A DNA stretch of 64,000 nt. Origin: a virus. Taxonomy: Duplodnaviria; Caudoviricetes. The DNA is taken from the IMG/VR virus record IMGVR_UViG_3300033121_001287, positions 20,525-84,524 of that record. One strand, 5' to 3'. Positions 1 through 64,000 of this stretch are shown here, piece after piece. A model generated the notes under the pieces. The model saw only the letters and a list, made by a program, of their open reading frames with translations. It ran no database searches and was not told the DNA's origin. Position 1 is the stretch's first letter, and each line of letters starts with the position of its first letter. The position numbers were made by a program, and so were the translations under genes.

Positions 1-17
1 CCACGCTCGAAGACGCC

Positions 18-1106
18 GTGTGGGCTCGCGTCGAGTATCCCGATGGTGAGATTCTCACTCTGCGGTCCTTGGGCGGTCCCGGCAGCGGAAACTTCGGGCA
101 CAAGGGACGTCCCGGTGAGGTTGGTGGATCCGCATCGTCCGACGAGATCAACACAAAGCCCGCAAGCACGCCGGGAGATCTCACCAAGGGAAAGAACGAA
201 ACCCCTGAAATCGCGGCGATTCTCGCCAGACCGTCTTCGGCGTACCCCAAGGCTCGCAGCGGCCCGACGATGATGGCTGTGGATCACAGCAACGATCCTG
301 ATGCAGCGCATGATAGGCCGCGTGGGCTCGATACGCTGCAGGAACACACGCTGCCTGACGGATCAATCACTCCCGAACGCCGTGAACTGCACGAAGCCAT
401 CGTCGAGAAGATGCTCTACGGTCACAAACCCCCGTCGGATGCCCCGGTCGCGCATCTGATGGGCGGCGGCGGCGCGAGTGGTAAAAGCGTTATGCAGTCG
501 CAGTTGAGCTTGCCGGAAGATCAGGTTCACATCGACGTCGACATCATTCGTACTCATCTTCCGGAGTGGGACGAAGAACTCGCTCGCGCGAAGGCTGAAA
601 ATCGGAAGGCTGACAACTATCTCGGCAACTACACTCACGAAGAAGCGAGCGTGATTTCCAAGATGGTGATCGACCGGGCCTCGCGCGAGGGCATGAACCT
701 GATGGTGGATGGCGCGGGTGACACCAGCGTTGACAAGGTCGCGCAGAACGTTGCTCGTTACAAGGTGGGCGGCCAGAAGGTGATCGCCGACTACGTCACC
801 GTTGACTACGACCTCGCGTATCAGCGCATGCGTGACCGTGGTGACCGCACCGGACGTTACATTCCGGCTGCTCACCTACGCGCAGTGCATGCAGAGGTCG
901 CACGCGTCTTCCCGGCGGCCGTATCGCGCGGATTGTTCGACGAATTCACGCTGTGGGACACTTCCGCCTCGACGCCGGGCGTGAACGCGAAGCCCGCGAA
1001 GATTGCTTCTGGTCGTGGATCCGACATCACGATTCACGATCAGGAAGCATGGAAGAAGTTCCTCGAACGAGGCAAGGGCATCGCACCGCGTGCGGGCGAA
1101 ATCTAA
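18..1106 (+). CDS. Zeta-toxin-family P-loop kinase domain preceded by LRSL-GGPGSGNFGHKGRPGEVGGS motif; probably 5'-truncated
   Basis: Walker A GGGGASGKS, DVDIIRTHLP, THEEAS, LMVDG and RxRxxxTGRYIP are zeta-like motifs. The frame is open back to position 3, so the true start may lie outside the window. Confidence 0.8.
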   Translation: MWARVEYPDGEILTLRSLGGPGSGNFGHKGRPGEVGGSASSDEINTKPASTPGDLTKGKNETPEIAAILARPSSAYPKARSGPTMMAVDHSNDPDAAHDRPRGLDTLQEHTLPDGSITPERRELHEAIVEKMLYGHKPPSDAPVAHLMGGGGASGKSVMQSQLSLPEDQVHIDVDIIRTHLPEWDEELARAKAENRKADNYLGNYTHEEASVISKMVIDRASREGMNLMVDGAGDTSVDKVAQNVARYKVGGQKVIADYVTVDYDLAYQRMRDRGDRTGRYIPAAHLRAVHAEVARVFPAAVSRGLFDEFTLWDTSASTPGVNAKPAKIASGRGSDITIHDQEAWKKFLERGKGIAPRAGEI

Positions 1107-1117
1107 CCGAGAGGTGA

Positions 1118-1294
1118 ATGACAATGGTGAGTGGTGAAGCAGCATCGCGGATTCTCCTTGAGGTGATGTCCGGAGTTCTCGTGTCCACAAAGGACTCGCC
1201 GGAGGAAGCTGAGTACCGCAAGCAAGTCAAGGTCGAGGTTGATGAGATTCACGCCAAAGGCGGCACCGTGCAGTTGCCGAGGGAATGGCTGTGA
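1118..1294 (+). CDS. 58-aa small protein (not in ORF track), candidate antitoxin/immunity protein
   Basis: ATG at 1118 with GAGGTGA RBS; reads MTMVSGEAASRILLEVMSGVLVSTKDSPEEAEYRKQVKVEVDEIHAKGGTVQLPREWL*; overlaps the next gene start. Confidence 0.7.
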   Translation: MTMVSGEAASRILLEVMSGVLVSTKDSPEEAEYRKQVKVEVDEIHAKGGTVQLPREWL

Positions 1295-1875
1295 CACCGG
1301 AAGAACTTGTATCTGCTCCGGGTGATCCTATCGACGATGCTACCCGCGCGTTGATCGCGCAGATGCTCGACGAAGACGAGCAGCTACGAGCAGCCTACAG
1401 CCCTGATCAGGCTCGCGGAAGCGATGGTAAGTGGACGAAGGGCGGCGGCAGCGCCCCGTCGTCTGACTCCCACAAGTCGGCCCGCATCGCACGCGCGAAA
1501 TCCACGCATATTCCTTCGACGCGATCCTCGCAGAAGGCCGCTGCACGAAGTGAGAAGGTCGTCGCAAACGCTTTGCAAGGGAAGAGCACTGACGATCATG
1601 AGCCAATGGACGTCGTGGTTAACGAGAACGGTCGCGTTATCGGCGTGGAAGTGAAATCAATTCTCGCCGGGAAGAACGACAAGATTACCATGCACCCCGA
1701 TTCACTCGCGCGTAAGGTGGAGTGGGTTAAGGCGCACAAGGCTACCGGGCATACCATCGCGATTGATCTGCGCGGTGGGCAGCGCACGTTCTACTATCGA
1801 AAGGGCTTCGGCTCGTTTCGATTGTCATCCATGCAACGCGTCTCCGTCAAAGAGCTTCGCGAGTTGGTGCGATGA
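1285..1875 (+). CDS. PD-(D/E)xK restriction-endonuclease-fold protein with acidic leader and LRAA-YSPDQARGSDGKWT motif
   Basis: EPMDVVV...IGVEVKS fits the PD-(D/E)xK core; stop overlaps next start. Confidence 0.65.
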   Translation: MAVTPEELVSAPGDPIDDATRALIAQMLDEDEQLRAAYSPDQARGSDGKWTKGGGSAPSSDSHKSARIARAKSTHIPSTRSSQKAAARSEKVVANALQGKSTDDHEPMDVVVNENGRVIGVEVKSILAGKNDKITMHPDSLARKVEWVKAHKATGHTIAIDLRGGQRTFYYRKGFGSFRLSSMQRVSVKELRELVR

Positions 1876-3899
1876 GCTATTACCTGTTCGACTCACGGGG
1901 TTATGTCAGCGACGGCCCGTCGATTCAGGGATGGGAAGACTTCGTTGACTGGATCGCGTCCGAAACTGACATGGATGCGGTGGATCAGTTCATCAAAGAT
2001 GGCTCCGTTGAGGCGCTCGATGAGTTCATCGGTGAACTGGGCACCGTTAACGCACCGGGATCAGTTGAACGCACGCGCAGAATAGTGTTGGCCGCTGCGC
2101 GCAGGGCTCAGGACATCCTGATCCTGTCAAACGGTTTCGAGCACGGCGACCTGCGGGCGGCCGGAGGGGCTGGCAGCGGGAACTTCGGGCATGCGGGCAG
2201 GCCCGGTCAGGTGGGAGGATCGGCACCGGACGTCGCAGCTGAATCGTTCAACGCGGACTTGAGTCAGTTCGGCTTTGTCAATCCGATGAACGAGCGTGAG
2301 TTCGTGATCAACAACGAGGCCGCCGTCGAATTGAGCCGCACGTCGAACGGTATTCGTCTGCACGCGATTCGGTCATTTGCTCCGAAGAGTGGTGCCGGTA
2401 CTCGTGCGATGCAAGTGGTGATGAACGTCGCAGACAAGCACGGGTTTACCATTACTGGAACCGCGAAGCCTTTTGACACCGGTCAGAAGGGAACGCTCAA
2501 GTCTGCACCGCTCAAGCAGTGGTACAAGAAGCTCGGATTTGAAGTGGATAGCCGTGGTGACATGGTTCGGCGGCCACTTCGTACAGCCGGTGGTGCAGGG
2601 AGCGGGAACTTCGGGCATGCGGGAAGGCCGGGTCAGGTAGGTGGATCCTCGCCGGATGGCCGTGAAGCCATGACTCCGAAGGAATTACGACAGCAAGCTA
2701 TTGTGGCGCTCGTTTACAACGAGCTTGCTGCACCGGCGTACCATTCGAAGCAAGACTTCAGTAGAATGAGTCCGGAAGATCGCGTGAAGCTTCTGGATGT
2801 TTCTGGAAAGTTGATTGACAAAGAGCACATGCCTGTTCAGATCCGAACGGATCGGAACAACTACGATAAGAACGGCGTCGGCGCTTACGCTTATTCCGCG
2901 TTCAAGCGTGAATCTGAAGAGAAGAATTGGACTCCGCAGCAAGCCTTTGATGAGGGATTGAAGAGAGGATTGTTCGTCGTTGCGGAAGGTTCGATTAATG
3001 GATACGAACCGATGTCGTCTATCGGTGCTTCCGTATCCCGATTCAATATTCTCGAAGGCATGAACGCTGACGAACGGGACAGATTCGAAGAAGCTTACAT
3101 TCGCACGTTTGCCGATGGAAAGAACCGCAAGGAGCCTATCGACTCTCTTGAGTACCTTATCAAAGGCGGCTGGACTACAAATGAACTAGAGCGCTTTGCG
3201 GATCGCGTGCAGATGGCAGGTGGTAGTAGTTCAAAGCCATACGATGAACGCTCGAACATCGATTCCTTTGCTCGAACATTGGCGTTTTACTCAAAGGATT
3301 ACGATGAGTTTCGTGCGCAGATGTTCAGTGGTTGGGCCTCTGCGAGTAACACGGCCGTCGCGCTCACCACGCGTGGTGTTGCTGCAGAAGCATTTCCATT
3401 GAAGGCTGGTAAATTCTACGAGGCGCATCTTGAAGATTCGTCTTACGGATGGACCTTCAATGGTTACGATCCGCGTGTATCTTTTTCGCCGCGCGCCGTC
3501 GAGAACATGCGCCGTTTGAAGTCTGAAACGGAAGCCTTCTACAAAAAGCAATTGAAGACGGACGATCTGACTACGAAGCCCCTTGTAGCCATGAGGGCCA
3601 TTGGTGGTAAGATCGAAGCTTACACGCCCGCGTCTGTTGAATCGTGGACGACGGATGCTCGCACGGTGGATCGATTCGGGAAGATGATGGGAAAGAACAT
3701 TAAGCGTGATGGTTGGGGAAGCGATACGATTTACACCAGCCTTCAGACTGAAGTAACTTTTGACGATGTACTCTGGAGTTATAAGAGCGCCAAGGGTCAG
3801 CGCGGTTGGCCTGAGGAGAAGCAGCTCAAAGGGAAGAAGGAATTCGTATTGCTCGGTTCACGAGTGAAAAAGGTCGAGGCCAAGCATGTCTACCTTTGA
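1872..3899 (+). CDS. Polyvalent effector polyprotein: acidic leader / GNAT-like domain / large domain ending in ADP-ribosyltransferase-like fold
   Basis: Two copies of LR[AT]A-GGAGSGNFGHAGRPGQVGGS separate the domains. GNAT-like KSGAGTRAM...LKQWYKKLGF; ART-like VAMRAI / SVESWT / KKEFVL. Confidence 0.65.
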   Translation: MSYYLFDSRGYVSDGPSIQGWEDFVDWIASETDMDAVDQFIKDGSVEALDEFIGELGTVNAPGSVERTRRIVLAAARRAQDILILSNGFEHGDLRAAGGAGSGNFGHAGRPGQVGGSAPDVAAESFNADLSQFGFVNPMNEREFVINNEAAVELSRTSNGIRLHAIRSFAPKSGAGTRAMQVVMNVADKHGFTITGTAKPFDTGQKGTLKSAPLKQWYKKLGFEVDSRGDMVRRPLRTAGGAGSGNFGHAGRPGQVGGSSPDGREAMTPKELRQQAIVALVYNELAAPAYHSKQDFSRMSPEDRVKLLDVSGKLIDKEHMPVQIRTDRNNYDKNGVGAYAYSAFKRESEEKNWTPQQAFDEGLKRGLFVVAEGSINGYEPMSSIGASVSRFNILEGMNADERDRFEEAYIRTFADGKNRKEPIDSLEYLIKGGWTTNELERFADRVQMAGGSSSKPYDERSNIDSFARTLAFYSKDYDEFRAQMFSGWASASNTAVALTTRGVAAEAFPLKAGKFYEAHLEDSSYGWTFNGYDPRVSFSPRAVENMRRLKSETEAFYKKQLKTDDLTTKPLVAMRAIGGKIEAYTPASVESWTTDARTVDRFGKMMGKNIKRDGWGSDTIYTSLQTEVTFDDVLWSYKSAKGQRGWPEEKQLKGKKEFVLLGSRVKKVEAKHVYL

Positions 3900-4824
3900 G
3901 TTGCCCATCATCGTTGACGATCAGGAAGCACTTGACAAGCTACGCGCGGAAGGCAAGCTCGCGTGGGCTGGAGATGACGATGCGACCGTCATGCGCTCAC
4001 TCGGCCGCCGACTCCCTCCGAACGAAGTGCATGCTGCGGCCGACGCGCACGAGGCCAAGATGGTGGTGGCCCTGAACTACGCCTTCGCTGCTGCCCGCAA
4101 ATCGATTGACAAAGTTGCTCTCTTGAGCGCCTTGAAACTTGACTCTCGCCCGGCCAAGCGGCGGGCCTTGATCGCGGCCCTTCGGCCGGTCCCGGCCGCC
4201 TTAGAGGCGGCATTGGGCCGCACCGTGCCGCCCGTGTTGGAGCGTTGTTACGGGGCGGGCGGGGCGGCGGGGGTCACGAGGCTCGGGGCACAGGCGCGAA
4301 CGTTGGCGGCTATAGATGACGACGCGCTGCGTACCCTCCGTCGCGAATCGGCACCGGTGTTCGAGATGCAATTCGACGCCAAAAGCGCAGCAGCGATCAA
4401 GTGGGCGCGCAAGCATAGTGGCGAACTCGTACGGCAGATTACCAAGACGACTCGCAAGCGCATTGCGCAGGCCGTCGTACGCGCGTTGGATGGCGGAAGC
4501 CCGCGTGAACTCTACAAGGACATCTTGCAAGTGATCGGCGATAAGGAGCGAGCCGATCTCATTGCAAGGACCGAACTGATGGACGCAGCGAATTCCGGTC
4601 AGCGTGAGGCGTGGGCTCAGGCTGTCGAGGAAGGCTTGCTCACTGGATTGGAAATGCGAGAGTGGATCGCAACGGATGATCCTTCATTGTGCGATCACTG
4701 TGATCGTCTCGATGGGAAGCTCGCAGAGCTTGACGGTGATTACCCCGACGGCGGCGGCATCGGCCCACCACTGCATCCGCGTTGCCGATGCAGTGAAGGC
4801 ATCTCAGCGCGGAGGCGCTCATGA
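3886..4824 (+). CDS. MuF (Phage_Mu_F / SPP1 gp7-like) minor head protein
   Basis: RADLIARTE...REWIAT.D...CDHCDRLDG...PPLHPRCRC signature. Confidence 0.9.
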   Translation: MSTFELPIIVDDQEALDKLRAEGKLAWAGDDDATVMRSLGRRLPPNEVHAAADAHEAKMVVALNYAFAAARKSIDKVALLSALKLDSRPAKRRALIAALRPVPAALEAALGRTVPPVLERCYGAGGAAGVTRLGAQARTLAAIDDDALRTLRRESAPVFEMQFDAKSAAAIKWARKHSGELVRQITKTTRKRIAQAVVRALDGGSPRELYKDILQVIGDKERADLIARTELMDAANSGQREAWAQAVEEGLLTGLEMREWIATDDPSLCDHCDRLDGKLAELDGDYPDGGGIGPPLHPRCRCSEGISARRRS

Positions 4825-5006
4825 GTGAATCGACCCCCCGGAAGCCAGCAACGGCGGTAATCTCTGCCCGTATGCCTGCGGAGTTAGTGGATCGGGTCTA
4901 CCAGACCGCGCGAAGTAAGAAGCAGACCGCATCCGAGTTCGTGCATGAAGCAGTCATGCGGGCGATGTCTAGCAAAGATGTCAAGGACGGCGGAAACCGG
5001 GTGTAA
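4821..5006 (+). CDS. Ribbon-helix-helix (Arc/CopG-like) DNA-binding protein
   Basis: AVISARMPAELVDRVYQTARSKKQTASEFVHEAV has the beta-strand plus two helices pattern. Confidence 0.7.
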   Translation: MSESTPRKPATAVISARMPAELVDRVYQTARSKKQTASEFVHEAVMRAMSSKDVKDGGNRV

Positions 5007-5039
5007 ACAGCCCGGCCTGTTTACAGCCGAGATTTCCGC
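4990..5039. promoter_or_regulatory. Inverted repeat TGTAAACAG-N6-CTGTTTACA with outer arms GCGGAAA/TTTCCGC; possible operator or hairpin
   Basis: Perfect 9-bp arms at 5002-5010 and 5017-5025, read directly. Confidence 0.5.
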
Positions 5040-5115
5040 TTGATTCCGGTGCATGCTAAGAGCGTCGAGGAGGTCCGCCCGGCCAGACCGGGCGGCTTTC
5101 CGTTGCTCAAGGCAC

Positions 5116-6783
5116 ATGGCTGATCCCACTGCTCGCCTCCTGCATCTGTACGGTGCAACCGGACGTGCTCGAACAGAAATGTTCGAAGGACGCGAGCATC
5201 TTGTGGTCCCCGTTATCGCGCTCATGGAGGGTGTGATCCATGCGGTAAACGCAGAGAATCCAGAGTACGTGCCCGCACGCGCATTAGGGGTCGCCCCTCA
5301 ATCGTGGAACGGGCGACCCCTGATGCTTGGACACCCCTCGCGTAACGGGGTGCAGATCAGCGCCAACGACGCTCGCGTGCTTGAGTCGCAGTCATTCGGT
5401 CGCGTGTTCAATACTCGCTTTGACGGCCGCCGACTCCTCATGGACGCCTACATCGATCCTGCCAAGACTGAGCAGATCGGTGGTAGTGAGATGCTTCGCA
5501 GACTTCGTAACAATGAACTCTGCGAGGTGAGCGTCGGAGCCTTTGTCACGACCGACCCACAACCGGGTGAGTACAACGGCAAAAAGTATAAGGCCGTTTG
5601 GAACAGCATCTCGCCTGACCACTTGGCATTTCTTCCGCAGGGTCGCGGAGCATGCAGCGCCGAAATGGGCTGCGGTGCGAACCGCGCAGCGGCTGCGTTT
5701 ATCACTGCCGAAGGTTACCGAGAGGTGACTGAGGAAGAGTTGAAGACGATGGCTGAAGCTCGTGCCGAAGAAGATGCCGAACTCATCACATGGCAATCGA
5801 TGCGTGATCACTGCGACATCCTTGATCGGATTCGCGTTCGCATTCGACAGCTTGTGGACGAGTTGATCAGCGCCGAAGGCACCCACGTTGAAGGCCTCGA
5901 TGAATCGGACGAGACCGTCGTCGAGCGTGCAAGGCTTGAAGCCATCGGGCAACTGGCTTATTCGGCGCAGTCAGTGGTGTCTGGAATCAGCTCGCTGTGC
6001 ATCAAGTCCTTGAGTCCTCATGGTGAAAGCGTACCGTCTCCCGCGTACAACGCCATGCTGGCTGAGTTCGTGAAGGACGTGCCGATTGTCACTCTTGCCG
6101 AGAACGGGGTGAAGCTATGGGAAGCGGTTGCAAACGAAAGCGTTAAGGCGCTCAGCCTGAACAAGCCCGAACAGGAAGTCGAGAACAAGCAGGTGACTGC
6201 GGCAGGTGATGCACCGGCAGCAGCAGACAAGGTCGCGGGATCTGCCTGCGGCTGCAAAGGAGACAAGAACATGACGAAGGAACAGCGTGCGGAGATGATC
6301 GCAACGCTCATCGCCTGCAAGCACAGCGGGTTCACCGAAGGCGATCAGGCGATGCTCGACAACGCGACCGACGACCGTCTCGAAGCCTTCAAGGTGGCGA
6401 GCGAAGCGCGGATGCGGACGGAGACTGACCTCAAGGCAGCGGCGGCCAAGCCCCTGACCGAAGAGGAGTTCATGGCGAATGCGCCGGAGAGCCTGCGTTC
6501 GCTCATCGCGCGCCAGCAGCGGCAGGAGACGGCGTTCAAGGCCGAACTCGTCGCCGAGTTGAAGGCCGCGCAGGAAGAGTACTCGGAGACCGAACTCTCC
6601 GCGATGCCCATCGAGCAGCTGCAGCGCATGGCGCGCGTGGCCCGCATCGAGGTGCAGCCGGACTTCTCGGGTCGCGGACTGCCGCGCGTCCTCTCGTCGA
6701 AGAAGGAAGACGACGTCTACGCCAACCCGCCGGATCCGTACGCCGCCGACATCGAGCGCCGCCGGGCGGCTCAGGGCCGATAA
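5116..6783 (+). CDS. DUF2213-type prohead protease / scaffold fusion
   Basis: EGREHLVVPV..LMEGV, WNGRPLMLGHP, EVSVG, PDHLAFLPQGRGACS followed by a helical scaffold-like C-terminus. Start taken at ATG 5116 rather than 5053. Confidence 0.8.
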   Translation: MADPTARLLHLYGATGRARTEMFEGREHLVVPVIALMEGVIHAVNAENPEYVPARALGVAPQSWNGRPLMLGHPSRNGVQISANDARVLESQSFGRVFNTRFDGRRLLMDAYIDPAKTEQIGGSEMLRRLRNNELCEVSVGAFVTTDPQPGEYNGKKYKAVWNSISPDHLAFLPQGRGACSAEMGCGANRAAAAFITAEGYREVTEEELKTMAEARAEEDAELITWQSMRDHCDILDRIRVRIRQLVDELISAEGTHVEGLDESDETVVERARLEAIGQLAYSAQSVVSGISSLCIKSLSPHGESVPSPAYNAMLAEFVKDVPIVTLAENGVKLWEAVANESVKALSLNKPEQEVENKQVTAAGDAPAAADKVAGSACGCKGDKNMTKEQRAEMIATLIACKHSGFTEGDQAMLDNATDDRLEAFKVASEARMRTETDLKAAAAKPLTEEEFMANAPESLRSLIARQQRQETAFKAELVAELKAAQEEYSETELSAMPIEQLQRMARVARIEVQPDFSGRGLPRVLSSKKEDDVYANPPDPYAADIERRRAAQGR

Positions 6784-6828
6784 ACAGACGGCCCACATCG
6801 CCGTCCCGAAGGAGAGGAGTGAGAGGCA

Positions 6829-7269
6829 ATGGCAATCACACAGAAGGATCCGAACACGATCTGGCTCGGCGGCCCACGCACGGAGATCAACGATCTCGCA
6901 GCGTCGGAAGTCATCAAGCCGGGCCATCTGCTCGTGCGGTTCAATAACAACGGCGTCATCCGACTGAAGAAGCACGCCACGGCTGGCGGCGCTGCAGTCA
7001 AGATCGTCGCGACCGAACAGAGCATGCTCAACAAGGGCGTGGATGACACCTACGCCGCGAACGACCTCGTCGAGGCATCGGAGTTCGGTCCCGGCGCGTC
7101 GGCGTGGATGTTCATCAACTCGGGCCAGAACATCTCGGCCGGAGGTCTGCTCGAATCGGCCGGTGACGGCACGCTCCGCACGCTCGCCTCGGGTGTGGCG
7201 CTCTTCGCCGCGCTCGAAAACAAGAACGCCACCGTCTCGCCGACGCGCATCCGCGTCGAGGCCGTCTAA
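6829..7269 (+). CDS. Capsid decoration/cement protein
   Basis: Lies between scaffold and MCP; ASEVIKPGHL...GQNI..GGLLESAGDGTL pattern; strong RBS GGAGTGAGAGG. Confidence 0.65.
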   Translation: MAITQKDPNTIWLGGPRTEINDLAASEVIKPGHLLVRFNNNGVIRLKKHATAGGAAVKIVATEQSMLNKGVDDTYAANDLVEASEFGPGASAWMFINSGQNISAGGLLESAGDGTLRTLASGVALFAALENKNATVSPTRIRVEAV

Positions 7270-7305
7270 CCTAGACGCCTCGGCGTCATCAGGAGGATCC
7301 GCACC

Positions 7306-8352
7306 ATGTTCGACAACATGCGATTCACGGCAGCCGGTGGCAAGAGCCCCATCGCTGGCGCGTTGCTTCGTGCTCTCGCGGAAACAGGTGACCTGTCGGT
7401 CGCTTCGCTCCGCTCGCTGTCGCCACTCAGCGACAAGGCGCAGGTGATGGTTGACAAGGCCGTCGTCGAGGTGGGGCTGCAGCGCCTCTCCTTCGTCGCC
7501 GACCTGCTCGCCGAAGGCCTGACGTACCCCCTCACCGATCCGCTGTCGGTGACGCAGCTCGAATGGGAATCGGTCAATCAGGTCGGGCACGCGCAGCGCA
7601 CCATGAGCCCTTCGGCTCGCGGTGAGTTCCAGATGCCGAACCGGACGATCTACCGGCTTCCCATCTACCTCACGACTGACGACTTTTCGCTCGGCATCCG
7701 CACGCTCAAGATGTCGCAGCGCGTCGGTCAGCCCCTCGATACGTCGCTCATCAAGCAGGCCACTCGCCGGGTCAACGAGTCCATTGAGGACGCCGCGATC
7801 AACGGAGCCACCACGCTCGACGGTCAGCCGCTCTACGTCGGCGGCTACGCAGCGCCGGGCCTGCTCAACGCACCGAATGCCAACACCGTCTCGCTGACGG
7901 TTGATTGGACCGGCGCGAACACCATCGGCACGACCGGCCCCGGCATGGTCACCGACGTTCTCGCGATGATCGGCGCAGCGCAGGCCGACAAGAAGTACGG
8001 GCCGTACAACCTGTACGTCGGCACGAAGGCCGGGAACCTGATCGAAGGCGACTTCAAGGTCAACACCACCGACACGATCCGGCAGCGACTGGAGCGGATC
8101 GAGGTTGGCGGCCGTCGCCTGCAGATCAAGGTCACCGACATGTTCCCCGGTGCATCGACGGGCAATCAGTGCGCGCTCGTGCAGATGACGAACGACGTCG
8201 TCGAGATCGTCGATGGGCAGCGTCCGACGGTGATCCCGTGGACGAGCAACGACGGCTTCACGCTGTTCTGGCTCGTCATGGCCATCATGGTTCCGCGCTT
8301 CCGCTCGGACTACGACGGCAACAGCGGCGTGGTGCTCGGCGTCAAGTCGTAA
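7306..8352 (+). CDS. Major capsid protein, HK97 fold (encapsulin/Linocin-M18-like family)
   Basis: 348 aa; VDKAVVEVGLQRLSFVADLLAEGL, LPIYLTTDDFSLGIR, PLDTSLIKQATRRVNE, GLLNAP; highly biased codon usage; RBS AGGAGG. Confidence 0.85.
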   Translation: MFDNMRFTAAGGKSPIAGALLRALAETGDLSVASLRSLSPLSDKAQVMVDKAVVEVGLQRLSFVADLLAEGLTYPLTDPLSVTQLEWESVNQVGHAQRTMSPSARGEFQMPNRTIYRLPIYLTTDDFSLGIRTLKMSQRVGQPLDTSLIKQATRRVNESIEDAAINGATTLDGQPLYVGGYAAPGLLNAPNANTVSLTVDWTGANTIGTTGPGMVTDVLAMIGAAQADKKYGPYNLYVGTKAGNLIEGDFKVNTTDTIRQRLERIEVGGRRLQIKVTDMFPGASTGNQCALVQMTNDVVEIVDGQRPTVIPWTSNDGFTLFWLVMAIMVPRFRSDYDGNSGVVLGVKS

Positions 8353-8408
8353 GGATCCCCACACTACAAGAGATCGTGGGGGTCTCTACGGTAGGTGAAA
8401 TTGGATCG

Positions 8409-8440
8409 GGCGAGGGTGAGCCGACAGGCAAACCCTCGCC
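8409..8440 (+). promoter_or_regulatory. Stem-loop after MCP (GGCGAGGGT...ACCCTCGCC with inner GCC-GACA-GGC)
   Basis: Complementary arms read directly; a second hairpin lies at about 8356-8384. Confidence 0.45.
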
Positions 8441-8468
8441 TCTTACAACTTGAAAGCGAGTACAAGCA

Positions 8469-8762
8469 ATGGCTGAAGACAAGAAGTCCAAGGTCGAAGC
8501 GGAACCTCAGACCGAACCTTCCAAGGCTCCCGTCGAGCCGAAGCCCATCGCATCGATCATCGGTGCACCGGGATCGATCTTCAACATCAACGGTGACTTC
8601 GGCCGGGTTGGTGTGCTGACCATCGGCGGTCAAGCCATCGTTCCCACTCGTTGGGATGAGCGTGGACTGCGCGGTCTTCTCCCGACGGACGCAAGTGGCG
8701 AAGTGAAAATCGTCAACGGCGACGGTGAAGTCTGGACCGGTCACTATCCGGCGAAGGCGTAG
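8469..8762 (+). CDS. Small protein with IPT/TIG Ig-like domain
   Basis: GAPGSIFNINGDFGRVGVLTIGG...RWDERGLRGLLP...GEVKIVNGDG resembles IPT/TIG repeats. Confidence 0.55.
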   Translation: MAEDKKSKVEAEPQTEPSKAPVEPKPIASIIGAPGSIFNINGDFGRVGVLTIGGQAIVPTRWDERGLRGLLPTDASGEVKIVNGDGEVWTGHYPAKA

Positions 8763-8767
8763 ACGCC

Positions 8768-8950
8768 GTGGACACCACGAAGCAGGTGCCCGTCGAGGAA
8801 CTTCGGCATCGGGTTTTTGTCCCGATAGAGAAGCGTAATCTCGACGGCACCTACGTCTTCCGCACGTCAGATCGTGAGAAGTACTTCCGGCTTCCCAATG
8901 GCCAGATTCGACGGGCCGTACCGAAGGTCCGTCGCAAGCGGAAGGGGTGA
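8768..8950 (+). CDS. Small basic hypothetical protein
   Basis: Fills the gap in the operon; basic C-terminal tail. Confidence 0.55.
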   Translation: MDTTKQVPVEELRHRVFVPIEKRNLDGTYVFRTSDREKYFRLPNGQIRRAVPKVRRKRKG

Positions 8951-8953
8951 GTC

Positions 8954-9526
8954 ATGCCGACGATCATCGCTACCGTCGGCGCGGCAAATGCGAATAGCTT
9001 TGCCACTCACGCTGAAATCAACACCTACTTCGAAGAGCGTCTTCCACTCGCCACTCCGTGGGTCGCGAGCGGACAAGAGGCCGTGATTATCATGGCCGCG
9101 CGCACGCTCGAATCGATTATTCGCCCGGCGAAAACGCTCATGGTAGATAGTCGCGGTACGCGATACTATCGTGCGCGTCGTCAGTGGACCGGCTCCCCGG
9201 CTACCACCACTCAGCGTCTTTCGTGGCCGCGCATCGGCATGTTCGACCGCAATGGCAATGCAATTCCGTCGGATGTTATCCCGACTGAATTGAAGGAAGC
9301 GCAAGCCGAACTTGCAGGTCAGCTTCGCATGGGAGATCGCACTCTCGACAACGACGTCGTGGTGCAGGGCTTGTCCTCCCTCCGCGCCGGTAGCGTGTCA
9401 TTGTCATTCAAAGACGGCATTGTGCCGCAGGTACTGCCAGACGCAGTCCTCAATCTTCTCGTCGATTCGTGGTTGACGGAAGAGACGATCAGTTACCCCA
9501 CCACGGCACTCTTCGAGTCGATCTAA
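8954..9526 (+). CDS. Head-tail connector/adaptor (DnaT_2-like)
   Basis: ANSFATHAEINTYF, QRLSWPR, IP.ELKEAQAELA; position after MCP. Confidence 0.75.
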   Translation: MPTIIATVGAANANSFATHAEINTYFEERLPLATPWVASGQEAVIIMAARTLESIIRPAKTLMVDSRGTRYYRARRQWTGSPATTTQRLSWPRIGMFDRNGNAIPSDVIPTELKEAQAELAGQLRMGDRTLDNDVVVQGLSSLRAGSVSLSFKDGIVPQVLPDAVLNLLVDSWLTEETISYPTTALFESI

Positions 9527-9909
9527 TGGGTCTCCTCGACGTTGTGCGATCCGGGGTGAAGATTGCGGATGCCCTGACGAAGTCTCTGCAGGCTTCAGTC
9601 ACCTACCGTCGTTGTATTTCGACGAACCAGTACGGCGTCAAGCAGCTCGGTTCGCCTGTGACACTACTGGCACTCGTTGAGAACAAGCAGCGTAAGGTGA
9701 TGTCACCGACCGGCGTGATCGTAGACTCAAACATTACCATCACGCTGCTGAACGTAGCCGCCGTCGTAGCTGCTACCGGTGGTTTTGGGATTCGCGTCAA
9801 TGACGAGATCGTACTTGCCGACGGATCCACCAACCCGGTACTGAACGTCGGTGGCTTTGTAGACGCTGGAACGAATCAGCCGTTCGCGACGGAGGTGTAC
9901 CTTGGGTAA
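9526..9909 (+). CDS. Head-closure protein
   Basis: TAATG coupling to the adaptor; beta-rich, about 127 aa; synteny. Confidence 0.6.
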   Translation: MGLLDVVRSGVKIADALTKSLQASVTYRRCISTNQYGVKQLGSPVTLLALVENKQRKVMSPTGVIVDSNITITLLNVAAVVAATGGFGIRVNDEIVLADGSTNPVLNVGGFVDAGTNQPFATEVYLG

Positions 9910-10981
9910 CCTCCAGTATCCGGTTGGATGCCCCGATCTTGGGCCGTTTGAGGCAGCAGCCGTTGCTGCGGTCATGGCCACAGGGCATATCACGCACGGC
10001 CCGGCGGTACGTAGGTTTGAAGACCTGCTTGCGGTGCATCTCGGAGTCAAGCATGTGATCGCTTGCTCCAGTGGAACCACTGCATTGCATCTGGCTTGCG
10101 CTTCGATCTTCGGACCTGGAGATCAGGTGCTTGTACCAGACGTGACCTATGTAGCCACCGCGAACGCAGTGACCTACACTGGTGCTGAACCGGTGCTTGT
10201 AGATATTCATCCGGATACGTGGAACATCGATCTCGCACAAGCGGAGCGCAGACTGACTCCTCGCACACGCGCGATGATCGTTGTGCATTTGTACGGCGTG
10301 CCGTGCAACATGGATGAAGTACTTGAGTTCGCGAACAAGCACGACCTCATTGTCATTGAGGACGCGGCCGAAGCGCTTGGTGGTTCGTGGAACGGCAAAC
10401 CCTGCGGAACGATGGGCTTGTGCGGCACGTTTTCGTTCTACGGGAACAAGATCATGACCACTGGCGAGGGCGGGGCCGTCGTTACCGACGACGATTCGCT
10501 CGCGCACGACTTGAGGCTTCTGCGTGGTCAGGGTCAGTCGCCGAATCAGCGCTTCTGGCATGAGCTAGTTGGATACAACTATCGCATGACCGATCTACAA
10601 GCTGCGATTGGTATCACTCAGTTGCAGCGCTTGGCTGAAATGCTTCGATTCCGGCATGAAGTGGTACAAACCTATCGCGACATGCTTGCTGAAGTGCTTT
10701 CGTTTCCGGAGATTCCCGGCACTGCTCCTTGGCTGTTTACTGGCCTGCTTCCGGAAGGCAAGTCAGTTACTGAGATCGCGCAGCGCCTGCTTGATCGTGG
10801 TATTGAAACACGTCCGGTGTTCGTGCCGATGCATCGACTTCCCATGTATCAGGAGCAAGACGGTGAATTTCCCGTTTCCTGTTACATCGCCGATCACGGT
10901 ATCAGTTTCCCGACGTACTCAACGCTCGTCAAGCGTGATGTTCAGTTTATCGTTTCGAACCTACTCAGGGCGCTGCGATGA
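9902..10981 (+). CDS. DegT/DnrJ/EryC1/StrS PLP-dependent sugar aminotransferase (perosamine-synthase-like)
   Basis: SSGTTALHLA, IEDAAEALG, SFYGNKIMTTGEGG, GYNYRMTDLQAAIG; TTG start with GGAGGT RBS. Confidence 0.95.
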   Translation: MGNLQYPVGCPDLGPFEAAAVAAVMATGHITHGPAVRRFEDLLAVHLGVKHVIACSSGTTALHLACASIFGPGDQVLVPDVTYVATANAVTYTGAEPVLVDIHPDTWNIDLAQAERRLTPRTRAMIVVHLYGVPCNMDEVLEFANKHDLIVIEDAAEALGGSWNGKPCGTMGLCGTFSFYGNKIMTTGEGGAVVTDDDSLAHDLRLLRGQGQSPNQRFWHELVGYNYRMTDLQAAIGITQLQRLAEMLRFRHEVVQTYRDMLAEVLSFPEIPGTAPWLFTGLLPEGKSVTEIAQRLLDRGIETRPVFVPMHRLPMYQEQDGEFPVSCYIADHGISFPTYSTLVKRDVQFIVSNLLRALR

Positions 10982-11577
10982 CTCCTCAAGAACTTCAGTT
11001 TCTCGAAGACATCAACTTCGCGTCGGTTGGTGACCCTCGACTCCTCGCCGTGCGGGCCTCGGAATTGCTGCACTGGCTCGAAGAGCAGGAGCAGGCCGGT
11101 CTAATTCCGGAGGCGGTGATTTACGAGCCGGTGGTGCAAACGAAGGTCGACAAGATTGTCATTGGGCGTGGATCGCGCATCGACAGCTTCGTCAAGCTCG
11201 AAGGCGGCCTGCGACTGACCATCGGTCGTTACGTTCACATCGCAAGCTTTGCGCATCTCGGCATCGGTGGCGGCATGTTGAGTCTCGGTGACTTTTCCGC
11301 CGTCGCCAGTGGCGGAAAGATCATCTCGGGTTCAAATCAAGCCGACGCCATGACCATGTCGGCGTGCGCTCCGTCGCACACGCAGCGGATTCAGGCCTCG
11401 GTTACTCGCATCGGGAATTTCGCATGCGTACTCAGCGGTGCGACGGTGCTTCCCGGCGTCACACTCGGTGAGGGTGCGGTGTTGGCTGCGGGTGCGGTTG
11501 CGACGAAAGACATCCCTGACTGGGAGATTTGGGGCGGTGTTCCGGCGAAGTTCATGGCCAAGAGGATCGTGCGGTGA
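10978..11577 (+). CDS. Hexapeptide-repeat (left-handed beta-helix) acyltransferase
   Basis: TIGRYVHIASFAHL, VLPGVTLGEGAVLAAGAVATKDIP.WEIWGGVPAK. Confidence 0.9.
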   Translation: MTPQELQFLEDINFASVGDPRLLAVRASELLHWLEEQEQAGLIPEAVIYEPVVQTKVDKIVIGRGSRIDSFVKLEGGLRLTIGRYVHIASFAHLGIGGGMLSLGDFSAVASGGKIISGSNQADAMTMSACAPSHTQRIQASVTRIGNFACVLSGATVLPGVTLGEGAVLAAGAVATKDIPDWEIWGGVPAKFMAKRIVR

Positions 11578-12254
11578 ACATTGCCATCGGGTCGGCATTC
11601 CGAAACGCCAGTCACTTTGTGCATCGATACATTGCACAGGTGCGGCGGCTTCAGGAGCACGCCGGTCCCGATCATACCGTTCGAATCATTGCGGCCGAAG
11701 GCGACTCCGTCGATGACACGCGGTTGGCCTTGATGCGGGCCGCTACTGATGCGGGGCTTGGGATCGAATTCGTAGAGTGCTCACATGGGAAGCGATGGTT
11801 CGGCTCTACTGAGGAAGTCGAACGGTTAGAAACGCTCTCGAAAGTGGGCAACGCGATTTTCAACGGCGTACGAGAGACCGACGACGTACTGCTTTACGTG
11901 GAATGCGACCTGCTATGGGATCCGCACACGGTTGGATCCTTGATTGACATGGCCTTCAGGCGTGATGAAGGGTTTGACGTATTCGCGCCGATGGTGATGG
12001 CTGGCGAGCATTTCTACGATATCTGGGCGTTTCGCATGCGCGGTGAACGATTCGGCCCGTTCGCTCCGTTTGCTCGACTGAATGCCGGGTTGACCGAAGT
12101 GGATAGCGTAGGAAGCTGCTTGACCATGCGTGGTAGCGTAGCTCGTGAATGCCGAATTGAAAATGATTACTGCTTGGTGGGCTGGTGCGAAGGCGCTCGT
12201 CAACGTGGTTATCGCATAGCAGTTCATCCCGGCTTCAAGGTGCATCACCCATGA
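11574..12254 (+). CDS. GT-A fold glycosyltransferase-like protein
   Basis: IAIGSAFRN, AEGDSVDDT, LLYVECDL (DxD-like), DSVGSCL; GTGA overlap with upstream stop. Confidence 0.7.
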   Translation: MNIAIGSAFRNASHFVHRYIAQVRRLQEHAGPDHTVRIIAAEGDSVDDTRLALMRAATDAGLGIEFVECSHGKRWFGSTEEVERLETLSKVGNAIFNGVRETDDVLLYVECDLLWDPHTVGSLIDMAFRRDEGFDVFAPMVMAGEHFYDIWAFRMRGERFGPFAPFARLNAGLTEVDSVGSCLTMRGSVARECRIENDYCLVGWCEGARQRGYRIAVHPGFKVHHP

Positions 12255-13180
12255 GGGTCTACGTCAATTCGCCGTCGCACTTGTCTCGCGCAATGTTCCG
12301 CGTAGACAAGGCGCTCGTGAAGTATCTCCCACCGAATGCTGCGGTGGTTGAGAGACTTGCACTGGCGGATCTCGTGGTGATCCCGGTGATCGGGTACCCG
12401 GATGCCGTCGGGGCCGTGCAGGACTGCATTGATCGCGGACAAGATTTCGCGATGATTCAGTACTGCGTACGAACTACGCAGGAGCCGCACACTCGGAAGT
12501 GGCTTCCCTTGTGGAAGCAAGCCAAGTGCGTGTGGAGCTACTACAATCTGAATCAGATGATTCGGGATGATAATCCCGATATGACCGAAGAAGAGCGTCA
12601 CATCCCGTCGTTCTACGCGCCGCTCGGCGTCGATGAGGTCTTTGCCGGTCACCGTTCGGGCTACGCACCGCGCACCATTGGTGCTGTTACAACCGGATAC
12701 GTTTCGGGATCATCTGCGGAAGCCATTGAGGAAGTGGCTATCGCTGCTGGAAAGCTCGGCAAGCGAGTTTCGCATATCGGGCCGTTTCCGGTTGGTATGT
12801 CCACCGAGTCACCCGGTAGCCACTGGCAGTTTCACTTTGCCATTAGCGATGAGGAACTTCTGCACATCTACGAGCGCACCGAGTGGGTGTCTGGTCTTCG
12901 GCATGGCGAGGGGTTTGAACTGCCGGTCCTTGAAGGTCTTTGTTGCGGCGCACGTCCGATTCTGTTCGACCGTCCTGAAATGCACTACTGGTATGACGGA
13001 CACGCGGTGTTCGTACCGGAGTGCTCTGGAGAGGAGCTAGTCGCTCACCTTGTTCGAATCATGTCCACGCCGCCTGAGCCGGTATCATTCGACGAGCGCA
13101 GGCGGATCATTCGACGCTTTGACTGGGCGTCGATTGCTGCAGACTTCTGGTCATACACTTTTCAGAGCGTGGGGCAATGA
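12251..13180 (+). CDS. GT-B fold (GT4-like) glycosyltransferase
   Basis: PLGVDEVF and EGFELPVLEGLCCGARP (E-x7-E motif). Confidence 0.85.
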   Translation: MRVYVNSPSHLSRAMFRVDKALVKYLPPNAAVVERLALADLVVIPVIGYPDAVGAVQDCIDRGQDFAMIQYCVRTTQEPHTRKWLPLWKQAKCVWSYYNLNQMIRDDNPDMTEEERHIPSFYAPLGVDEVFAGHRSGYAPRTIGAVTTGYVSGSSAEAIEEVAIAAGKLGKRVSHIGPFPVGMSTESPGSHWQFHFAISDEELLHIYERTEWVSGLRHGEGFELPVLEGLCCGARPILFDRPEMHYWYDGHAVFVPECSGEELVAHLVRIMSTPPEPVSFDERRRIIRRFDWASIAADFWSYTFQSVGQ

Positions 13181-14328
13181 AAAAGCTGTTATGGATCGGT
13201 GATGCTGCGTGTCCAAGCGGGTTCGCACGTGCGACCCATGCGGTACTGGATGCGCTGAAAGAGTACTACGCAATTACGGTGCTTGGTATCAACTACCGTG
13301 GCGATCCTCATAGCTATCCGTATCCCATCTACACGGCCGCAGCCGGTGGTGATATGTTCGGGATCGGCCGGACAATCTGGATGTGCGATACCGTCAAGCC
13401 CGATGTGATTGTCATTCAGAATGATCCGTGGAACTTTCCCGGCTACCTCAAAAAGTTGCAGCAGTTCGAGGAGTACAAGGACGTTCCCGTGGTTGGCGTT
13501 GTAGCCGTTGACGGAAAGAACTGCGGCGGCAACTGGCTGAATGGACTGACGCACGCGATCTTCTGGACTGAGTTCGCGCGCCAAGAGGCCGTCGAAGGCG
13601 GATACACCGGAACGTCGAGCGTGATTCCACTCGGCGTCGATCTCGACATTTTCACCGTCGTAGATCAGAAGATGGCGCGCGAACGCATCGGGATTCCGGA
13701 AGTGCTGATGGACGCTTACTTTGTCGGTAACGTCAATCGCAATCAGCCGCGAAAAAGGTGGGATCTGTGCGTGCGTTACTTCGCGAAGTGGATTCAGCAG
13801 TTCGACATCAAGGATGCGTACCTCTACCTGCATACCGCCCCCACCGGCGATACTGGCGTAGACGTCGCCAAGTTGGCGAAGTACTACGGTGTAGCGGATC
13901 GACTCGCGTTGATGGAGCCTCCTACATGGTATGGCACCTCCGACGAGCACATGCGCGACACTTACAACTCGTTCGACGTTTGCGTTAGCACGACGCAGGG
14001 CGAGGGCATGGGATTGACAACGCTCGAAGCAATGGCTTGCGGCGTTCCATGCATTGTACCTCAGTGGTCGGCGCTTGGTGATTGGGCCTCGCAGGGAGCG
14101 TATCAAGTGAATTGCGATACAACCTGCATTGGGCCGCCTTACGTGAACGTGATCGGTGGCGTTCCCAACGAGGAGGACTTCATCGAGGCTCTTCAGACGA
14201 TGTACTCCAGTAAGCGGATGCGCCGTCATTGGGGTACGCGTGCTTTGGACTGCGCGCACGAGCAGCGTTTTTCATGGGCGTTCATCGGTGAGCAGTGGCG
14301 TGAAGTCATGAAGGGTATCACCGCATGA
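13177..14328 (+). CDS. GT-B fold (GT4) glycosyltransferase
   Basis: SGFARATH, VGNVNRNQPRKRWD, EGMGLTTLEAMACGVP. Confidence 0.9.
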   Translation: MKKLLWIGDAACPSGFARATHAVLDALKEYYAITVLGINYRGDPHSYPYPIYTAAAGGDMFGIGRTIWMCDTVKPDVIVIQNDPWNFPGYLKKLQQFEEYKDVPVVGVVAVDGKNCGGNWLNGLTHAIFWTEFARQEAVEGGYTGTSSVIPLGVDLDIFTVVDQKMARERIGIPEVLMDAYFVGNVNRNQPRKRWDLCVRYFAKWIQQFDIKDAYLYLHTAPTGDTGVDVAKLAKYYGVADRLALMEPPTWYGTSDEHMRDTYNSFDVCVSTTQGEGMGLTTLEAMACGVPCIVPQWSALGDWASQGAYQVNCDTTCIGPPYVNVIGGVPNEEDFIEALQTMYSSKRMRRHWGTRALDCAHEQRFSWAFIGEQWREVMKGITA

Positions 14329-14741
14329 AGCTGACCGGTCGACTTCGAGGTCGTGAAGCGATGGTGCGAACGCTCCAGCGCATTGCGACGAAGTTTCCTG
14401 ATCACGTCGCCGCTGCGATGTATCAGGAAGCTCAGATCGAAATGACCGAAAGCAAGCGTCGTTGCCCGGTGTCGCCGCTCCCGGCCCCAAAGGGCGTGGT
14501 ACCGGGAACGCTTCGCGACAGCGGGCAGGTGGCGCGGCCTGACCGGCGTGGAAAGCACATCTCGGTGACCATGAGTTACGGAGGGGCGGCCGAAGACTAC
14601 GCCGTCGTGCAGCACGAGAACTTGGATTTTCACCATACGACGGGGCAGGCGAAGTTCTTGGAGTCGGTGATCAACGAATCGAGGCCGTACATGGCCGGGC
14701 GCATTGCGGATCGCGTCCACCTGAATAAGGTGAGGTTCTAG
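14325..14741 (+). CDS. HK97 gp10-like tail completion protein
   Basis: CPV...GTLRDSG, YAVVQHE, GQAKFLES. Confidence 0.8.
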   Translation: MKLTGRLRGREAMVRTLQRIATKFPDHVAAAMYQEAQIEMTESKRRCPVSPLPAPKGVVPGTLRDSGQVARPDRRGKHISVTMSYGGAAEDYAVVQHENLDFHHTTGQAKFLESVINESRPYMAGRIADRVHLNKVRF

Positions 14742-15146
14742 ATGCCGTTTCTCGATGAGATTGCTGCGTGGTTGGCAACGGAGGGAGTGGGAATTCCGGG
14801 TCAATCGTTATTCCTATCTTCTGCGGCAATACCTCCGAACGGGGATGGGCCGTACCTATCCTTGAAGGAGACCGGCGGTACTGGATCGACGAGGATCCAA
14901 AACAAGGCTTCGGCGGCAACGCATAGACCTACAGCGCAGGTAAGCGTAAGGGCGAAGGACTACACCGAAGCACGTGCGATGGCAGCAGCCGCGCACGATG
15001 CACTCGATGGGATCTTCAATCAGAACCTTGCAGGCGTCTGGTATGTCAGCGTAACGGCGAGGCAACTCCCGACTGACGCGGGATCGGACGACGTAGGTCG
15101 CGCGATGGTGGTGTTCAACATCGACGCGGAAAAAGAACCCTCATAG
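14742..15146 (+). CDS. Tail terminator / minor capsid-3-like protein
   Basis: IAAWLATEG, ETGG, RPTAQVSVRAKDY, VFN; synteny. Confidence 0.75.
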   Translation: MPFLDEIAAWLATEGVGIPGQSLFLSSAAIPPNGDGPYLSLKETGGTGSTRIQNKASAATHRPTAQVSVRAKDYTEARAMAAAAHDALDGIFNQNLAGVWYVSVTARQLPTDAGSDDVGRAMVVFNIDAEKEPS

Positions 15147-15161
15147 GAGGAGTGAAAGACA

Positions 15162-15602
15162 ATGAGCATCGCCATCAGCGGTCACGGAACACTCGTCGCG
15201 CGTGCCCTTTCGGCCACGCCGACCGTGTTCACCAACATTGCCGAAATGCAGGACGTCACGCCCCCGCAGCTTTCGCGCAATGAGTTCGACGCCACCACTC
15301 AGGACCGGAACATCGACGCGTACGTGCTCGGCGTGTTGCGCCGCAGCGCGTTCACGATGTCGCTGAACTTCCTGAACACCGACGGTTCTCACGACCACCT
15401 CACCGGTCTGATGAAGGCGATGATCACGGAGCCGCCGCCCATCGACGGTTATCGCATCACCTTCCCCGACGGCGTCGTGTGGGTCATGAGCGGTCAGGTC
15501 CAGTCGATTTCCCCGAAGGCGCCGGTCGACGGCAAGCTGTCGGCCGATGTCACGATCCGCCCCTCGGGCAAGATGACCATCGGCGGGGTCGTCGTCGGGT
15601 AG
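15162..15602 (+). CDS. Major tail tube protein
   Basis: IAEMQDVTPP.LSRNEFDAT, YRITFPDG..W.MSGQV; RBS GGAGGAG. Confidence 0.85.
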   Translation: MSIAISGHGTLVARALSATPTVFTNIAEMQDVTPPQLSRNEFDATTQDRNIDAYVLGVLRRSAFTMSLNFLNTDGSHDHLTGLMKAMITEPPPIDGYRITFPDGVVWVMSGQVQSISPKAPVDGKLSADVTIRPSGKMTIGGVVVG

Positions 15603-15638
15603 CAAGCTGCCCCACGCAGCGCTTCGCGCTTCTCTCTG

Positions 15639-15682
15639 GCCCGGTCTCAAGGGGCGAGTAGCGTAGATCGGTGAGACCGGGC
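15639..15682 (+). promoter_or_regulatory. 11-bp stem-loop after the tail tube gene
   Basis: GCCCGGTCTCA (15639-15649) pairs with TGAGACCGGGC (15672-15682). Confidence 0.45.
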
Positions 15683-15715
15683 AAAACAAACAACCTGCGT
15701 GGGAGAGGTTCAGTC

Positions 15716-16066
15716 ATGAGTGAAAATCAGAAGGTTCTGTCGATGGACGACATCATGAAGGCCGATGATGTCGAGTACGCCACCATTCCGGGGTTCAAGG
15801 ACGGCGAGGTGTTCCGCATCCAGTCCCTGACCGCCGGAGACCTGATCGAGTGGAGCGAGGCCAACGAGGGCGAGGCCAAGCGCACAGCCGGTCTGCGCTT
15901 GATCACCAAGAGCCTCGTCGATGCCGATGGCAAGTCCATCGCCAACGACTCGCACATCGCGGTGCTCCGTCGGAAGAGCCACAAGGTGACGGAGAGGATT
16001 GTCAAACAGATCCTCGAACTTAACGGGATGAACGTCAAGCAGGAGGGCAAGGCAAAAAACGACTGA
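15716..16066 (+). CDS. Tail assembly chaperone (gpG-like)
   Basis: Follows the tail tube gene and ends in a slippery heptamer. Confidence 0.8.
   Translation: MSENQKVLSMDDIMKADDVEYATIPGFKDGEVFRIQSLTAGDLIEWSEANEGEAKRTAGLRLITKSLVDADGKSIANDSHIAVLRRKSHKVTERIVKQILELNGMNVKQEGKAKND
16054..16060 (+). other. Programmed -1 ribosomal frameshift site A AAA AAC
   Basis: X XXY YYZ heptamer; the -1 frame stays open to 16410 (KKRLKRSPHRRFAYQLALRLG...). Confidence 0.85.
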
Positions 16067-16410
16067 AGCGAAGCCCGCATCGACGCTTCGCGTACCAGTT
16101 AGCACTTCGACTGGGATACGCAAACGTAGATGCGATGCTTCGGTCAATCACCGCCAAGCAATTCGTTGAGTGGGAAGCTTACGCGCGGATGGATCCGTTT
16201 TCCGAAGCGCGAGCCGACTATCGGGCCGCATCGATTGCAATGACCGTGTATAACATGGCTGTTGAGTCGAAGCACCGAAAGAACCTCAGTGAATTCCTGC
16301 TGAAGTGGGACGAGGAAGAGCAGAAGCCGCAAAAACAGACTTGGCAGCAGCAAAAGGCTATCGCTTACATGATTGCCACTGCTTACTCGGTACCGGGACG
16401 GGACACCTAA
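16054..16410 (+). CDS. Tail assembly chaperone frameshift extension (gpT-like)
   Basis: MLRSITAKQFVEWEAY..MDPF motif; reached by -1 shift. Confidence 0.75.
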   Translation, partial: KKRLKRSPHRRFAYQLALRLGYANVDAMLRSITAKQFVEWEAYARMDPFSEARADYRAASIAMTVYNMAVESKHRKNLSEFLLKWDEEEQKPQKQTWQQQKAIAYMIATAYSVPGRDT

Positions 16411-19400
16411 ATGGACATCGGCTCACTGACAGGTCAGATCGCAATTGAAGATCAACTGACAGGAAAGCTGACGCAAATCACCTCCTCGGTGAAGCGCTTC
16501 GCAGAGAGCTTCGACGGTGCGCTTGGTGCAACTGCTATCGCGGCAGGTGCTATTGGCGCGGCCGTAACGGGGATTGCCATTAGCATCACATCGCTTGGTG
16601 AAAAGGGTTCTGTCATCCTCGGCGTCGAGGAGTCGTTTGATCGGCTGGCGCGCACTGCCGGTTCTACAGGCGAAGAGCTGATCAACGGACTCAGTCGTGG
16701 AGTCAAGGACACCGTCGATTCGATGGTGCTCATGGAATCCACGAACCGCCTCTTGTCTTCCGGAATGCAGTTGTCCGGTAAGGACATGGAACTCATGGGC
16801 GCCGTCGCTCGTGAGATGGGCAAGGCTACTGGTCAGGATGCAGCGGGCGGGCTGAATACCCTGAGTAGTGCCTTGCTCACCGGCAATACGCGCTCGTTGA
16901 AGCGCTTCGGCATTCAAGTCGATCTGGTGAAAGCCGAGAAAGAATTTGCGGCATCACTCGGCGCAACACGCAGTGAGTTGAGCTACGAAGGCAAGCTGCA
17001 GGCGGATCGTAACGCCATGTTGGCAGCTATGAAAACGAAGCTTGACACACTCGGCGTGTCCGAAGTCAGTTTCAAAGAGAAGATCATGCAAGGGAAGATT
17101 GCCATTGGCAATTGGACCGACTCCCTTGCAAAGGCCGTAGCCGCGTCTCCGCAAATCAACAAAGCACTGGACTCCATCAAGGCGGCGTTTGCTCGCGTCG
17201 TAGGCAGCGAGAGTCAGAAGGCTCTCGACTTCCTGATGACTTGGGCGAACCGCTTTGCTGATGGGGTATCGGAAGCAGCTCCAAAGATCGCGACGTTCAT
17301 CGAAGGAGTTAAGCAGAAGATCAGTGAAATCTGGAACTGGCTCGTCGACTTCAACGAGCGATGGCAGATCACTAACACGCTCGTTACGGTAGGAAAGAAG
17401 GCGTGGGATCTACTGCAGACGGCATTGCAGTTCGTTGGAACCGCTATCGAAGAAGTGAAGCGAGCGTGGGCTGAACTTCCGGAGTGGTTGCAGCGCTTGA
17501 CGCAGGGCGCTCTTGAATCGGCGATTGCCATTGGTACGTACACCATTGCGATCAACGCGGTAGCAACGCCGTTTGCGGCGCTGATGTCGAAGCTCGATCT
17601 TGGCATCAACGTTATCGGTAACTTGACCGGAGCCGTCTACAACCTCCAGAATCTCACTTGGCTGTGGCAAACGCCCATTGGGGCCGTCGCGAAGGCTTAC
17701 GGTACGCTTTCGACGGCGATTGCGACGAGCACTATCGCGCAGGTGGCAGCGACCACGGCTACGACGGCGATCACAAACGCCAAAGCGATCTGGTCGATTG
17801 TCACTATCGGCATTAGCGATGCTCTCGTCGCGCTCGGCACGCGTATTTGGGTTGTAACTGGCGCGCAAGCAGCGCAGGCGACGGCAACGAAGCTACTGGC
17901 TGGCGTGCAGGCTTTCATGCGCGGAGTGGTATTCGCGCTTTCACTGGATTACATGACGCTGACAACCGCTATCGGCGGCTCGACGTTCATGATGAACGCG
18001 CATCGGGTTGCGAGCATTGCTGCTGCAAGCGCTTCCGTCGCACTCGGCACCGCGTTGCTCGCGATCAAGTGGGTGTTGATTCCGTTGGCAGCGGCATGGG
18101 CCGCATGGGAATTTGGAAAGTGGCTCGGATCGTTTGCAAGCGTGCAGCGATCAGTCATCTGGTTGGCTGAAAAGCTGCACGTTATCTCGGCCGAAACCGC
18201 ACAGGCTCGTCGTGAGTTTCTCGGACTTGATCAAGCGGTGCAGGACTGGGGTGACAATACCGGTTACGTCAAGGTCACTCCGGAGATGCTCGACTTCCAA
18301 AACCGCATGACTCAGATCGGCAAAGAGGCCGGGAAAACCGGCGTCGATCTCGATAACTTCGTGACCGATGCTGTGCGGAAGGTGCATGAACTGAAGGACA
18401 ACGGCGCAACGGCCGTGTCCATCATGACCGAACAGTTGAAGCTGCTTTCGAAGGCTGGAGATAATGCGGGGTTGAAAAAGCTCGCAGAGGAAGCAGCCAA
18501 TTTGAAGGCACAAGGCGCGCAACTGACTCCGGAGCTTGACGCTCTCATCAAAAAGATGGGTGAAAAGCCTGGTGGTGGTGGTGGTGGCTGGCTGAAGACC
18601 GGTGCGGAGGATGCCGAGTCTTTCGCGCAGAAGGTTAAGGATCTTCGCAAGTCAATCGTCGATACAGTCGAACCGGTAAGAGTGTTCGCGGCGATGTTCG
18701 AAGGTCTTTCTGGATCGCAGCGTAGCAGTTGGGAGATTCAGCAGAAGATTGTCGGTGAGTTCGACAAGATGATCGCTGCTGGTCAGCTTCTAACTCCGCA
18801 GATGCAGGAGACCTACAACGCTTACACGGCCAACGTTCAAGCGATTCGTGCGGCTGCTGCAGCCTCGCTGACCGCTCAAAACGTTACGGCTGAAGAGGTT
18901 GCACTTCGTCAGAAGAACGGCGAATCACTCATTGCCATTGCTTACAGCTACGGTGTCACAACAGATAGCTTGAACGCTTACATCGAAACGGTGAAGCAGT
19001 CAGCCTCGGATGAAGAAACGGTGGCTGCTTCTCGCATGAGCGCATGGAAAGCATGGCACGATAAGCAGCAAGCGTTCTACGATCAAGGCGTCTCACTCGA
19101 AAACGAATACAAGCAGAAAATGGTGGCTTCGGCCGGTGAAACGGCCGCCACTCGCGTGGCCGCCATTCAGAAAACGCTGCAGGCCGAATTGGATCGGCTT
19201 GAGCAGTTCAAATTGATGGGCACGTACGAAGCGAGTGAGATCGACAAACAGATCAGTCTCCGTCGGAAGATGGCAAACGAAGAGATTGCCATTGCCAACG
19301 GCACCTCGCGCACCATCGAAACGCGCATGCGCGCTCAGGGCGTACTCACTCGCCGTGAGATGCAGCAGACGGCGCTCGACGCAATTCGTGATTACAGCCA

Positions 19401-21234
19401 AATGAAGGCAAGCGGGTTGTACTCCGCAGATCAAATCGAAGCTGCTTTCAAGCGGGCGCAAGAGGCGATGGATGCTGCGGCCCCGGCTGAGAAGTGGCGC
19501 AAGATCGCCGTCGAAGTCGCCGACGCCTTCGGCGATATGTTTGAGGGCATCAACAGCAACGTCGCGCAAGCTATTCACGTCTTTGCGCGAGGCTTGGAAG
19601 TCATGGTTGACAAATCCAAGTCTGGTGCTGCGCGCATTGCAGCCGCGTTCGGCACTGCGGCATCGGTGCTCAACTCACTGCTTGGTGATAATAAGGGTCG
19701 CAGAGGTAGCGCCGCAGTTAGCGGTCTGAGTGGCGCGGCTGCTGGCGTAGGTGCTGGCGCAGCCATTGGATCTATCGTACCCGGCATCGGCACGGTTACC
19801 GGCGCCGTCGTAGGTGGGATCGTTGGCGGCATCGGCGGTATGATTGGCGGTTGGAACTCCGGTGGGGCCGCGAAGGCCGCCGAGAACAACGACGCTACGA
19901 AGAAGATTCGTGAGTACCAAGCGGAGCTAGTCAAGACCTACGGATCGCTGCAGGCAATCGACCGATACGGTCAAATCCTCGGTGTGGATCTTGCAGCGGC
20001 TTGGGGCGATCAGTCGGTTGCCGGATTGGAACATTTCCAGCAGTTGATGGAGGAGTTCAAAGGTAGGATGGAAGGTTTGCAGTCAGCGCTGGAAACTTAC
20101 GGACTGACTTGGCGCGATCTCGGAAGTGAAATGCAGCAATTGTCATTTACCGAGACCGCACAGAACCTCATTCGCGATTTCAATCTCCTGACAAGAGCGG
20201 GTGCAGACTCGGATCTTGTGATTCGACGTATGGGTCCATCGCTGAGTCAGCTTGTGACTGATGCGGTGCAGACCGGCGTGAAGATTCCGCAGGCGTTGCA
20301 GCCGATTTTGGAAAAGCTGATCCGCATGGGCGGCCTGACAGACGAGGCTGCACGCGCGATGCTCGGGTTGACGCAGACGGCCGGGCCGTCGTTAGGTCAA
20401 GTTACAGAGGCTGCGGAGCGCTACGGACTGAAGCTGGATGATCTTGGTCCAAAAGTGCAGCAACTTCGTATCACTGAAACCGCGAACCAGATTGCAGCCG
20501 ACTTCAAAACGTTGACCGAAGCCGGGGTGCCCTTCGAAGCCCTGATGAAGGACACCACGAAGCGCGTCACTGATACCGGTGCGAGCTTCGACTCGATGTC
20601 AGCGCAGGCTCAGAAGTCTTATCTGGATGCTGGCGGCGTAATCACGACGGTGACTACCGGCATGCACCATGACATCCAAGACATGGTGACAAAGGCGCTC
20701 GCTTCTGGCGCTGAGTTGCCGCGCGCAATGCAACCGATCATTGAGCAACTGATTGCGGCCGGTGGGCCAAACGGGCTCGTCGATCAGTTTGGCAACGCAC
20801 TGACCGACGTTTCAAAGCTGAATTTTGCGGCTGACTTGTCGGGCATGTTCGAAGACCTGATTACGAAGCTCGACGAGTTGATCGACAAGATCGGTAACGG
20901 CATCGGCGGCGCAGCAGACCGAGCAAGCAATCACACCATCGTAATCCCTTGGAAATACGAGCAGCAAGGTGGCGACGGTGGTCCCGATGCTACCGGTCGC
21001 GCCGGTGGTGGTGTGATTTACGCATCCGGTGGATTCCGAGTGCGAGGAACCGATACGGTTCCGGCCATGCTGACGCCCGGCGAACGCGTGTTGACCGTCG
21101 CCGAGAATCGTGAGTACGAACGCGGAGGCGGTCAGGAGTTTGTGATGGCTCCGGTCATCATGGAAGGCATCAAGGTCGCAGAGGCGATGGTGATCACGAA
21201 GCGTAGGCACGGTCTCGGAAGGGGCCGCCGCTAA
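16411..21234 (+). CDS. Tape measure protein
   Basis: 1607 aa, Ala-rich helical, hydrophobic stretches, C-terminal GTDTVPAMLTPGERV motif. Confidence 0.9.
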   Translation: MDIGSLTGQIAIEDQLTGKLTQITSSVKRFAESFDGALGATAIAAGAIGAAVTGIAISITSLGEKGSVILGVEESFDRLARTAGSTGEELINGLSRGVKDTVDSMVLMESTNRLLSSGMQLSGKDMELMGAVAREMGKATGQDAAGGLNTLSSALLTGNTRSLKRFGIQVDLVKAEKEFAASLGATRSELSYEGKLQADRNAMLAAMKTKLDTLGVSEVSFKEKIMQGKIAIGNWTDSLAKAVAASPQINKALDSIKAAFARVVGSESQKALDFLMTWANRFADGVSEAAPKIATFIEGVKQKISEIWNWLVDFNERWQITNTLVTVGKKAWDLLQTALQFVGTAIEEVKRAWAELPEWLQRLTQGALESAIAIGTYTIAINAVATPFAALMSKLDLGINVIGNLTGAVYNLQNLTWLWQTPIGAVAKAYGTLSTAIATSTIAQVAATTATTAITNAKAIWSIVTIGISDALVALGTRIWVVTGAQAAQATATKLLAGVQAFMRGVVFALSLDYMTLTTAIGGSTFMMNAHRVASIAAASASVALGTALLAIKWVLIPLAAAWAAWEFGKWLGSFASVQRSVIWLAEKLHVISAETAQARREFLGLDQAVQDWGDNTGYVKVTPEMLDFQNRMTQIGKEAGKTGVDLDNFVTDAVRKVHELKDNGATAVSIMTEQLKLLSKAGDNAGLKKLAEEAANLKAQGAQLTPELDALIKKMGEKPGGGGGGWLKTGAEDAESFAQKVKDLRKSIVDTVEPVRVFAAMFEGLSGSQRSSWEIQQKIVGEFDKMIAAGQLLTPQMQETYNAYTANVQAIRAAAAASLTAQNVTAEEVALRQKNGESLIAIAYSYGVTTDSLNAYIETVKQSASDEETVAASRMSAWKAWHDKQQAFYDQGVSLENEYKQKMVASAGETAATRVAAIQKTLQAELDRLEQFKLMGTYEASEIDKQISLRRKMANEEIAIANGTSRTIETRMRAQGVLTRREMQQTALDAIRDYSQMKASGLYSADQIEAAFKRAQEAMDAAAPAEKWRKIAVEVADAFGDMFEGINSNVAQAIHVFARGLEVMVDKSKSGAARIAAAFGTAASVLNSLLGDNKGRRGSAAVSGLSGAAAGVGAGAAIGSIVPGIGTVTGAVVGGIVGGIGGMIGGWNSGGAAKAAENNDATKKIREYQAELVKTYGSLQAIDRYGQILGVDLAAAWGDQSVAGLEHFQQLMEEFKGRMEGLQSALETYGLTWRDLGSEMQQLSFTETAQNLIRDFNLLTRAGADSDLVIRRMGPSLSQLVTDAVQTGVKIPQALQPILEKLIRMGGLTDEAARAMLGLTQTAGPSLGQVTEAAERYGLKLDDLGPKVQQLRITETANQIAADFKTLTEAGVPFEALMKDTTKRVTDTGASFDSMSAQAQKSYLDAGGVITTVTTGMHHDIQDMVTKALASGAELPRAMQPIIEQLIAAGGPNGLVDQFGNALTDVSKLNFAADLSGMFEDLITKLDELIDKIGNGIGGAADRASNHTIVIPWKYEQQGGDGGPDATGRAGGGVIYASGGFRVRGTDTVPAMLTPGERVLTVAENREYERGGGQEFVMAPVIMEGIKVAEAMVITKRRHGLGRGRR

Positions 21235-23141
21235 TGCCGACGCGCACGCTGACCATCAATGGCGCGACAAAACAAATTCTGCCCGGTTGGACGATCAATG
21301 AATCGATCAACAACCGGTCAGTTTTTTCATTTCAGTTGGTCGCCGATACTATCGCGAGCATGCCCGCGCTCGGCGACGAGGTCGTCTTCATTGAAAGCCT
21401 CGAACGCATCTTCGGCGGGAACATCGACACGCCGGTAGCGACGGGCGTCAGTAGTGAGCCATCGACGAAGGTCATCGCGCAGATCTCCTGCACGGACTAC
21501 AACGCGCTCGCCGATACCCGATTCGTATTGCTCGACTTGGATTCGGCAACCCTCAAGAGCGTGCTGCAAAGCGCGGAGGCTGCCGGTTTCTTTCCGGCCG
21601 GTGTGACGCTCGATGCGGCGCAAGTCACCGGGCCGACGCTGCCGAATTTATCATTCAGAGACTACGAAGATCGATGCATGCTGTCGAACTTCCTGAATGA
21701 GATTTGCGCGCTCGATCCGACCTATAAGTACATCTGGAACATCGACTACAATAAGAAGCTGAAGGTCTTCCTTCCATCGACGAACCCTGCGCCATTCGAC
21801 ATGATCGACGGCGACCAGCGGATCATTGGCGACCTTCGCGTCGAGCCATCCAGCCTGAACTACGCGAACCGCATCATTCTGCTCTTCGACGCTATCGACG
21901 CCCCCGTCGCTGCTTGGGGCTTCCTGCAAGTCACCACGAACTTTGTGGACGGTGATAAAGTCAAGCTCGGATCGACGACTTACACCTTTAAGAACTCAGT
22001 CGGTACCACCGCAAACCAAGTCAAGGTTGGTGTCGACTCAGAAACTAGCCTGCAGAATCTCGTAGCCGCGATCAATCTCGGTGCTGGTAGTGGGACGCTT
22101 TACGGTTCAGACACCGAGTTGAACGATTCGGCTTACACCTACATGGGTGCTATCGGAGCTACGGACGCGAACATCGCGGCCAAGGCCCATGAGCCCGGTG
22201 CTGCCGGAAACTCCATCGCTGTTGAGTCGGTGCATTCGGATAACTCACCGAACACCGGTGCAAAGTGGTTGTGGGAAGGCGGCCTTGATCTTACGACGCT
22301 ACAAGGTGGCAATGATGAGCGCACGCTGATTCGGTACGTTGACTCGCGTCACTCCTCGTTTGCTACAAACCCCGTCGAACGCACGATCAAGATCCCCGGA
22401 TTGACCGACCCCGTAGTCGCACAGAAGTTGTGCGATAACGCCCTGACATTGGCGTTGAACGTCCCGAAGAAGGTCAATTACACCACGATCATGACCGGCT
22501 TGCATCCCGGTCAGGTGCAAACGATTCAGTACGCGAAGCGCGGTATCAACGGGCAGTACTTGATCACCGATGTTACCAAGCGCAGTCGTGACGCCGGTGA
22601 AAGCGCGAACGTTGTCATTCATGAAGTCACCGCCATCGAAGGTACGGTTTTCAGCGATGATTGGCGGCAGTCGTCGATGTTTGGCGGGGCAGGAGACGCC
22701 ACGGTAAGCGGCGCACTGACTATCGTCAATAACACATCGTCCGGCGGCGGCGGCACCGGAGGATCCGGGGTTGCCATTGTGGAACTTGGGGGTAGCCGTC
22801 TTTACGGGTACACCAGTAACGTCTGGCGTGACGCGCCTGAGTTCAACGACAAGATTCTCAATGTATCCGCCGTCGGACGATTTCGTTGTCATCAGAAGAC
22901 AAACGATGCGGGCACAAGCGTACAGACTCGCGTCGTAGCCGTCGATAGCGCTGGAGCGGTCATCGCGCAATGCGCGATCTCACCTGCTTCGACGAACACG
23001 GGATGGGGCTACGGCGAAGCGGGTCATTACGTGGACGTGGAATTCACTCCCATTGCAGGCGTGAACGCATATCGACTGCAAATCAAGGGTTCAAACGCAG
23101 CGGCAACAGTGTGGGTCGCAGGAGCCTACTTGTCATGGTAA
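21234..23141 (+). CDS. Tail tip / baseplate hub-like protein
   Basis: Follows the TMP; WTINESINNRS, YANRIIL, GLHPGQVQTI...GQYLITDV. Confidence 0.65.
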   Translation: MPTRTLTINGATKQILPGWTINESINNRSVFSFQLVADTIASMPALGDEVVFIESLERIFGGNIDTPVATGVSSEPSTKVIAQISCTDYNALADTRFVLLDLDSATLKSVLQSAEAAGFFPAGVTLDAAQVTGPTLPNLSFRDYEDRCMLSNFLNEICALDPTYKYIWNIDYNKKLKVFLPSTNPAPFDMIDGDQRIIGDLRVEPSSLNYANRIILLFDAIDAPVAAWGFLQVTTNFVDGDKVKLGSTTYTFKNSVGTTANQVKVGVDSETSLQNLVAAINLGAGSGTLYGSDTELNDSAYTYMGAIGATDANIAAKAHEPGAAGNSIAVESVHSDNSPNTGAKWLWEGGLDLTTLQGGNDERTLIRYVDSRHSSFATNPVERTIKIPGLTDPVVAQKLCDNALTLALNVPKKVNYTTIMTGLHPGQVQTIQYAKRGINGQYLITDVTKRSRDAGESANVVIHEVTAIEGTVFSDDWRQSSMFGGAGDATVSGALTIVNNTSSGGGGTGGSGVAIVELGGSRLYGYTSNVWRDAPEFNDKILNVSAVGRFRCHQKTNDAGTSVQTRVVAVDSAGAVIAQCAISPASTNTGWGYGEAGHYVDVEFTPIAGVNAYRLQIKGSNAAATVWVAGAYLSW

Positions 23142-26100
23142 AAAGAGCGCTGATCGCGTTGCTGATGCTGGTGTGCTTCTATTCATCGGCTGCTGCACAA
23201 GACATCGTTGGACAGAAGTTGACGCTATTGTCACTCGCATCTCGGGCTTCGGAAACCGAGTGCCTCTGGATCAACAGTAGCACCGGCGTCGTGGTCAAAG
23301 GCGCATGCCCGGCAGGCGATATCACCGGCGTATCCTTCACACTACCCTCGATTTTTGATGCGGTATCGGCTTGTACCACTGGTGATTGTGCCTTCACGTT
23401 TGTGCTCGCATCCCAGTCGGCCAACACGATTTTCGCGCGTTCAACCGGGGCAGGCCTGCCATCGTTTCAGTCAATGACAAAAGCGATGACACCGGCTACG
23501 ACGGTGCATACGGATCAAACAAATACGTATGGTGCATTCCTGCAAACCTTCGGTGGTGGGTTGACGGTAAGCAGCGGCACCACGACGACGCAGGCCCTGT
23601 CATCGACGACGGGTACGTTTAGTAGTACGCTTGCCGTGACAAGCACTGCGGATCTTAAGGGCAATATCAGTGATAGTACCGGCAATCTTACATTCAACGA
23701 CTCGGCTGATATCCTTGACAATCTCAATCTTGGATCGGCCGCCGGTGAGTACGTAAGAAGCGCAAACTACGTATCGCGCACAACTGGTTGGCAAGCCGAC
23801 TACGGAGGTAACGCGGATTTTCGCGATCTCTTTTCCGATCAGTTGAAGGTAAAGCTTTTCACCGTCGAACAGACGCAGGCGGTGAATGGGTCCATGCAGT
23901 GGACAAAATCGGTAACAGAACTTGCTGGCGAATCTACCGTAGCTGGCGCGGTAACCTGTCCGACGCTTGGTGCTGCTGAGACCTATTGGTTCCGTGACTT
24001 TCCAAACGCGGCTAATATTCGGGTGTTTCAGGCGAACGACTACGTTTCCATTCGTACCCTTTCATGGGCAGATAGTGGGACGGATGGCGCCGCCGAATTG
24101 AACGTGAGTGACTGCATCGGCGTCGTAACTGCCTACGCGGATGGTACGGCTGGCAACGACGGTTATCAGTCTTGGACTTTTACACGACCGGCCGGTGCGA
24201 ACGGTGGTTCAATGGCGGGAGGCACAAGCATCCCGTTGAAGGTGCAAGCGTTGAACTACGGTGTTACGGCCGATGGCGTGCTTGAAGCCACAGTGACGGA
24301 TGGGTCGAACAACGTCAACGCTCCGTACTTCGGAGTGAAAAAGTGGACGACCTCGCCTATTGCGGCAAACTTCACAGCTCTTGCTCGATTCGGTCAGCTT
24401 CGCGGTATCACAGGCACCGACGAGTACGGGATCTTTGCGGGTCCATCTTACAACGCAGTCAACGGGCAGTTTTTCCGTGCTTCTGATCAGAACTTTGATC
24501 TGCACGGCATTGACTTCAGTTTGTGGGATGCCGATAGCGCCAACATTATTATGCGCCGTAACAGCGGCAACCCGTACTTTGCCGTCGGCAACCCGGCCCC
24601 AACCACCTACGCTTCTGGTGAGGGCATCTGGCAAGGGAGCGATAGCGGTACCTACAAGTTCCGCATCGGAAACCCCGGTGGGAATCTGCTCGCTTACGAT
24701 AGCGGAACTGACATCTTGAGTGTGACTGGATCGATTACGGCTGGATCGGGCGCAATTGGTGGCTGGTCGATTGGAACGTCGGCACTCACTTCGGGCAGCG
24801 GGGCCACAACGGTGGGATTGGATTCAGGCGGAACGAATCCCGCTATCTACGCCGGTAGCGCAACGCCGGGAAGCGCACCGTTTAGAGTGACAAACGCTGG
24901 TGCAGTGACGGCAACGAACGCAACGGTCACCGGATCGATCCAGACGACGGCGAACTGCGGATCGGCTTCGACGTGGTGCGGCATCTTCGACTCGAACGGG
25001 CTGAAGTGGTACGACTCCAACAACGTGCTGCGCGTGCAGTTGTCGAGCACGTGGAAGGGAGTGGCCGTCCAGTCGAGCACGTTCAGTGACATCTACGATA
25101 AGGAAGGCAATTTCGAGTTCATGGGACCGTCGGGTTCCGTTGGAATCTTTGGCACGACGGCATTCGAAAACGCGGCACACACCGTCAAGCACGTGAAGTT
25201 GACAACGAGGAACGCCTACGCAACGGGCGCATCGACGAAGGCGGCGTACTTGCACATCACCGCAGAGGGCACGAACACCTCGAACGCGACCGACAGTGAA
25301 ACGGCAGGCGGCGCGCGGATCGAGCTGTACTCAGCAGGCCCAAGCGCCACGCAGACAATCACGGCAACGGCGGCGACGTCCATTGCAGCCGTGACTCCAA
25401 TCATGGAGGTCGTGCAGGATGCCGCGTCAGCGAACTTACAGGCGACAACCTACATCGGTGCCGGATCCGGACTCGTTGGCGTGTTGAAATCACGCACGGC
25501 TCATGGAACATCCGGATCACCAACACAGATGCTGTCCGGTGAGCGGTACGGCCTCGTCGCCTTCGAAGGCTACGCAACGACGACGGGTTTCGTCGCTAGC
25601 AGCGTAATTAACGCGTACGCGACGGAAAATCACACGAGCACGGCGCGAGGATCCTACATTTCCATTGGTACGACCCATGCAGGTACGACGACGCGTGCAG
25701 ACCGAGTGAAGATCAGTTCCACTGGTGGGGGCTCCCCAACGCTTGATACGCTCGCAGGCGCATGGGGCACGGGCGCATCAGCCTACGGATCCTTCATCGG
25801 ATCGGGGAATAATTCCTCAGGTAACGGCGCTGCCGGGAACCTTTCGATGTATCGCCGTAGCGGCACCATCGACTACGTGTGGTCAGACAACGCCGGGAAC
25901 CTGCGGATCAACTCCGCGCCGCCGTCCGAATCGCTCGGGTCGCCCAACTACGATACGACCACTGGTACGGTCGTCGGCACACAGACCTCGTCGCGTCGAT
26001 TTAAGAACGTGCTACATGAGCGTACTGACTACGAAGCCATGCGAAACGTTGTGTTGTTCGCACCGGTATGGGATTTCACTTACAAGTCCGGCGCGTTTGG

Positions 26101-26284
26101 TGGGGAAACATTCACCGGTATTACCTGCGAGGATACACCTGAATTCTGCATGGATGGTGGTAAAAGCCTCAACCCGGCAAACGCTATCGGGTACCTGATA
26201 GGTACGATTAAGGCGCAGCAAACTGAAATCGACGATCTAAAGACACGTCTCGCTCGTCTCGAAGCTCTTCTCGGCGGCCGGTAA
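23135..26284 (+). CDS. Tail fibre/spike with C-terminal peptidase S74 intramolecular chaperone and apparent N-terminal signal peptide
   Basis: TSSRRFKN...WDFTYK...IKAQQTEIDDLKTRLARLE. The ATG at 23135 overlaps the upstream stop and gives MVKRALIALLMLVCFYSSAAAQD. Confidence 0.8.
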   Translation: MVKRALIALLMLVCFYSSAAAQDIVGQKLTLLSLASRASETECLWINSSTGVVVKGACPAGDITGVSFTLPSIFDAVSACTTGDCAFTFVLASQSANTIFARSTGAGLPSFQSMTKAMTPATTVHTDQTNTYGAFLQTFGGGLTVSSGTTTTQALSSTTGTFSSTLAVTSTADLKGNISDSTGNLTFNDSADILDNLNLGSAAGEYVRSANYVSRTTGWQADYGGNADFRDLFSDQLKVKLFTVEQTQAVNGSMQWTKSVTELAGESTVAGAVTCPTLGAAETYWFRDFPNAANIRVFQANDYVSIRTLSWADSGTDGAAELNVSDCIGVVTAYADGTAGNDGYQSWTFTRPAGANGGSMAGGTSIPLKVQALNYGVTADGVLEATVTDGSNNVNAPYFGVKKWTTSPIAANFTALARFGQLRGITGTDEYGIFAGPSYNAVNGQFFRASDQNFDLHGIDFSLWDADSANIIMRRNSGNPYFAVGNPAPTTYASGEGIWQGSDSGTYKFRIGNPGGNLLAYDSGTDILSVTGSITAGSGAIGGWSIGTSALTSGSGATTVGLDSGGTNPAIYAGSATPGSAPFRVTNAGAVTATNATVTGSIQTTANCGSASTWCGIFDSNGLKWYDSNNVLRVQLSSTWKGVAVQSSTFSDIYDKEGNFEFMGPSGSVGIFGTTAFENAAHTVKHVKLTTRNAYATGASTKAAYLHITAEGTNTSNATDSETAGGARIELYSAGPSATQTITATAATSIAAVTPIMEVVQDAASANLQATTYIGAGSGLVGVLKSRTAHGTSGSPTQMLSGERYGLVAFEGYATTTGFVASSVINAYATENHTSTARGSYISIGTTHAGTTTRADRVKISSTGGGSPTLDTLAGAWGTGASAYGSFIGSGNNSSGNGAAGNLSMYRRSGTIDYVWSDNAGNLRINSAPPSESLGSPNYDTTTGTVVGTQTSSRRFKNVLHERTDYEAMRNVVLFAPVWDFTYKSGAFGGETFTGITCEDTPEFCMDGGKSLNPANAIGYLIGTIKAQQTEIDDLKTRLARLEALLGGR

Positions 26285-26314
26285 CTTGCGCGTCTTCGAA
26301 AGGAAGCGTGCGCC

Positions 26315-26666
26315 ATGACTCTCATTGATCGACGATCAGGCGCAGACCGTCGATCTACACCCCCCCGGAGCCGACGTGCCTGAAAACGAATCCCTCAAGG
26401 TTGCGATTGCCACTCTGGCGGCGCAACTGCCATTCATAAGCACAGAACTTTCGAACCTAAGATCCGATGTTCAGTCTGTAAGGGATGCGGTGAATGCCGT
26501 GCCTGACCTTATCGATGAACGACTCGAGAAAGCGCTGAAGAACCACGTCCGCGTCGAGGAGTTTGCTCCCATCCGCGACACTGTCAACAACGCGATCAAG
26601 CTCGTGCTGGCAGCGGTGCTAGCCTCAATCCTCGGCTTGGTCATTCTGAAAACAAGGACGCCATGA
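26315..26666 (+). CDS. Holin-like / coiled-coil membrane protein, frame-interrupted at a C7 run
   Basis: C-terminal TM segment IKLVLAAVLASILGLVIL. The RBS-led ATG at 26315 is out of frame with the body (26325-26666) across C7 at 26360-26366. Confidence 0.5.
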
Positions 26667-27139
26667 CTACCCCCGTCATTTGGCCGTACCGACTCGCGAT
26701 GGCAGTGATTTGGGTTGGGCTCGTGATCTTTCTCACGACGGTGGGCTACATCGTGTGGCCCTCTCGCCCAATCTACGTGAGTGAACCGATCCCTATCGAG
26801 AACAAGAACAAGCAGGTTGAAGCGGGAGATATTCTCTATCTTGTCATGGCTTACAATAAGCCATTCGACAACGAGACCTTTATCGGTGTCATGGTGGCCA
26901 GTCGCGGCACGATATGGCTTCTTCCGGTCACCCTTGCGGCGCTGCCTCCGAACTCCGAAGACGAGCGAGGGCATGTCATACGAATACCGGTTCCTATTCC
27001 GCACGAAGTAACTCCGGGGCAGTACGTTGCCGTGCTATCGATTGTGCATCCGGTACGGCTCCCACTTCCCACTCTTTTTCATAACGCGGTGCGAGCGCAT
27101 AGCGAGCCATTCACCGTCGTAGCGGCGAAAACACCATGA
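26663..27139 (+). CDS. Membrane-anchored protein with beta-rich exported domain
   Basis: N-terminal TM AVIWVGLVIFLTTVGYIVW. Confidence 0.6.
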   Translation: MTTPVIWPYRLAMAVIWVGLVIFLTTVGYIVWPSRPIYVSEPIPIENKNKQVEAGDILYLVMAYNKPFDNETFIGVMVASRGTIWLLPVTLAALPPNSEDERGHVIRIPVPIPHEVTPGQYVAVLSIVHPVRLPLPTLFHNAVRAHSEPFTVVAAKTP

Positions 27140-27606
27140 ACAGACCTAGCGAGCATCTCACGTGGGATGAACTGGCCTGCTGGAACCGATTTGTTCCAAG
27201 ACCGTTCATGATCGCGCCGTATCCGCTTGACTACCGCGAAACAAGGCTTCCGATCCTCGTGAAGGAGTTCGAAGCCGTGCGCGCGGAGTTGTGCCATCGC
27301 GCTGGACGCGACGTGCCGATTACCATTAACTCCGCGTACCGCACTGCGGGCTACAACGCCCGATTGGAGGGTGCTTCACCCGTCTCGCAGCACGTTGAAG
27401 GACGAGCGCTGGATCTTGCGCTCTCTAGCGAGAACCGCCATCTTCTGCCCGATCTTTACGACTCCGTAGTGTGGAGATCGAAGCAACCCGGCAGCGCTCT
27501 CAAAGGCATCGGCCGCTACAACACGTTTGTTCACATGGACGTTCGTCCCTCGACTCACGTCGCCACTTGGGATCTCAGATCCACGAAAGGAAATGACAAT
27601 GCGTAA
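27136..27606 (+). CDS. Peptidase M15 family endolysin
   Basis: INSAYRT..YN, SQHVEGRALD, GIGRY.TFVHMD (Zn ligands H, D, H). Confidence 0.9.
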   Translation: MNRPSEHLTWDELACWNRFVPRPFMIAPYPLDYRETRLPILVKEFEAVRAELCHRAGRDVPITINSAYRTAGYNARLEGASPVSQHVEGRALDLALSSENRHLLPDLYDSVVWRSKQPGSALKGIGRYNTFVHMDVRPSTHVATWDLRSTKGNDNA

Positions 27607-28012
27607 GCTCGCGCTACTGATCAGTCTTCTCCTCGCCTTGTTCGTCACCACGAACGCCTCGGCGCAGGTCATCAATCCGACGGCCGTCGAATTCGACGCT
27701 TCCGCCGATCACAACACCGTTGTCCTGACGACGCCGGTGCTTACCAGCTACGAGCTGCGCGTTTTCAAGGTCACCACGCCCACCGTCGTTGACAAACGGT
27801 TGAACCTCGCAAAGCCGTCGCCGGTGGCTGGCAAGATCATGGTCATCGACAAGGCGTTCTTCGATTCGCTCGCTCCGGGTGAATACGTTGCGCGTGTTGC
27901 GGCCATCGGACCAAGTGGGGAGGGAGAGAGTACGGTCACCGCCCCTTTCGGCAGAATGTCGGCTCCGGCGGCACCGGGGACGACTCCTGTGCTTCGGGTT
28001 ACCGTCCCATGA
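27599..28012 (+). CDS. Secreted fibronectin-III-like protein
   Basis: Signal peptide MRKLALLISLLLALFVTTNASA-Q; SYELRVF...LAPGEYVARVAAIGPSGEG. Confidence 0.65.
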   Translation: MRKLALLISLLLALFVTTNASAQVINPTAVEFDASADHNTVVLTTPVLTSYELRVFKVTTPTVVDKRLNLAKPSPVAGKIMVIDKAFFDSLAPGEYVARVAAIGPSGEGESTVTAPFGRMSAPAAPGTTPVLRVTVP

Positions 28013-28314
28013 TCGAGGTGACGGACTGGTCGCGAGAGGTGGCGCAGGGAGCGAGGGCTTGGATCCAATTCCGCCTCACCCGAGGCGATGGAACCGACCG
28101 ACCGCCTCTCCGACCAGTCCGCATGCTTACTCTTGACGCGCGAATCGATGGTCGACCCGGCATTACCATTGTTGGGGACGACCTTCGGTTCGTAACTGGC
28201 CTCTCGATGATGATGGAGACGGAAGGCGTGTTCGGGCTGTACGTTTCTGCCGTCGATGACGCCGGTTGCACCGATGCGACTGCTTCGTTCAGACCTATCG
28301 TGGTGACTCGATGA
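28009..28314 (+). CDS. Hypothetical protein
   Basis: ATGA overlaps on both sides. Confidence 0.55.
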   Translation: MIEVTDWSREVAQGARAWIQFRLTRGDGTDRPPLRPVRMLTLDARIDGRPGITIVGDDLRFVTGLSMMMETEGVFGLYVSAVDDAGCTDATASFRPIVVTR

Positions 28315-28685
28315 ATGACAAGCCGGTTGCGGAACTCACGCAACCAGACGTGAACGGCGACGTGCTGTTGCTGTTTCACTGTCCTGGTTGCGGCATGGGG
28401 CATGGTCCTCGTGTGATCGGTACGCGCGTCGCAGCATTGTGGGAGTGGAACGGTGACCTCGTGCGCCCGACGTTGTCGCCGTCGATTCGAGTGCAGTGGT
28501 ACCAAATGAGCGGGGAGGGTAAAGCGATGATATCGCGCGGAGAGTCACCCGCCGATGGAGAGTGCTACCCAGGCCGTGACATGCTTTGTCATTCGTTCGT
28601 GCGCAACGGTCGTATCGAGTTTCTCGGTGATTGCACCCATCACCTCGCCGGTCAATCAGTACCACTGGAGCCCATCGATGATTAG
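28311..28685 (+). CDS. DUF6527-like Cys/His metal-binding protein
   Basis: FHCPGCG..H, WEWNGD..RPTLSPSI, CHSFVRNGRIEFLGDCTH. Confidence 0.65.
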   Translation: MNDKPVAELTQPDVNGDVLLLFHCPGCGMGHGPRVIGTRVAALWEWNGDLVRPTLSPSIRVQWYQMSGEGKAMISRGESPADGECYPGRDMLCHSFVRNGRIEFLGDCTHHLAGQSVPLEPIDD

Positions 28686-31600
28686 CGATGGTCGTTTCTC
28701 TCGACTCTCACCGCCCGCTGGCGAACATCTCGCAGCGGGCGCTCTTCGTATTACCATTGATGGATTCTTCGTCGGCTACGGCACCTTTCCGGTGTGGCTG
28801 AACGACTACGTACTGCTCTACACCCGTCAACCGGATCCAGCCAATCCGGGGCAGTACCCGGATAACGGCATGCTGATGGCGTACAACCGCATCAGCCGTG
28901 AAACGGTCGAAGTAAAGATGACCGACTTCACGCCAGATTCGCTCTGCGCGAATCTCCTCGGTCAATGGGCCGTCTGCCGGGGCCGCACGATTATCACTTC
29001 CGACGGGCGTCAAGTGCAGAACGTGTTCCGCTCAACCTACGCTGGCGCTGATCTCTGCTGGTGCGTCGATACTGGAACGACGGCGGATCTGTATCGAGAA
29101 GGGAAGTTGATTGAGCGCACGGTACATGACGTGCGCGGCGAACCGGACGGTCGCCTCTGTTACGTGAAGGTGCGCGGCGCAGAGCAGTGGGCTTGCGTGC
29201 ATTACCCTGATGGCCACATCGCCGAATGGAGGTTGAAGGGTGCAGAAGAGTACCATCCGCACATCATCAACTGGCTCGGCGAAGAGTGGATGCTCTCGCA
29301 CACCCGTGACGATAGACTGCTGCTTCGCACCGGCAACAACGGGATTGTCATTGCGCGCGGTGACACCTACGAACCAGACGCCGTTGTGATGGCGAACGGA
29401 TTTCTCCGCGTTGTATGGGCCGACACCTTTGGCCGCCTCGTGGATCGCGAAATCGTGCCCCTCACGCGCACAACGTTTGGGGTTCGGGGCGAAGGGCTCT
29501 CCGGCTCCGACACTCTCACCGTGGGCGACCTGCGCCCGGTTGTTGAGCCGATTTCGGCCCCGTGGCCGCCCGGCGTCGGCTGGAAGGCCCGGCCGGATAT
29601 CACCGAGATTGACATCGTTGAGTACCTGCTCGGAGATCGAAGCTGGTCGCGTAATGGAATGCACGTTCCGGCTGATGCGGTGACTTATACGCATCCGTTT
29701 CAATCACGTGTGGTTGGCAGCGCGGTGCAGCATTCGAAGTTCGGGCCACCAAGGACTCGGGCAGCTACATGGCCGTTTACCGATAAGTGGGTCGGCTTGG
29801 GCTACGACGGTACGAATGCTCTTGGTGAAAGCGGAGGGCATACCGGTTATCGGTTTGTGAATCCCGGTACGTCGCAGACCGCTGCGCTGTATCCGCGCAT
29901 CATGAAGGTAGGCAAGCAGCATGCTCATATTGTCACTCTCGACATCCTCGACCTCAATACGGGCAAGCCTCGCACGGTGAAGTGGAAGGGATGGGTTGCG
30001 AGCGTTTACGAGAACCTCGTACCCATCGGTGACATTCCAGCGGGCACCACTCACGCCGTTGTGATGTTCGAACCGCAACCTGATGATCCGGCGACGTGGC
30101 GCGAAACGAACATCGGGGCTCGTCATCTCGGGTGCTGGTACTGGGATGCCGAGAAAGTCGGTACCGGCAAGATCGATCAACGTTGGGTCGGAACGAAAAA
30201 CGCACCGCGATTCGAAGACATCGAAGCGTTGTTCGCGGATGCGCCTCCTGTAGAAATCATCGAAGTACCGAAACCTCCCACTCCACCAGAGGAGCCAGAA
30301 GTGCCTTCACCAACATTACCATCCGTCGTCGCTCTCCAATACGGACCTTCGGGTCTCTTTGCAGCCGTCGAACCGGATGGTTCGATCATCGTCAATCGCG
30401 GCGAAGCAGGCGGGTATGAAACACTGCAGGTGAAGCCAGGTGCCGATGTGTTTCCCGGATCCATCTCGCTGCTCGCGCACACCGGCAAGTATCTGCGAGC
30501 CACTGACGCGGGTGAAAATCTCGGTTTGAAGATCGCAGCCACGGCAGAAGGTGTTGCAACCTACGAGTCGTTCCTACCGGTCAAGTACGGCGACGGATAC
30601 GCCTTGATGACATTCCACGGTGGGGTGCTGCAACCGAACGCGCAGGGAGCACTCGTCGGTGTGCTCAGCCCGCTCGATCAGCATCTCTGGACTCTCAAAC
30701 CGATGACCGGTGGGGGCTCTGGCGGAAGCGGAGGCGGCGGCGGATCAACGAGTGAACGGCTGCTGTCCGGTTCGCTTCGCATCGCGGATGACGGCAAGTG
30801 CTTCGTTGACAATAACGGCCCGTACAACCCGGTCATCAAGCACGCAGGAGATCTACTCTCACGCGTGATTCGCGGCCTGCGAGGCGATCCATCGCATCTT
30901 GCGTTCGTCGAAGAGTCACTGCGAATCGTTCGGGCCAACTTGTACGACGGCATCCGCACGTGGATTGCCACTTACGGGCCGCGCGAAGGCACCTTCTGGT
31001 GGCTGCGCGATACGAACCCGAACGATCCGTTGTTTGATCAGGCGGTCCTCTGGCTTTGCGATGCGCTGAAACGTCACGGCCTCGGATGGCTCGTATCGGC
31101 CGGTGACATCTCGATGCTCTACTCGTCGATGGCAGAACGCACGGCAATCATGCGCCGCGTGGCGCTGTTGATCGCGAGCAAAGACCCATCGCTCGTTCTC
31201 GGCGTCGATGGCGGCAACGAGGCATGGCAGACCGGCGAGCCCGATCCGGCCCGCTTGCGTCAGATCGCGCAGGCCTTCCGCGACGTGATTCCGTGCGCGG
31301 TCTGGTCTTGCACTTCCGGCGCGTCGGAGTCGACCGAAGACGTCAACAAGTACGTCGGCTCCGTCGCCGATAAGCACGGGTTCCGCGATAACGATACATG
31401 GGATCGTTTGCGGCACATCTTCTCTCCGACCGTCGAAGGCGGGTACGCGCGTTGGCTCATCATTGACTCCGAGATGTTCGGGTACGGTCGTAACGTATCA
31501 GCAACGAACCGAATGGAAACCGTGACGGCCGACAACGTTCGCATGGCCTGCGTGCAGGCGTGGTTGTCACGCACCCTGCCGGTGATCATGTCAAGCGTCG

Positions 31601-31965
31601 GCGTGATCAGCGACGGTAAGGTGGAACGTCTCGACAAGAACGTATTCCGCCCCATCTTCGATGCAGGTGAGAGCTTCGCGGATGCGCGCGGGATCGACGC
31701 TCCTATCGTGGCGCGGAAGATCGTTCCAAGCAACATCATGGCGTGGCCCGAACGCGTACACGGTGGCGCTCGCATGGCAGGCCGTCGCGTGCGCGCGGTG
31801 CCGTCGGACGATCCGACGCGATCCGATCAGGCGTTGTCAGGCACCGGGCAGGTGTTCGCGTTGGAGTACGGACCTCGGTGGTCTGAATGCTACTCAGAGA
31901 AGTCGTTGACCATCGAGGTTGAGCACCACTGGAGTGAGGGCCGCGCCATCTACGGTCGCCGCTGA
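28678..31965 (+). CDS. Large modular protein: beta-rich N-terminus, Pro linker, fascin-like beta-trefoil, Gly linker, GH-A clan TIM-barrel glycoside hydrolase
   Basis: PKPPTPPEEP and GGGSGGSGGGGGS linkers; ISLLAHTGKYL...ATYESF trefoil repeats; DGGNEAW and IIDSEMF catalytic-like glutamates. Confidence 0.6.
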   Translation: MISDGRFSRLSPPAGEHLAAGALRITIDGFFVGYGTFPVWLNDYVLLYTRQPDPANPGQYPDNGMLMAYNRISRETVEVKMTDFTPDSLCANLLGQWAVCRGRTIITSDGRQVQNVFRSTYAGADLCWCVDTGTTADLYREGKLIERTVHDVRGEPDGRLCYVKVRGAEQWACVHYPDGHIAEWRLKGAEEYHPHIINWLGEEWMLSHTRDDRLLLRTGNNGIVIARGDTYEPDAVVMANGFLRVVWADTFGRLVDREIVPLTRTTFGVRGEGLSGSDTLTVGDLRPVVEPISAPWPPGVGWKARPDITEIDIVEYLLGDRSWSRNGMHVPADAVTYTHPFQSRVVGSAVQHSKFGPPRTRAATWPFTDKWVGLGYDGTNALGESGGHTGYRFVNPGTSQTAALYPRIMKVGKQHAHIVTLDILDLNTGKPRTVKWKGWVASVYENLVPIGDIPAGTTHAVVMFEPQPDDPATWRETNIGARHLGCWYWDAEKVGTGKIDQRWVGTKNAPRFEDIEALFADAPPVEIIEVPKPPTPPEEPEVPSPTLPSVVALQYGPSGLFAAVEPDGSIIVNRGEAGGYETLQVKPGADVFPGSISLLAHTGKYLRATDAGENLGLKIAATAEGVATYESFLPVKYGDGYALMTFHGGVLQPNAQGALVGVLSPLDQHLWTLKPMTGGGSGGSGGGGGSTSERLLSGSLRIADDGKCFVDNNGPYNPVIKHAGDLLSRVIRGLRGDPSHLAFVEESLRIVRANLYDGIRTWIATYGPREGTFWWLRDTNPNDPLFDQAVLWLCDALKRHGLGWLVSAGDISMLYSSMAERTAIMRRVALLIASKDPSLVLGVDGGNEAWQTGEPDPARLRQIAQAFRDVIPCAVWSCTSGASESTEDVNKYVGSVADKHGFRDNDTWDRLRHIFSPTVEGGYARWLIIDSEMFGYGRNVSATNRMETVTADNVRMACVQAWLSRTLPVIMSSVGVISDGKVERLDKNVFRPIFDAGESFADARGIDAPIVARKIVPSNIMAWPERVHGGARMAGRRVRAVPSDDPTRSDQALSGTGQVFALEYGPRWSECYSEKSLTIEVEHHWSEGRAIYGRR

Positions 31966-31966
31966 T

Positions 31967-32170
31967 ATGGAACTTGAAGATCGGTGTATCGAGTCCTCTC
32001 GCCGCGTAAGCGAATGGCTAGACCATGCCGCAAAGTTGTGGAAAAAGGGGCTCGAAGAGGACTCCATCATTGCAGTGATGGAGGCGAAAAGCACACTGAT
32101 TCATCTTGAAGGCACAATGCGCTCGCGCATCTGGCGCGCGGCCAAAAAGGAGGAAAAGTCAGATGAGTGA
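31967..32170 (+). CDS. Hypothetical protein
   Basis: Short helical ORF coupled to neighbours. Confidence 0.5.
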   Translation: MELEDRCIESSRRVSEWLDHAAKLWKKGLEEDSIIAVMEAKSTLIHLEGTMRSRIWRAAKKEEKSDE

Positions 32171-32459
32171 AAAAACAAAGTTGTTCCTAACCATCCTGTT
32201 CCGATACGTCGTCGTCGCGTTGCTTGGTCGACTCGTTGACATCGGCGTGTTCACCAAGTCGGAAGCGGAATCCTTCACACCGTGGCTCGTCGAAGTCGCG
32301 GTCACACTCGGCGTGCCGACGTTCATCGCGTTCTTGGCGCACTACGCGTCAAAGAGCAGACTGCGGCAGGTCGAAGCAGCTGCATCACTTCAACCCGAAG
32401 ACGCCTCAATGAAAAACATCAACGAGGTGGCCAACCAGATGAAGAAGGAAGGACTATGA
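32163..32459 (+). CDS. Holin-like two-TM protein
   Basis: Two hydrophobic segments and a charged C-terminus; RBS AGGAGG. Confidence 0.55.
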   Translation: MSEKTKLFLTILFRYVVVALLGRLVDIGVFTKSEAESFTPWLVEVAVTLGVPTFIAFLAHYASKSRLRQVEAAASLQPEDASMKNINEVANQMKKEGL

Positions 32460-32929
32460 GCACACGACGCACCGCGTGCCTTCTGTTCCTCGCCGCAGCG
32501 CTGAACATCGGCTGCGCGGGGAACAGAGCGCCTGTCATTGTGGCCCAAGCCACACTCGGTCTCGCCGAGACGGTTGGGCAACTGCAAGAGTCGATGGTCA
32601 AGCTGCACCAGACCGGCGTCGTAGACGCGCAGAAGGCCTTGAAGGTGCAGCAGAAGCTGTTGGCCGTCAACAAGCAGATCGAACGGATCGTTCCATACCT
32701 CGAAGCCATCGACCGGGTGCAGAAGAGCGGAGTGAAGCCCACGGCTGCTGAGATTGACAAGCTGATCTCAGAGGTCTTTGCCATTCTGCAAGACCTGAAC
32801 GTTGTTAATGGGGAGGTGCCGGTGGTGGATGCCACCAAGCCCTTTCTCGATCTGTACCGCGCGCTGCATACCGCCTTGACCACGACGATGATCGAACTCG
32901 GTCGAGTGCGCGTTGCGCTGGAGGGCTGA
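32456..32929 (+). CDS. Predicted lipoprotein (spanin-like position)
   Basis: MSTRRTACLLFLAAALNIG-C lipobox-like; helical mature part. Confidence 0.65.
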   Translation: MSTRRTACLLFLAAALNIGCAGNRAPVIVAQATLGLAETVGQLQESMVKLHQTGVVDAQKALKVQQKLLAVNKQIERIVPYLEAIDRVQKSGVKPTAAEIDKLISEVFAILQDLNVVNGEVPVVDATKPFLDLYRALHTALTTTMIELGRVRVALEG

Positions 32930-32930
32930 G

Positions 32931-33191
32931 ATGCCGAACGAAAAAATCATGGAGATCGCCGGGCACATCGACGACGTCGTCATGCTCTTGACGAAGGCAA
33001 GCGTCGGGGTGCCCGTGATCACAGAGGCGGTGATCAGCGTGATCAAGATAGTGCAAGCACTCAAGGGCACCGCGCCGCCTCTGGACAGCATCATCGCGAA
33101 GATCAAGGCGCAGGCCGAACTGAACAACGTGCGTGGTCAAGCGATCATTGCGCAGCTCGAAGCCGAGATCGCGGCCTCGAAGCAGTCGTAG
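32931..33191 (+). CDS. Small helical protein
   Basis: RBS GGAGG; last gene of the + strand block. Confidence 0.6.
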   Translation: MPNEKIMEIAGHIDDVVMLLTKASVGVPVITEAVISVIKIVQALKGTAPPLDSIIAKIKAQAELNNVRGQAIIAQLEAEIAASKQS

Positions 33192-33228
33192 AAAGCTTCA
33201 AACTCGGGTCTAAAAGCGTACATCCCAA

Positions 33229-33254
33229 GGCTCCAAGGGGTAACCCTTGGGGCC
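33229..33254. terminator. Hairpin between convergent gene blocks
   Basis: GGCTCCAAGGG-GTAA-CCCTTGGGGCC; U tracts are weak. Confidence 0.45.
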
Positions 33255-33268
33255 GGGATTTCCAAACA

Positions 33269-33379
33269 CTATCGTTTGGCTCGGCGTGTGTGTTCCACCG
33301 CGCCCACAACCCCCAAGACCAGCAGGCCAAGTACGACGGCCGTCATGAGCATCGCGAAACTCACTTGATCGGGGTTCAT
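33269..33379 (-). CDS. 36-aa single-TM microprotein (not in ORF track)
   Basis: MNPDQVSFAMLMTAVVLGLLVLGVVGAVEHTRRAKR*; ATGA overlap with upstream ORF. Confidence 0.55.
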   Translation of the reverse strand: MNPDQVSFAMLMTAVVLGLLVLGVVGAVEHTRRAKR

Positions 33380-33552
33380 TTTAGACTCATCAGGAAGTTG
33401 AAAAACGCTGCCACGAACGCTGCGAAGATCGCGAGCCTGAAGTTCATCGTCGCCTCTTTGTAACGCTCTTCAAGCACGCAGAAGCCCGCAGCGACTCCAG
33501 CAAGCAGCGAAACAACGACGAGCATCATGAAGCAGATCCTGAGAACGATCAC
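33376..33552 (-). CDS. 58-aa two-TM microprotein (not in ORF track)
   Basis: GTG start with GGAG RBS; MIVLRICFMMLVVVSLLAGVAAGFCVLEERYKEATMNFRLAIFAAFVAAFFNFLMSLK*. Confidence 0.5.
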   Translation of the reverse strand: MIVLRICFMMLVVVSLLAGVAAGFCVLEERYKEATMNFRLAIFAAFVAAFFNFLMSLK

Positions 33553-33676
33553 CTGCGCGCTCCATTTCCAAAAGAAGAGTTAGAAGCCCCCGATTCGTTC
33601 TTCCCACCGCTCGGGAGCCACACGGCTGCGTCCGGAGTCCGAGGCGGCTCGGATCCCTCTCGCTCCGATGGGACTT

Positions 33677-33931
33677 CTAGACCGACGTACGCTGCCGCAG
33701 TCCAACCACGAAGGCCAGACCGCTCAGCATGGCTTCGTTCTGCGAGAGCTTCAACTTCGCGTCGGCGAGACGACCGCTCAACTCCGCGATCTCGCGTTCG
33801 AGAAACGAATTCTCGGTGGTGAGCATTGTGCGCTTGCGCGTGATGTTCGGCGTCGATTCGTGCATGTAATCCTGCACCGCAGCTTCGTGCGATGCGCTGG
33901 CCTTCGTCGGACGGCGACGGCTCTTTGCCAT
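33677..33931 (-). CDS. Coiled-coil hypothetical protein
   Basis: MAKSRRR start with GAGGA RBS. Confidence 0.55.
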   Translation of the reverse strand: MAKSRRRPTKASASHEAAVQDYMHESTPNITRKRTMLTTENSFLEREIAELSGRLADAKLKLSQNEAMLSGLAFVVGLRQRTSV

Positions 33932-34004
33932 TCCTCGGCTCCTATCGATCCCGGTCAACGACGGGGTTACCGCCCCACGCAGCGCCCCCGTCGTCGAAGT
34001 GTTA

Positions 34005-34835
34005 TTACATCTCGGTGGCTTCACCCTGCCCGTCGAACTTGCCCGTGTCGAAGCTCGTGTCGCCTTCGTCGTCGGCCACGCCATCACGGTTCGTCTCGAT
34101 GACCTGATCCTTCAGCGACTCGTGGAACTGCTTCGCGAAGGCGAAGAGCGCCGCGCCAGCGGGCTTGTCCGTCGGAATGAACCCGGCGTTTTTCACCGAG
34201 AAGACTCCGTAGGTGGTGTCCTCGCCCTTCTTGTTCTTCCCGCGCACGATCTTCGAGGAGATGTTGTACATGCGCGCGTAGATCGGCCCGGTGGTCTGCG
34301 CGATGAACGTCGTCCAGAGCCCGGCGGCCTTGCGCTGCTCCTTGTTCGTGGTCTTGATCGAAACGACCACACCTTCGGGAGCCTTGCCGGGCCGCAGCAG
34401 CAAGCTGATGAACTCGACGAACTCCGTGGCGCGCGGCGGATTGTCACCCTCCCACTGGAGGCGGGGATCACCGGCCGGGACGTTGCGGTCGAGTGGACGC
34501 TTCTTGTCCTGCGGATCGAACTCGATGCGCGTCACGTGACGCTTGACGGGTACGAGACGCAGCGGGCCTTCGCCGTAGATCTCCTCGCTGACGTCGTTGA
34601 ACATCTGACCGATGGCCAGCCCCTTGATGTACTCGGCCGTGCCGGGCAGCAGCTGCGGGCTGAGACCCTGTGCGATGGCGAGTCGGGGCAGGCGGATCTC
34701 GTCGGGCCGGATGTCTTCGGTGCCTGAGCGGTCGTTCGCGTTGATGCCTTCGGGACGCGCGACGGAACCTTCAAGCTCGCCCCAGTTCTGCTCTGCCAGT
34801 TCGAGTGCTTCGTTCTTCTGCGTTGTGTCAGCCAT
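34005..34835 (-). CDS. Putative phage ssDNA-binding protein
   Basis: EIRLPRLAIAQGLSPQ, GQMFNDVS; acidic C-terminal tail; strong codon bias; replication context. Confidence 0.65.
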   Translation of the reverse strand: MADTTQKNEALELAEQNWGELEGSVARPEGINANDRSGTEDIRPDEIRLPRLAIAQGLSPQLLPGTAEYIKGLAIGQMFNDVSEEIYGEGPLRLVPVKRHVTRIEFDPQDKKRPLDRNVPAGDPRLQWEGDNPPRATEFVEFISLLLRPGKAPEGVVVSIKTTNKEQRKAAGLWTTFIAQTTGPIYARMYNISSKIVRGKNKKGEDTTYGVFSVKNAGFIPTDKPAGAALFAFAKQFHESLKDQVIETNRDGVADDEGDTSFDTGKFDGQGEATEM

Positions 34836-35073
34836 GTTGCGATCCTCGTGTGCTTTGTGCGTGATGTTGATGACACCTTGCGCTCATGGGCAAGGCGCAT
34901 TTCTTCCGGTTACAGCCCCACCAACCGCCTCCGTTCTTGTGGCCGTAGCACTCGGAGCAGAAGTGCTCGTGCGTAGGAACCCGATGTTCGCGGCAGTACT
35001 TCGTATAGCCGCGCCCGTCACTCTCGTACACCTTGCATCCGCATGCAAGGAGAATCTTCGGAGCACCACCCAC
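34828..35073 (-). CDS. Cys/His-rich small protein
   Basis: CGC, CREH, CSEC, C..KKC; fills the gap between ATPase and SSB. Confidence 0.45.
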   Translation of the reverse strand: MGGAPKILLACGCKVYESDGRGYTKYCREHRVPTHEHFCSECYGHKNGGGWWGCNRKKCALPMSARCHQHHAQSTRGSQHG

Positions 35074-35075
35074 GG

Positions 35076-36455
35076 CTACGATCCGGCGACGGATCCGTCT
35101 TCGATCATAACGTTGACGGCCCCGGCGTCCTTCGTGACGTACTCCATCCAGATCTGCGCGTCGGCGGCCTCGGCCTGCTCCGCGACGGTCTTGATGCTGT
35201 CCTCGTCGAGAAGATTGCCATTCCGAATCAAGAGCACCTTCAACGTCGGGTTCAACGCGAGCCCAATGGCCACGCTGACCTTGAGTTGATCGGAAGATGA
35301 AGCCTGCTTGAACGGGATCCCGTTCAGCATCACTCCATCGTCACCAAGGCTGAGGCCAGGCACCGGGAACTGAGCGGATTCGATCATCACCCGTTTGGCC
35401 TCATCGGCGGCTGCGATATCGCCGTCGTACCCGGCGATGACGTTCTCAAGGTTTCGCAGGTCTTGAACCGCCTTCTCTTTTTCAAGGTTTGCTCGCACGT
35501 TGGCGTTCAAATCGCTGATCCGACGCCACTCGGCTCTCAACGTCTCGAAGCTCGTGGAGGCTTCCACGGCGGCTTCCTCCTTCTTGGTAACGTCAGCGAG
35601 CTTTGACCTGAGATCAATGATCCCATCGGTGAGATCAGAAACGTTCTTATCAAGTGCGTTGTACTTGTTCTGAAGCACAGTGATCTGCTGAACGATCAGT
35701 GCCATCTCGGCGCGGTGATCTCCACGCTTGATGTCCGCGCTTCGGATGAGAAACTCCAGTTGCGTTTTCTCATCACGAATGCGTGCGGCCTCTTCGGCGA
35801 CGGCCATCGTCTCCTTGATCTGACGCTCGATCTCTTCGAGTGGGATCTCCTTCTCAGGAGCATTCTCGTAGAAGGGCATCTTTGCGACGATGTGGTATCG
35901 GCCCTCATAGACCTTCTTCGTGACAAGTCGAAGATCAGAGGCTTGTTTCCGCATGTCCTCGATGCCGCGCGTGTCGATGCCAGCAAGGCTTCGCAACGTC
36001 TCGAGTTGTCGTTTGGGATCGTCCTGCGCGAAGGCCAGCGGATCGAAGGTGAGGCGTCCGAGAATCTTGTCGAGCATCGCTTGCGGTGAAGCGTACTTCG
36101 CACCGTCTTTGCTCGACACGGTCAGCGTGCTGCGCGTATCCGAGTACACCGGGTTGCAGGTGCAGTCACCGCCCGCCAAGCCCAAGCATCCATCGGCGTG
36201 CAGGCGATCCCGGCTGAAGCGACGGGTGACAATCCAGTCGCCGAGATCCGCGACGATCTTGGCTTCGGTTTCCCCGATGCGAATCGGTTCGGCCGGAACC
36301 ATCGACGCCCCACCAAGCACCATCGCGATGGAGTTCAGTACGCTGCTCTTCCCGGCCCCGTTCTTCCCGCCGATGGTGATGAGATTACCATCCGGCGAGA
36401 TATCGACGGCCGTCAGCCGAAGGATGTTGTTCGATTGCAGTCGGACGATCTTCAT
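35076..36455 (-). CDS. SMC/Rad50/RecF-like coiled-coil ATPase
   Basis: GGKNGAGKSS Walker A, central coiled coil, QASSSDQ signature-like, LLIRNG degenerate Walker B. Confidence 0.85.
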   Translation of the reverse strand: MKIVRLQSNNILRLTAVDISPDGNLITIGGKNGAGKSSVLNSIAMVLGGASMVPAEPIRIGETEAKIVADLGDWIVTRRFSRDRLHADGCLGLAGGDCTCNPVYSDTRSTLTVSSKDGAKYASPQAMLDKILGRLTFDPLAFAQDDPKRQLETLRSLAGIDTRGIEDMRKQASDLRLVTKKVYEGRYHIVAKMPFYENAPEKEIPLEEIERQIKETMAVAEEAARIRDEKTQLEFLIRSADIKRGDHRAEMALIVQQITVLQNKYNALDKNVSDLTDGIIDLRSKLADVTKKEEAAVEASTSFETLRAEWRRISDLNANVRANLEKEKAVQDLRNLENVIAGYDGDIAAADEAKRVMIESAQFPVPGLSLGDDGVMLNGIPFKQASSSDQLKVSVAIGLALNPTLKVLLIRNGNLLDEDSIKTVAEQAEAADAQIWMEYVTKDAGAVNVMIEDGSVAGS

Positions 36456-36968
36456 CTACTCCTCCTTCCCGCCAGCGTACCGGATCTTGACCTTGCTGAA
36501 GCAAGTGACGCCATCCGGCTCCGGTTCGCCATGCAGCAGACGTTCCTTCGTCAGGCTGTTCGTCGTCTGCCAAGGGAGCGCGAGGGACTTTTCCAACCCG
36601 TTGTTGATGCACCAGAGTCGGAACGTTTCGCGGTCTTCGACCTGCGCGTATGGCTCGTGCCAGATCGAGATGTTGGTGCCGTTCTCCAGCTTGATGCTGC
36701 CGAGACCCTCGTTGTCGAACCGGTCTGCGAGCAGCTGCGTCAGCGCTTCGATCTCGTCCTCGATGGACTTCAGCAGCGCTTCCGCAGCGGCCTTGCGCTG
36801 GCGAGCGTCTTCGTAGAGTCGAGCGTAGGAACCCGTATCGGTCAGTTCAGGATCGGCCAGCAGCACCTTTTTCAAGGCTTCGACGCGTTCCTGCTGGTTG
36901 CCGTCGGTGTTGAGGAGCGTCGGAAGCGATCCGACGAGGTGTGCATACTTGCCGCGTGGCTTAGCCAT
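36456..36968 (-). CDS. Conserved phage replication/recombination-region protein
   Basis: Coiled coil then GSIKLENG...YAQVEDRETF..W; TAATG coupling. Confidence 0.6.
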   Translation of the reverse strand: MAKPRGKYAHLVGSLPTLLNTDGNQQERVEALKKVLLADPELTDTGSYARLYEDARQRKAAAEALLKSIEDEIEALTQLLADRFDNEGLGSIKLENGTNISIWHEPYAQVEDRETFRLWCINNGLEKSLALPWQTTNSLTKERLLHGEPEPDGVTCFSKVKIRYAGGKEE

Positions 36969-37384
36969 TACAGCCCCTCGACTCCGGTTATCGCTTTGCC
37001 ACGAATGATCACGAGGTCGGGCGCGTATCCGCCCTTCGCCACGCGAAGCCATGCTTCGTAGCTTGCTGTTATGCTGGCGAACGCACCAACGTTGTTTGCA
37101 ACAAGCCACTCGGCGAGTGCTTCGGGTGTCGGCATCACCGGCGAGATGGGAGTGCCCTCTGTCGTTGATTCGTACATCTGGTAGTGCGTGCGTTCGGCTT
37201 CGGGCCAGTTCGGCATGCAAGAGATGCCGTAGTGCGGCGGATCCCCTCGCAACCACTCCTCACGCAAGCCTTCTGCGATCTCCGCTTCGTTGTACGGGAA
37301 TCGCTCGAACATCGGAATGTAATATCCGTGCTCGTTCTTCGGGTGTTCCCAGTCCGGCGGTACCCGCCGTACTTCACGCCCCAT
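36968..37384 (-). CDS. Conserved phage hypothetical protein
   Basis: MGREVRRVPPDWEHP, YQMYESTTEGTPISPV. Confidence 0.65.
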   Translation of the reverse strand: MGREVRRVPPDWEHPKNEHGYYIPMFERFPYNEAEIAEGLREEWLRGDPPHYGISCMPNWPEAERTHYQMYESTTEGTPISPVMPTPEALAEWLVANNVGAFASITASYEAWLRVAKGGYAPDLVIIRGKAITGVEGL

Positions 37385-37574
37385 GTTGAGCCTCCAGCGA
37401 GGCACGCAGTGCCTCATCAAATGACGGTCGCTTGCTGCCCGCTCGCGCGTGACGTTGACGCGCCTCCTCGCAGCTGATCGTACGGTTCGAGTGGTCTCGA
37501 TGCAGAAGGACGCGCAACCCGCAAAGGCATCGGGCCTCGTAGGTGCTGCGTGGGCGGGGCTTGGTGGCGTTCAT
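37374..37574 (-). CDS. Small hypothetical protein
   Basis: First gene after the promoter at 37583-37611. Confidence 0.5.
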   Translation of the reverse strand: MNATKPRPRSTYEARCLCGLRVLLHRDHSNRTISCEEARQRHARAGSKRPSFDEALRASLEAQHGA

Positions 37575-37582
37575 TAGGAGCC

Positions 37583-37611
37583 ACTCTAATGCCCTTTTTA
37601 GAACGGGTCAA
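37583..37611 (-). promoter_or_regulatory. sigma70-type promoter TTGACC-17-TAGAGT with upstream A-tract
   Basis: Read directly on the - strand. Confidence 0.75.
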
Positions 37612-37620
37612 GCCCCTTTT

Positions 37621-38001
37621 TCAAGCCTCCGAAGGATCCGGCAGGGACCGGGAAGGGCTCTGTTTCTGGCCGGTTCGTGCGGTCCACGCGGCCCGTAGCC
37701 GAATGTGTTCAGCCTCGGCGTAGAGGAAGGCCTGCGGGAAGTTCGGGGCCAAACCCTGTCCACCGTAGACGAACACACCGAGAGGCGTGATGGTAATCGA
37801 TGGCTGATAGCAGGAAGCTTCGAGCCGGGTACACATGTCATCGACCCTGCGGTGCTCCCAGTTCTCAGGAAGCTTCTGCACCGCGTCGATCCCTGCGAGC
37901 AGTCGCGTCCGTTCTTCCGCCGTTGCATCGTAGTTGTCGAAGCCTCCCATGTCGTTTTCGAGAAACGGGATGCACTTTACGAGCAGCTCGGTGATTGTCA
38001 T
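37621..38001 (-). CDS. Hypothetical protein
   Basis: ATG with GGAGG RBS. Confidence 0.5.
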   Translation of the reverse strand: MTITELLVKCIPFLENDMGGFDNYDATAEERTRLLAGIDAVQKLPENWEHRRVDDMCTRLEASCYQPSITITPLGVFVYGGQGLAPNFPQAFLYAEAEHIRLRAAWTARTGQKQSPSRSLPDPSEA

Positions 38002-38234
38002 TGATGTCCCTCCTCCACAAGACGTTGCTTCAAATACACCGCGAGATCAAGCACTTCTTCGTACGCATCCAGCAGCGGGTTTCTTCCATTGAAAGCCTGC
38101 AGCGGCGTGCCGTACTTACGCGTGCCGTACTCCTTTCGGCGACGGAGGTCTTCTCGCACAAGATCGTGAATATGCTCACCGTCGTTTGGAATCGAGAGCG
38201 GTTGATCGGTGTCTGGATCGCGAACCTCGCTCAT
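37998..38234 (-). CDS. Small helical protein, possibly MazG-like nucleotide pyrophosphohydrolase fold
   Basis: RKYGTPLQAFNGRNPLLDAYEEVLDLAVYL (EExxD). Confidence 0.5.
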   Translation of the reverse strand: MSEVRDPDTDQPLSIPNDGEHIHDLVREDLRRRKEYGTRKYGTPLQAFNGRNPLLDAYEEVLDLAVYLKQRLVEEGHQ

Positions 38235-38506
38235 GGTCGGACCTTTCTTGTGAGATACTTGATCGTATCGATTTTATCTTGAGTCAATTCGGATCCAACA
38301 GTTCCGCGCTCGATGATCTCGATTAGTCGAAGTATCATTTCAAACAGGTTTACAATGTCATCCTGCGGGTTGCGACCTAGCGTCTTGATTAACCGTTTCC
38401 AGAGAAGGTTATCCATGACCGGATTCGGCTGAGAGTGCCGTTCCTTTTCGGCTTTCGCGTACTCCTTCATGGCAAGTACCCACTGAAGCTCTTCGATAGA
38501 GATCAT
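38231..38506 (-). CDS. Hypothetical protein
   Basis: RBS AAAGGA; ATGA overlap. Confidence 0.55.
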   Translation of the reverse strand: MISIEELQWVLAMKEYAKAEKERHSQPNPVMDNLLWKRLIKTLGRNPQDDIVNLFEMILRLIEIIERGTVGSELTQDKIDTIKYLTRKVRP

Positions 38507-38508
38507 TG

Positions 38509-40134
38509 TTATTCCTTTCGCAACGCTTTGACCCAAGCCGATGCCGTCCACGTCGCGATGTTCTCGCCTGCACGTCGAGCGGCTACGATAGCATGATCGA
38601 TGGTCTTCTGACCCTTCGGCCCGGTAGCCACCATGTCGAAGTACGCAATCGGTTCCTTCTGCCCCGGTCCGTACACCCGATCAGCGCTCTGCGCGAACTT
38701 GCCCGGCGAGTAATCGGTCGAGATTGTCACGCTCGTATGCGCGGCCGTCATGTTCAAACCGAAGCTTCCGGTGCCGAACGTACCACCGACGAACACCGGC
38801 TGGTTCGGCGACGTGTTCGGATGCAGCAGCTTGAGCGCTTCCATGCGTTCGGCCTTCTTCTGACCGCCATGCACCTGCCCCATAACGAACTGCGGAAACG
38901 CCTGCGAGACCTCCTCGATCATCCGTGCAAGTTCGGCCTTGAACCGGCACCAGACGACGACCTTGAAGAGTTCGTCGGCTTCCAAGCGTTCGCCTAAGAA
39001 CCAGAGCAACAGATCGAGCTTCTCGCGTCCGAAGAACTGAATCTCGTCAGGCGGCGGTTCGGGCTTCGGAGGCTCCGTTTCGAAGCCCGAAGTTCCGATC
39101 ACGATCTGATCGAACAGGTCGTCATCCTGCTCGTCTTTTTCAAGGGTCTGCACGCCGGATAGGAAGCCACTGGTGATCTGCGAGAGCCTCAACACCTTGA
39201 TCGCGGCCGTCGCGCTCATGGACGCACCACCGGATAGCCAGACGATCATCTCGTCTCGCATCGCGACGTATCGTTTCCAATTCTCCGTCGTCAACGGCAC
39301 CGTCAGCGCGACGGGATCAAGCTTCGGTGGAAGGTCAAGGCAGTCCTTCTGCAGCCGTCGAATCGTATAGGGAGCAAACCGGCGCTGCAAATCATCGAGG
39401 TTGACCCACTTGTTGATCTTCTCAACGACGTAGCCCTCGTCGTTTTTGAGCGCTTTACCATCCCTGCCCTTCACAGGTTCCATGACTGCGTAGCGCGAAC
39501 GGAAGTGCGTGACGTACTTGCACTCCAAGATCGACGGGTGCAGCATGTTGCCCTGTGCGAACAGGTCCATTGGCGAATGGAAGATCGGTGTACCATTCAG
39601 CAGTACGACGCGTCCGCACATGCGACGGAGGGTCTTGCAGGCCTCGGTGCGGCCGGATTTCCAATTCTTAATGTAGCTCGACTCGTCCATGACGAGGAGC
39701 GTCCGCTCGTCGCAGAGTTTGACAAGTTCTTTCAGCCGGTGCGAGTTGATGAGGTACTCGTAGTTCGTAACGATAAACTGAAGCGCGCGATCCTTGGCGT
39801 GCTCAAGACCCCATACCCATTCGCGACCATAGCTATGAAATTCCACAACTACGGCTGGCGTCTTCAACCAGAGATGCTTGGCCAGTTCGCCGAGTTCGTC
39901 ATCGGCCCACACGTCGCGCACCGGGGCCGGAGCAATCACGACGACGCGGTCGATGACGTTCTGCTCAAACAGGAATTGCGCGCCATCAATGACAATCTTG
40001 CTCTTCCCCGTCCGCATCTCGGAAGCGATGAAGAGGTAAGGACGTTGCAGCAGCACTGCAACGTCCTCTCTCTGGTGCTGGAACGGGGTGAGCCTTGCCG
40101 CTCCGAAGTCGAGGGTTACTGCAGGCGTACCCAT
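38509..40134 (-). CDS. SNF2-like superfamily 2 helicase
   Basis: EMRTGKS, MDESS, LNGTP, GSFGLNM, QSADRVY. Confidence 0.9.
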   Translation of the reverse strand: MGTPAVTLDFGAARLTPFQHQREDVAVLLQRPYLFIASEMRTGKSKIVIDGAQFLFEQNVIDRVVVIAPAPVRDVWADDELGELAKHLWLKTPAVVVEFHSYGREWVWGLEHAKDRALQFIVTNYEYLINSHRLKELVKLCDERTLLVMDESSYIKNWKSGRTEACKTLRRMCGRVVLLNGTPIFHSPMDLFAQGNMLHPSILECKYVTHFRSRYAVMEPVKGRDGKALKNDEGYVVEKINKWVNLDDLQRRFAPYTIRRLQKDCLDLPPKLDPVALTVPLTTENWKRYVAMRDEMIVWLSGGASMSATAAIKVLRLSQITSGFLSGVQTLEKDEQDDDLFDQIVIGTSGFETEPPKPEPPPDEIQFFGREKLDLLLWFLGERLEADELFKVVVWCRFKAELARMIEEVSQAFPQFVMGQVHGGQKKAERMEALKLLHPNTSPNQPVFVGGTFGTGSFGLNMTAAHTSVTISTDYSPGKFAQSADRVYGPGQKEPIAYFDMVATGPKGQKTIDHAIVAARRAGENIATWTASAWVKALRKE

Positions 40135-40565
40135 CGATCACCGTCGCTCCCATCGTTGCGGAAGGCCAGCGGGTTGCCGCGCTGACTTTCGGGGAGCACG
40201 ATCTGCGCGGTGATGATCTCGACGCCGTCCATTCCGAGACTCTTGCCGATGATAATCACGGTGCGCGTGCTCATGTAAGGCGCGTAACCGTATGTGCCTC
40301 CCAGTACGAACGTCGGGATCGTCTTCGGCGTCGGCGGGAGGGCCGCCAAGCAGACCTTCAGTTCATCGGGCTGCGTGTACGGATTCAACGCGCGGCACTG
40401 CTCGACCGTCGTCGCACGAATGGCCGGATGGCCGGGCGGAAGCCAACCGCAGTCCTGCATGACCCAACCGGGACCGGGACTCGGTGGTACGACGCAGGTC
40501 TGTGCCGAAGATGGAACAGACGAGAGCGCGATGAGGAGCGCGAAGCAGAATACGATTCGACGCAT
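40116..40565 (-). CDS. Secreted Pro/Cys-rich protein
   Basis: Signal peptide MRRIVFCFALLIALSSVPSSA-Q. Confidence 0.6.
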   Translation of the reverse strand: MRRIVFCFALLIALSSVPSSAQTCVVPPSPGPGWVMQDCGWLPPGHPAIRATTVEQCRALNPYTQPDELKVCLAALPPTPKTIPTFVLGGTYGYAPYMSTRTVIIIGKSLGMDGVEIITAQIVLPESQRGNPLAFRNDGSDGDRWVRLQ

Positions 40566-40634
40566 GGTGGTCTCCTTTTTCAACCGTGCAGCGCTCCGAG
40601 ATTGAAGCGCTGCAGGTTGGACCGGAGTATAGCA

Positions 40635-40832
40635 TTACTCCGGGTAGACGTCTTCGGCGCGCAGTCCCTTCTCGCCTTCGGACTCCTCGAACTCGACGGC
40701 CATCCCGACTTCAACTTCCTCGTACTTGACGGTCTTCAGAGCCGACGCGTGGAAGAAATAGTCCTTCCGATCCGCTCCATTGATGAACCCGCATCGCTTG
40801 TCAACCAGCAACTTCTTGATCTTGCCCTTCAT
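40635..40832 (-). CDS. Cold-shock domain protein
   Basis: MKGKIK...KRCGFI...DYFFHAS (RNP1/RNP2), VEFE...KGLRA. Confidence 0.9.
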   Translation of the reverse strand: MKGKIKKLLVDKRCGFINGADRKDYFFHASALKTVKYEEVEVGMAVEFEESEGEKGLRAEDVYPE

Positions 40833-41667
40833 GGACCCTCGCCTTCGGTGTGGGATACTGACCGAGCTTTGCCGCCGCAGCCAGACGTTTCGTATCGGCA
40901 GAGAAGTCAGACCTGAGAATGAAATCCCAGTACCCACGATCTGCCGTTCTCATGGGCTTGCCCGCGAATTTGCCCCACTGTGCGAAGCACGGTTCACCGT
41001 TGACGAACTTGAACTTCCCGTCCGGATCGATCCATCCCGGCCACTGAAGTTCGTGAAGCTCCGCGACGGTGCGCGGCAACTGCTCGTACTTTGTCACCTG
41101 CGCGACGATCACTTCCGTCGAAGCCTCCACGTCCGCGAGCGCTCCGTGCGCTCCTTCAAGCACCTTCCCGGTGTGTTCGAGATAGAGATGGCTCAGCGTG
41201 CGCGGTTTTCCAAGTTGCTCAAGCCGGTCGATATCGATGATGCAGGCTTCGCCGTATGCCCATTCGACGCCCGCACGCTCCATTTCGGCCGCCATGATTC
41301 GCAGATCGAAGCGCACGTTCTTTCCTGCGAAATCACAGTTTGAAAATCCCGTCGCTAGATTCGTCGCAAGATGCTTGAAGGCTGGCCAACCGGCGAACTC
41401 ATGATCGTCCGGGTGCCCCTCAATCGGCATCTTGCAATGACGGCACTGCAGGAAGATGCCGTTGTCGATCCCGTGCACGGCCGTCGCCGATTCAGGGATC
41501 TTGATCAACGGATTGATGAGTGATCGCCACGACTTTACCAATCCGACGACCGGTTCCCACACCTGAAAACCGATCTCAACGATGCGGTCTTCACGCGTGT
41601 TGGTACCCGTCGTTTCCGTATCGAACACGATCAGGCGACGGGTGATGTTCAGGGTTTCGTGAATCAT
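40801..41667 (-). CDS. DnaQ-like DEDDh 3'-5' exonuclease
   Basis: VFDTETTG, GKNVRFD, HGALADV. Confidence 0.9.
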   Translation of the reverse strand: MIHETLNITRRLIVFDTETTGTNTREDRIVEIGFQVWEPVVGLVKSWRSLINPLIKIPESATAVHGIDNGIFLQCRHCKMPIEGHPDDHEFAGWPAFKHLATNLATGFSNCDFAGKNVRFDLRIMAAEMERAGVEWAYGEACIIDIDRLEQLGKPRTLSHLYLEHTGKVLEGAHGALADVEASTEVIVAQVTKYEQLPRTVAELHELQWPGWIDPDGKFKFVNGEPCFAQWGKFAGKPMRTADRGYWDFILRSDFSADTKRLAAAAKLGQYPTPKARVHEGQDQEVAG

Positions 41668-41840
41668 GAGGTCGCAGCGCCGCTCTTCGCGCCTCGATGC
41701 AAACGTTGCAGCACTCCGAGAAGAAGCGCTTGGTTATCGATGACGACTTCGACGCTATACGCTAGCGACAGTTGTTCCGCCATCGTTCTCTTCGGCACGA
41801 GGTTCAGCGGTGGATCGAATGGCAATAGCAGCTGCTCCAT
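41664..41840 (-). CDS. 58-aa protein with clamp-binding-like motifs (not in ORF track)
   Basis: MEQLLLPFDPPLNLVPKRTMAEQLSLAY...; GGAG RBS; ATGA overlap. Confidence 0.55.
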   Translation of the reverse strand: MEQLLLPFDPPLNLVPKRTMAEQLSLAYSVEVVIDNQALLLGVLQRLHRGAKSGAATS

Positions 41841-41843
41841 CAG

Positions 41844-42176
41844 TCACTCCTTGAGCTTCCATGCGGGACCAAGGCTGCGGTACTCGACACGACGGCCGCA
41901 GGCTTCGTGATGCTGGATGCCGAGACGCATGCCAGCGCTGATGCCGAGATCTTCGTAGACCGCAATCAGATGCGCGTTCTCGGCCCACGCGAATCCGGCG
42001 ATGATCCCAAGGTCACGGTCTCGTTCGACGCGGTCGTCGAGCACCTCGGTGTAGAACAGATGCGAAGCGAACGGTGCCTCGCCGCGATTGAGGCAGTCGC
42101 GCAGGCACATCAAGAGGTACGCGCGGTTCAACGCGTAGTCGCCTCGGAAGGGGCTCTCAACAATGACTCTGTTCAC
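41844..42176 (-). CDS. Nucleoside 2-deoxyribosyltransferase-like / DUF4406-like protein
   Basis: VIVESPFRGD, GEAPFASH, GIS.GM..GI. Confidence 0.55.
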   Translation of the reverse strand: MNRVIVESPFRGDYALNRAYLLMCLRDCLNRGEAPFASHLFYTEVLDDRVERDRDLGIIAGFAWAENAHLIAVYEDLGISAGMRLGIQHHEACGRRVEYRSLGPAWKLKE

Positions 42177-42493
42177 AGGGACTCCGCTTCGAGGGTGTAA
42201 CCACATTCGACGAGCATCTGCTTCAGCGCATCGGACGACAGCGATGACATGGAAATGCCCCGCTTGTTCGCTTCGAGCAGCAGAGCGTCCTTGACCGACT
42301 CGGACACGTTGATGCCGAGAAACACGTCGCGGGGAACCTCCTGCTTCTTGTGCTTGCGCTTCTTCTCGACGGAGTCGAGAATCTGATAGATCCTGCCAGC
42401 CGAGAGATTGAAGGCGGCTCGCAACTTCAGGATCGGTTCACCCGCCTGATAGCGAGCGATGATCTCCGCGTTGCGTTCATCGTGCTTGCTCAT
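42173..42493 (-). CDS. HTH plus ribbon-helix-helix DNA-binding protein
   Basis: RNAEIIARY..G...LRAAFNLSAGRIYQIL, then LGINVSESVKDAL..EA..RGISMSSL. Confidence 0.65.
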   Translation of the reverse strand: MSKHDERNAEIIARYQAGEPILKLRAAFNLSAGRIYQILDSVEKKRKHKKQEVPRDVFLGINVSESVKDALLLEANKRGISMSSLSSDALKQMLVECGYTLEAESL

Positions 42494-43551
42494 TGGCCGT
42501 CTCGTATGGTCATCACTACGTTAATGAAATCCGAACCATCGGTCAGAAGCAGAGGGGTTTTGAGATCCTTCAGGTTGACCGTCGCCGTGTTTTCCGCTCC
42601 GTGCTCCAAGAAGTCCATCAGGTACTTCCAGCACACCGTGATCCGCAGATCGGGGCCGCCGTAGGTGGCTTCAACGACCTCGTTTGCATCTCCGAACTCC
42701 GTGCTACGAGCCGAGAGAGTCACGCGTCCGGTCGAGAAGCTCAACGAGATCACGTCGGACACCAGTCCGACGCGGTTGATAGCCGCCGCAAACAGACCCT
42801 TTGGCATCACCGCTCGATGGTTGTTTTCCGTCGGAATGATGCGCTGGTAGCGCGGGAACTCCCCGTCCAGCATGCGCGAGATCAGCAGACGTCGTTCGTA
42901 TTGAAAAAAGAGATGCCGATCCCCACGCGAGAAGTAGACATCACCAAGAGGCGGCTGTGCCAAAAGCGCATCGAGCGTCTTCGTCGGGATGATCACTTGG
43001 TACTCAGGCCCGTCCTCGCGCGTGGCCGTCGCGATGGAGAGCCGCTTGCCGTCCGTCGATACCATTGCCATGACGTTCTTCGTGAGCGTGAGCAACGCCC
43101 CCATCATGGCGTGCTGCTGCGCCTTCTCACTGATCGAGTAGCGCGTGCGCTCGATCAGCAACCGCAGCGCACGGGCCGAGAGCTTCGCGGGTTCACCTAC
43201 GACGTCGGGCATGGGCGGGAAGTCATCCGGGTGCATGGATGATAATCGTGACTTGTAGTTCCCGGCCGTCAAGCGTCCGTTGTTGATGTTGATATCGCCG
43301 TTCGGCATGCGCTCTAGCACGTCGAGCAGCATCTTGGCCGGAAGCGTAATCGATCCCGTTTCATGCACCTCGGCTACGCAGTCGGTGCTGAGTGCGATTT
43401 CCAGGTCGGTCGCAGCGATGTAGAGGTTCTGCGCGCCTTCGGCTCGAAGAAGCACATGACCGGTAATCGGAATCGTCGGCTTCGAAGCAGCGATCTTGCT
43501 GAGCACCTTCATGTCCGCAGCCAATGACTGCGCGTTCACCGTGACGTTCAT
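42490..43551 (-). CDS. dnaN: DNA polymerase III beta sliding clamp
   Basis: IAATDLE, MVSTDGKRL, SRMLDGEFPRYQRIIP; 353 aa. Confidence 0.9.
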   Translation of the reverse strand: MNVTVNAQSLAADMKVLSKIAASKPTIPITGHVLLRAEGAQNLYIAATDLEIALSTDCVAEVHETGSITLPAKMLLDVLERMPNGDININNGRLTAGNYKSRLSSMHPDDFPPMPDVVGEPAKLSARALRLLIERTRYSISEKAQQHAMMGALLTLTKNVMAMVSTDGKRLSIATATREDGPEYQVIIPTKTLDALLAQPPLGDVYFSRGDRHLFFQYERRLLISRMLDGEFPRYQRIIPTENNHRAVMPKGLFAAAINRVGLVSDVISLSFSTGRVTLSARSTEFGDANEVVEATYGGPDLRITVCWKYLMDFLEHGAENTATVNLKDLKTPLLLTDGSDFINVVMTIRDGQ

Positions 43552-44543
43552 GCGAGATCTCCGCCGACGGAGGACGGCACGTAATCCCCGTCGTCCTCAT
43601 CCGCTTCATCGTCCTCGAAGCCGCCGAAAAGTGAATCGCTCACCTTCAGGCAATGCGGCGAGAACCAGATACGTTCGCGCTCCTCGTTGTTATTCGTACC
43701 ATCCTTGCGCTGCTTCCCGTAGCCACCGGTGGCTTTCCACGCTACCTTCTCCCAATCGGGCGGAAGCTCGTGCTCACCTTCGTAGCCGCACAACGCGATC
43801 CGCAGCTGCGGGTTATTACCATTCTCGATAGCCCATCGTCGTACATTTGCAGAGACGTTCGCATCGCTATGCGCGTACAACCCGTCGGAGAGGCCAGCGA
43901 AGTAAGGAGGGTCCAGCACCATGCCAGTCAAACCGGTGCAGACGGCAGGAGTAACCACGCGCGCCCAATCGCCACACACGACGCGCGTACGACGGAGTCG
44001 GCTGGCTAGCTGCATCATGTGCTGCTGGATGCCTTCGCGTTGGATGCGATCCGAGTGGACGCCTTGGAAATTCATGTTCGGGATCGAACGACCCATGCGG
44101 CCCGTCTTTGCAGAGAGCGCATTGAAGTCGCACCATCCGCCAGCGATCCATGCGCATCGGCCCCACAACCACCAGCCAGCGATCTTCGGATCGTAGTAGT
44201 CCGGATCGACCTTCATCCGTTCACGAAAGTCTTCTTGGCTCACTAGCCAGAGATGCCGTGCGTGCAGGTCGGCTTCGTTCACCGGCCAGTCGGCATAGTC
44301 GGCGACGGCCTCGGCGTCGAAAACCATCGAGCGCCAGAAGTTGCTAATCATACAGTCCATGTCGTTGATCGTTTCGACTAACGGCATGTGCGGCCTTGCG
44401 AGTAACACGGCTAGCGAGCCCGCGAACGCTTCGACGTAGTTCGGCACATTACCAAGCCGTGGCCAGATCAGATGGGCGGCTCGGCTCTTCCCGCCGAAGT
44501 ACGGGAACGGCGCACGCAACGGGGTGAGCAGTTCCTCAGTCAC
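43548..44543 (-). CDS. N6-adenine DNA methyltransferase (Dam/D12 class)
   Basis: FPYFGGKS, VEAFAGS, ETIND, LDPPY. Confidence 0.9.
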   Translation of the reverse strand: MTEELLTPLRAPFPYFGGKSRAAHLIWPRLGNVPNYVEAFAGSLAVLLARPHMPLVETINDMDCMISNFWRSMVFDAEAVADYADWPVNEADLHARHLWLVSQEDFRERMKVDPDYYDPKIAGWWLWGRCAWIAGGWCDFNALSAKTGRMGRSIPNMNFQGVHSDRIQREGIQQHMMQLASRLRRTRVVCGDWARVVTPAVCTGLTGMVLDPPYFAGLSDGLYAHSDANVSANVRRWAIENGNNPQLRIALCGYEGEHELPPDWEKVAWKATGGYGKQRKDGTNNNEERERIWFSPHCLKVSDSLFGGFEDDEADEDDGDYVPSSVGGDLA

Positions 44544-44703
44544 GTCGTTGCGGCCTCGTCATGAAAAAGATGATGAACATGAACACAAAGCTGATCGCCA
44601 TCATCGCGCCTCCGCGCTTCGCTTCGATCAGCAGAAGCACGGACGCGAGCCCGGCGAGCAGGTGTGTGACGTAAGCTCGGTACGAATGGAAGACCAGCAT
44701 CAT
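44536..44703 (-). CDS. Small two-TM protein
   Basis: Hydrophobic 55-aa ORF with overlaps at both ends. Confidence 0.5.
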   Translation of the reverse strand: MMLVFHSYRAYVTHLLAGLASVLLLIEAKRGGAMMAISFVFMFIIFFMTRPQRRD

Positions 44704-45110
44704 TTCAGTCCGTGAATCAGCTTGATGTACTGCACAAGCCAAAGGTAATCGAAGCGTGAAATCATCGCTTCGTAGAGTCCCGTGCCTCCGTCCTTCCACG
44801 CGTCGATGTCGCGCGGATGGACGATAAAGATTGCCGGTTCAAGTTCGTCGTCTTCGCGGAAGATGATGTAGCGGCAGAACCCATTCGCGGCAAGGCGTCG
44901 GCAGGTATGCGCCTGTAGTTCCATCGATTGGAAATCGGGCGTGCCGTGTTTGAACTCCCACCACGAGGTGCTACCGCCGTAGGTGACGCTAAGATCCGGA
45001 ATGCCAACCGTGCGAACGTCTTCGTGACGCAGCGCAATCGCACCGGGCCAGTCACTACGCATGGTCTTCATGAATCGGGACCGTAACTCGGCTTCGCGCT
45101 TCTTCGCCAT
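44700..45110 (-). CDS. VRR-NUC-like PD-(D/E)xK nuclease
   Basis: GIPDL...WWEFK...Q motif. Confidence 0.8.
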   Translation of the reverse strand: MAKKREAELRSRFMKTMRSDWPGAIALRHEDVRTVGIPDLSVTYGGSTSWWEFKHGTPDFQSMELQAHTCRRLAANGFCRYIIFREDDELEPAIFIVHPRDIDAWKDGGTGLYEAMISRFDYLWLVQYIKLIHGLK

Positions 45111-45118
45111 TACAGGCA

Positions 45119-45147
45119 AGGGTAACGGGCCTTAAAGGCCGAGTCAA
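45119..45147 (-). promoter_or_regulatory. sigma70-type promoter TTGACT-17-TACCCT
   Basis: Read directly; the spacer holds the palindrome GGCCTT-N-AAGGCC; A-tract upstream. Confidence 0.7.
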
Positions 45148-45164
45148 GCCCTTTTTCGGCCTGT

Positions 45165-47669
45165 TTACTTGCACTCAGCCCAGTTGGCTCCCTCTTTACA
45201 CTCCCAGAGGATCGGCACGCGCAGTTCGGGAAACGACTGGTGATTGAGAATCTCATGTACCCGCTGCAACGTTTCAGGTTGCTGTGCGTCACCAGTGATT
45301 TCGTCATGCACCGTCATCCGCATCAGCAGCCCGGTGTGCTTGCGAGCTTTGTGCAGTTCAACGATCTTCGTTTTGACAATGTCACCCTCGGTGCCCTGAT
45401 CGATCATGCAAAACGCTTTGTGCAGCCGGTAATTATCGGGGAACCGGCTCCGACGCTTTTTGATCGTCCGCACGAAGCCGCGATGCGGGAACTTCCGATG
45501 CAGGGCCACGCTCTCCGGCGTCGAATTGCACCACTCGTCGCAGTGGCTCATCGCCAGATGCGATGCTTGCTTGAGCATCGGTTCGATCTCTGGAACTTCG
45601 CGAGCGTAAATAGCTTCAATCTCTCGCGCGTGCTCCAATCGAGGATCGGTGCGCTGCGCCTTGGCTGCACGAATCTGCTTAACCTCGATGGCGTTGATGA
45701 ACTCCATCATCTCGGCGACCTTGAGCAGCCCGCCACCGAAGATTTTCATGAAGTTCATGGCCTTCAGCTTCTCGTAGATCAGATCGGGCTTGTGCGGCGC
45801 AATCATCCCCATAATCATCTTGTGGAAGCTCGCCGTCGGATCTGCCGCGTACATCGCAAGGATGCGCGGGTTGTTCGCGTGGTGCGCGAAGATGCGGTAT
45901 TGGATCTGCGCCGCATCCGCTGCGAAGTACCGATGACCCTTGGCCGGGATGTACAACCGGCGCGGGAACAGATCCTCGCCGAAGACCGCAGCGTGATTAC
46001 CATGATTCGGCACCTGCTGAATGTAGCCAGCGCTGAATCGACCGGTAACCGTGCCGCCGTCTTCGCCGCGCAACTGATGCAGATCGAAGCGCAGGATCCC
46101 ATCGGGGCCAAGCATCTCATTGTACGGCTTGAAGATCTTCGAGTAGAGACTCGCAAGCTGACTGGCGAGATGCGCCTTCCGCACAATCGGATGATCGATC
46201 TTCGAAACGATCCCATCCGCGAACGTGTCCTTGCCGTTTTCAGTCACGGTAATGGGAATCTTCAACGCCTCGAAGAGACGCTTCCACGTTTTACCCGTAT
46301 GGTCGAACGCGAAGCCCACTTCGGTCGAGATCTCCATCAGCAAGCGCTGGTGCCGTCGCTGACATTCTTGCGTGAACTCAGCTAGCAACTCCAGGTCGAT
46401 GGGCGCACCGTTCTTTTCCATTTCAACGACGGCAAAGATTACGTCGTCCTCAAGGCGCTGCACGTCCATCAGGTCTTGCTCGATCAACTGCGGGTACATC
46501 ACGGCGTGAAGATCGGCGATCAGCTTGGCCTGATACTCTGCGCGTCGGGCGACGTAAGAGGCGTGGTACTCCTCCATGCGTGATTCATCGACGCGTGGTA
46601 CCTGCGGCCCACCGGGAAGCAAATCGGCTGCGAGGATATCGAGTGAGAAACGCTTCCGATGATCATCAAGCAACGCAGCCGTGTGCATGATGTCACTGAC
46701 CGTGCAACCCTGCTCTTCGAAGTCGATGCCGATGTTATGGCCCATGTGCAGATCGAATCGCGTGTTGGCGTTGATGATATGCCGCCCGCGAAACGACTTC
46801 AGGTATCGTACGACGGCGGTCTCGTCAAGATTGCCACCACCGTGATGCGCAAAGGGAAGATACCGCTGCAGTCGCCCGTCGATGGTGCCGACCGTCACGC
46901 CGATGGGTCGATGTTTGCCATTGACCCAGTTGAGCCCGTTCGTCTCGAAGTTCACGACGAGGGTTGGATCATCAATGCGAGGCGGCTCTTGCGCGACCCA
47001 CGATGTGGTCTGCTGCGTCGGCCCGGCCTGACTGAGAAAGGTGCTCAACGACGGAGGCTTGGTGCTCGCTGCGTCTTCGTAGTAAGGCAGATCGAGCTTG
47101 AGGATCTCGGGCTTCAGCGCTTTGATGCGCTCGACCATCTCCGGAGTCAGTTGCGATGCGTTCGAGACGAACAGCTTCCCGTCCCGCACCATGCACTTGA
47201 AGCCGCGCACCGCAAGTTCCGCCACCAGATCTCTTGCCGGGTTCGCCTCGATCTGCGTGTTGAGAAACGCCGACATCGATGGGATCACTTCCGCCTTAAC
47301 CACCGGATCCGCAAGATCCACAGCTCTCTTCGTCGGCACCGGAGGCTCGAACGGTAGCTCAACCGTAGGGGCGGCCGGGACCGGCACGGGCCGGGGTGAA
47401 ATCCGCGTTGCTGGCGGCGTTTCGGCCCCGTCCAAGGCAAAGGCCAAGGCACTGGGACCGGCGGGCCTCTCAGGGTCGGCGGGCCGTACGGGCAAACGTG
47501 GGGCTTGCAGACGTGGCGCGGCGACCGGCGCAACGTTCACCGCTGGCAGCGGAGGAATGTCCTGATAGGGATGGACGGGATCCTCCAATAACGCTGCGCG
47601 ATACGCGAACGTGGAGCCCTGCGCGCGTAGAAATTGCCTTATGAGCCGGTGCTCTTCGTGGCGGTTCAA
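45165..47669 (-). CDS. polA: Family A DNA polymerase (no 5'-3' exonuclease; degenerate 3'-5' exonuclease; Pro-rich N-terminal extension)
   Basis: TVTGRFS, DAAQIQYR, KAMNF..IFG, QGTEGDIVK, TVHDE. Confidence 0.9.
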   Translation of the reverse strand: MNRHEEHRLIRQFLRAQGSTFAYRAALLEDPVHPYQDIPPLPAVNVAPVAAPRLQAPRLPVRPADPERPAGPSALAFALDGAETPPATRISPRPVPVPAAPTVELPFEPPVPTKRAVDLADPVVKAEVIPSMSAFLNTQIEANPARDLVAELAVRGFKCMVRDGKLFVSNASQLTPEMVERIKALKPEILKLDLPYYEDAASTKPPSLSTFLSQAGPTQQTTSWVAQEPPRIDDPTLVVNFETNGLNWVNGKHRPIGVTVGTIDGRLQRYLPFAHHGGGNLDETAVVRYLKSFRGRHIINANTRFDLHMGHNIGIDFEEQGCTVSDIMHTAALLDDHRKRFSLDILAADLLPGGPQVPRVDESRMEEYHASYVARRAEYQAKLIADLHAVMYPQLIEQDLMDVQRLEDDVIFAVVEMEKNGAPIDLELLAEFTQECQRRHQRLLMEISTEVGFAFDHTGKTWKRLFEALKIPITVTENGKDTFADGIVSKIDHPIVRKAHLASQLASLYSKIFKPYNEMLGPDGILRFDLHQLRGEDGGTVTGRFSAGYIQQVPNHGNHAAVFGEDLFPRRLYIPAKGHRYFAADAAQIQYRIFAHHANNPRILAMYAADPTASFHKMIMGMIAPHKPDLIYEKLKAMNFMKIFGGGLLKVAEMMEFINAIEVKQIRAAKAQRTDPRLEHAREIEAIYAREVPEIEPMLKQASHLAMSHCDEWCNSTPESVALHRKFPHRGFVRTIKKRRSRFPDNYRLHKAFCMIDQGTEGDIVKTKIVELHKARKHTGLLMRMTVHDEITGDAQQPETLQRVHEILNHQSFPELRVPILWECKEGANWAECK

Positions 47670-47947
47670 GGTGCCTCATCCTCGATGATCACTTCAGCGG
47701 TATGCACATAAGGGTGAAAATACAAGCCGATATGCTTGGCCTTCGCGATGCGGTGCGCCGGGTAGCACGATCCGCACCAGAGATACGGAAACAGGTACCA
47801 CGACCACGCTCCCGCTGCGCGCTGCCAATGCCCGGCTCGCACTCGTCGTAGCTCGGGGCGTGGATGATCAAGGATCTCGGTGTACCCATGCCGGTAGAGC
47901 AGTTCGAGCGTTCGATCAATCGCGCGTTCGGTTAGTGATGCCGCCAT
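47666..47947 (-). CDS. Hypothetical protein
   Basis: Overlap-coupled ORF; RVRAGHWQRAAGAWSW. Confidence 0.55.
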   Translation of the reverse strand: MAASLTERAIDRTLELLYRHGYTEILDHPRPELRRVRAGHWQRAAGAWSWYLFPYLWCGSCYPAHRIAKAKHIGLYFHPYVHTAEVIIEDEAP

Positions 47948-48245
47948 ACTTGACCGCCTGATCGGTTGAGCGACGGCGCTCGTACTCTTCCGGCGTAGGA
48001 GTCTGACTCGTTATGAAATTCTCATTGATCTCTTCGATCTCGACGTGCAGGCGTCCCTTCGTCAGTTCGTTGAAGGCGCGCTCCATCTCCCAAAACCGCT
48101 TCACGTCGTCGAGCGTCGGATGCTCGTTCTCGGCAAGCAGCAACTCCGTCGAGAACGAAATGGCATGACCGATCTTCATGAACTCGGACTTCGTTGTACT
48201 CGCAACAACGTTCGGCCCGTGAAACTTGAGCTTCAATCTGAACAT
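47916..48245 (-). CDS. Hypothetical protein
   Basis: GGAGGT RBS. Confidence 0.55.
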   Translation of the reverse strand: MFRLKLKFHGPNVVASTTKSEFMKIGHAISFSTELLLAENEHPTLDDVKRFWEMERAFNELTKGRLHVEIEEINENFITSQTPTPEEYERRRSTDQAVKYGGITNRTRD

Positions 48246-48493
48246 GGTAACCTCCGATACTCTTGCTTGTAGCTCTCAGCCCGCTCGCGGTACCACGCCA
48301 TGTCTTCGGGCGTGTCGGCATGGGCTGCGGAATCGTCATCTCGCGCGGCGCAGTAAAGCAGTTGATCGGCGTCAGACCAGAGTCGGAATACTCGCGGCGG
48401 TACCTCTTGCCACAAGTCTTCGACGGGAGCCTCTTCAGGCTCCGCGTCGAAGTTGAACATCTGCTGACCGCGAATGGCTTTAGCCTTCGCCAT
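48233..48493 (-). CDS. Acidic hypothetical protein
   Basis: ORF track; coupled to neighbours. Confidence 0.55.
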   Translation of the reverse strand: MAKAKAIRGQQMFNFDAEPEEAPVEDLWQEVPPRVFRLWSDADQLLYCAARDDDSAAHADTPEDMAWYRERAESYKQEYRRLPCSD

Positions 48494-48496
48494 CGA

Positions 48497-48757
48497 TCAA
48501 GCCTGCGCGCGTGACTGCTTCTTGGCGGGCTTCTTCGCGACCGGTGCTGGTGTCGGTGCCGACGTGCGCTTGGTCTGCGTCGGCTTCGGGATCATGCTGC
48601 GCCGGTCGTTCGTCTGGCGACGAGAGAGCGAGGAGGAATGGTAAACGCAGCGGCCGACGCGATCTGCGGGGCGCTCGTTGCTGACACCTACGACGTTGTC
48701 TGGAAGGGTGTGGACTCGCTTGATCTTGCGGCAGGTGGTGCAGAAGAAACGCTTCAT
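48497..48757 (-). CDS. Zn-finger-like basic protein
   Basis: CTTC...CVYH and a Lys/Pro-rich tail. Confidence 0.55.
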   Translation of the reverse strand: MKRFFCTTCRKIKRVHTLPDNVVGVSNERPADRVGRCVYHSSSLSRRQTNDRRSMIPKPTQTKRTSAPTPAPVAKKPAKKQSRAQA

Positions 48758-49003
48758 CTCGGACCCGACCTTTCGGTGCAAGGGGTGAACGGCGAAGGGC
48801 ATCGGGCGGCAGATGGTAATGGAGGTTACGCTCTGCCCTACCCGATGCCCGTTCGTCCTCTCCGGTTACGCTGTCTCTCCATCGCGCGGCAAGCTTTCAG
48901 TTCGCCGTGGCCGTGTGACGCTGTCCGTCCTACCGCGCGTTGTTTTCAGTCGTGCCGGAGAGGTTGGCGAGAAGGCGTCTCCCTTCTCGCCGACCTTGAT
49001 GTG

Positions 49004-49597
49004 TTACTCGGCGACCGGTGCGGCCTCGGCGGCCAGCTTCGCCTTCAGCGCTTCCATGCGGGCCTGCGCCTTCGCGAGCTTCTCGGCGAGCGTCGGCTTC
49101 GGCGCGTTCTTCCGCGCGGCCTTGCGCTCTTCGGCCGTCATCTTCGCCTTCGGTGCCTTCGGCTCCGCGAACTCGCCGACCAGCGTCAGCGTCTCGGGCG
49201 GGTTGCCGCGATCCTTCTGGCTTCCGCCGAAGAGGGTCGAGAGGAACTGCACGCTGCCGTTGCGTCCGACGAGGTTGTAGATGACGAGGCGGTTCGTCTT
49301 GCGGGGTGCATCGCTGCGCTTGAGGGTGATCTCGCTCATGGCCTTCTTCTCCTGTGCCGGGGCTTCCGGCTGGTTGACCGGCGAGGTCGTCGCGACCGCC
49401 GGGTTCAAGTTCGACGGGGATGATGCGGTCTCCGCTTCCTCGTTGCAAGCGAAATCTTCGACCGGCGAGTCGGCTTCCGTCGTGACCGTCTCGGCGTGGT
49501 TCGGGGCGAAGGGCGAACGCTGACCCTTCATGCGGTTGTTCTTCGGCTTCGGGCTGTTGGCGGGCTTCGTGATCGTGGCCTTCGGCTGCTTGCTCAT
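49004..49597 (-). CDS. Lys/Ala-rich histone-like/nucleoid-binding protein; possible internal start at 49339
   Basis: KAPKAKMTAEERKAARKNAPKPTLAEKLAKA; RBS before both ATGs; strongly biased codons. Confidence 0.6.
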   Translation of the reverse strand: MSKQPKATITKPANSPKPKNNRMKGQRSPFAPNHAETVTTEADSPVEDFACNEEAETASSPSNLNPAVATTSPVNQPEAPAQEKKAMSEITLKRSDAPRKTNRLVIYNLVGRNGSVQFLSTLFGGSQKDRGNPPETLTLVGEFAEPKAPKAKMTAEERKAARKNAPKPTLAEKLAKAQARMEALKAKLAAEAAPVAE

Positions 49598-49648
49598 CGC
49601 GGCTCCTTGGTGGGCGGGCTCTGCGGCCCGCCCCGGAAAAGTTGACTG

Positions 49649-49677
49649 AGTATCCGATCCGTTGATGCGGATTGCAA
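49649..49677 (-). promoter_or_regulatory. sigma70-type promoter TTGCAA-17-GATACT
   Basis: A-tract upstream; followed by hairpin GGGCGGG-N8-CCCGCCC. Confidence 0.55.
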
Positions 49678-49685
49678 GAGCCTTT

Positions 49686-51236
49686 TTAGGAGGCTCCAAC
49701 CCACACCAGTTCCTGCTTCGCGCGGGTGATCGCGACGTAGCTGATGTTCTGTTCTTCTTCCGAGTCCTGCCGCAGCGTGCTGCGGAGGATGAACACTCGG
49801 TTGGCTTCGAGCCCCTTGGCCTTGTGGACCGAAGAGCAGGTGATCATCCCGGCCGCACCGAGTCCGTCGTCCGAGAAAAGGTGGTCGATGCGCGATTCGA
49901 TCTCGCTGACCGACTTCGCGCCTTCCGCGAGCGCTACCAGCATCGCGGCCTGATCGAGGATCGCGTCGATCTTCGCATCGATGGATGCGTGCCGCGCCTT
50001 CGGTGCCTGTGCGCGTTGCGCCTTCAGTCGAGCCTCTTCGCGCGAAGCCCATGCTTCGACCTTCGCGTGGTAGACCGGGACGCTGGTGGCCTTGAGCTTT
50101 TTCACCAAGGCCCGCAGCCCGGCACCGATGTCGCGTCCGGCGATCCGGGTGCGCTTGCCGTTGCGAAGGAGCTTCATCGCGATGCTGACCAGCGGAGCGT
50201 TGACGCGGCTGATGATGAAGTCGCCGGGTCCGGCAGCGTTGAAGAGGTTCTCGATGGCCAGCTCACTGATCTGCCCTTCGGGGTTGTTCGGCCCCGCTTC
50301 GAAGTCAGGTACGAAGCTCTGCGCGAGCCCGACGATGCTCCGGCCGCAGCGGTAGGTGACCGTCAGGCCCATTTCCACCGCGTTGAGTTCGCGCTTCAGG
50401 CGGTCGAGGCTCTGGCAGTCGGCTCCGATGAACCCGAAGATGGCCTGCCGGTTGTCGCCAACGATGGCGATCCGGCCGCCGGGCTTCAGGACACCCTGCG
50501 CGATTTCGAGTTGCGCCGTGGTCATGTCCTGCGCCTCGTCTACGACGACCAAGTTGAACTGCTTGGTGAGCCACCGGTTCCGCACCGGCAGGAAGATCAT
50601 GTCGCTGCCGTCGATGGTGTCGCCCGCAACCACCTGCGAGGCGAGTTCCATCGCGGCGAGCGCCTTGCGTTCGACGTAGCGGGCGTCGAACCCGATGTCG
50701 GCCCATGTCTCGTCCGGTTCGCACTCGAAGGCGATGGCGATGTCGGTCAGCTCGCCGATCTCCCGCGCGTGCGGTGCCATCAGGCGACCCTTCGTGTGCA
50801 GCTTCGAGACCAACCGGGTGATCGCGTCGGGCGCGGCGGTGACGTCCATCTGCTCGTCGTGCGTCAGCGAGTTGTAGGTCTTGCCATGCGGGATCGGCTG
50901 CGGGCGGCAGACGCGCTCGGCGATGGCGTCAGCGCGGGCGTTGCTATAGTCCACCTTGATCCGTTCCCGGAACCGGCCGATGCAGGCGAGGCCCACCGAG
51001 TGCAGCGTGCGCGCGGTGATGTTGGCGGCCGGGCCGATGCGGGCCTGAAGCTCGGTCTGGATGGTCTTGCTGAAGGCGCAGATCAGGATCTTCGGTTCGG
51101 GTGCTTTTTTCACCGCTTCGAGGATCGTCGTCGTCTTGCCGGTGCCTGCGCGGGCGCGCACCACCAAGTTCGGGCGCGCGGGATCGGGGTGCTCGAACCA
51201 GTCGAAAATCGCGGTCTGTTGTGGGCTCCAGTTCAT
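49686..51236 (-). CDS. UvrD/Rep-like superfamily 1 helicase
   Basis: RARAGTGKTT, VVVDEAQD, VGDNRQAIFGF, TYRC, SVHKAKGLE, YVAITRA. Confidence 0.92.
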   Translation of the reverse strand: MNWSPQQTAIFDWFEHPDPARPNLVVRARAGTGKTTTILEAVKKAPEPKILICAFSKTIQTELQARIGPAANITARTLHSVGLACIGRFRERIKVDYSNARADAIAERVCRPQPIPHGKTYNSLTHDEQMDVTAAPDAITRLVSKLHTKGRLMAPHAREIGELTDIAIAFECEPDETWADIGFDARYVERKALAAMELASQVVAGDTIDGSDMIFLPVRNRWLTKQFNLVVVDEAQDMTTAQLEIAQGVLKPGGRIAIVGDNRQAIFGFIGADCQSLDRLKRELNAVEMGLTVTYRCGRSIVGLAQSFVPDFEAGPNNPEGQISELAIENLFNAAGPGDFIISRVNAPLVSIAMKLLRNGKRTRIAGRDIGAGLRALVKKLKATSVPVYHAKVEAWASREEARLKAQRAQAPKARHASIDAKIDAILDQAAMLVALAEGAKSVSEIESRIDHLFSDDGLGAAGMITCSSVHKAKGLEANRVFILRSTLRQDSEEEQNISYVAITRAKQELVWVGAS

Positions 51237-51257
51237 CGACGCGTAACCTCCGAAGAC

Positions 51258-51286
51258 ATGATGCCGGAAAGCAGGATGGGAGTCGA
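51258..51286 (-). promoter_or_regulatory. Weaker sigma70-type promoter TCGACT-17-CATCAT
   Basis: Same A-tract context as the others; upstream of the UvrD-like gene. Confidence 0.45.
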
Positions 51287-51294
51287 GCTTTTTG

Positions 51295-51489
51295 TCAGTC
51301 GGCCCATCCCCGGCTACGCTCGCGCTCGTACTCCTCGTCGAACGCGGTGCGCTTCGCGTCCGCGTAGGTCTCGTCCTCGCAGGCCCGGCAGATGACGACG
51401 TCCTCGTACTCCCGGCCGTGCCACTTCCGCGTTTGGACTTCATCTTCCTGGTTCGGGATCGGCTTGCCGCAGCGCTCGCACGTGGTCAT
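51295..51489 (-). CDS. Small Zn-ribbon protein
   Basis: CERC...CRAC. Confidence 0.6.
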   Translation of the reverse strand: MTTCERCGKPIPNQEDEVQTRKWHGREYEDVVICRACEDETYADAKRTAFDEEYERERSRGWAD

Positions 51490-51671
51490 TTGGACTCCTT
51501 GGCGGCGTGCGCCGCCAGATGCTTGTCGAAGTTGCTCGACCGGCCGCCCCACGCGCCTTCGCGGATGGTACGTCCGCAGAAGGGGCAGACGTGGCTCGCG
51601 TAGGTCTTCTTGGCCTTGGCCGTACCCTCGGCCGCAGCCCACTCGTCGGCGCTCGGCGTGCGTTCGTTCAC
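51486..51671 (-). CDS. Small C2H2-like Zn-finger protein
   Basis: CPFC...HLAAH; GTG start with GGAGG RBS. Confidence 0.55.
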   Translation of the reverse strand: MNERTPSADEWAAAEGTAKAKKTYASHVCPFCGRTIREGAWGGRSSNFDKHLAAHAAKESK

Positions 51672-51931
51672 TTCCGCCTCCGTGGCGAAGCCGCGCCCTG
51701 CCGGTAGGCGTGGATGTCGCCGTCCACCGCGCGCCAGATCCCTTCGGCGTCCGCGTAGCCCCGGCTCGCGAAGGGCAGCATCGCGGCCTTCGCGCGGTGC
51801 GCCCGCGCCGTGATCAGGTTCCATTCCGTGGCGTCGGTGTTCCGCGCCTTGCAGAGCGCGAGCGCGTCTGCGAGCACCGCAGTGACGTCGGCCTTGGCTG
51901 CTTCGTAGTCCGCGTGGGTCAGGGTCGCCAT
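51668..51931 (-). CDS. Hypothetical protein
   Basis: GGAGG RBS; overlap-coupled. Confidence 0.55.
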   Translation of the reverse strand: MATLTHADYEAAKADVTAVLADALALCKARNTDATEWNLITARAHRAKAAMLPFASRGYADAEGIWRAVDGDIHAYRQGAASPRRRK

Positions 51932-51985
51932 TCGTTGCCTCCGCGACCATCATCGCTCTTCCTGCGCCATCGGGCAAGAGATCTT

Positions 51986-52282
51986 TTACTTGACGTCGGG
52001 CGGCAAGACATGCTCGGAAATCGGCCAGTGATCGGCCCAATCCTCCCATTCCAGCGGATGGCAATTGCATCCGTACACCCGGCCGCAGCTCGGGCAGGCA
52101 TCCTTCGCCGCGAGATCCTTCCGGCGCTGCTCCCGCTGCGCCCACAGACTGAACCGTCGTTCAAGCTGGATGGATGTCGTCTCGCTGTTGCCGATGGCGA
52201 CCTTCTCCCGGCAAGCCTTGCAGCGGTAGTTTCCCCGGCCGTACGTTTTCGCCAACTCGCCCCCACACCCTGCGTGCTTCAT
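51986..52282 (-). CDS. Zn-ribbon protein
   Basis: HAGC...CKAC...CPSC...CNCH. Confidence 0.55.
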   Translation of the reverse strand: MKHAGCGGELAKTYGRGNYRCKACREKVAIGNSETTSIQLERRFSLWAQREQRRKDLAAKDACPSCGRVYGCNCHPLEWEDWADHWPISEHVLPPDVK

Positions 52283-52329
52283 CTCGTCCCTCCTACCAGA
52301 AGGACGCTCGTCGCGTCAGGACATGACAC

Positions 52330-52830
52330 TTAGAGGCGGAAGCCCCTCCGGAACGCTTCGTCGAGGGGCAGCGGTGCGTAGCCGGTCTTCTCGACGGAAA
52401 CGTTGACGTAGCGCGGATCATGAATGATCTGATCGTGCAGATGCCCATGCACGTTGATACCGAACCGCCGAAGCGAATCGGGATGGATCGGCACGTGCGT
52501 CAAGATCCCCTCGGGGAAGCGACGGCAGGATGAGACGTTGTAGAAGTACTTCAGGTACTCCTTGAGCGGATAGATATCGTGGTTGCCCTTGATCAGATGC
52601 TTTCGGCCGTTGCAGCGATCCAGCAGCAGCAAGGCCTTCTTGTTGATCGCCACGTCGCCGAGATGATAGACCTTGTCGCCGGGTCTCACGACGGCGTTCC
52701 AGCGCTCGATCAGCGCTTCGTGCATCTGCTCAAGGCTAAAGAACGGACGGATGATTTGTCCGTCACCGTTCCGGAACTCGAGAATCTTCTTGTGTCCAAA
52801 GTGCGTATCGCTAATGACAAAGCGCTCCAC
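52330..52830 (-). CDS. Calcineurin-like metallophosphoesterase
   Basis: SDTHFGH, LGDV, GNHD, THVP, HGHLH. Confidence 0.92.
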   Translation of the reverse strand: MERFVISDTHFGHKKILEFRNGDGQIIRPFFSLEQMHEALIERWNAVVRPGDKVYHLGDVAINKKALLLLDRCNGRKHLIKGNHDIYPLKEYLKYFYNVSSCRRFPEGILTHVPIHPDSLRRFGINVHGHLHDQIIHDPRYVNVSVEKTGYAPLPLDEAFRRGFRL

Positions 52831-52839
52831 CGATCCTCC

Positions 52840-53172
52840 TCAATGGCCTCGTCGGGCCTTGATGCGAACGTGCGTGGTCGTCTCGTTGATCGAGAGGGCG
52901 CACGCGTTATTAAACGACTGCATGACCGCCTTTGACACATCGAGCATACCGTTCGGTTGATCGACGGCCGCCGACCAGAGCAGCAGATGCGAGATCGAAG
53001 AAGTACTTTCCAAGGATGCAATGCGCGCAGCTGCCTGCTCCTTCCACGCGCGCTCCTCCTGCACCATTTGAGTGGCGGCTTCTTCGAGCACCAACATCAC
53101 GTGCTCCTCACGACGGAGCCGAACGCCGATCACGGCCCACCAGATGGTCTTGAGGTAGCGACGGATCCTCAT
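52840..53172 (-). CDS. Hypothetical protein
   Basis: ORF with RBS; coupled to neighbours. Confidence 0.5.
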   Translation of the reverse strand: MRIRRYLKTIWWAVIGVRLRREEHVMLVLEEAATQMVQEERAWKEQAAARIASLESTSSISHLLLWSAAVDQPNGMLDVSKAVMQSFNNACALSINETTTHVRIKARRGH

Positions 53173-53471
53173 TTCTTCTCCTTGGCCTTCCAATAGGCAG
53201 CACGCGCAGCTGTCTCCGTCGGGTAGAAGTCCGTCTTCTCGACGTCCACCTCGTAGATCAGCGCGCCGATCAACACGACCGGGCCGTACTCCGGATCGCC
53301 CAAGACGCGATGCACCGGCGTGAAGGTATCTTCGCTCTCGTAAACGATCCAGCCGAGATTCTCGTTCGTCAGCGTGGTCTTCCACTTGAAGAGCATCGAA
53401 GCGCGGCGCACGCCATCGGCGGCTCGTAGCTTCGGGATGTCACGCAGGAAATTCAAGGTGGCGGCGGGCAT
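53169..53471 (-). CDS. Hypothetical protein
   Basis: TAATG coupling to the upstream gene. Confidence 0.55.
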   Translation of the reverse strand: MPAATLNFLRDIPKLRAADGVRRASMLFKWKTTLTNENLGWIVYESEDTFTPVHRVLGDPEYGPVVLIGALIYEVDVEKTDFYPTETAARAAYWKAKEKK

Positions 53472-53938
53472 TAGAACGCCGCCTTCGATGGGATCATCTC
53501 GATGTGCGTGGGCTCCCACACCCGCTGCGTGATCAGCACCAACTGCCGCAGGCTCGCGGCCATGTCTTCGAGAGCCCGCAGCACGCGCTCCTCGGTGTTC
53601 GACGTCGAATCGATCAACCCGCCAACCTGCGTCGGCAACTGACCGGCCCCGGTCGTAGCCGGTGCCGTTTCGGGATGCAGCATGCGCTCGCGTTCCATCT
53701 TGCGCTGCTTCATCACCAGTTCGATCTGGTGACGTTCGGTTCGCGCACCGGTGGCTTGCATGTCGACTTTCAACTTCTGCACGTCGGCGACGGCGATCTG
53801 ATGATAGCGACGGCCGTTCTCGCGGTGCGTGGGGATCAGCTGATCGTTGCACATCCGGTTCACGCTGCTGTTGGACACGCCGATCAGATTGGCCGCCTCG
53901 GTGGCGGTCATGAACGCTTTCGGTGCGGTCTTTTTCAT
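53471..53938 (-). CDS. Excisionase/MerR-like HTH DNA-binding protein
   Basis: MTATEAANLIGVSNSSVNRMCNDQLIP...GRRY. Confidence 0.75.
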   Translation of the reverse strand: MKKTAPKAFMTATEAANLIGVSNSSVNRMCNDQLIPTHRENGRRYHQIAVADVQKLKVDMQATGARTERHQIELVMKQRKMERERMLHPETAPATTGAGQLPTQVGGLIDSTSNTEERVLRALEDMAASLRQLVLITQRVWEPTHIEMIPSKAAF

Positions 53939-54411
53939 TGTCCTTCACTCCATTGAATGGAACGTTGCTTGGTGGTGCGGTGCAGCGGAGTCGGGTTGCA
54001 CGCGATGCAGAAATGGAAACGGCGCTGCGGCCGTCGATGGCGAGTCCAGGTACGGTAGCAGGTAGGGCACCGACCGATCCACCGACGCGGCGGCGTTGTC
54101 ACGCTCTGGCTGTCGTAGCAGCGCTTACCGTCGCCACCAATCCGGATGCAGATTTCCTTCCAGACGTGGTCATGGTGGTGCATGCGTCCGGCAAGGGCAT
54201 GCGCGATTTCGTGCAGGGTCGTTCGCATCACCGCTTCGTCCGAATTGACGGACGCGATGGGCTTGCTGATGGTAATGCGTTGCGAACCATAGAAGCAGCA
54301 GCCGAAACGGACGTGCGCGTTGTCCCACTCGAAGGTCCAGTCGTGCAGCCCGTGCCGCACCATCAAGTTCATGATGGCAATCTCGAGTGCGAGTTCCCGC
54401 GCTTCGGTCAC
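53935..54411 (-). CDS. SprT-like zinc metalloprotease
   Basis: RFGCC, TTLHEIAHAL, HDHVWK, CPTC...CIAC. Confidence 0.88.
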   Translation of the reverse strand: MTEARELALEIAIMNLMVRHGLHDWTFEWDNAHVRFGCCFYGSQRITISKPIASVNSDEAVMRTTLHEIAHALAGRMHHHDHVWKEICIRIGGDGKRCYDSQSVTTPPRRWIGRCPTCYRTWTRHRRPQRRFHFCIACNPTPLHRTTKQRSIQWSEGQ

Positions 54412-54704
54412 TGTTCCTCCGCAAGCATCATGTCAGCGGCCTTCCATGCCGTGCGCGCCAAGACTTCGTTGATCGCGCAGCCGTGGTTTAGCAGGCCTGT
54501 TAGCGCCGCCGCAGCGAAGCGCTCGCGCGCATCGGTGATCCGACGATCCGGGATGTAACGACGGGGCTCGTCGGGGCGCACCATTGGCTCGTCGGGAACG
54601 ATCTGGACGGTGACGTAGCAGTTCGGGCACCTTATCTGCAGGTGATCGTCGGGAAGAGGGGCCATGACCGCTCCACACTGGCAGACAAGCTTGAAGCTAG
54701 GCAT
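54408..54704 (-). CDS. Zn-ribbon protein
   Basis: CQCG...CPNC; RERFAAAALTGLL. Confidence 0.55.
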   Translation of the reverse strand: MPSFKLVCQCGAVMAPLPDDHLQIRCPNCYVTVQIVPDEPMVRPDEPRRYIPDRRITDARERFAAAALTGLLNHGCAINEVLARTAWKAADMMLAEEQ

Positions 54705-54975
54705 TCCGGGTCTCCATGTAGGCTGCTGTGGCAGCGTCGTCCGTATCGAAGACCTGCTCGATGCCGCCGTAGATGTCGTAGCGGCGGTGAGCGGTTTCGA
54801 CGATGATGACCCGGCCGCGCTTCGGGTCGAGGAATACGCAGTGCGACGGCCCGCTGCTATACGGCGAGCCGACCATGCGCGGGATGAACCCGATGGGATT
54901 ACCATCGCGCAGGAGCGTGGCGCGGTAGCGTGCGAGTGCGGAGTACCCGGTGACGCGGAGGAGTCGGTTGAGCAT
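54697..54975 (-). CDS. Hypothetical protein
   Basis: ORF with RBS AAAGGA. Confidence 0.5.
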   Translation of the reverse strand: MLNRLLRVTGYSALARYRATLLRDGNPIGFIPRMVGSPYSSGPSHCVFLDPKRGRVIIVETAHRRYDIYGGIEQVFDTDDAATAAYMETRNA

Positions 54976-54978
54976 CGG

Positions 54979-55617
54979 TCAGATCCTTTCGATGTACCCG
55001 GCTTGGAAGAACCGGCTGACGCAGGCCGCGACCGCGCCTTCCGCCTTCACCTCGGCGACGATCTCCTTGGTGGTCCGACCGGGGTTCGCCGTGATGAACC
55101 CCATCACGATGTCGGCGAGGCTCCCCTGCCGGAAGGTGATCTTCGGTCCCGGCACCAGCTTCCAGCCGCCCCCGCGCACCTTCGGCAGGCAGTGCTTGAC
55201 CGGCTTCGCGTTCGGCTTCGGGATCTCGACCACCACGTTCAGGCTCTTGGCCATCGCGTCCCGTTCGCGCGGCGTCATCGTGTTCAACTCCTTGATCTGG
55301 CTTTCGAGGAGCGCCGCCTCGCGTCGTGCCTGCTCCAGCTCCAGCTCGGTGCGCGCCTGCTCGACGTTCGTGATGATCGGGACGATGGCGTTGGGCGCGA
55401 TGCTGACTCCCCGACCGGTGCCTTCGAACTCGCGGTCTTCGATGACCACCTTGCGCTTCTTTAGCGGGACGATGAAGGCGCGGCAGGCATTCACGTAGTC
55501 TACCGTCCAGAGTTCCTGCGCGTAGCGCACCGTCTGCCCGGCCTTCAGCATCCCGTCGGCGTGTCTCATGTCGTAACCTCCAAGCGCATCGTACCATCGC
55601 TGGCGTTTGGAAGCCAC
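54979..55617 (-). CDS. Hypothetical protein with possible C-terminal winged helix
   Basis: TTKEIVAEV...ACVSRFFQAGYIE; strongly biased codons. Confidence 0.55.
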   Translation of the reverse strand: MASKRQRWYDALGGYDMRHADGMLKAGQTVRYAQELWTVDYVNACRAFIVPLKKRKVVIEDREFEGTGRGVSIAPNAIVPIITNVEQARTELELEQARREAALLESQIKELNTMTPRERDAMAKSLNVVVEIPKPNAKPVKHCLPKVRGGGWKLVPGPKITFRQGSLADIVMGFITANPGRTTKEIVAEVKAEGAVAACVSRFFQAGYIERI

Positions 55618-55644
55618 AGCTGTTTTTCGCGTTTTCTGGCCACA

Positions 55645-56067
55645 TTAGCCCCGAAGAACGACCTGTGACCGATGCAGCTTGCGCTGATGGTCTCTTTCCC
55701 GCAAAAACCGCTCGACCAGATCGCGCTCGGCGTCGATCCCTGCAGAGCGCTGCTCTTGCAACTTGTAAAACTGCTTGTTTTGAGCTACGGCCAGACCACG
55801 GTGTTTGGAGCAGAACCCGGTCATCTTGACTCGGTAGACGGCCCGTGCTCCGCAATGACAGCGCAAGGGCAGCGAGCGCAGCATCTTCTGGATGACGACG
55901 GGCGTGGCTTTGCTGTTGCCGCGTTTGATCGACGCCAGCAGCCTCGCGCAACGGCCTGCGTGATCCGGATGGAGGTTGCCCTCGATGATCGCGTTCGCAA
56001 GCAGGTTGCAGAACTCGTGCTGCTGTTGAGCGAACTCCAGATCACGCCGTCGCTCATGGAAGTTCAT
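55645..56067 (-). CDS. Hypothetical protein with Zn-finger
   Basis: CHCG...CSKH. Confidence 0.55.
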   Translation of the reverse strand: MNFHERRRDLEFAQQQHEFCNLLANAIIEGNLHPDHAGRCARLLASIKRGNSKATPVVIQKMLRSLPLRCHCGARAVYRVKMTGFCSKHRGLAVAQNKQFYKLQEQRSAGIDAERDLVERFLRERDHQRKLHRSQVVLRG

Positions 56068-56471
56068 CGGATCAAGCCTCCCTTCGCGATGCCCCACACC
56101 TTGGCTTTCTCCAGATGCGCGCGGTGCTCATCGACGGTGACGCAATCGCAGGTGCCTTCGACGCAGTCCTGCAGCACGGCGAGTTCGACGGCCACGCGCA
56201 GTTCGCTATCGGGCAGATCGGGAACGTCGAAGTACCGGGGCGAGAAGTAGAAGAGCGGATCTCGCTGAATCATCATCGAGCAGAATCGCCCGTCGCTTCG
56301 ACGACGGGGGACGATCAGGGGATCGTTGGAAAGGATCGTACGGAACTGATCCCGCATTTCGGCATCGGTCCAAACCTTGCCGTATAGCTCTTCAAGTTGC
56401 TCACGCGTGGAAGGTCGCCGATTGATCATGTCGGACAACAGGCTACGCACGCGACCAGACGTCATGGACAT
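56064..56471 (-). CDS. Hypothetical protein
   Basis: ORF track; overlap with the next gene. Confidence 0.5.
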   Translation of the reverse strand: MSMTSGRVRSLLSDMINRRPSTREQLEELYGKVWTDAEMRDQFRTILSNDPLIVPRRRSDGRFCSMMIQRDPLFYFSPRYFDVPDLPDSELRVAVELAVLQDCVEGTCDCVTVDEHRAHLEKAKVWGIAKGGLIR

Positions 56472-56534
56472 ACGGTTCCTTTTGCGGATCCCTGCACGGG
56501 AAGATCAGCTTCGGTAACGAGAGCTAGCAGCATC

Positions 56535-56999
56535 TCACACCTCCGGTTTGCTCGAAAGAATTCGATCAACCATCGTACGCTGGTCGGGAAACAGATCGAG
56601 CGTACCGAGTAGCTGACGAAGCGATGTGATTTGCTGCTCTAGCTGATCTCGATGCTTCTGGACCGCCTGCACCTGAATCTGCCGCAGTCCATGATCTTGC
56701 TGTAGCTGACGAATCTTTTCATCGAGAAACTGCACAGCCGTCTGCTTGCCGCGATCCCAACCATGCCGAGTGGCCACCTGCTCCAAGTCCCACGGTTCGA
56801 CGACGGTGATCGTATCGTTGGTGTGGATTATCGGGCCGCCGTTTGCGTGCTTAACGGATCGGCAAAGCGCGGCGATGCTACGAAGACGTTGAGCGTCTTC
56901 CTCGTTAACTTTTCCAAAGACGGCAAGGGTAGCAAGTCGCGCAAGAATGTCGTTGACCCACTTCTCAATGGCATCGATATCGAGGTCTAAACGGCTCAT
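56535..56999 (-). CDS. Coiled-coil hypothetical protein
   Basis: ATG with GGAG RBS. Confidence 0.55.
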   Translation of the reverse strand: MSRLDLDIDAIEKWVNDILARLATLAVFGKVNEEDAQRLRSIAALCRSVKHANGGPIIHTNDTITVVEPWDLEQVATRHGWDRGKQTAVQFLDEKIRQLQQDHGLRQIQVQAVQKHRDQLEQQITSLRQLLGTLDLFPDQRTMVDRILSSKPEV

Positions 57000-57012
57000 G
57001 ATACGGACTCCC

Positions 57013-57279
57013 TTACCTGAAGATCGCGAGAGCGATGACGAGCCCGATGGTGAGGCTGAGAAGGACGAGAATGAGAATCGTCAGCGTCTTGTTCGATTCC
57101 CTCAGCCTCTTGATCTGCGTATCTCGGATCTCGACTTGATACTTCAGATCGTACAACTTGGTGATGGCGAGGCGCTCGCGCTCCGAAGCGGCATCACCCT
57201 GCACGGCGGCCGTCGAAGTGACCCATTCGAACCCGTTTGAGAACTCACGAAGTTCAAGAGGCGGCTGGCTCATTGTCAT
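57013..57279 (-). CDS. Coiled-coil protein with C-terminal TM
   Basis: LTILILVLLSLTIGLVIALAIFR. Confidence 0.55.
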   Translation of the reverse strand: MTMSQPPLELREFSNGFEWVTSTAAVQGDAASERERLAITKLYDLKYQVEIRDTQIKRLRESNKTLTILILVLLSLTIGLVIALAIFR

Positions 57280-57539
57280 TCTCCACGCAGTGCGGCCATG
57301 ATCTCAGCGACGGTGAGGACGACGCTGGTGCCGGTGTCCGGATCTTCGATGGTGAGCTTCTTCGGGCAGACGATGATCCAGTTGCGGTACGCTTCCTGCA
57401 TCTCCGCCACCGTAACAGTCTCGTCGGACGAGGAAAACCACTGGAGTTGCTGCACTCGTTCCTGCTGCGCCTTGACGATGGTACCAACGCCGCCGACGAG
57501 CACGGCGAGCAACGCGGTTCTACGCTTGATGACTTTCAT
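57276..57539 (-). CDS. Small protein with N-terminal signal/TM segment
   Basis: MKVIKRRTALLAVLVGGVGTIVKA-Q. Confidence 0.55.
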   Translation of the reverse strand: MKVIKRRTALLAVLVGGVGTIVKAQQERVQQLQWFSSSDETVTVAEMQEAYRNWIIVCPKKLTIEDPDTGTSVVLTVAEIMAALRGE

Positions 57540-57871
57540 AGCAGATTGCCCTTCTTCAGTAGCATCATGGCCATCCCCAAGGCCAAGGCCAGTCCGACGA
57601 GTGCGCAGGTTAGGTAGAAACCCAAGTTGCGCTGATAGGCGAGCTGATCATGGAGACGACTGATGTCTGCATTGCGGTCCTTCATGAACTCACGCAGATA
57701 GAGGAGTTCATCCTTCGCCGCTCGCAGATCCCGCACGGTAGGATCCTGACTTCGGGCAATCCAGTCCATGCACAGTTCTCGCACGGTATCAAACAACTCC
57801 GAAGCCGGACACGCATCGAGCCACCGAAGCACAGCTCGAACGCTGGCTTCATTGATTGCCGGTATCAGCAT
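57536..57871 (-). CDS. Coiled-coil protein with C-terminal TM
   Basis: FYLTCALVGLALALGMAMMLL. Confidence 0.55.
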   Translation of the reverse strand: MLIPAINEASVRAVLRWLDACPASELFDTVRELCMDWIARSQDPTVRDLRAAKDELLYLREFMKDRNADISRLHDQLAYQRNLGFYLTCALVGLALALGMAMMLLKKGNLL

Positions 57872-58037
57872 GGTTCTCCTTCATAGGTTTGATTGACCAG
57901 ACCTTCACGTTGGCAACGCGCTTCGCCACGTGCGCCACGCCATCAAGAAAGGCCTGATGCAACGTGGTCGATGATTGATCGCACGGAATCTCTTCGATCC
58001 AGCCGTCGTGGTAATGAACGATGATCTTGTAGCGCAT
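57849..58037 (-). CDS. Small hypothetical protein
   Basis: ORF track. Confidence 0.45.
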   Translation of the reverse strand: MRYKIIVHYHDGWIEEIPCDQSSTTLHQAFLDGVAHVAKRVANVKVWSIKPMKENHADTGNQ

Positions 58038-58042
58038 AGTCG

Positions 58043-58426
58043 CTAGTCCAGGCGCGAGTCGATGTGCGCGTCGAAGCCAGCAGCTCGCAGCACTTTGACG
58101 TACGCGTGCGCGAAGGCTTCCTTCCGCGTCAGGCTCTGGTTGAACTCATGCACGTATCGCGTGAGTCCCTTGCGATAACCCTTCGTCCACTGCCCCGTGC
58201 GCTTCGCGTAGTTGGCCAGCGGGCCGACGCCGCGAATGATGATCGACGCGAACCCGCACACACCATCCGTGACCGGCTCGTAGGCGTGACCGGTGCGGGG
58301 ATCGAAGATCTGCATCGGGATCGGCTGCGCGGCCTGCCCGGCCGCCCATCCGGCCTGATCGGCTTCGGCGAGAAGCGCACGGCATTCGGTGTCGGTCCAG
58401 CGCTTCGTGTCGGTAGCTGCGTTCAC
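58043..58426 (-). CDS. Conserved phage hypothetical protein
   Basis: GVCGFASIII, QSLTRKEAFAHAY..VL, RLD terminus. Confidence 0.6.
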   Translation of the reverse strand: MNAATDTKRWTDTECRALLAEADQAGWAAGQAAQPIPMQIFDPRTGHAYEPVTDGVCGFASIIIRGVGPLANYAKRTGQWTKGYRKGLTRYVHEFNQSLTRKEAFAHAYVKVLRAAGFDAHIDSRLD

Positions 58427-58662
58427 ATAGCCTCCTTGGGTGAGACGATGGCGACGAGTGCCCAGTCGTCGGGAAGGTCTGAGGTGGTAGCGGAGGATGG
58501 GAGCACTCGAAACTCGTGACGCGCCTGAATGTCGTGACGGCCGCGATGTCCGTAGAGCCCGACGTGCTCCCACACCTCGTACGGGGTGTTGGTAGCGTTT
58601 GCTTGCCGAATCGCGACCTCGATGTGTTCGTCGAGGCCCGCCTTCGAGGAGATGATGGTCAT
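58423..58662 (-). CDS. Hypothetical protein
   Basis: Overlap-coupled ORF. Confidence 0.5.
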   Translation of the reverse strand: MTIISSKAGLDEHIEVAIRQANATNTPYEVWEHVGLYGHRGRHDIQARHEFRVLPSSATTSDLPDDWALVAIVSPKEAM

Positions 58663-58937
58663 ACGCCGAACCCCTCGATGGTCTCGTTCGGCATCGCGTG
58701 GATCGAGACGCTGTCCTCGGCGACGATCAGGTCCGAGATCTGGTGAACCTTCCAGCGACGGACGCGCACGCTGCCGCTGCCCGAAGGCCGCCCGACGATC
58801 TGGATCTGACGCTCGTTGACCGTCATCTCGACGGAGCCGATCAGTTGGCTGACCATGACCTCGTCGCCCTTCCCGTCGAACACCGCCACGTTGACCGGTG
58901 CGTTTGCGTCCGCGTAGAACCTGATGGTCTGCTGCAT
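58659..58937 (-). CDS. Hypothetical protein
   Basis: GAGGAGG RBS. Confidence 0.55.
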   Translation of the reverse strand: MQQTIRFYADANAPVNVAVFDGKGDEVMVSQLIGSVEMTVNERQIQIVGRPSGSGSVRVRRWKVHQISDLIVAEDSVSIHAMPNETIEGFGV

Positions 58938-58947
58938 GCGCTCCTCC

Positions 58948-59277
58948 TCAGAAGCTGAAGTCGATGTACTCGGCCCGCCGTCCGATGGCGAGGCTCGTGC
59001 CGTTGCTGCGCCAGCCCTTCTTGGTAAGCCGGAAGGTGATCTCGGGCTGCAGCGGGTTCGGCGAGTACTCGTAGGTCTGCATCTCGCTCATGCCGTTCTT
59101 ATCGATCCGCTTGGCCAGATCCTGCCGGACCTTGATGGTCTTGCCAGACTTGCTGACGGCCGTGATCGTGGCCGCATGCCGGTCTGTCCACATCAGGATC
59201 GTTGCGCCCATGCCGACCTCGGGCTTGATGGTGGTCGGGCCTCCGAGAAGGTTGTTGATCAGGCTACCGGTTGACAT
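58948..59277 (-). CDS. Conserved phage hypothetical protein
   Basis: VGMGAT...TDRHAATI, GRRAEYIDFSF. Confidence 0.6.
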   Translation of the reverse strand: MSTGSLINNLLGGPTTIKPEVGMGATILMWTDRHAATITAVSKSGKTIKVRQDLAKRIDKNGMSEMQTYEYSPNPLQPEITFRLTKKGWRSNGTSLAIGRRAEYIDFSF

Positions 59278-59322
59278 CGATGGGCCGCCTCCAACGGCCA
59301 AGAGCAGATTAGCATGATTCCT

Positions 59323-59673
59323 TCAGGCCTGTTTGAGATTGTTGCCGCGCAGCGTGCGGAACCCGTAGACCAGCGGTCGCTTGATCGCGTCAGTCTTCCG
59401 CCCCGTGTCGCCCGGCAGGCAGGCCTTGATGCTGCCCCGCGCGCCGACGAGGAAGGCTCCATAGATCCGCTGATCCATCAGGTGCCCGTCGCCAGCAACG
59501 TCACCGACGAAGCCAGCCGACACCGAGAACCAGATGCGTCCGTTGCAGCCGACGACGTCCTCGCGCTTGATCTCGATCTTGCGCCCGACGATGGTCGCCG
59601 GGAAGTTATAGTTGACGCGCGCTATCGCAGCCTTCCGGATCCGTTCGAGCGCTTGGTGCTGGTTCAGGGTCAT
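59323..59673 (-). CDS. Hypothetical early protein
   Basis: First gene after the leftward promoter at 59706-59734. Confidence 0.55.
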   Translation of the reverse strand: MTLNQHQALERIRKAAIARVNYNFPATIVGRKIEIKREDVVGCNGRIWFSVSAGFVGDVAGDGHLMDQRIYGAFLVGARGSIKACLPGDTGRKTDAIKRPLVYGFRTLRGNNLKQA

Positions 59674-59705
59674 CAGGGGCCGCCCCTCCCGGCGGGTCGA
59701 GGGTC

Positions 59706-59734
59706 ATCCTGCGCCCTCCCTAAAAAGATGTCAA
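59706..59734 (-). promoter_or_regulatory. Leftward sigma70-type promoter TTGACA-17-CAGGAT
   Basis: Read directly in the divergent intergenic region. Confidence 0.6.
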
Positions 59735-59774
59735 GCGGAAAGAAATAGGGCATTTTCCGGCCATTATTTGCTTG

Positions 59775-59804
59775 TTGACGGCCAAGCCCGGCCCGTGCTA
59801 GCGT
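59775..59804 (+). promoter_or_regulatory. Rightward sigma70-type promoter TTGACG-18-TAGCGT (TGn extended -10)
   Basis: Read directly; AT-rich sequence between the two divergent promoters. Confidence 0.6.
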
Positions 59805-59899
59805 CCCGCTCGCCCTAGCCTCCGGCTGGACGCAAGGTACGGATTATTCCGTTGCAATTCCGACTTAACGGAGCCTTGAGCACGAAAGGTACAAGCCCG

Positions 59900-60388
59900 G
59901 TGTGGCATACGTACTTCATCACAAGGGAAAGCGTTCATCATAAGCCGGTCTACGTCAAGATCGGAAAAAGTCGCGATCCCGTCAGCCGCATCAACAACCT
60001 CCAAACAAGCTCACCCACAGAGCTTCGCACGCTCTTCATCCTTGAAGGTGATCGCGAACGCGAAATGCATACGCTCTTCGCCGAGTATCGGATACGCGGA
60101 GAGTGGTTTCGCGTTGAGGGAAGGCTCAAGCAATTTATCATCGAGCACCTCGGCACACCTCAAGACGGTCCTCCGTTTTACGATTGGCTTATCAGCCAAA
60201 GCCATCGACGAGACGACGTAGGGCGTCTCGCGCTAATCGCGAGATCCGACTCGTTCTTCCCTCGCAAGCAACGAAAACTCAGTCTTTTCATTAAGCACGC
60301 CACCGAACACTACCGGCATCTCGTTCCGCTTATCAAAAACGCGCATCGAGAATACCGTCATGAGGCACGAGTTGATGATGGCTACTAG
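59900..60388 (+). CDS. T5orf172/GIY-YIG-like nuclease fused to a YozE-like SAM domain
   Basis: YFI...YVKIGKS.DP..R...LQT...E..MH..F...RIRGEWF; FYDWL...RRDDVGRLA...DS.FP. Confidence 0.7.
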   Translation: MWHTYFITRESVHHKPVYVKIGKSRDPVSRINNLQTSSPTELRTLFILEGDREREMHTLFAEYRIRGEWFRVEGRLKQFIIEHLGTPQDGPPFYDWLISQSHRRDDVGRLALIARSDSFFPRKQRKLSLFIKHATEHYRHLVPLIKNAHREYRHEARVDDGY

Positions 60389-60391
60389 CGC

Positions 60392-62560
60392 ATGGCGGTC
60401 CTAATGAACGAACTGCATCGTTTTCTTTCTGAACTCTACGCCGGGCAGCAAGGCGTACTCGAACTTCGGACGTTTGATCATCCGCAGGCCAATAAGCTCA
60501 GAGCGTTCATCGCGGTCATCGAAGGGCAATACGAACAGGCGCGCGTCGAGCAGTTCATCAAGGACACGATCAAGATCAAGATCGGTGCGTTCTACGGGGT
60601 CGCTCTTCGATCCGAAGCCTCGCTCAAGGACGGCAAGGGTGACGCAGCCCATTGCCATCTGCTGACGGCGCTCTTCGTAGACGTCGATGACAAGCATCTC
60701 GGCCGCGAAGAGTCCCTTCGGCGGCTCGCGTCCTTCCCGTTGAAGCCATCCATGATGGTCGATAGCGGAGGGGGCTTTCACCCGTACTGGCTCCTCAAGC
60801 ATCCGATCCGTTTGACAGGCGACGGCATGTCGCAGGCCAAGAGCCTGCTTCGACGGTTGGCTTCCGCCGTCGCCGACGTGGTCGATGAATCGGTCTCAGA
60901 GCCAGCGCGCGTGTTGCGATTGCCATCCGGGATCAACTTCAAAAAGCAATACCCGGAGCCCAGGCCTGTCCGTTTGATGATCGACGACGTAGCGCCCCGA
61001 TACGAGATCGCGGAGTTCGAGGCCATCCTTCCAGCCGAACGCACGAGCGGATCAGCGACGGAGGGCTTCCAAGTTCCACCTACGATCAAGTCCGGTGACC
61101 GGCACGAGATCATCTACAAGTTCCTCCGCTCCCAAAAGGCGCGCGGCGTCTCGAAGGAAGTCGCGCTCGTCGGATGCCACAAGCTCAACGAGGACCAGTG
61201 CAAGCCGCCGATACCCAAAGACGAACTCGACGCGTACCTTCGTCGGGTGTGGGATCAAGGCGACTCCCCGACGTTCAAGCAGAACGCGGAGCACCACGAC
61301 TTCGTGCGCGACCGGCAAGGCGTGATTATCAAGGACTCCCAAGAGAACATCGCGCGAGCCTGCGCGCGGATGGCTTACAAGTTCAGCTTCGATCAGTTCG
61401 CCGAGCGCATGCTGGTCAACCATGAGAACAAACCGCCGGTGCTCTTAGGCGACCAGTTGATCACGTCGCTCTGGCTGAAGATCGACCGCGAGTTCCGCTT
61501 CCGACCTACCTACCAGTTCTTCGAACGCGTCATCTACGATATCACCTACACGAACGCGTTCCATCCCTTGCGGATCTATTTCGATTCCCTCAAGTGGGAT
61601 GGTGTCGTGCGCTTACCCTACTGGCTGCGGAATTACGGTGGCGCCATCGACGAGGGTAGTGATAGTCGTGATGGCCCGACGTATCTGGAACGTATCTCGA
61701 AGATCATGTTCACCGCAATGGTCCGACGCGTGCGGGTGCCGGGATCTAAGTACGACGAGATGATTATCCTTGAGTCTGAGCAGGGCTTTAGTAAGTCGTC
61801 AGCGCTCAGGGCCATTTGCCCAAGCGAGGAGTACTTCTCGGACGATCTGCCGTTGAACGTCGATGCCAAGCAAATCATCGAACGCACGCTTGGCAAGATG
61901 CTCATCGAAGCATCTGATATGTCCGGAAGCCGCAAAGCAGACCGCGACCACCTCAAAGCGATGCTCTCGCGCCAAAAGGATGGCCCGGCCCGTTTGGCTT
62001 ACGCACGCACGCCGGTGGAGCGCTGGCGGCAGTTCATCGTTGTAGGTACGACGAACTCAGGCGAGTATCTCGCCGATAGCACCGGCAACCGGCGGTTCTG
62101 GCCCGTGAGGGTCGGACGGTTCGATGTGGAAGGGATCATCCGGGATCGCGATCAACTGTGGGCCGAAGCCTGCTTCTACGAATCACGCGGCGACTCGATT
62201 CGGCTGGAAGAAGAATTGTGGGCTGAGGCGGGTGAGATTCAGGAACGACGGCGTGAAGTGGACGCGTGGGAAGATGACATCCGTCGTTACATCGAAGACC
62301 TCCAGCCCGCTTCGACGGGGCGCAAGCAGGTGACCGCGCAAGCGTTGTGGGAGGCTCTTGGAATTGCCATTGACCGACGCGACCTGATGGGAGCCCGGCG
62401 CATTGGCGCGATCATGCAGCGGCTCCGGTTCCGACGGACGAACATCCGTGGCACGGATAACAAGGTGCAGACGGGTTACGTGAGCCTTGGCGACGAGATC
62501 AACTACGAGAAGGAAGTGGCCGCGCAGCCTGGGCCGCCGCTTGAGGATGCACCGTTTTAG
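60392..62560 (+). CDS. Primase-polymerase (RepB/AEP-like) - PriCT - VirE/SF3-like helicase
   Basis: LFVDVD, DSGGGFHPYW, ARVLRLP, GDRH, ESEQGFSKSS, TGNRRFWPV. Confidence 0.85.
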   Translation: MAVLMNELHRFLSELYAGQQGVLELRTFDHPQANKLRAFIAVIEGQYEQARVEQFIKDTIKIKIGAFYGVALRSEASLKDGKGDAAHCHLLTALFVDVDDKHLGREESLRRLASFPLKPSMMVDSGGGFHPYWLLKHPIRLTGDGMSQAKSLLRRLASAVADVVDESVSEPARVLRLPSGINFKKQYPEPRPVRLMIDDVAPRYEIAEFEAILPAERTSGSATEGFQVPPTIKSGDRHEIIYKFLRSQKARGVSKEVALVGCHKLNEDQCKPPIPKDELDAYLRRVWDQGDSPTFKQNAEHHDFVRDRQGVIIKDSQENIARACARMAYKFSFDQFAERMLVNHENKPPVLLGDQLITSLWLKIDREFRFRPTYQFFERVIYDITYTNAFHPLRIYFDSLKWDGVVRLPYWLRNYGGAIDEGSDSRDGPTYLERISKIMFTAMVRRVRVPGSKYDEMIILESEQGFSKSSALRAICPSEEYFSDDLPLNVDAKQIIERTLGKMLIEASDMSGSRKADRDHLKAMLSRQKDGPARLAYARTPVERWRQFIVVGTTNSGEYLADSTGNRRFWPVRVGRFDVEGIIRDRDQLWAEACFYESRGDSIRLEEELWAEAGEIQERRREVDAWEDDIRRYIEDLQPASTGRKQVTAQALWEALGIAIDRRDLMGARRIGAIMQRLRFRRTNIRGTDNKVQTGYVSLGDEINYEKEVAAQPGPPLEDAPF

Positions 62561-62569
62561 GAGACCACA

Positions 62570-63091
62570 ATGATTCCAAAAGGCAGCAACGACTCGGTTC
62601 GGAGCCTCAAGTCACTCACGCGCAGCGAGTATTTGCGCTGGCGATGGGTTGAATGCACTGAGTTTCATCACAGCGAAACAATGCTGGTGCGCCTGCTTGA
62701 ACGCACGCCGGACGAAGTGCTGCGGGCCGAAGCCGAGTGGGAAGCGTTCTCGAAGGCGTGGTTGACGAGTGATCCGCCGACGTACGATCTCGTCGCACAC
62801 CTGAAACGGCAGCGAGAGTTTTCGATCAAGACGTTTGGCCCGTCGGATCGCAACAACGGCATCATCGATCACATCCGCAAGGAGCTGTTGGAAATCGAGC
62901 AAGAGCCCACGGATCTGCAAGAATGGATCGACGTGGCGCTGCTCGCGTTCGACGGGGCTTGGCGCGCGGGGTTTCCTCCGTGGATGGTGGCAGAGGCATT
63001 CCGCTTGAAGCTGGAGAAGAACGAACAACGGAAGTGGCCGGACTGGCGCACGGTTCCGGAGGGGCAAGCTATTGAGCACTTGGAGGAGTGA
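62570..63091 (+). CDS. DUF550 dATP/dGTP pyrophosphohydrolase-domain protein
   Basis: FS.KTFGP...GIIDHIRKEL.EI...P.DL.EWIDV.LLAFDGAWRAG...KLEKN..RKWPDW. Confidence 0.85.
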   Translation: MIPKGSNDSVRSLKSLTRSEYLRWRWVECTEFHHSETMLVRLLERTPDEVLRAEAEWEAFSKAWLTSDPPTYDLVAHLKRQREFSIKTFGPSDRNNGIIDHIRKELLEIEQEPTDLQEWIDVALLAFDGAWRAGFPPWMVAEAFRLKLEKNEQRKWPDWRTVPEGQAIEHLEE

Positions 63092-63093
63092 CC

Positions 63094-63483
63094 ATGAGCT
63101 ACGAAAACGAACGGAAGTGGAAAGAGTTCAAAGCAGAATTAACACAGGCCCGTGAGGAGATCGAAGAGCGAGAGATGGCCCGGCAAACGTTGCTTCGCCG
63201 CGTTGGAAGTATCACGCATACGAAGCCACTAACCCTCGACGATGTGTGCGCCACTGTTGAACATCTTCAGCACCAGTTTGATGCGCTCACCGCTGCTCTT
63301 ACCAAGGCCCGTGCGGAGCTACAGGCGTGCGATGCCAAGTGGAAAGCACGGCTCACGCTTGATCAGCGCATCGTGGGAGAAGGGGGCTACCTCGATGTCA
63401 TCGCCGCTAGAGAGGTCACCATCACCACCCTCCGTGCGGAGCTACAGGCCGCGTTGGGCGTGGGCAGGGGGGAGGGGGAGTAG
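63094..63483 (+). CDS. Coiled-coil hypothetical protein
   Basis: GGAGGAG RBS. Confidence 0.55.
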   Translation: MSYENERKWKEFKAELTQAREEIEEREMARQTLLRRVGSITHTKPLTLDDVCATVEHLQHQFDALTAALTKARAELQACDAKWKARLTLDQRIVGEGGYLDVIAAREVTITTLRAELQAALGVGRGEGE

Positions 63484-63690
63484 ATGGGCGACACATACGG
63501 CGATGTGGTCTATGAGGTGTGGCGTAGTGGTGGCAATCCTGACTACGTTGAACGCGACGACGTGCGCGACTATGAGCGTGAGGGCTACTACGCCGAGGAA
63601 ATTGCGGACATGTTCCTGCGGCGGCAGGAGCGGGCGCACGACCGCATGGTGCAGGGCATCCTGCCAGACGATGACGAGGTGCAGTCATGA
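63484..63690 (+). CDS. Small acidic hypothetical protein
   Basis: VWRSGGNPDYV; G-rich RBS. Confidence 0.6.
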   Translation: MGDTYGDVVYEVWRSGGNPDYVERDDVRDYEREGYYAEEIADMFLRRQERAHDRMVQGILPDDDEVQS

Positions 63691-64000
63691 CCCCGCCCAC
63701 TCCTGACCTCACCGCGCTGGAGAAGTGGGCGCGTGGGATTCTAGCTACCCACGCTCCGGGCGACGTCGACGAGGAGCAATTGGAGTCGGTCCTCGCCCTG
63801 TGCGAGACGGTGCGGGCGCAGCAGCAGGCGCATGACGCAGACCTAACACGTGACCATGCCGCCATCCTGCATTGGCAGGCCCGTGCAGAGCAGGCCGAGC
63901 AGGAGCGGGATGCGCTGATGGTGCAAGTGGACCAGTGGCGACGGATGGCGGATCGGGAGGTCACGGCCTGTGTGGAGATGCGAGCCGAGCGCGATGCCGC
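63687..64000 (+). CDS. Coiled-coil hypothetical protein, 3'-truncated by the window end
   Basis: ATGA overlap; open to the end (MTPPTPDLTALEKWARG...). Confidence 0.5.
   Translation, partial: MTPPTPDLTALEKWARGILATHAPGDVDEEQLESVLALCETVRAQQQAHDADLTRDHAAILHWQARAEQAEQERDALMVQVDQWRRMADREVTACVEMRAERDA

Follow-up and report, generated by a model that had tools for sequence, protein, structure and literature searches.

Textbook accounts of family A polymerases treat the steric-gate Glu and its Tyr partner as invariant, and both residues are targeted in polymerase engineering. The polA gene of a tailed phage (Caudoviricetes, IMG/VR record IMGVR_UViG_3300033121_001287) raises the question of how such an enzyme works when none of the canonical residues Glu (E710 in Klenow), Arg (R754), Tyr (Y766) and Asn (N845) is kept. 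The window analysed here is a stretch of 64,000 nucleotides (positions 20,525 to 84,524 of the record). The original prediction, made from the sequence alone, was that nucleotide selectivity had changed and that proofreading had been outsourced to a stand-alone DnaQ. Changed selectivity is not the reading favoured here. On balance, the locus probably encodes a replicase with a relocated gate carboxylate, a sliding clamp, a DnaQ acting in trans and ordinary selectivity.

The gene is longer than first described. The span 45165-46960 is too short, corresponding only to the exonuclease-like and polymerase parts, and leaves out a conserved N-terminal extension (~221-225 aa). The full open reading frame is genuine and starts with a TTG codon whose position aligns with Met1 of full-length homologues. 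The gene and its domains are organized as follows (coordinates are those of the window):

45165..47669, minus strand: polA, family A DNA polymerase of 834 aa (open reading frame and translation; Pfam DNA_pol_A, E 8e-23)
47007..47669, minus strand: N-terminal extension, residues 1-221, conserved in full-length homologues
46485..46976, minus strand: 3'-5' exonuclease-like domain with a dead active site (mapping to Klenow residues)
45168..46484, minus strand: polymerase domain with thumb, palm and fingers (Pfam match over residues 428-832; model and fold match)

The DNA_pol_A profile (PF00476) scores 81.4 bits on this protein for a cut-off of 34.3. The AlphaFold2 model of residues 222-834 (pLDDT 94.3) adopts the Klenow fold (TM 0.78-0.80 with 1D8Y, 1KFS and 8OO6), and the family A catalytic set, composed of D585, D789, K636 and R544 (the TGR Arg), is kept and invariant among relatives. 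The N-terminal extension is retained in homologues P0004, P0007, P0014, P0022, P0027 and P0078. It comprises a conserved first segment of ~35 aa, Pro-rich linkers and a small docking-like domain, with a weak TubC_N match at residues 147-191.

Active-site residues were mapped by HMMER alignment to Taq and by comparison of the family profile with Klenow:

45894..45917, minus strand: motif A, DAAQIQYR; D585 is the catalytic residue (D705 in Klenow) and Q590 corresponds to the steric-gate E710
45735..45776, minus strand: motif B / O-helix, YEKLKAMNFMKIFG; Y632, K636, F640 and F644 correspond to R754, K758, F762 and Y766
45381..45413, minus strand: motif 6, FCMIDQGTEGD; C754 corresponds to N845, Q758 to Q849 and E761 to Klenow A852, and D757 also lies here
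45300..45311, minus strand: motif C, VHDE, with H788, the catalytic D789 and E790

The polymerase residues had therefore been read correctly: Gln at the E710 position, Tyr and Phe in place of R754 and Y766, Cys instead of the motif 6 Asn, and intact catalytic Asp in motifs A and C. Motif B shows no indel relative to the family members that keep the Arg. The idea that all substitutions represent one adaptation to a new nucleotide selectivity was not sustained. Among 264 relatives, the substitutions fall into four evolutionary layers. Y632 is family-wide (185/264), loss of the exonuclease site is a clade-level trait (about half), Q590 occurs in 20 of the 264 sequences, while C754 is private to five sequences and D757, which accompanies it, to the small clade of the query. 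F644 is common (50/264) and, like Y632, is frequent among relatives with otherwise ordinary sites.

The gate residue itself is strictly coupled to motif 6. In the 264 relatives, E761 is present in all 20 enzymes with Q590 and in none of the 240 with E590, and F644 accompanies Q590 in 19 of 20 cases. A careful IQ-TREE phylogeny of 83 sequences, built with the trait columns removed, places 10 state changes of the gate, no fewer than 9 of which fall on branches with good support; this corresponds to about 9-10 separate origins. E761 moves in the same direction in 9/9 independent pairs (sign test p 0.004), and the switch is independent both of the exonuclease state and of the choice between Y632 and R632. 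Spread of a single recombining 'QFE module' was rejected, region-wise trees still giving about 10 changes. This careful tree unites P0001 and P0003-P0006, the query group; the split of this group in two by a quick tree was also dismissed (AU test, the held-together tree being better by 160.8 log-likelihood units).

Klenow E710 forms a hydrogen bond with Y766; the E710Q mutant by itself is a slow mutator, and Y766F behaves like the wild type (PMC3715850). The TGR arginine of Pol gamma and its steric-gate Glu belong to one network, in which they stabilize each other (PMC11122685). Q590 is thus probably one half of a coupled pair, in which the carboxylate of Klenow E710 would have shifted from motif A to motif 6 (E761); the usual hydrogen-bonding partner of E710, a Tyr, is Phe here (F644). 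With the carboxylate relocated and the Phe in place, one acidic group would stay beside the invariant TGR Arg (R544), and a contact among Q590, E761 and R544 is predicted. The enzyme most likely keeps ordinary dNTP selectivity, and a Glu at the 852 position is predicted to compensate E710Q.

The altered gate, O-helix and motif 6 might instead widen the substrate range, through tolerance of rNTPs or use of a modified dNTP or noncanonical base. This would agree with the presence of Gln at the residue that excludes rNTPs in Klenow, and with the location of the clade-private C754 and D757 in the minor-groove-sensing helix, where they could alter fidelity or selectivity. Moreover, phiVC8 DpoZ, the nearest solved structure, also has a Phe at the Y766 position (PMC8599892, PMC10201439). 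The genome carries genes for a DUF550 dATP/dGTP pyrophosphohydrolase and a nucleoside-deoxyribosyltransferase-like protein, showing that the phage manipulates nucleotide pools, and in many relatives PolA is fused to DNA-modifying domains. However, Gln is isosteric with Glu, so that the steric clash with the 2'-OH should persist, which argues against rNTP tolerance; the strict Q590/E761 pairing looks compensatory, and the frequency of Y632 and F644 in otherwise ordinary sites also weighs against a specialized substrate. The companion genes expected of such chemistry were not found either. PurZ (PF00709) gives no hit anywhere in the complete record of 84.5 kb, the positive control having matched 14/14 genomes, and the Z-genome reading was discarded. 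The genome contains no recognizable TET/JBP, TAGT or C5-methyltransferase gene, the TET search having been run without a positive control, and TET-type hypermodification was likewise rejected for this genome. DUF550 was considered as a partner of the Gln gate and abandoned: among 50 related records a single one, with a Glu gate, encodes it. Finally, the Q-type loci share no specific gene family within 10 kb. A widened substrate range is consequently judged unlikely. It is rather less probable still that the Q590/E761 pair with its Phe constitutes a second, repeatedly evolved state that alters sugar or base selection, for instance by relaxing rNTP exclusion or by accepting a modified dNTP, with phages toggling between two nucleotide-selection regimes.

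Besides PolA, no polymerase of family A, B, C or Y was found in this complete genome. PF00476 matches once in the 84.5 kb (record 100% complete by CheckV), with no match for PolB, PolC/DnaE (Pol III alpha) or Y-family enzymes. A translesion or deliberately mutagenic role, one of the options originally proposed, is unlikely for an only polymerase. A related possibility is a natural low-fidelity mutator replicase, in which the gate change weakens base selection and raises the phage mutation rate while DnaQ limits the damage. The mutator phenotype of E710Q in Klenow (PMC3715850), the loss of proofreading by PolA itself and that of the minor-groove Asn (C754) are in line with it. However, an 84.5-kb genome relying on one polymerase requires reasonable fidelity, and the slowness of Klenow E710Q would be intolerable in a replicase. 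Some nine or ten lineages have retained Q590, each time together with E761, which argues for restored function, and a mutator replicase seems very unlikely. PolA would rather be the replicative polymerase of the phage, working within a multi-protein replicase.

The second part of the question concerns proofreading. The exonuclease site of PolA consists of N240, E242, D306 (equivalent to D424, ExoII), R376 and Q380. The ExoI motif NFET (N240 and E242 for D355 and E357) and the absence of the ExoIII YxxxD (Y497/D501 replaced by R376/Q380) are as originally noticed. Compared with the DEDD-Y set of proofreading-competent PolAs, the site is incomplete (N240-x-E242, D306, R376...Q380), lacking two of the four metal-binding carboxylates and the ExoIII Tyr, and a Pfam search detects no 3'-5' exonuclease domain (PF01612) in the protein. 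In dead-site relatives this domain matches the polymerase domain in conservation, with a mean identity of 0.547 vs 0.509. It would thus be an exonuclease-shaped domain that cannot cut but is maintained by strong selection, probably in a structural or docking role. A candidate proofreader is encoded 3.5 kb from polA:

40801..41667, minus strand: stand-alone DnaQ-like DEDDh exonuclease of 288 aa (RNase_T, PHROG 192, residue conservation)

This protein scores 35.7 bits with RNase_T (cut-off 24) and matches PHROG 192, 'DNA polymerase exonuclease subunit' (E 6e-30). It is intact, as proposed, since none of its DEDDh residues (D16, E18, D121, H174 and D179) varies among 23 homologues; its C-terminal domain is folded and conserved. 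Outsourcing of proofreading to this enzyme receives mixed support. In the wider phage group, taking records with a completeness of 70% or more, DnaQ is found in 12/14 dead-site and 9/11 intact-like records, with no association between DnaQ and the dead exonuclease (Fisher p 0.78). In the clamp-bearing clade, to which this phage belongs, the pattern is by contrast reciprocal: DnaQ is present in 9/9 dead-site records and in 0/4 intact-like records, a pattern amounting to only about two independent contrasts. One of the four DnaQ-less records is a complete genome with terminal repeats. Proofreading in trans by the neighbouring DnaQ is therefore likely for PolA. Outside the clamp clade, DnaQ occurs alongside intact PolA sites and may serve elsewhere, for instance in repair.

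Other replication genes surround polA, including one for an SNF2 helicase, and polA itself encodes a candidate clamp-binding motif:

42490..43551, minus strand: phage-encoded DNA polymerase III beta sliding clamp of 353 aa (three Pfam beta-clamp domains)
47433..47459, minus strand: candidate beta-clamp-binding motif GPSALAFAL, PolA residues 71-79, in a disordered linker
49686..51443, minus strand: UvrD-like superfamily 1 helicase (Pfam UvrD-helicase, E 4e-20)
60392..62560, plus strand: primase-helicase with PriCT_1 and a VapE/D5-like domain (Pfam VapE-like_dom, E 2e-54)

The three clamp domains (PF00712, PF02767 and PF02768) are all above cut-off, and a clamp homologue is encoded by 13 of 50 related virus records, every one of them in the near clade. 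Of the clamp-bearing loci, 6/14 encode a PolA with the pattern PSAL[DAS]F, vs 0/63 clamp-less loci, while other PolAs of the clamp clade carry N-terminal motifs of the GLSLF or LGLF type. This distribution suggests that PolA may bind the clamp through the GPSALAFAL-type motif of its N-terminal extension, and the phage beta clamp would then be the likely source of processivity. No clamp-loader gene was recognized, so that host machinery would be needed in any case. Beta and epsilon being Pol III parts, the phage clamp and DnaQ could alternatively serve the host Pol III, which would perform bulk replication, with PolA restricted to gap-filling. The coexistence of DnaQ with proofreading-competent PolAs in many relatives is compatible with such a division. 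However, PolAs carry clamp-binding-like motifs only at loci that also have a phage clamp gene, DnaQ is mutually exclusive with an intact PolA exonuclease within the clamp clade, and the clamp gene adjoins polA here and in cultured relatives. The folded, conserved C-terminal domain of DnaQ is also unlike the epsilon tail. Service to the host enzyme is accordingly highly improbable, and a clamp-tethered phage PolA remains the preferred reading.

The best PDB match of the family profile is phiVC8 DpoZ (7PBK, E 1e-74), with an identity of about 20%. Both have a Klenow-like exonuclease and polymerase architecture, a Phe at the Y766 position (B4) and a Tyr aligned to Y632. However, DpoZ accompanies PurZ and keeps the steric-gate Glu, an active DxE exonuclease and a Leu at B3, whereas the query combines Q590/E761 with an inactive exonuclease site and a Phe at B3 in a genome devoid of PurZ. 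Given the frequency of F644 among relatives, Phe at B4 is not diagnostic of DpoZ here. The phiJL001/phiVC8 supercluster of phage PolAs (Czernecki et al. 2021, 2023; PMC8599892, PMC10201439) is recognized by sequence clustering and by Leu (or Phe) at B3; PolA, with 7PBK as its best PDB match and Phe at B3, may belong to it. With Klenow, the standard against which all motifs were read, PolA shares the fold, the catalytic Asp, K758, F762, Q849 and the TGR Arg, but Klenow has E710, R754, Y766, N845 and an active DEDD-Y exonuclease site. Klenow is a repair enzyme rather than a clamp-tethered replicase. Taq, the Bst Pol I large fragment and the actinobacterial APEX PolAs similarly keep an exonuclease-shaped domain whose catalytic carboxylates are lost; these are naturally exonuclease-dead cellular repair polymerases. 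The nearest cultured PolAs (~24-27% identity) are those of Rosemountvirus (Salmonella phage vB_SE1_KM / BP63 group), Synechococcus phage Ssp-JY38 and Pseudomonas phage PaMx11. In Rosemountvirus and Ssp-JY38 a beta-clamp or processivity-factor gene lies directly upstream of polA. A scan of GTDB genomes gave only two distant matches and no host assignment. Unlike the query, all three have canonical PolAs, with a DEDYD exonuclease site and the Glu gate, Arg, Tyr and Asn.

Another parallel is the bacterial Pol III core (alpha, epsilon/DnaQ and beta), which likewise combines a polymerase devoid of proofreading, a separate DEDDh exonuclease, a beta clamp and a clamp-binding-like motif. It differs in that the phage polymerase belongs to family A and not C, that its DnaQ has a different, folded C-terminal domain, and that the phage assembly is a putative one. 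According to Czernecki et al. 2023, the exonuclease seems to be preserved in every phage PolA (PMC10201439). In contrast, a large phage clade has lost the site while strongly conserving the domain, which contradicts the published rule that phage PolAs always keep it.

Taken together, the clade suggests a family A replicase built on the Pol III plan, tethered by a clamp and served by an exonuclease acting in trans. The reciprocal loss, either of DnaQ or of the built-in exonuclease site, represents a natural experiment on the number of proofreaders needed. The Gln gate with its motif 6 Glu would be a natural, repeatedly evolved alternative to the steric-gate Glu, and leads to a testable prediction: the slow mutator E710Q of Klenow should be rescued by A852E (with Y766F).

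The polymerase (PolA) lies in the final 64 kb of an 84,524-bp IMG/VR virus record with a CheckV completeness of 100%. The span originally predicted, 45165-46960, falls within the ORF but covers only its last ~598 of 834 residues. The TTG start codon, which overlaps the stop of the preceding gene, coincides in the alignment with Met1 of full-length homologues. PolA scores 81.4 bits against Pfam DNA_pol_A (cut-off 34.3) and also hits PHROG 17, and the AlphaFold2 model of residues 222-834 (pLDDT 94.3) superposes on Klenow with a TM of 0.78-0.80. It belongs to the family A polymerases and appears to lie closest to the phiJL001/phiVC8 supercluster; its closest solved relative by sequence is 7PBK, the phiVC8 DpoZ. 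Assignment as a DpoZ was rejected as the genome is without PurZ, and assignment as a proofreading PolA because the exonuclease site is dead. The main features are:

45165-47669, minus strand: polA, 834 aa
44700-45119, minus strand: protein downstream of polA, 139 aa, no Pfam match, IPD...EFK pattern
41844-42206, minus strand: DUF7768 protein between the clamp and DnaQ genes (PHROG 355 'nucleoside 2-deoxyribosyltransferase', E 8e-17)
40801-41667, minus strand: DnaQ, DEDDh exonuclease
34005-37256, minus strand: SbcC-like ATPase, N-terminal P-loop alone matched
62570-63091, plus strand: DUF550-type dATP/dGTP pyrophosphohydrolase (PF04447, E 3e-23), adjoining the primase-helicase
L078:4752-7346 (genome coordinates, upstream of the window): portal protein with a C-terminal 2H phosphoesterase / Acb1-like domain (PF13563 E 4e-12, PF23474 E 6e-6)

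PolA is the one family A polymerase of the whole record, in which searches found no family B, Pol III alpha or Y-family polymerase. As sole polymerase it must therefore replicate the genome, which argues against the translesion or deliberately mutagenic role proposed earlier. Its neighbours form a replication module with a UvrD-like helicase, a complete beta sliding clamp, DnaQ, a SNF2 helicase, a primase-helicase, a Dam-like methyltransferase, the SbcC-like ATPase, a deoxyribosyltransferase-like protein, the DUF550 protein and, immediately downstream of polA, a small PD-(D/E)xK protein. The IPD...EFK pattern of this last protein, whose position is kept in most of 77 related loci, is typical of PD-(D/E)xK / VRR-NUC nucleases; an Atlas lead gives VRR_NUC for 14% of one neighbouring cluster. 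A role in the nucleotide pool is possible for the DUF7768 protein, of which no homologue was detected closer than 10 kb to polA at the 77 loci. The SbcC-like ATPase is flanked by Pam3 gp34-like and gp33-like proteins, with which it may make up a phage nuclease set for recombination or end processing.

Residues were mapped by HMMER alignment to Taq and by a 47-sequence family profile against Klenow, and codons were checked by direct reading. Every residue originally called was borne out:

Motif A: D585 and Q590 correspond to Klenow D705 and E710
Motif B: Y632, K636, F640 and F644 correspond to R754, K758, F762 and Y766
Motif 6: C754 and Q758 correspond to N845 and Q849
Motif C: D789 and E790 correspond to D882 and E883
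Exonuclease-like domain: N240, E242 and D306 correspond to D355, E357 and D424
ExoIII: R376 and Q380 occupy the Tyr and Asp positions

Y632 is not an alignment artefact, since the Arg of relatives that keep it falls in that column too, with equal spacing.

These substitutions had been read as a single package. Judged from 264 relatives (overlapping sets of 120, found by word-indexed search, and 150, the representatives of an exhaustive HMMER search), they are instead layered. Position 632 is Tyr in 185 and Arg in 68, which makes Y632 an ancient feature of the family. About half of all relatives have the dead exonuclease site (Asn at 240, no Asp at 380), as do 108/121 of the near clade, half of these also lacking E242. 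F644 is found in 50 relatives, Q590 in 20, and C754 in only five sequences, which form one clade with the query (support 95/83) in the careful tree; their split in a quick tree was traced by the AU test to search failure.

The steric-gate change is strictly coupled to motif 6. Glu is present at position 761 (Klenow A852, in the 'QGTAAD' helix) in all 20 Q590 enzymes and in none of 240 E590 enzymes, which have Ala, Gly or Cys instead; 19 of the 20 also carry Phe at 644. On an IQ-TREE phylogeny (83 sequences, alignment stripped of the five trait columns), the Q state changes 10 times (bootstrap range 10-10), at least 9 changes being forced by well-supported branches. E761 shifts together with Q590 in 9/9 phylogenetically independent pairs (sign test p 0.004), while F644 shifts in 4-5 and is already present in the rest. 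Neither exonuclease state nor Y632/R632 is linked to the switch on this tree. Separate-region trees, including that of palm and fingers only, again require about 10 changes; the pattern is therefore not explained by one recombining module. In agreement with the tree, the highest raw identity of seven Q-type sequences is to a Glu-type enzyme and not to another Q-type.

A hydrogen bond links E710 and Y766 in Klenow, where E710Q by itself gives a mutator that incorporates slowly and Y766F is wild-type-like (PMC3715850). In Pol gamma, the arginine of the TGR motif and the steric-gate Glu are mutually stabilising parts of one network (PMC11122685). A Tyr to Phe change would free the Glu, motif 6 could then supply the carboxylate in place of motif A, and the active site would retain exactly one acidic partner for R544. 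The Glu stands at 590 or at 761, with neither two such carboxylates nor none; we infer that this rule points to a compensatory pair more than to gate loss. No description of this pair was found in the literature searched.

The original prediction favoured changed nucleotide selectivity, to which the private C754 and D757 could contribute. We consider it unlikely: searches of the genome for pointers to a replaced base (PurZ, TAGT, C5-methyltransferase and, without a positive control, TET/JBP) found none, DUF550 occurs in 1/50 relatives, a Glu-gate one, no gene family specific to Q-type loci was found within 10 kb, and the 2'-OH clash should persist because Gln is isosteric with Glu. DUF550 proteins have a Z-genome pathway role in some phages; PurZ is absent here.

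The stand-alone DnaQ is intact as predicted, all DEDDh residues being kept and invariant in 23 homologues. The proposal that it takes over proofreading finds partial support. An RNase_T-type gene is present in 30/50 related IMG/VR records and in 11/12 that are at least 90% complete; among those at least 70% complete it is independent of exonuclease state (12/14 dead-site, 9/11 intact-like). DnaQ is therefore an old companion of the polymerase family and not a specific patch. Within 13 clamp-encoding records, however, DnaQ accompanies 9/9 dead sites and 0/4 intact-like sites, a reciprocal pattern that two redundant proofreaders would predict, although it amounts to only about two independent contrasts. 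The four absences hold even when a family-specific profile is applied at E 0.1; one of these four records is a complete genome with terminal repeats. The dead domain is not decaying: its mean pairwise identity is 0.547 versus 0.509 in the polymerase domain, and conservation reaches at least 90% in 36 columns, among them N240, H308 and R376. It has probably retained a structural or docking role. DnaQ residues about 75-95 form a CxxC...H-rich insertion within the exonuclease domain, possibly a zinc ribbon, shared with six clamp-clade and two clamp-less relatives (loci L032 and L046) and absent from other homologues. At another related locus, L008, DnaQ has the C-terminus QTSLFD, similar to a clamp-binding motif.

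The N-terminal extension of PolA includes a candidate clamp-binding motif, GPSALAFAL, within a Pro-rich linker. Among PolAs, those of 6/14 clamp-bearing and 0/63 clamp-less loci have PSAL[DAS]F, and other clamp-clade PolAs have GLSLF- or LGLF-type motifs. A clamp gene immediately upstream of polA is also seen in a Rosemountvirus and in Synechococcus phage Ssp-JY38, both cultured relatives, but their polymerases, unlike that of the query, are canonical at all positions in question. In Ssp-JY38 (PP438428.1), the clamp and polA genes are immediately preceded by a 7-deazaguanine set (QueE, QueC, QueD, FolE and a tRNA-guanine-transglycosylase-like gene).

In this clade, about 40/120 PolA relatives (P0020, P0025, P0028 and others) carry N-terminal fusions, which in those phages tie the replicase physically to DNA-modifying enzymes. 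Many have a TET-associated glycosyltransferase domain (PF20691, E 5e-37, residues 67-267 of P0028), and others an N6/N4 DNA methylase or ParB_N domain. A search without positive control detected no TET/JBP gene in five records with fused PolA.

Czernecki et al. 2023 stated that all phage PolAs seem to keep their exonuclease and that Phe at B4 is unique to DpoZ (PMC10201439). The metagenomic clade of the query is an exception to both statements.
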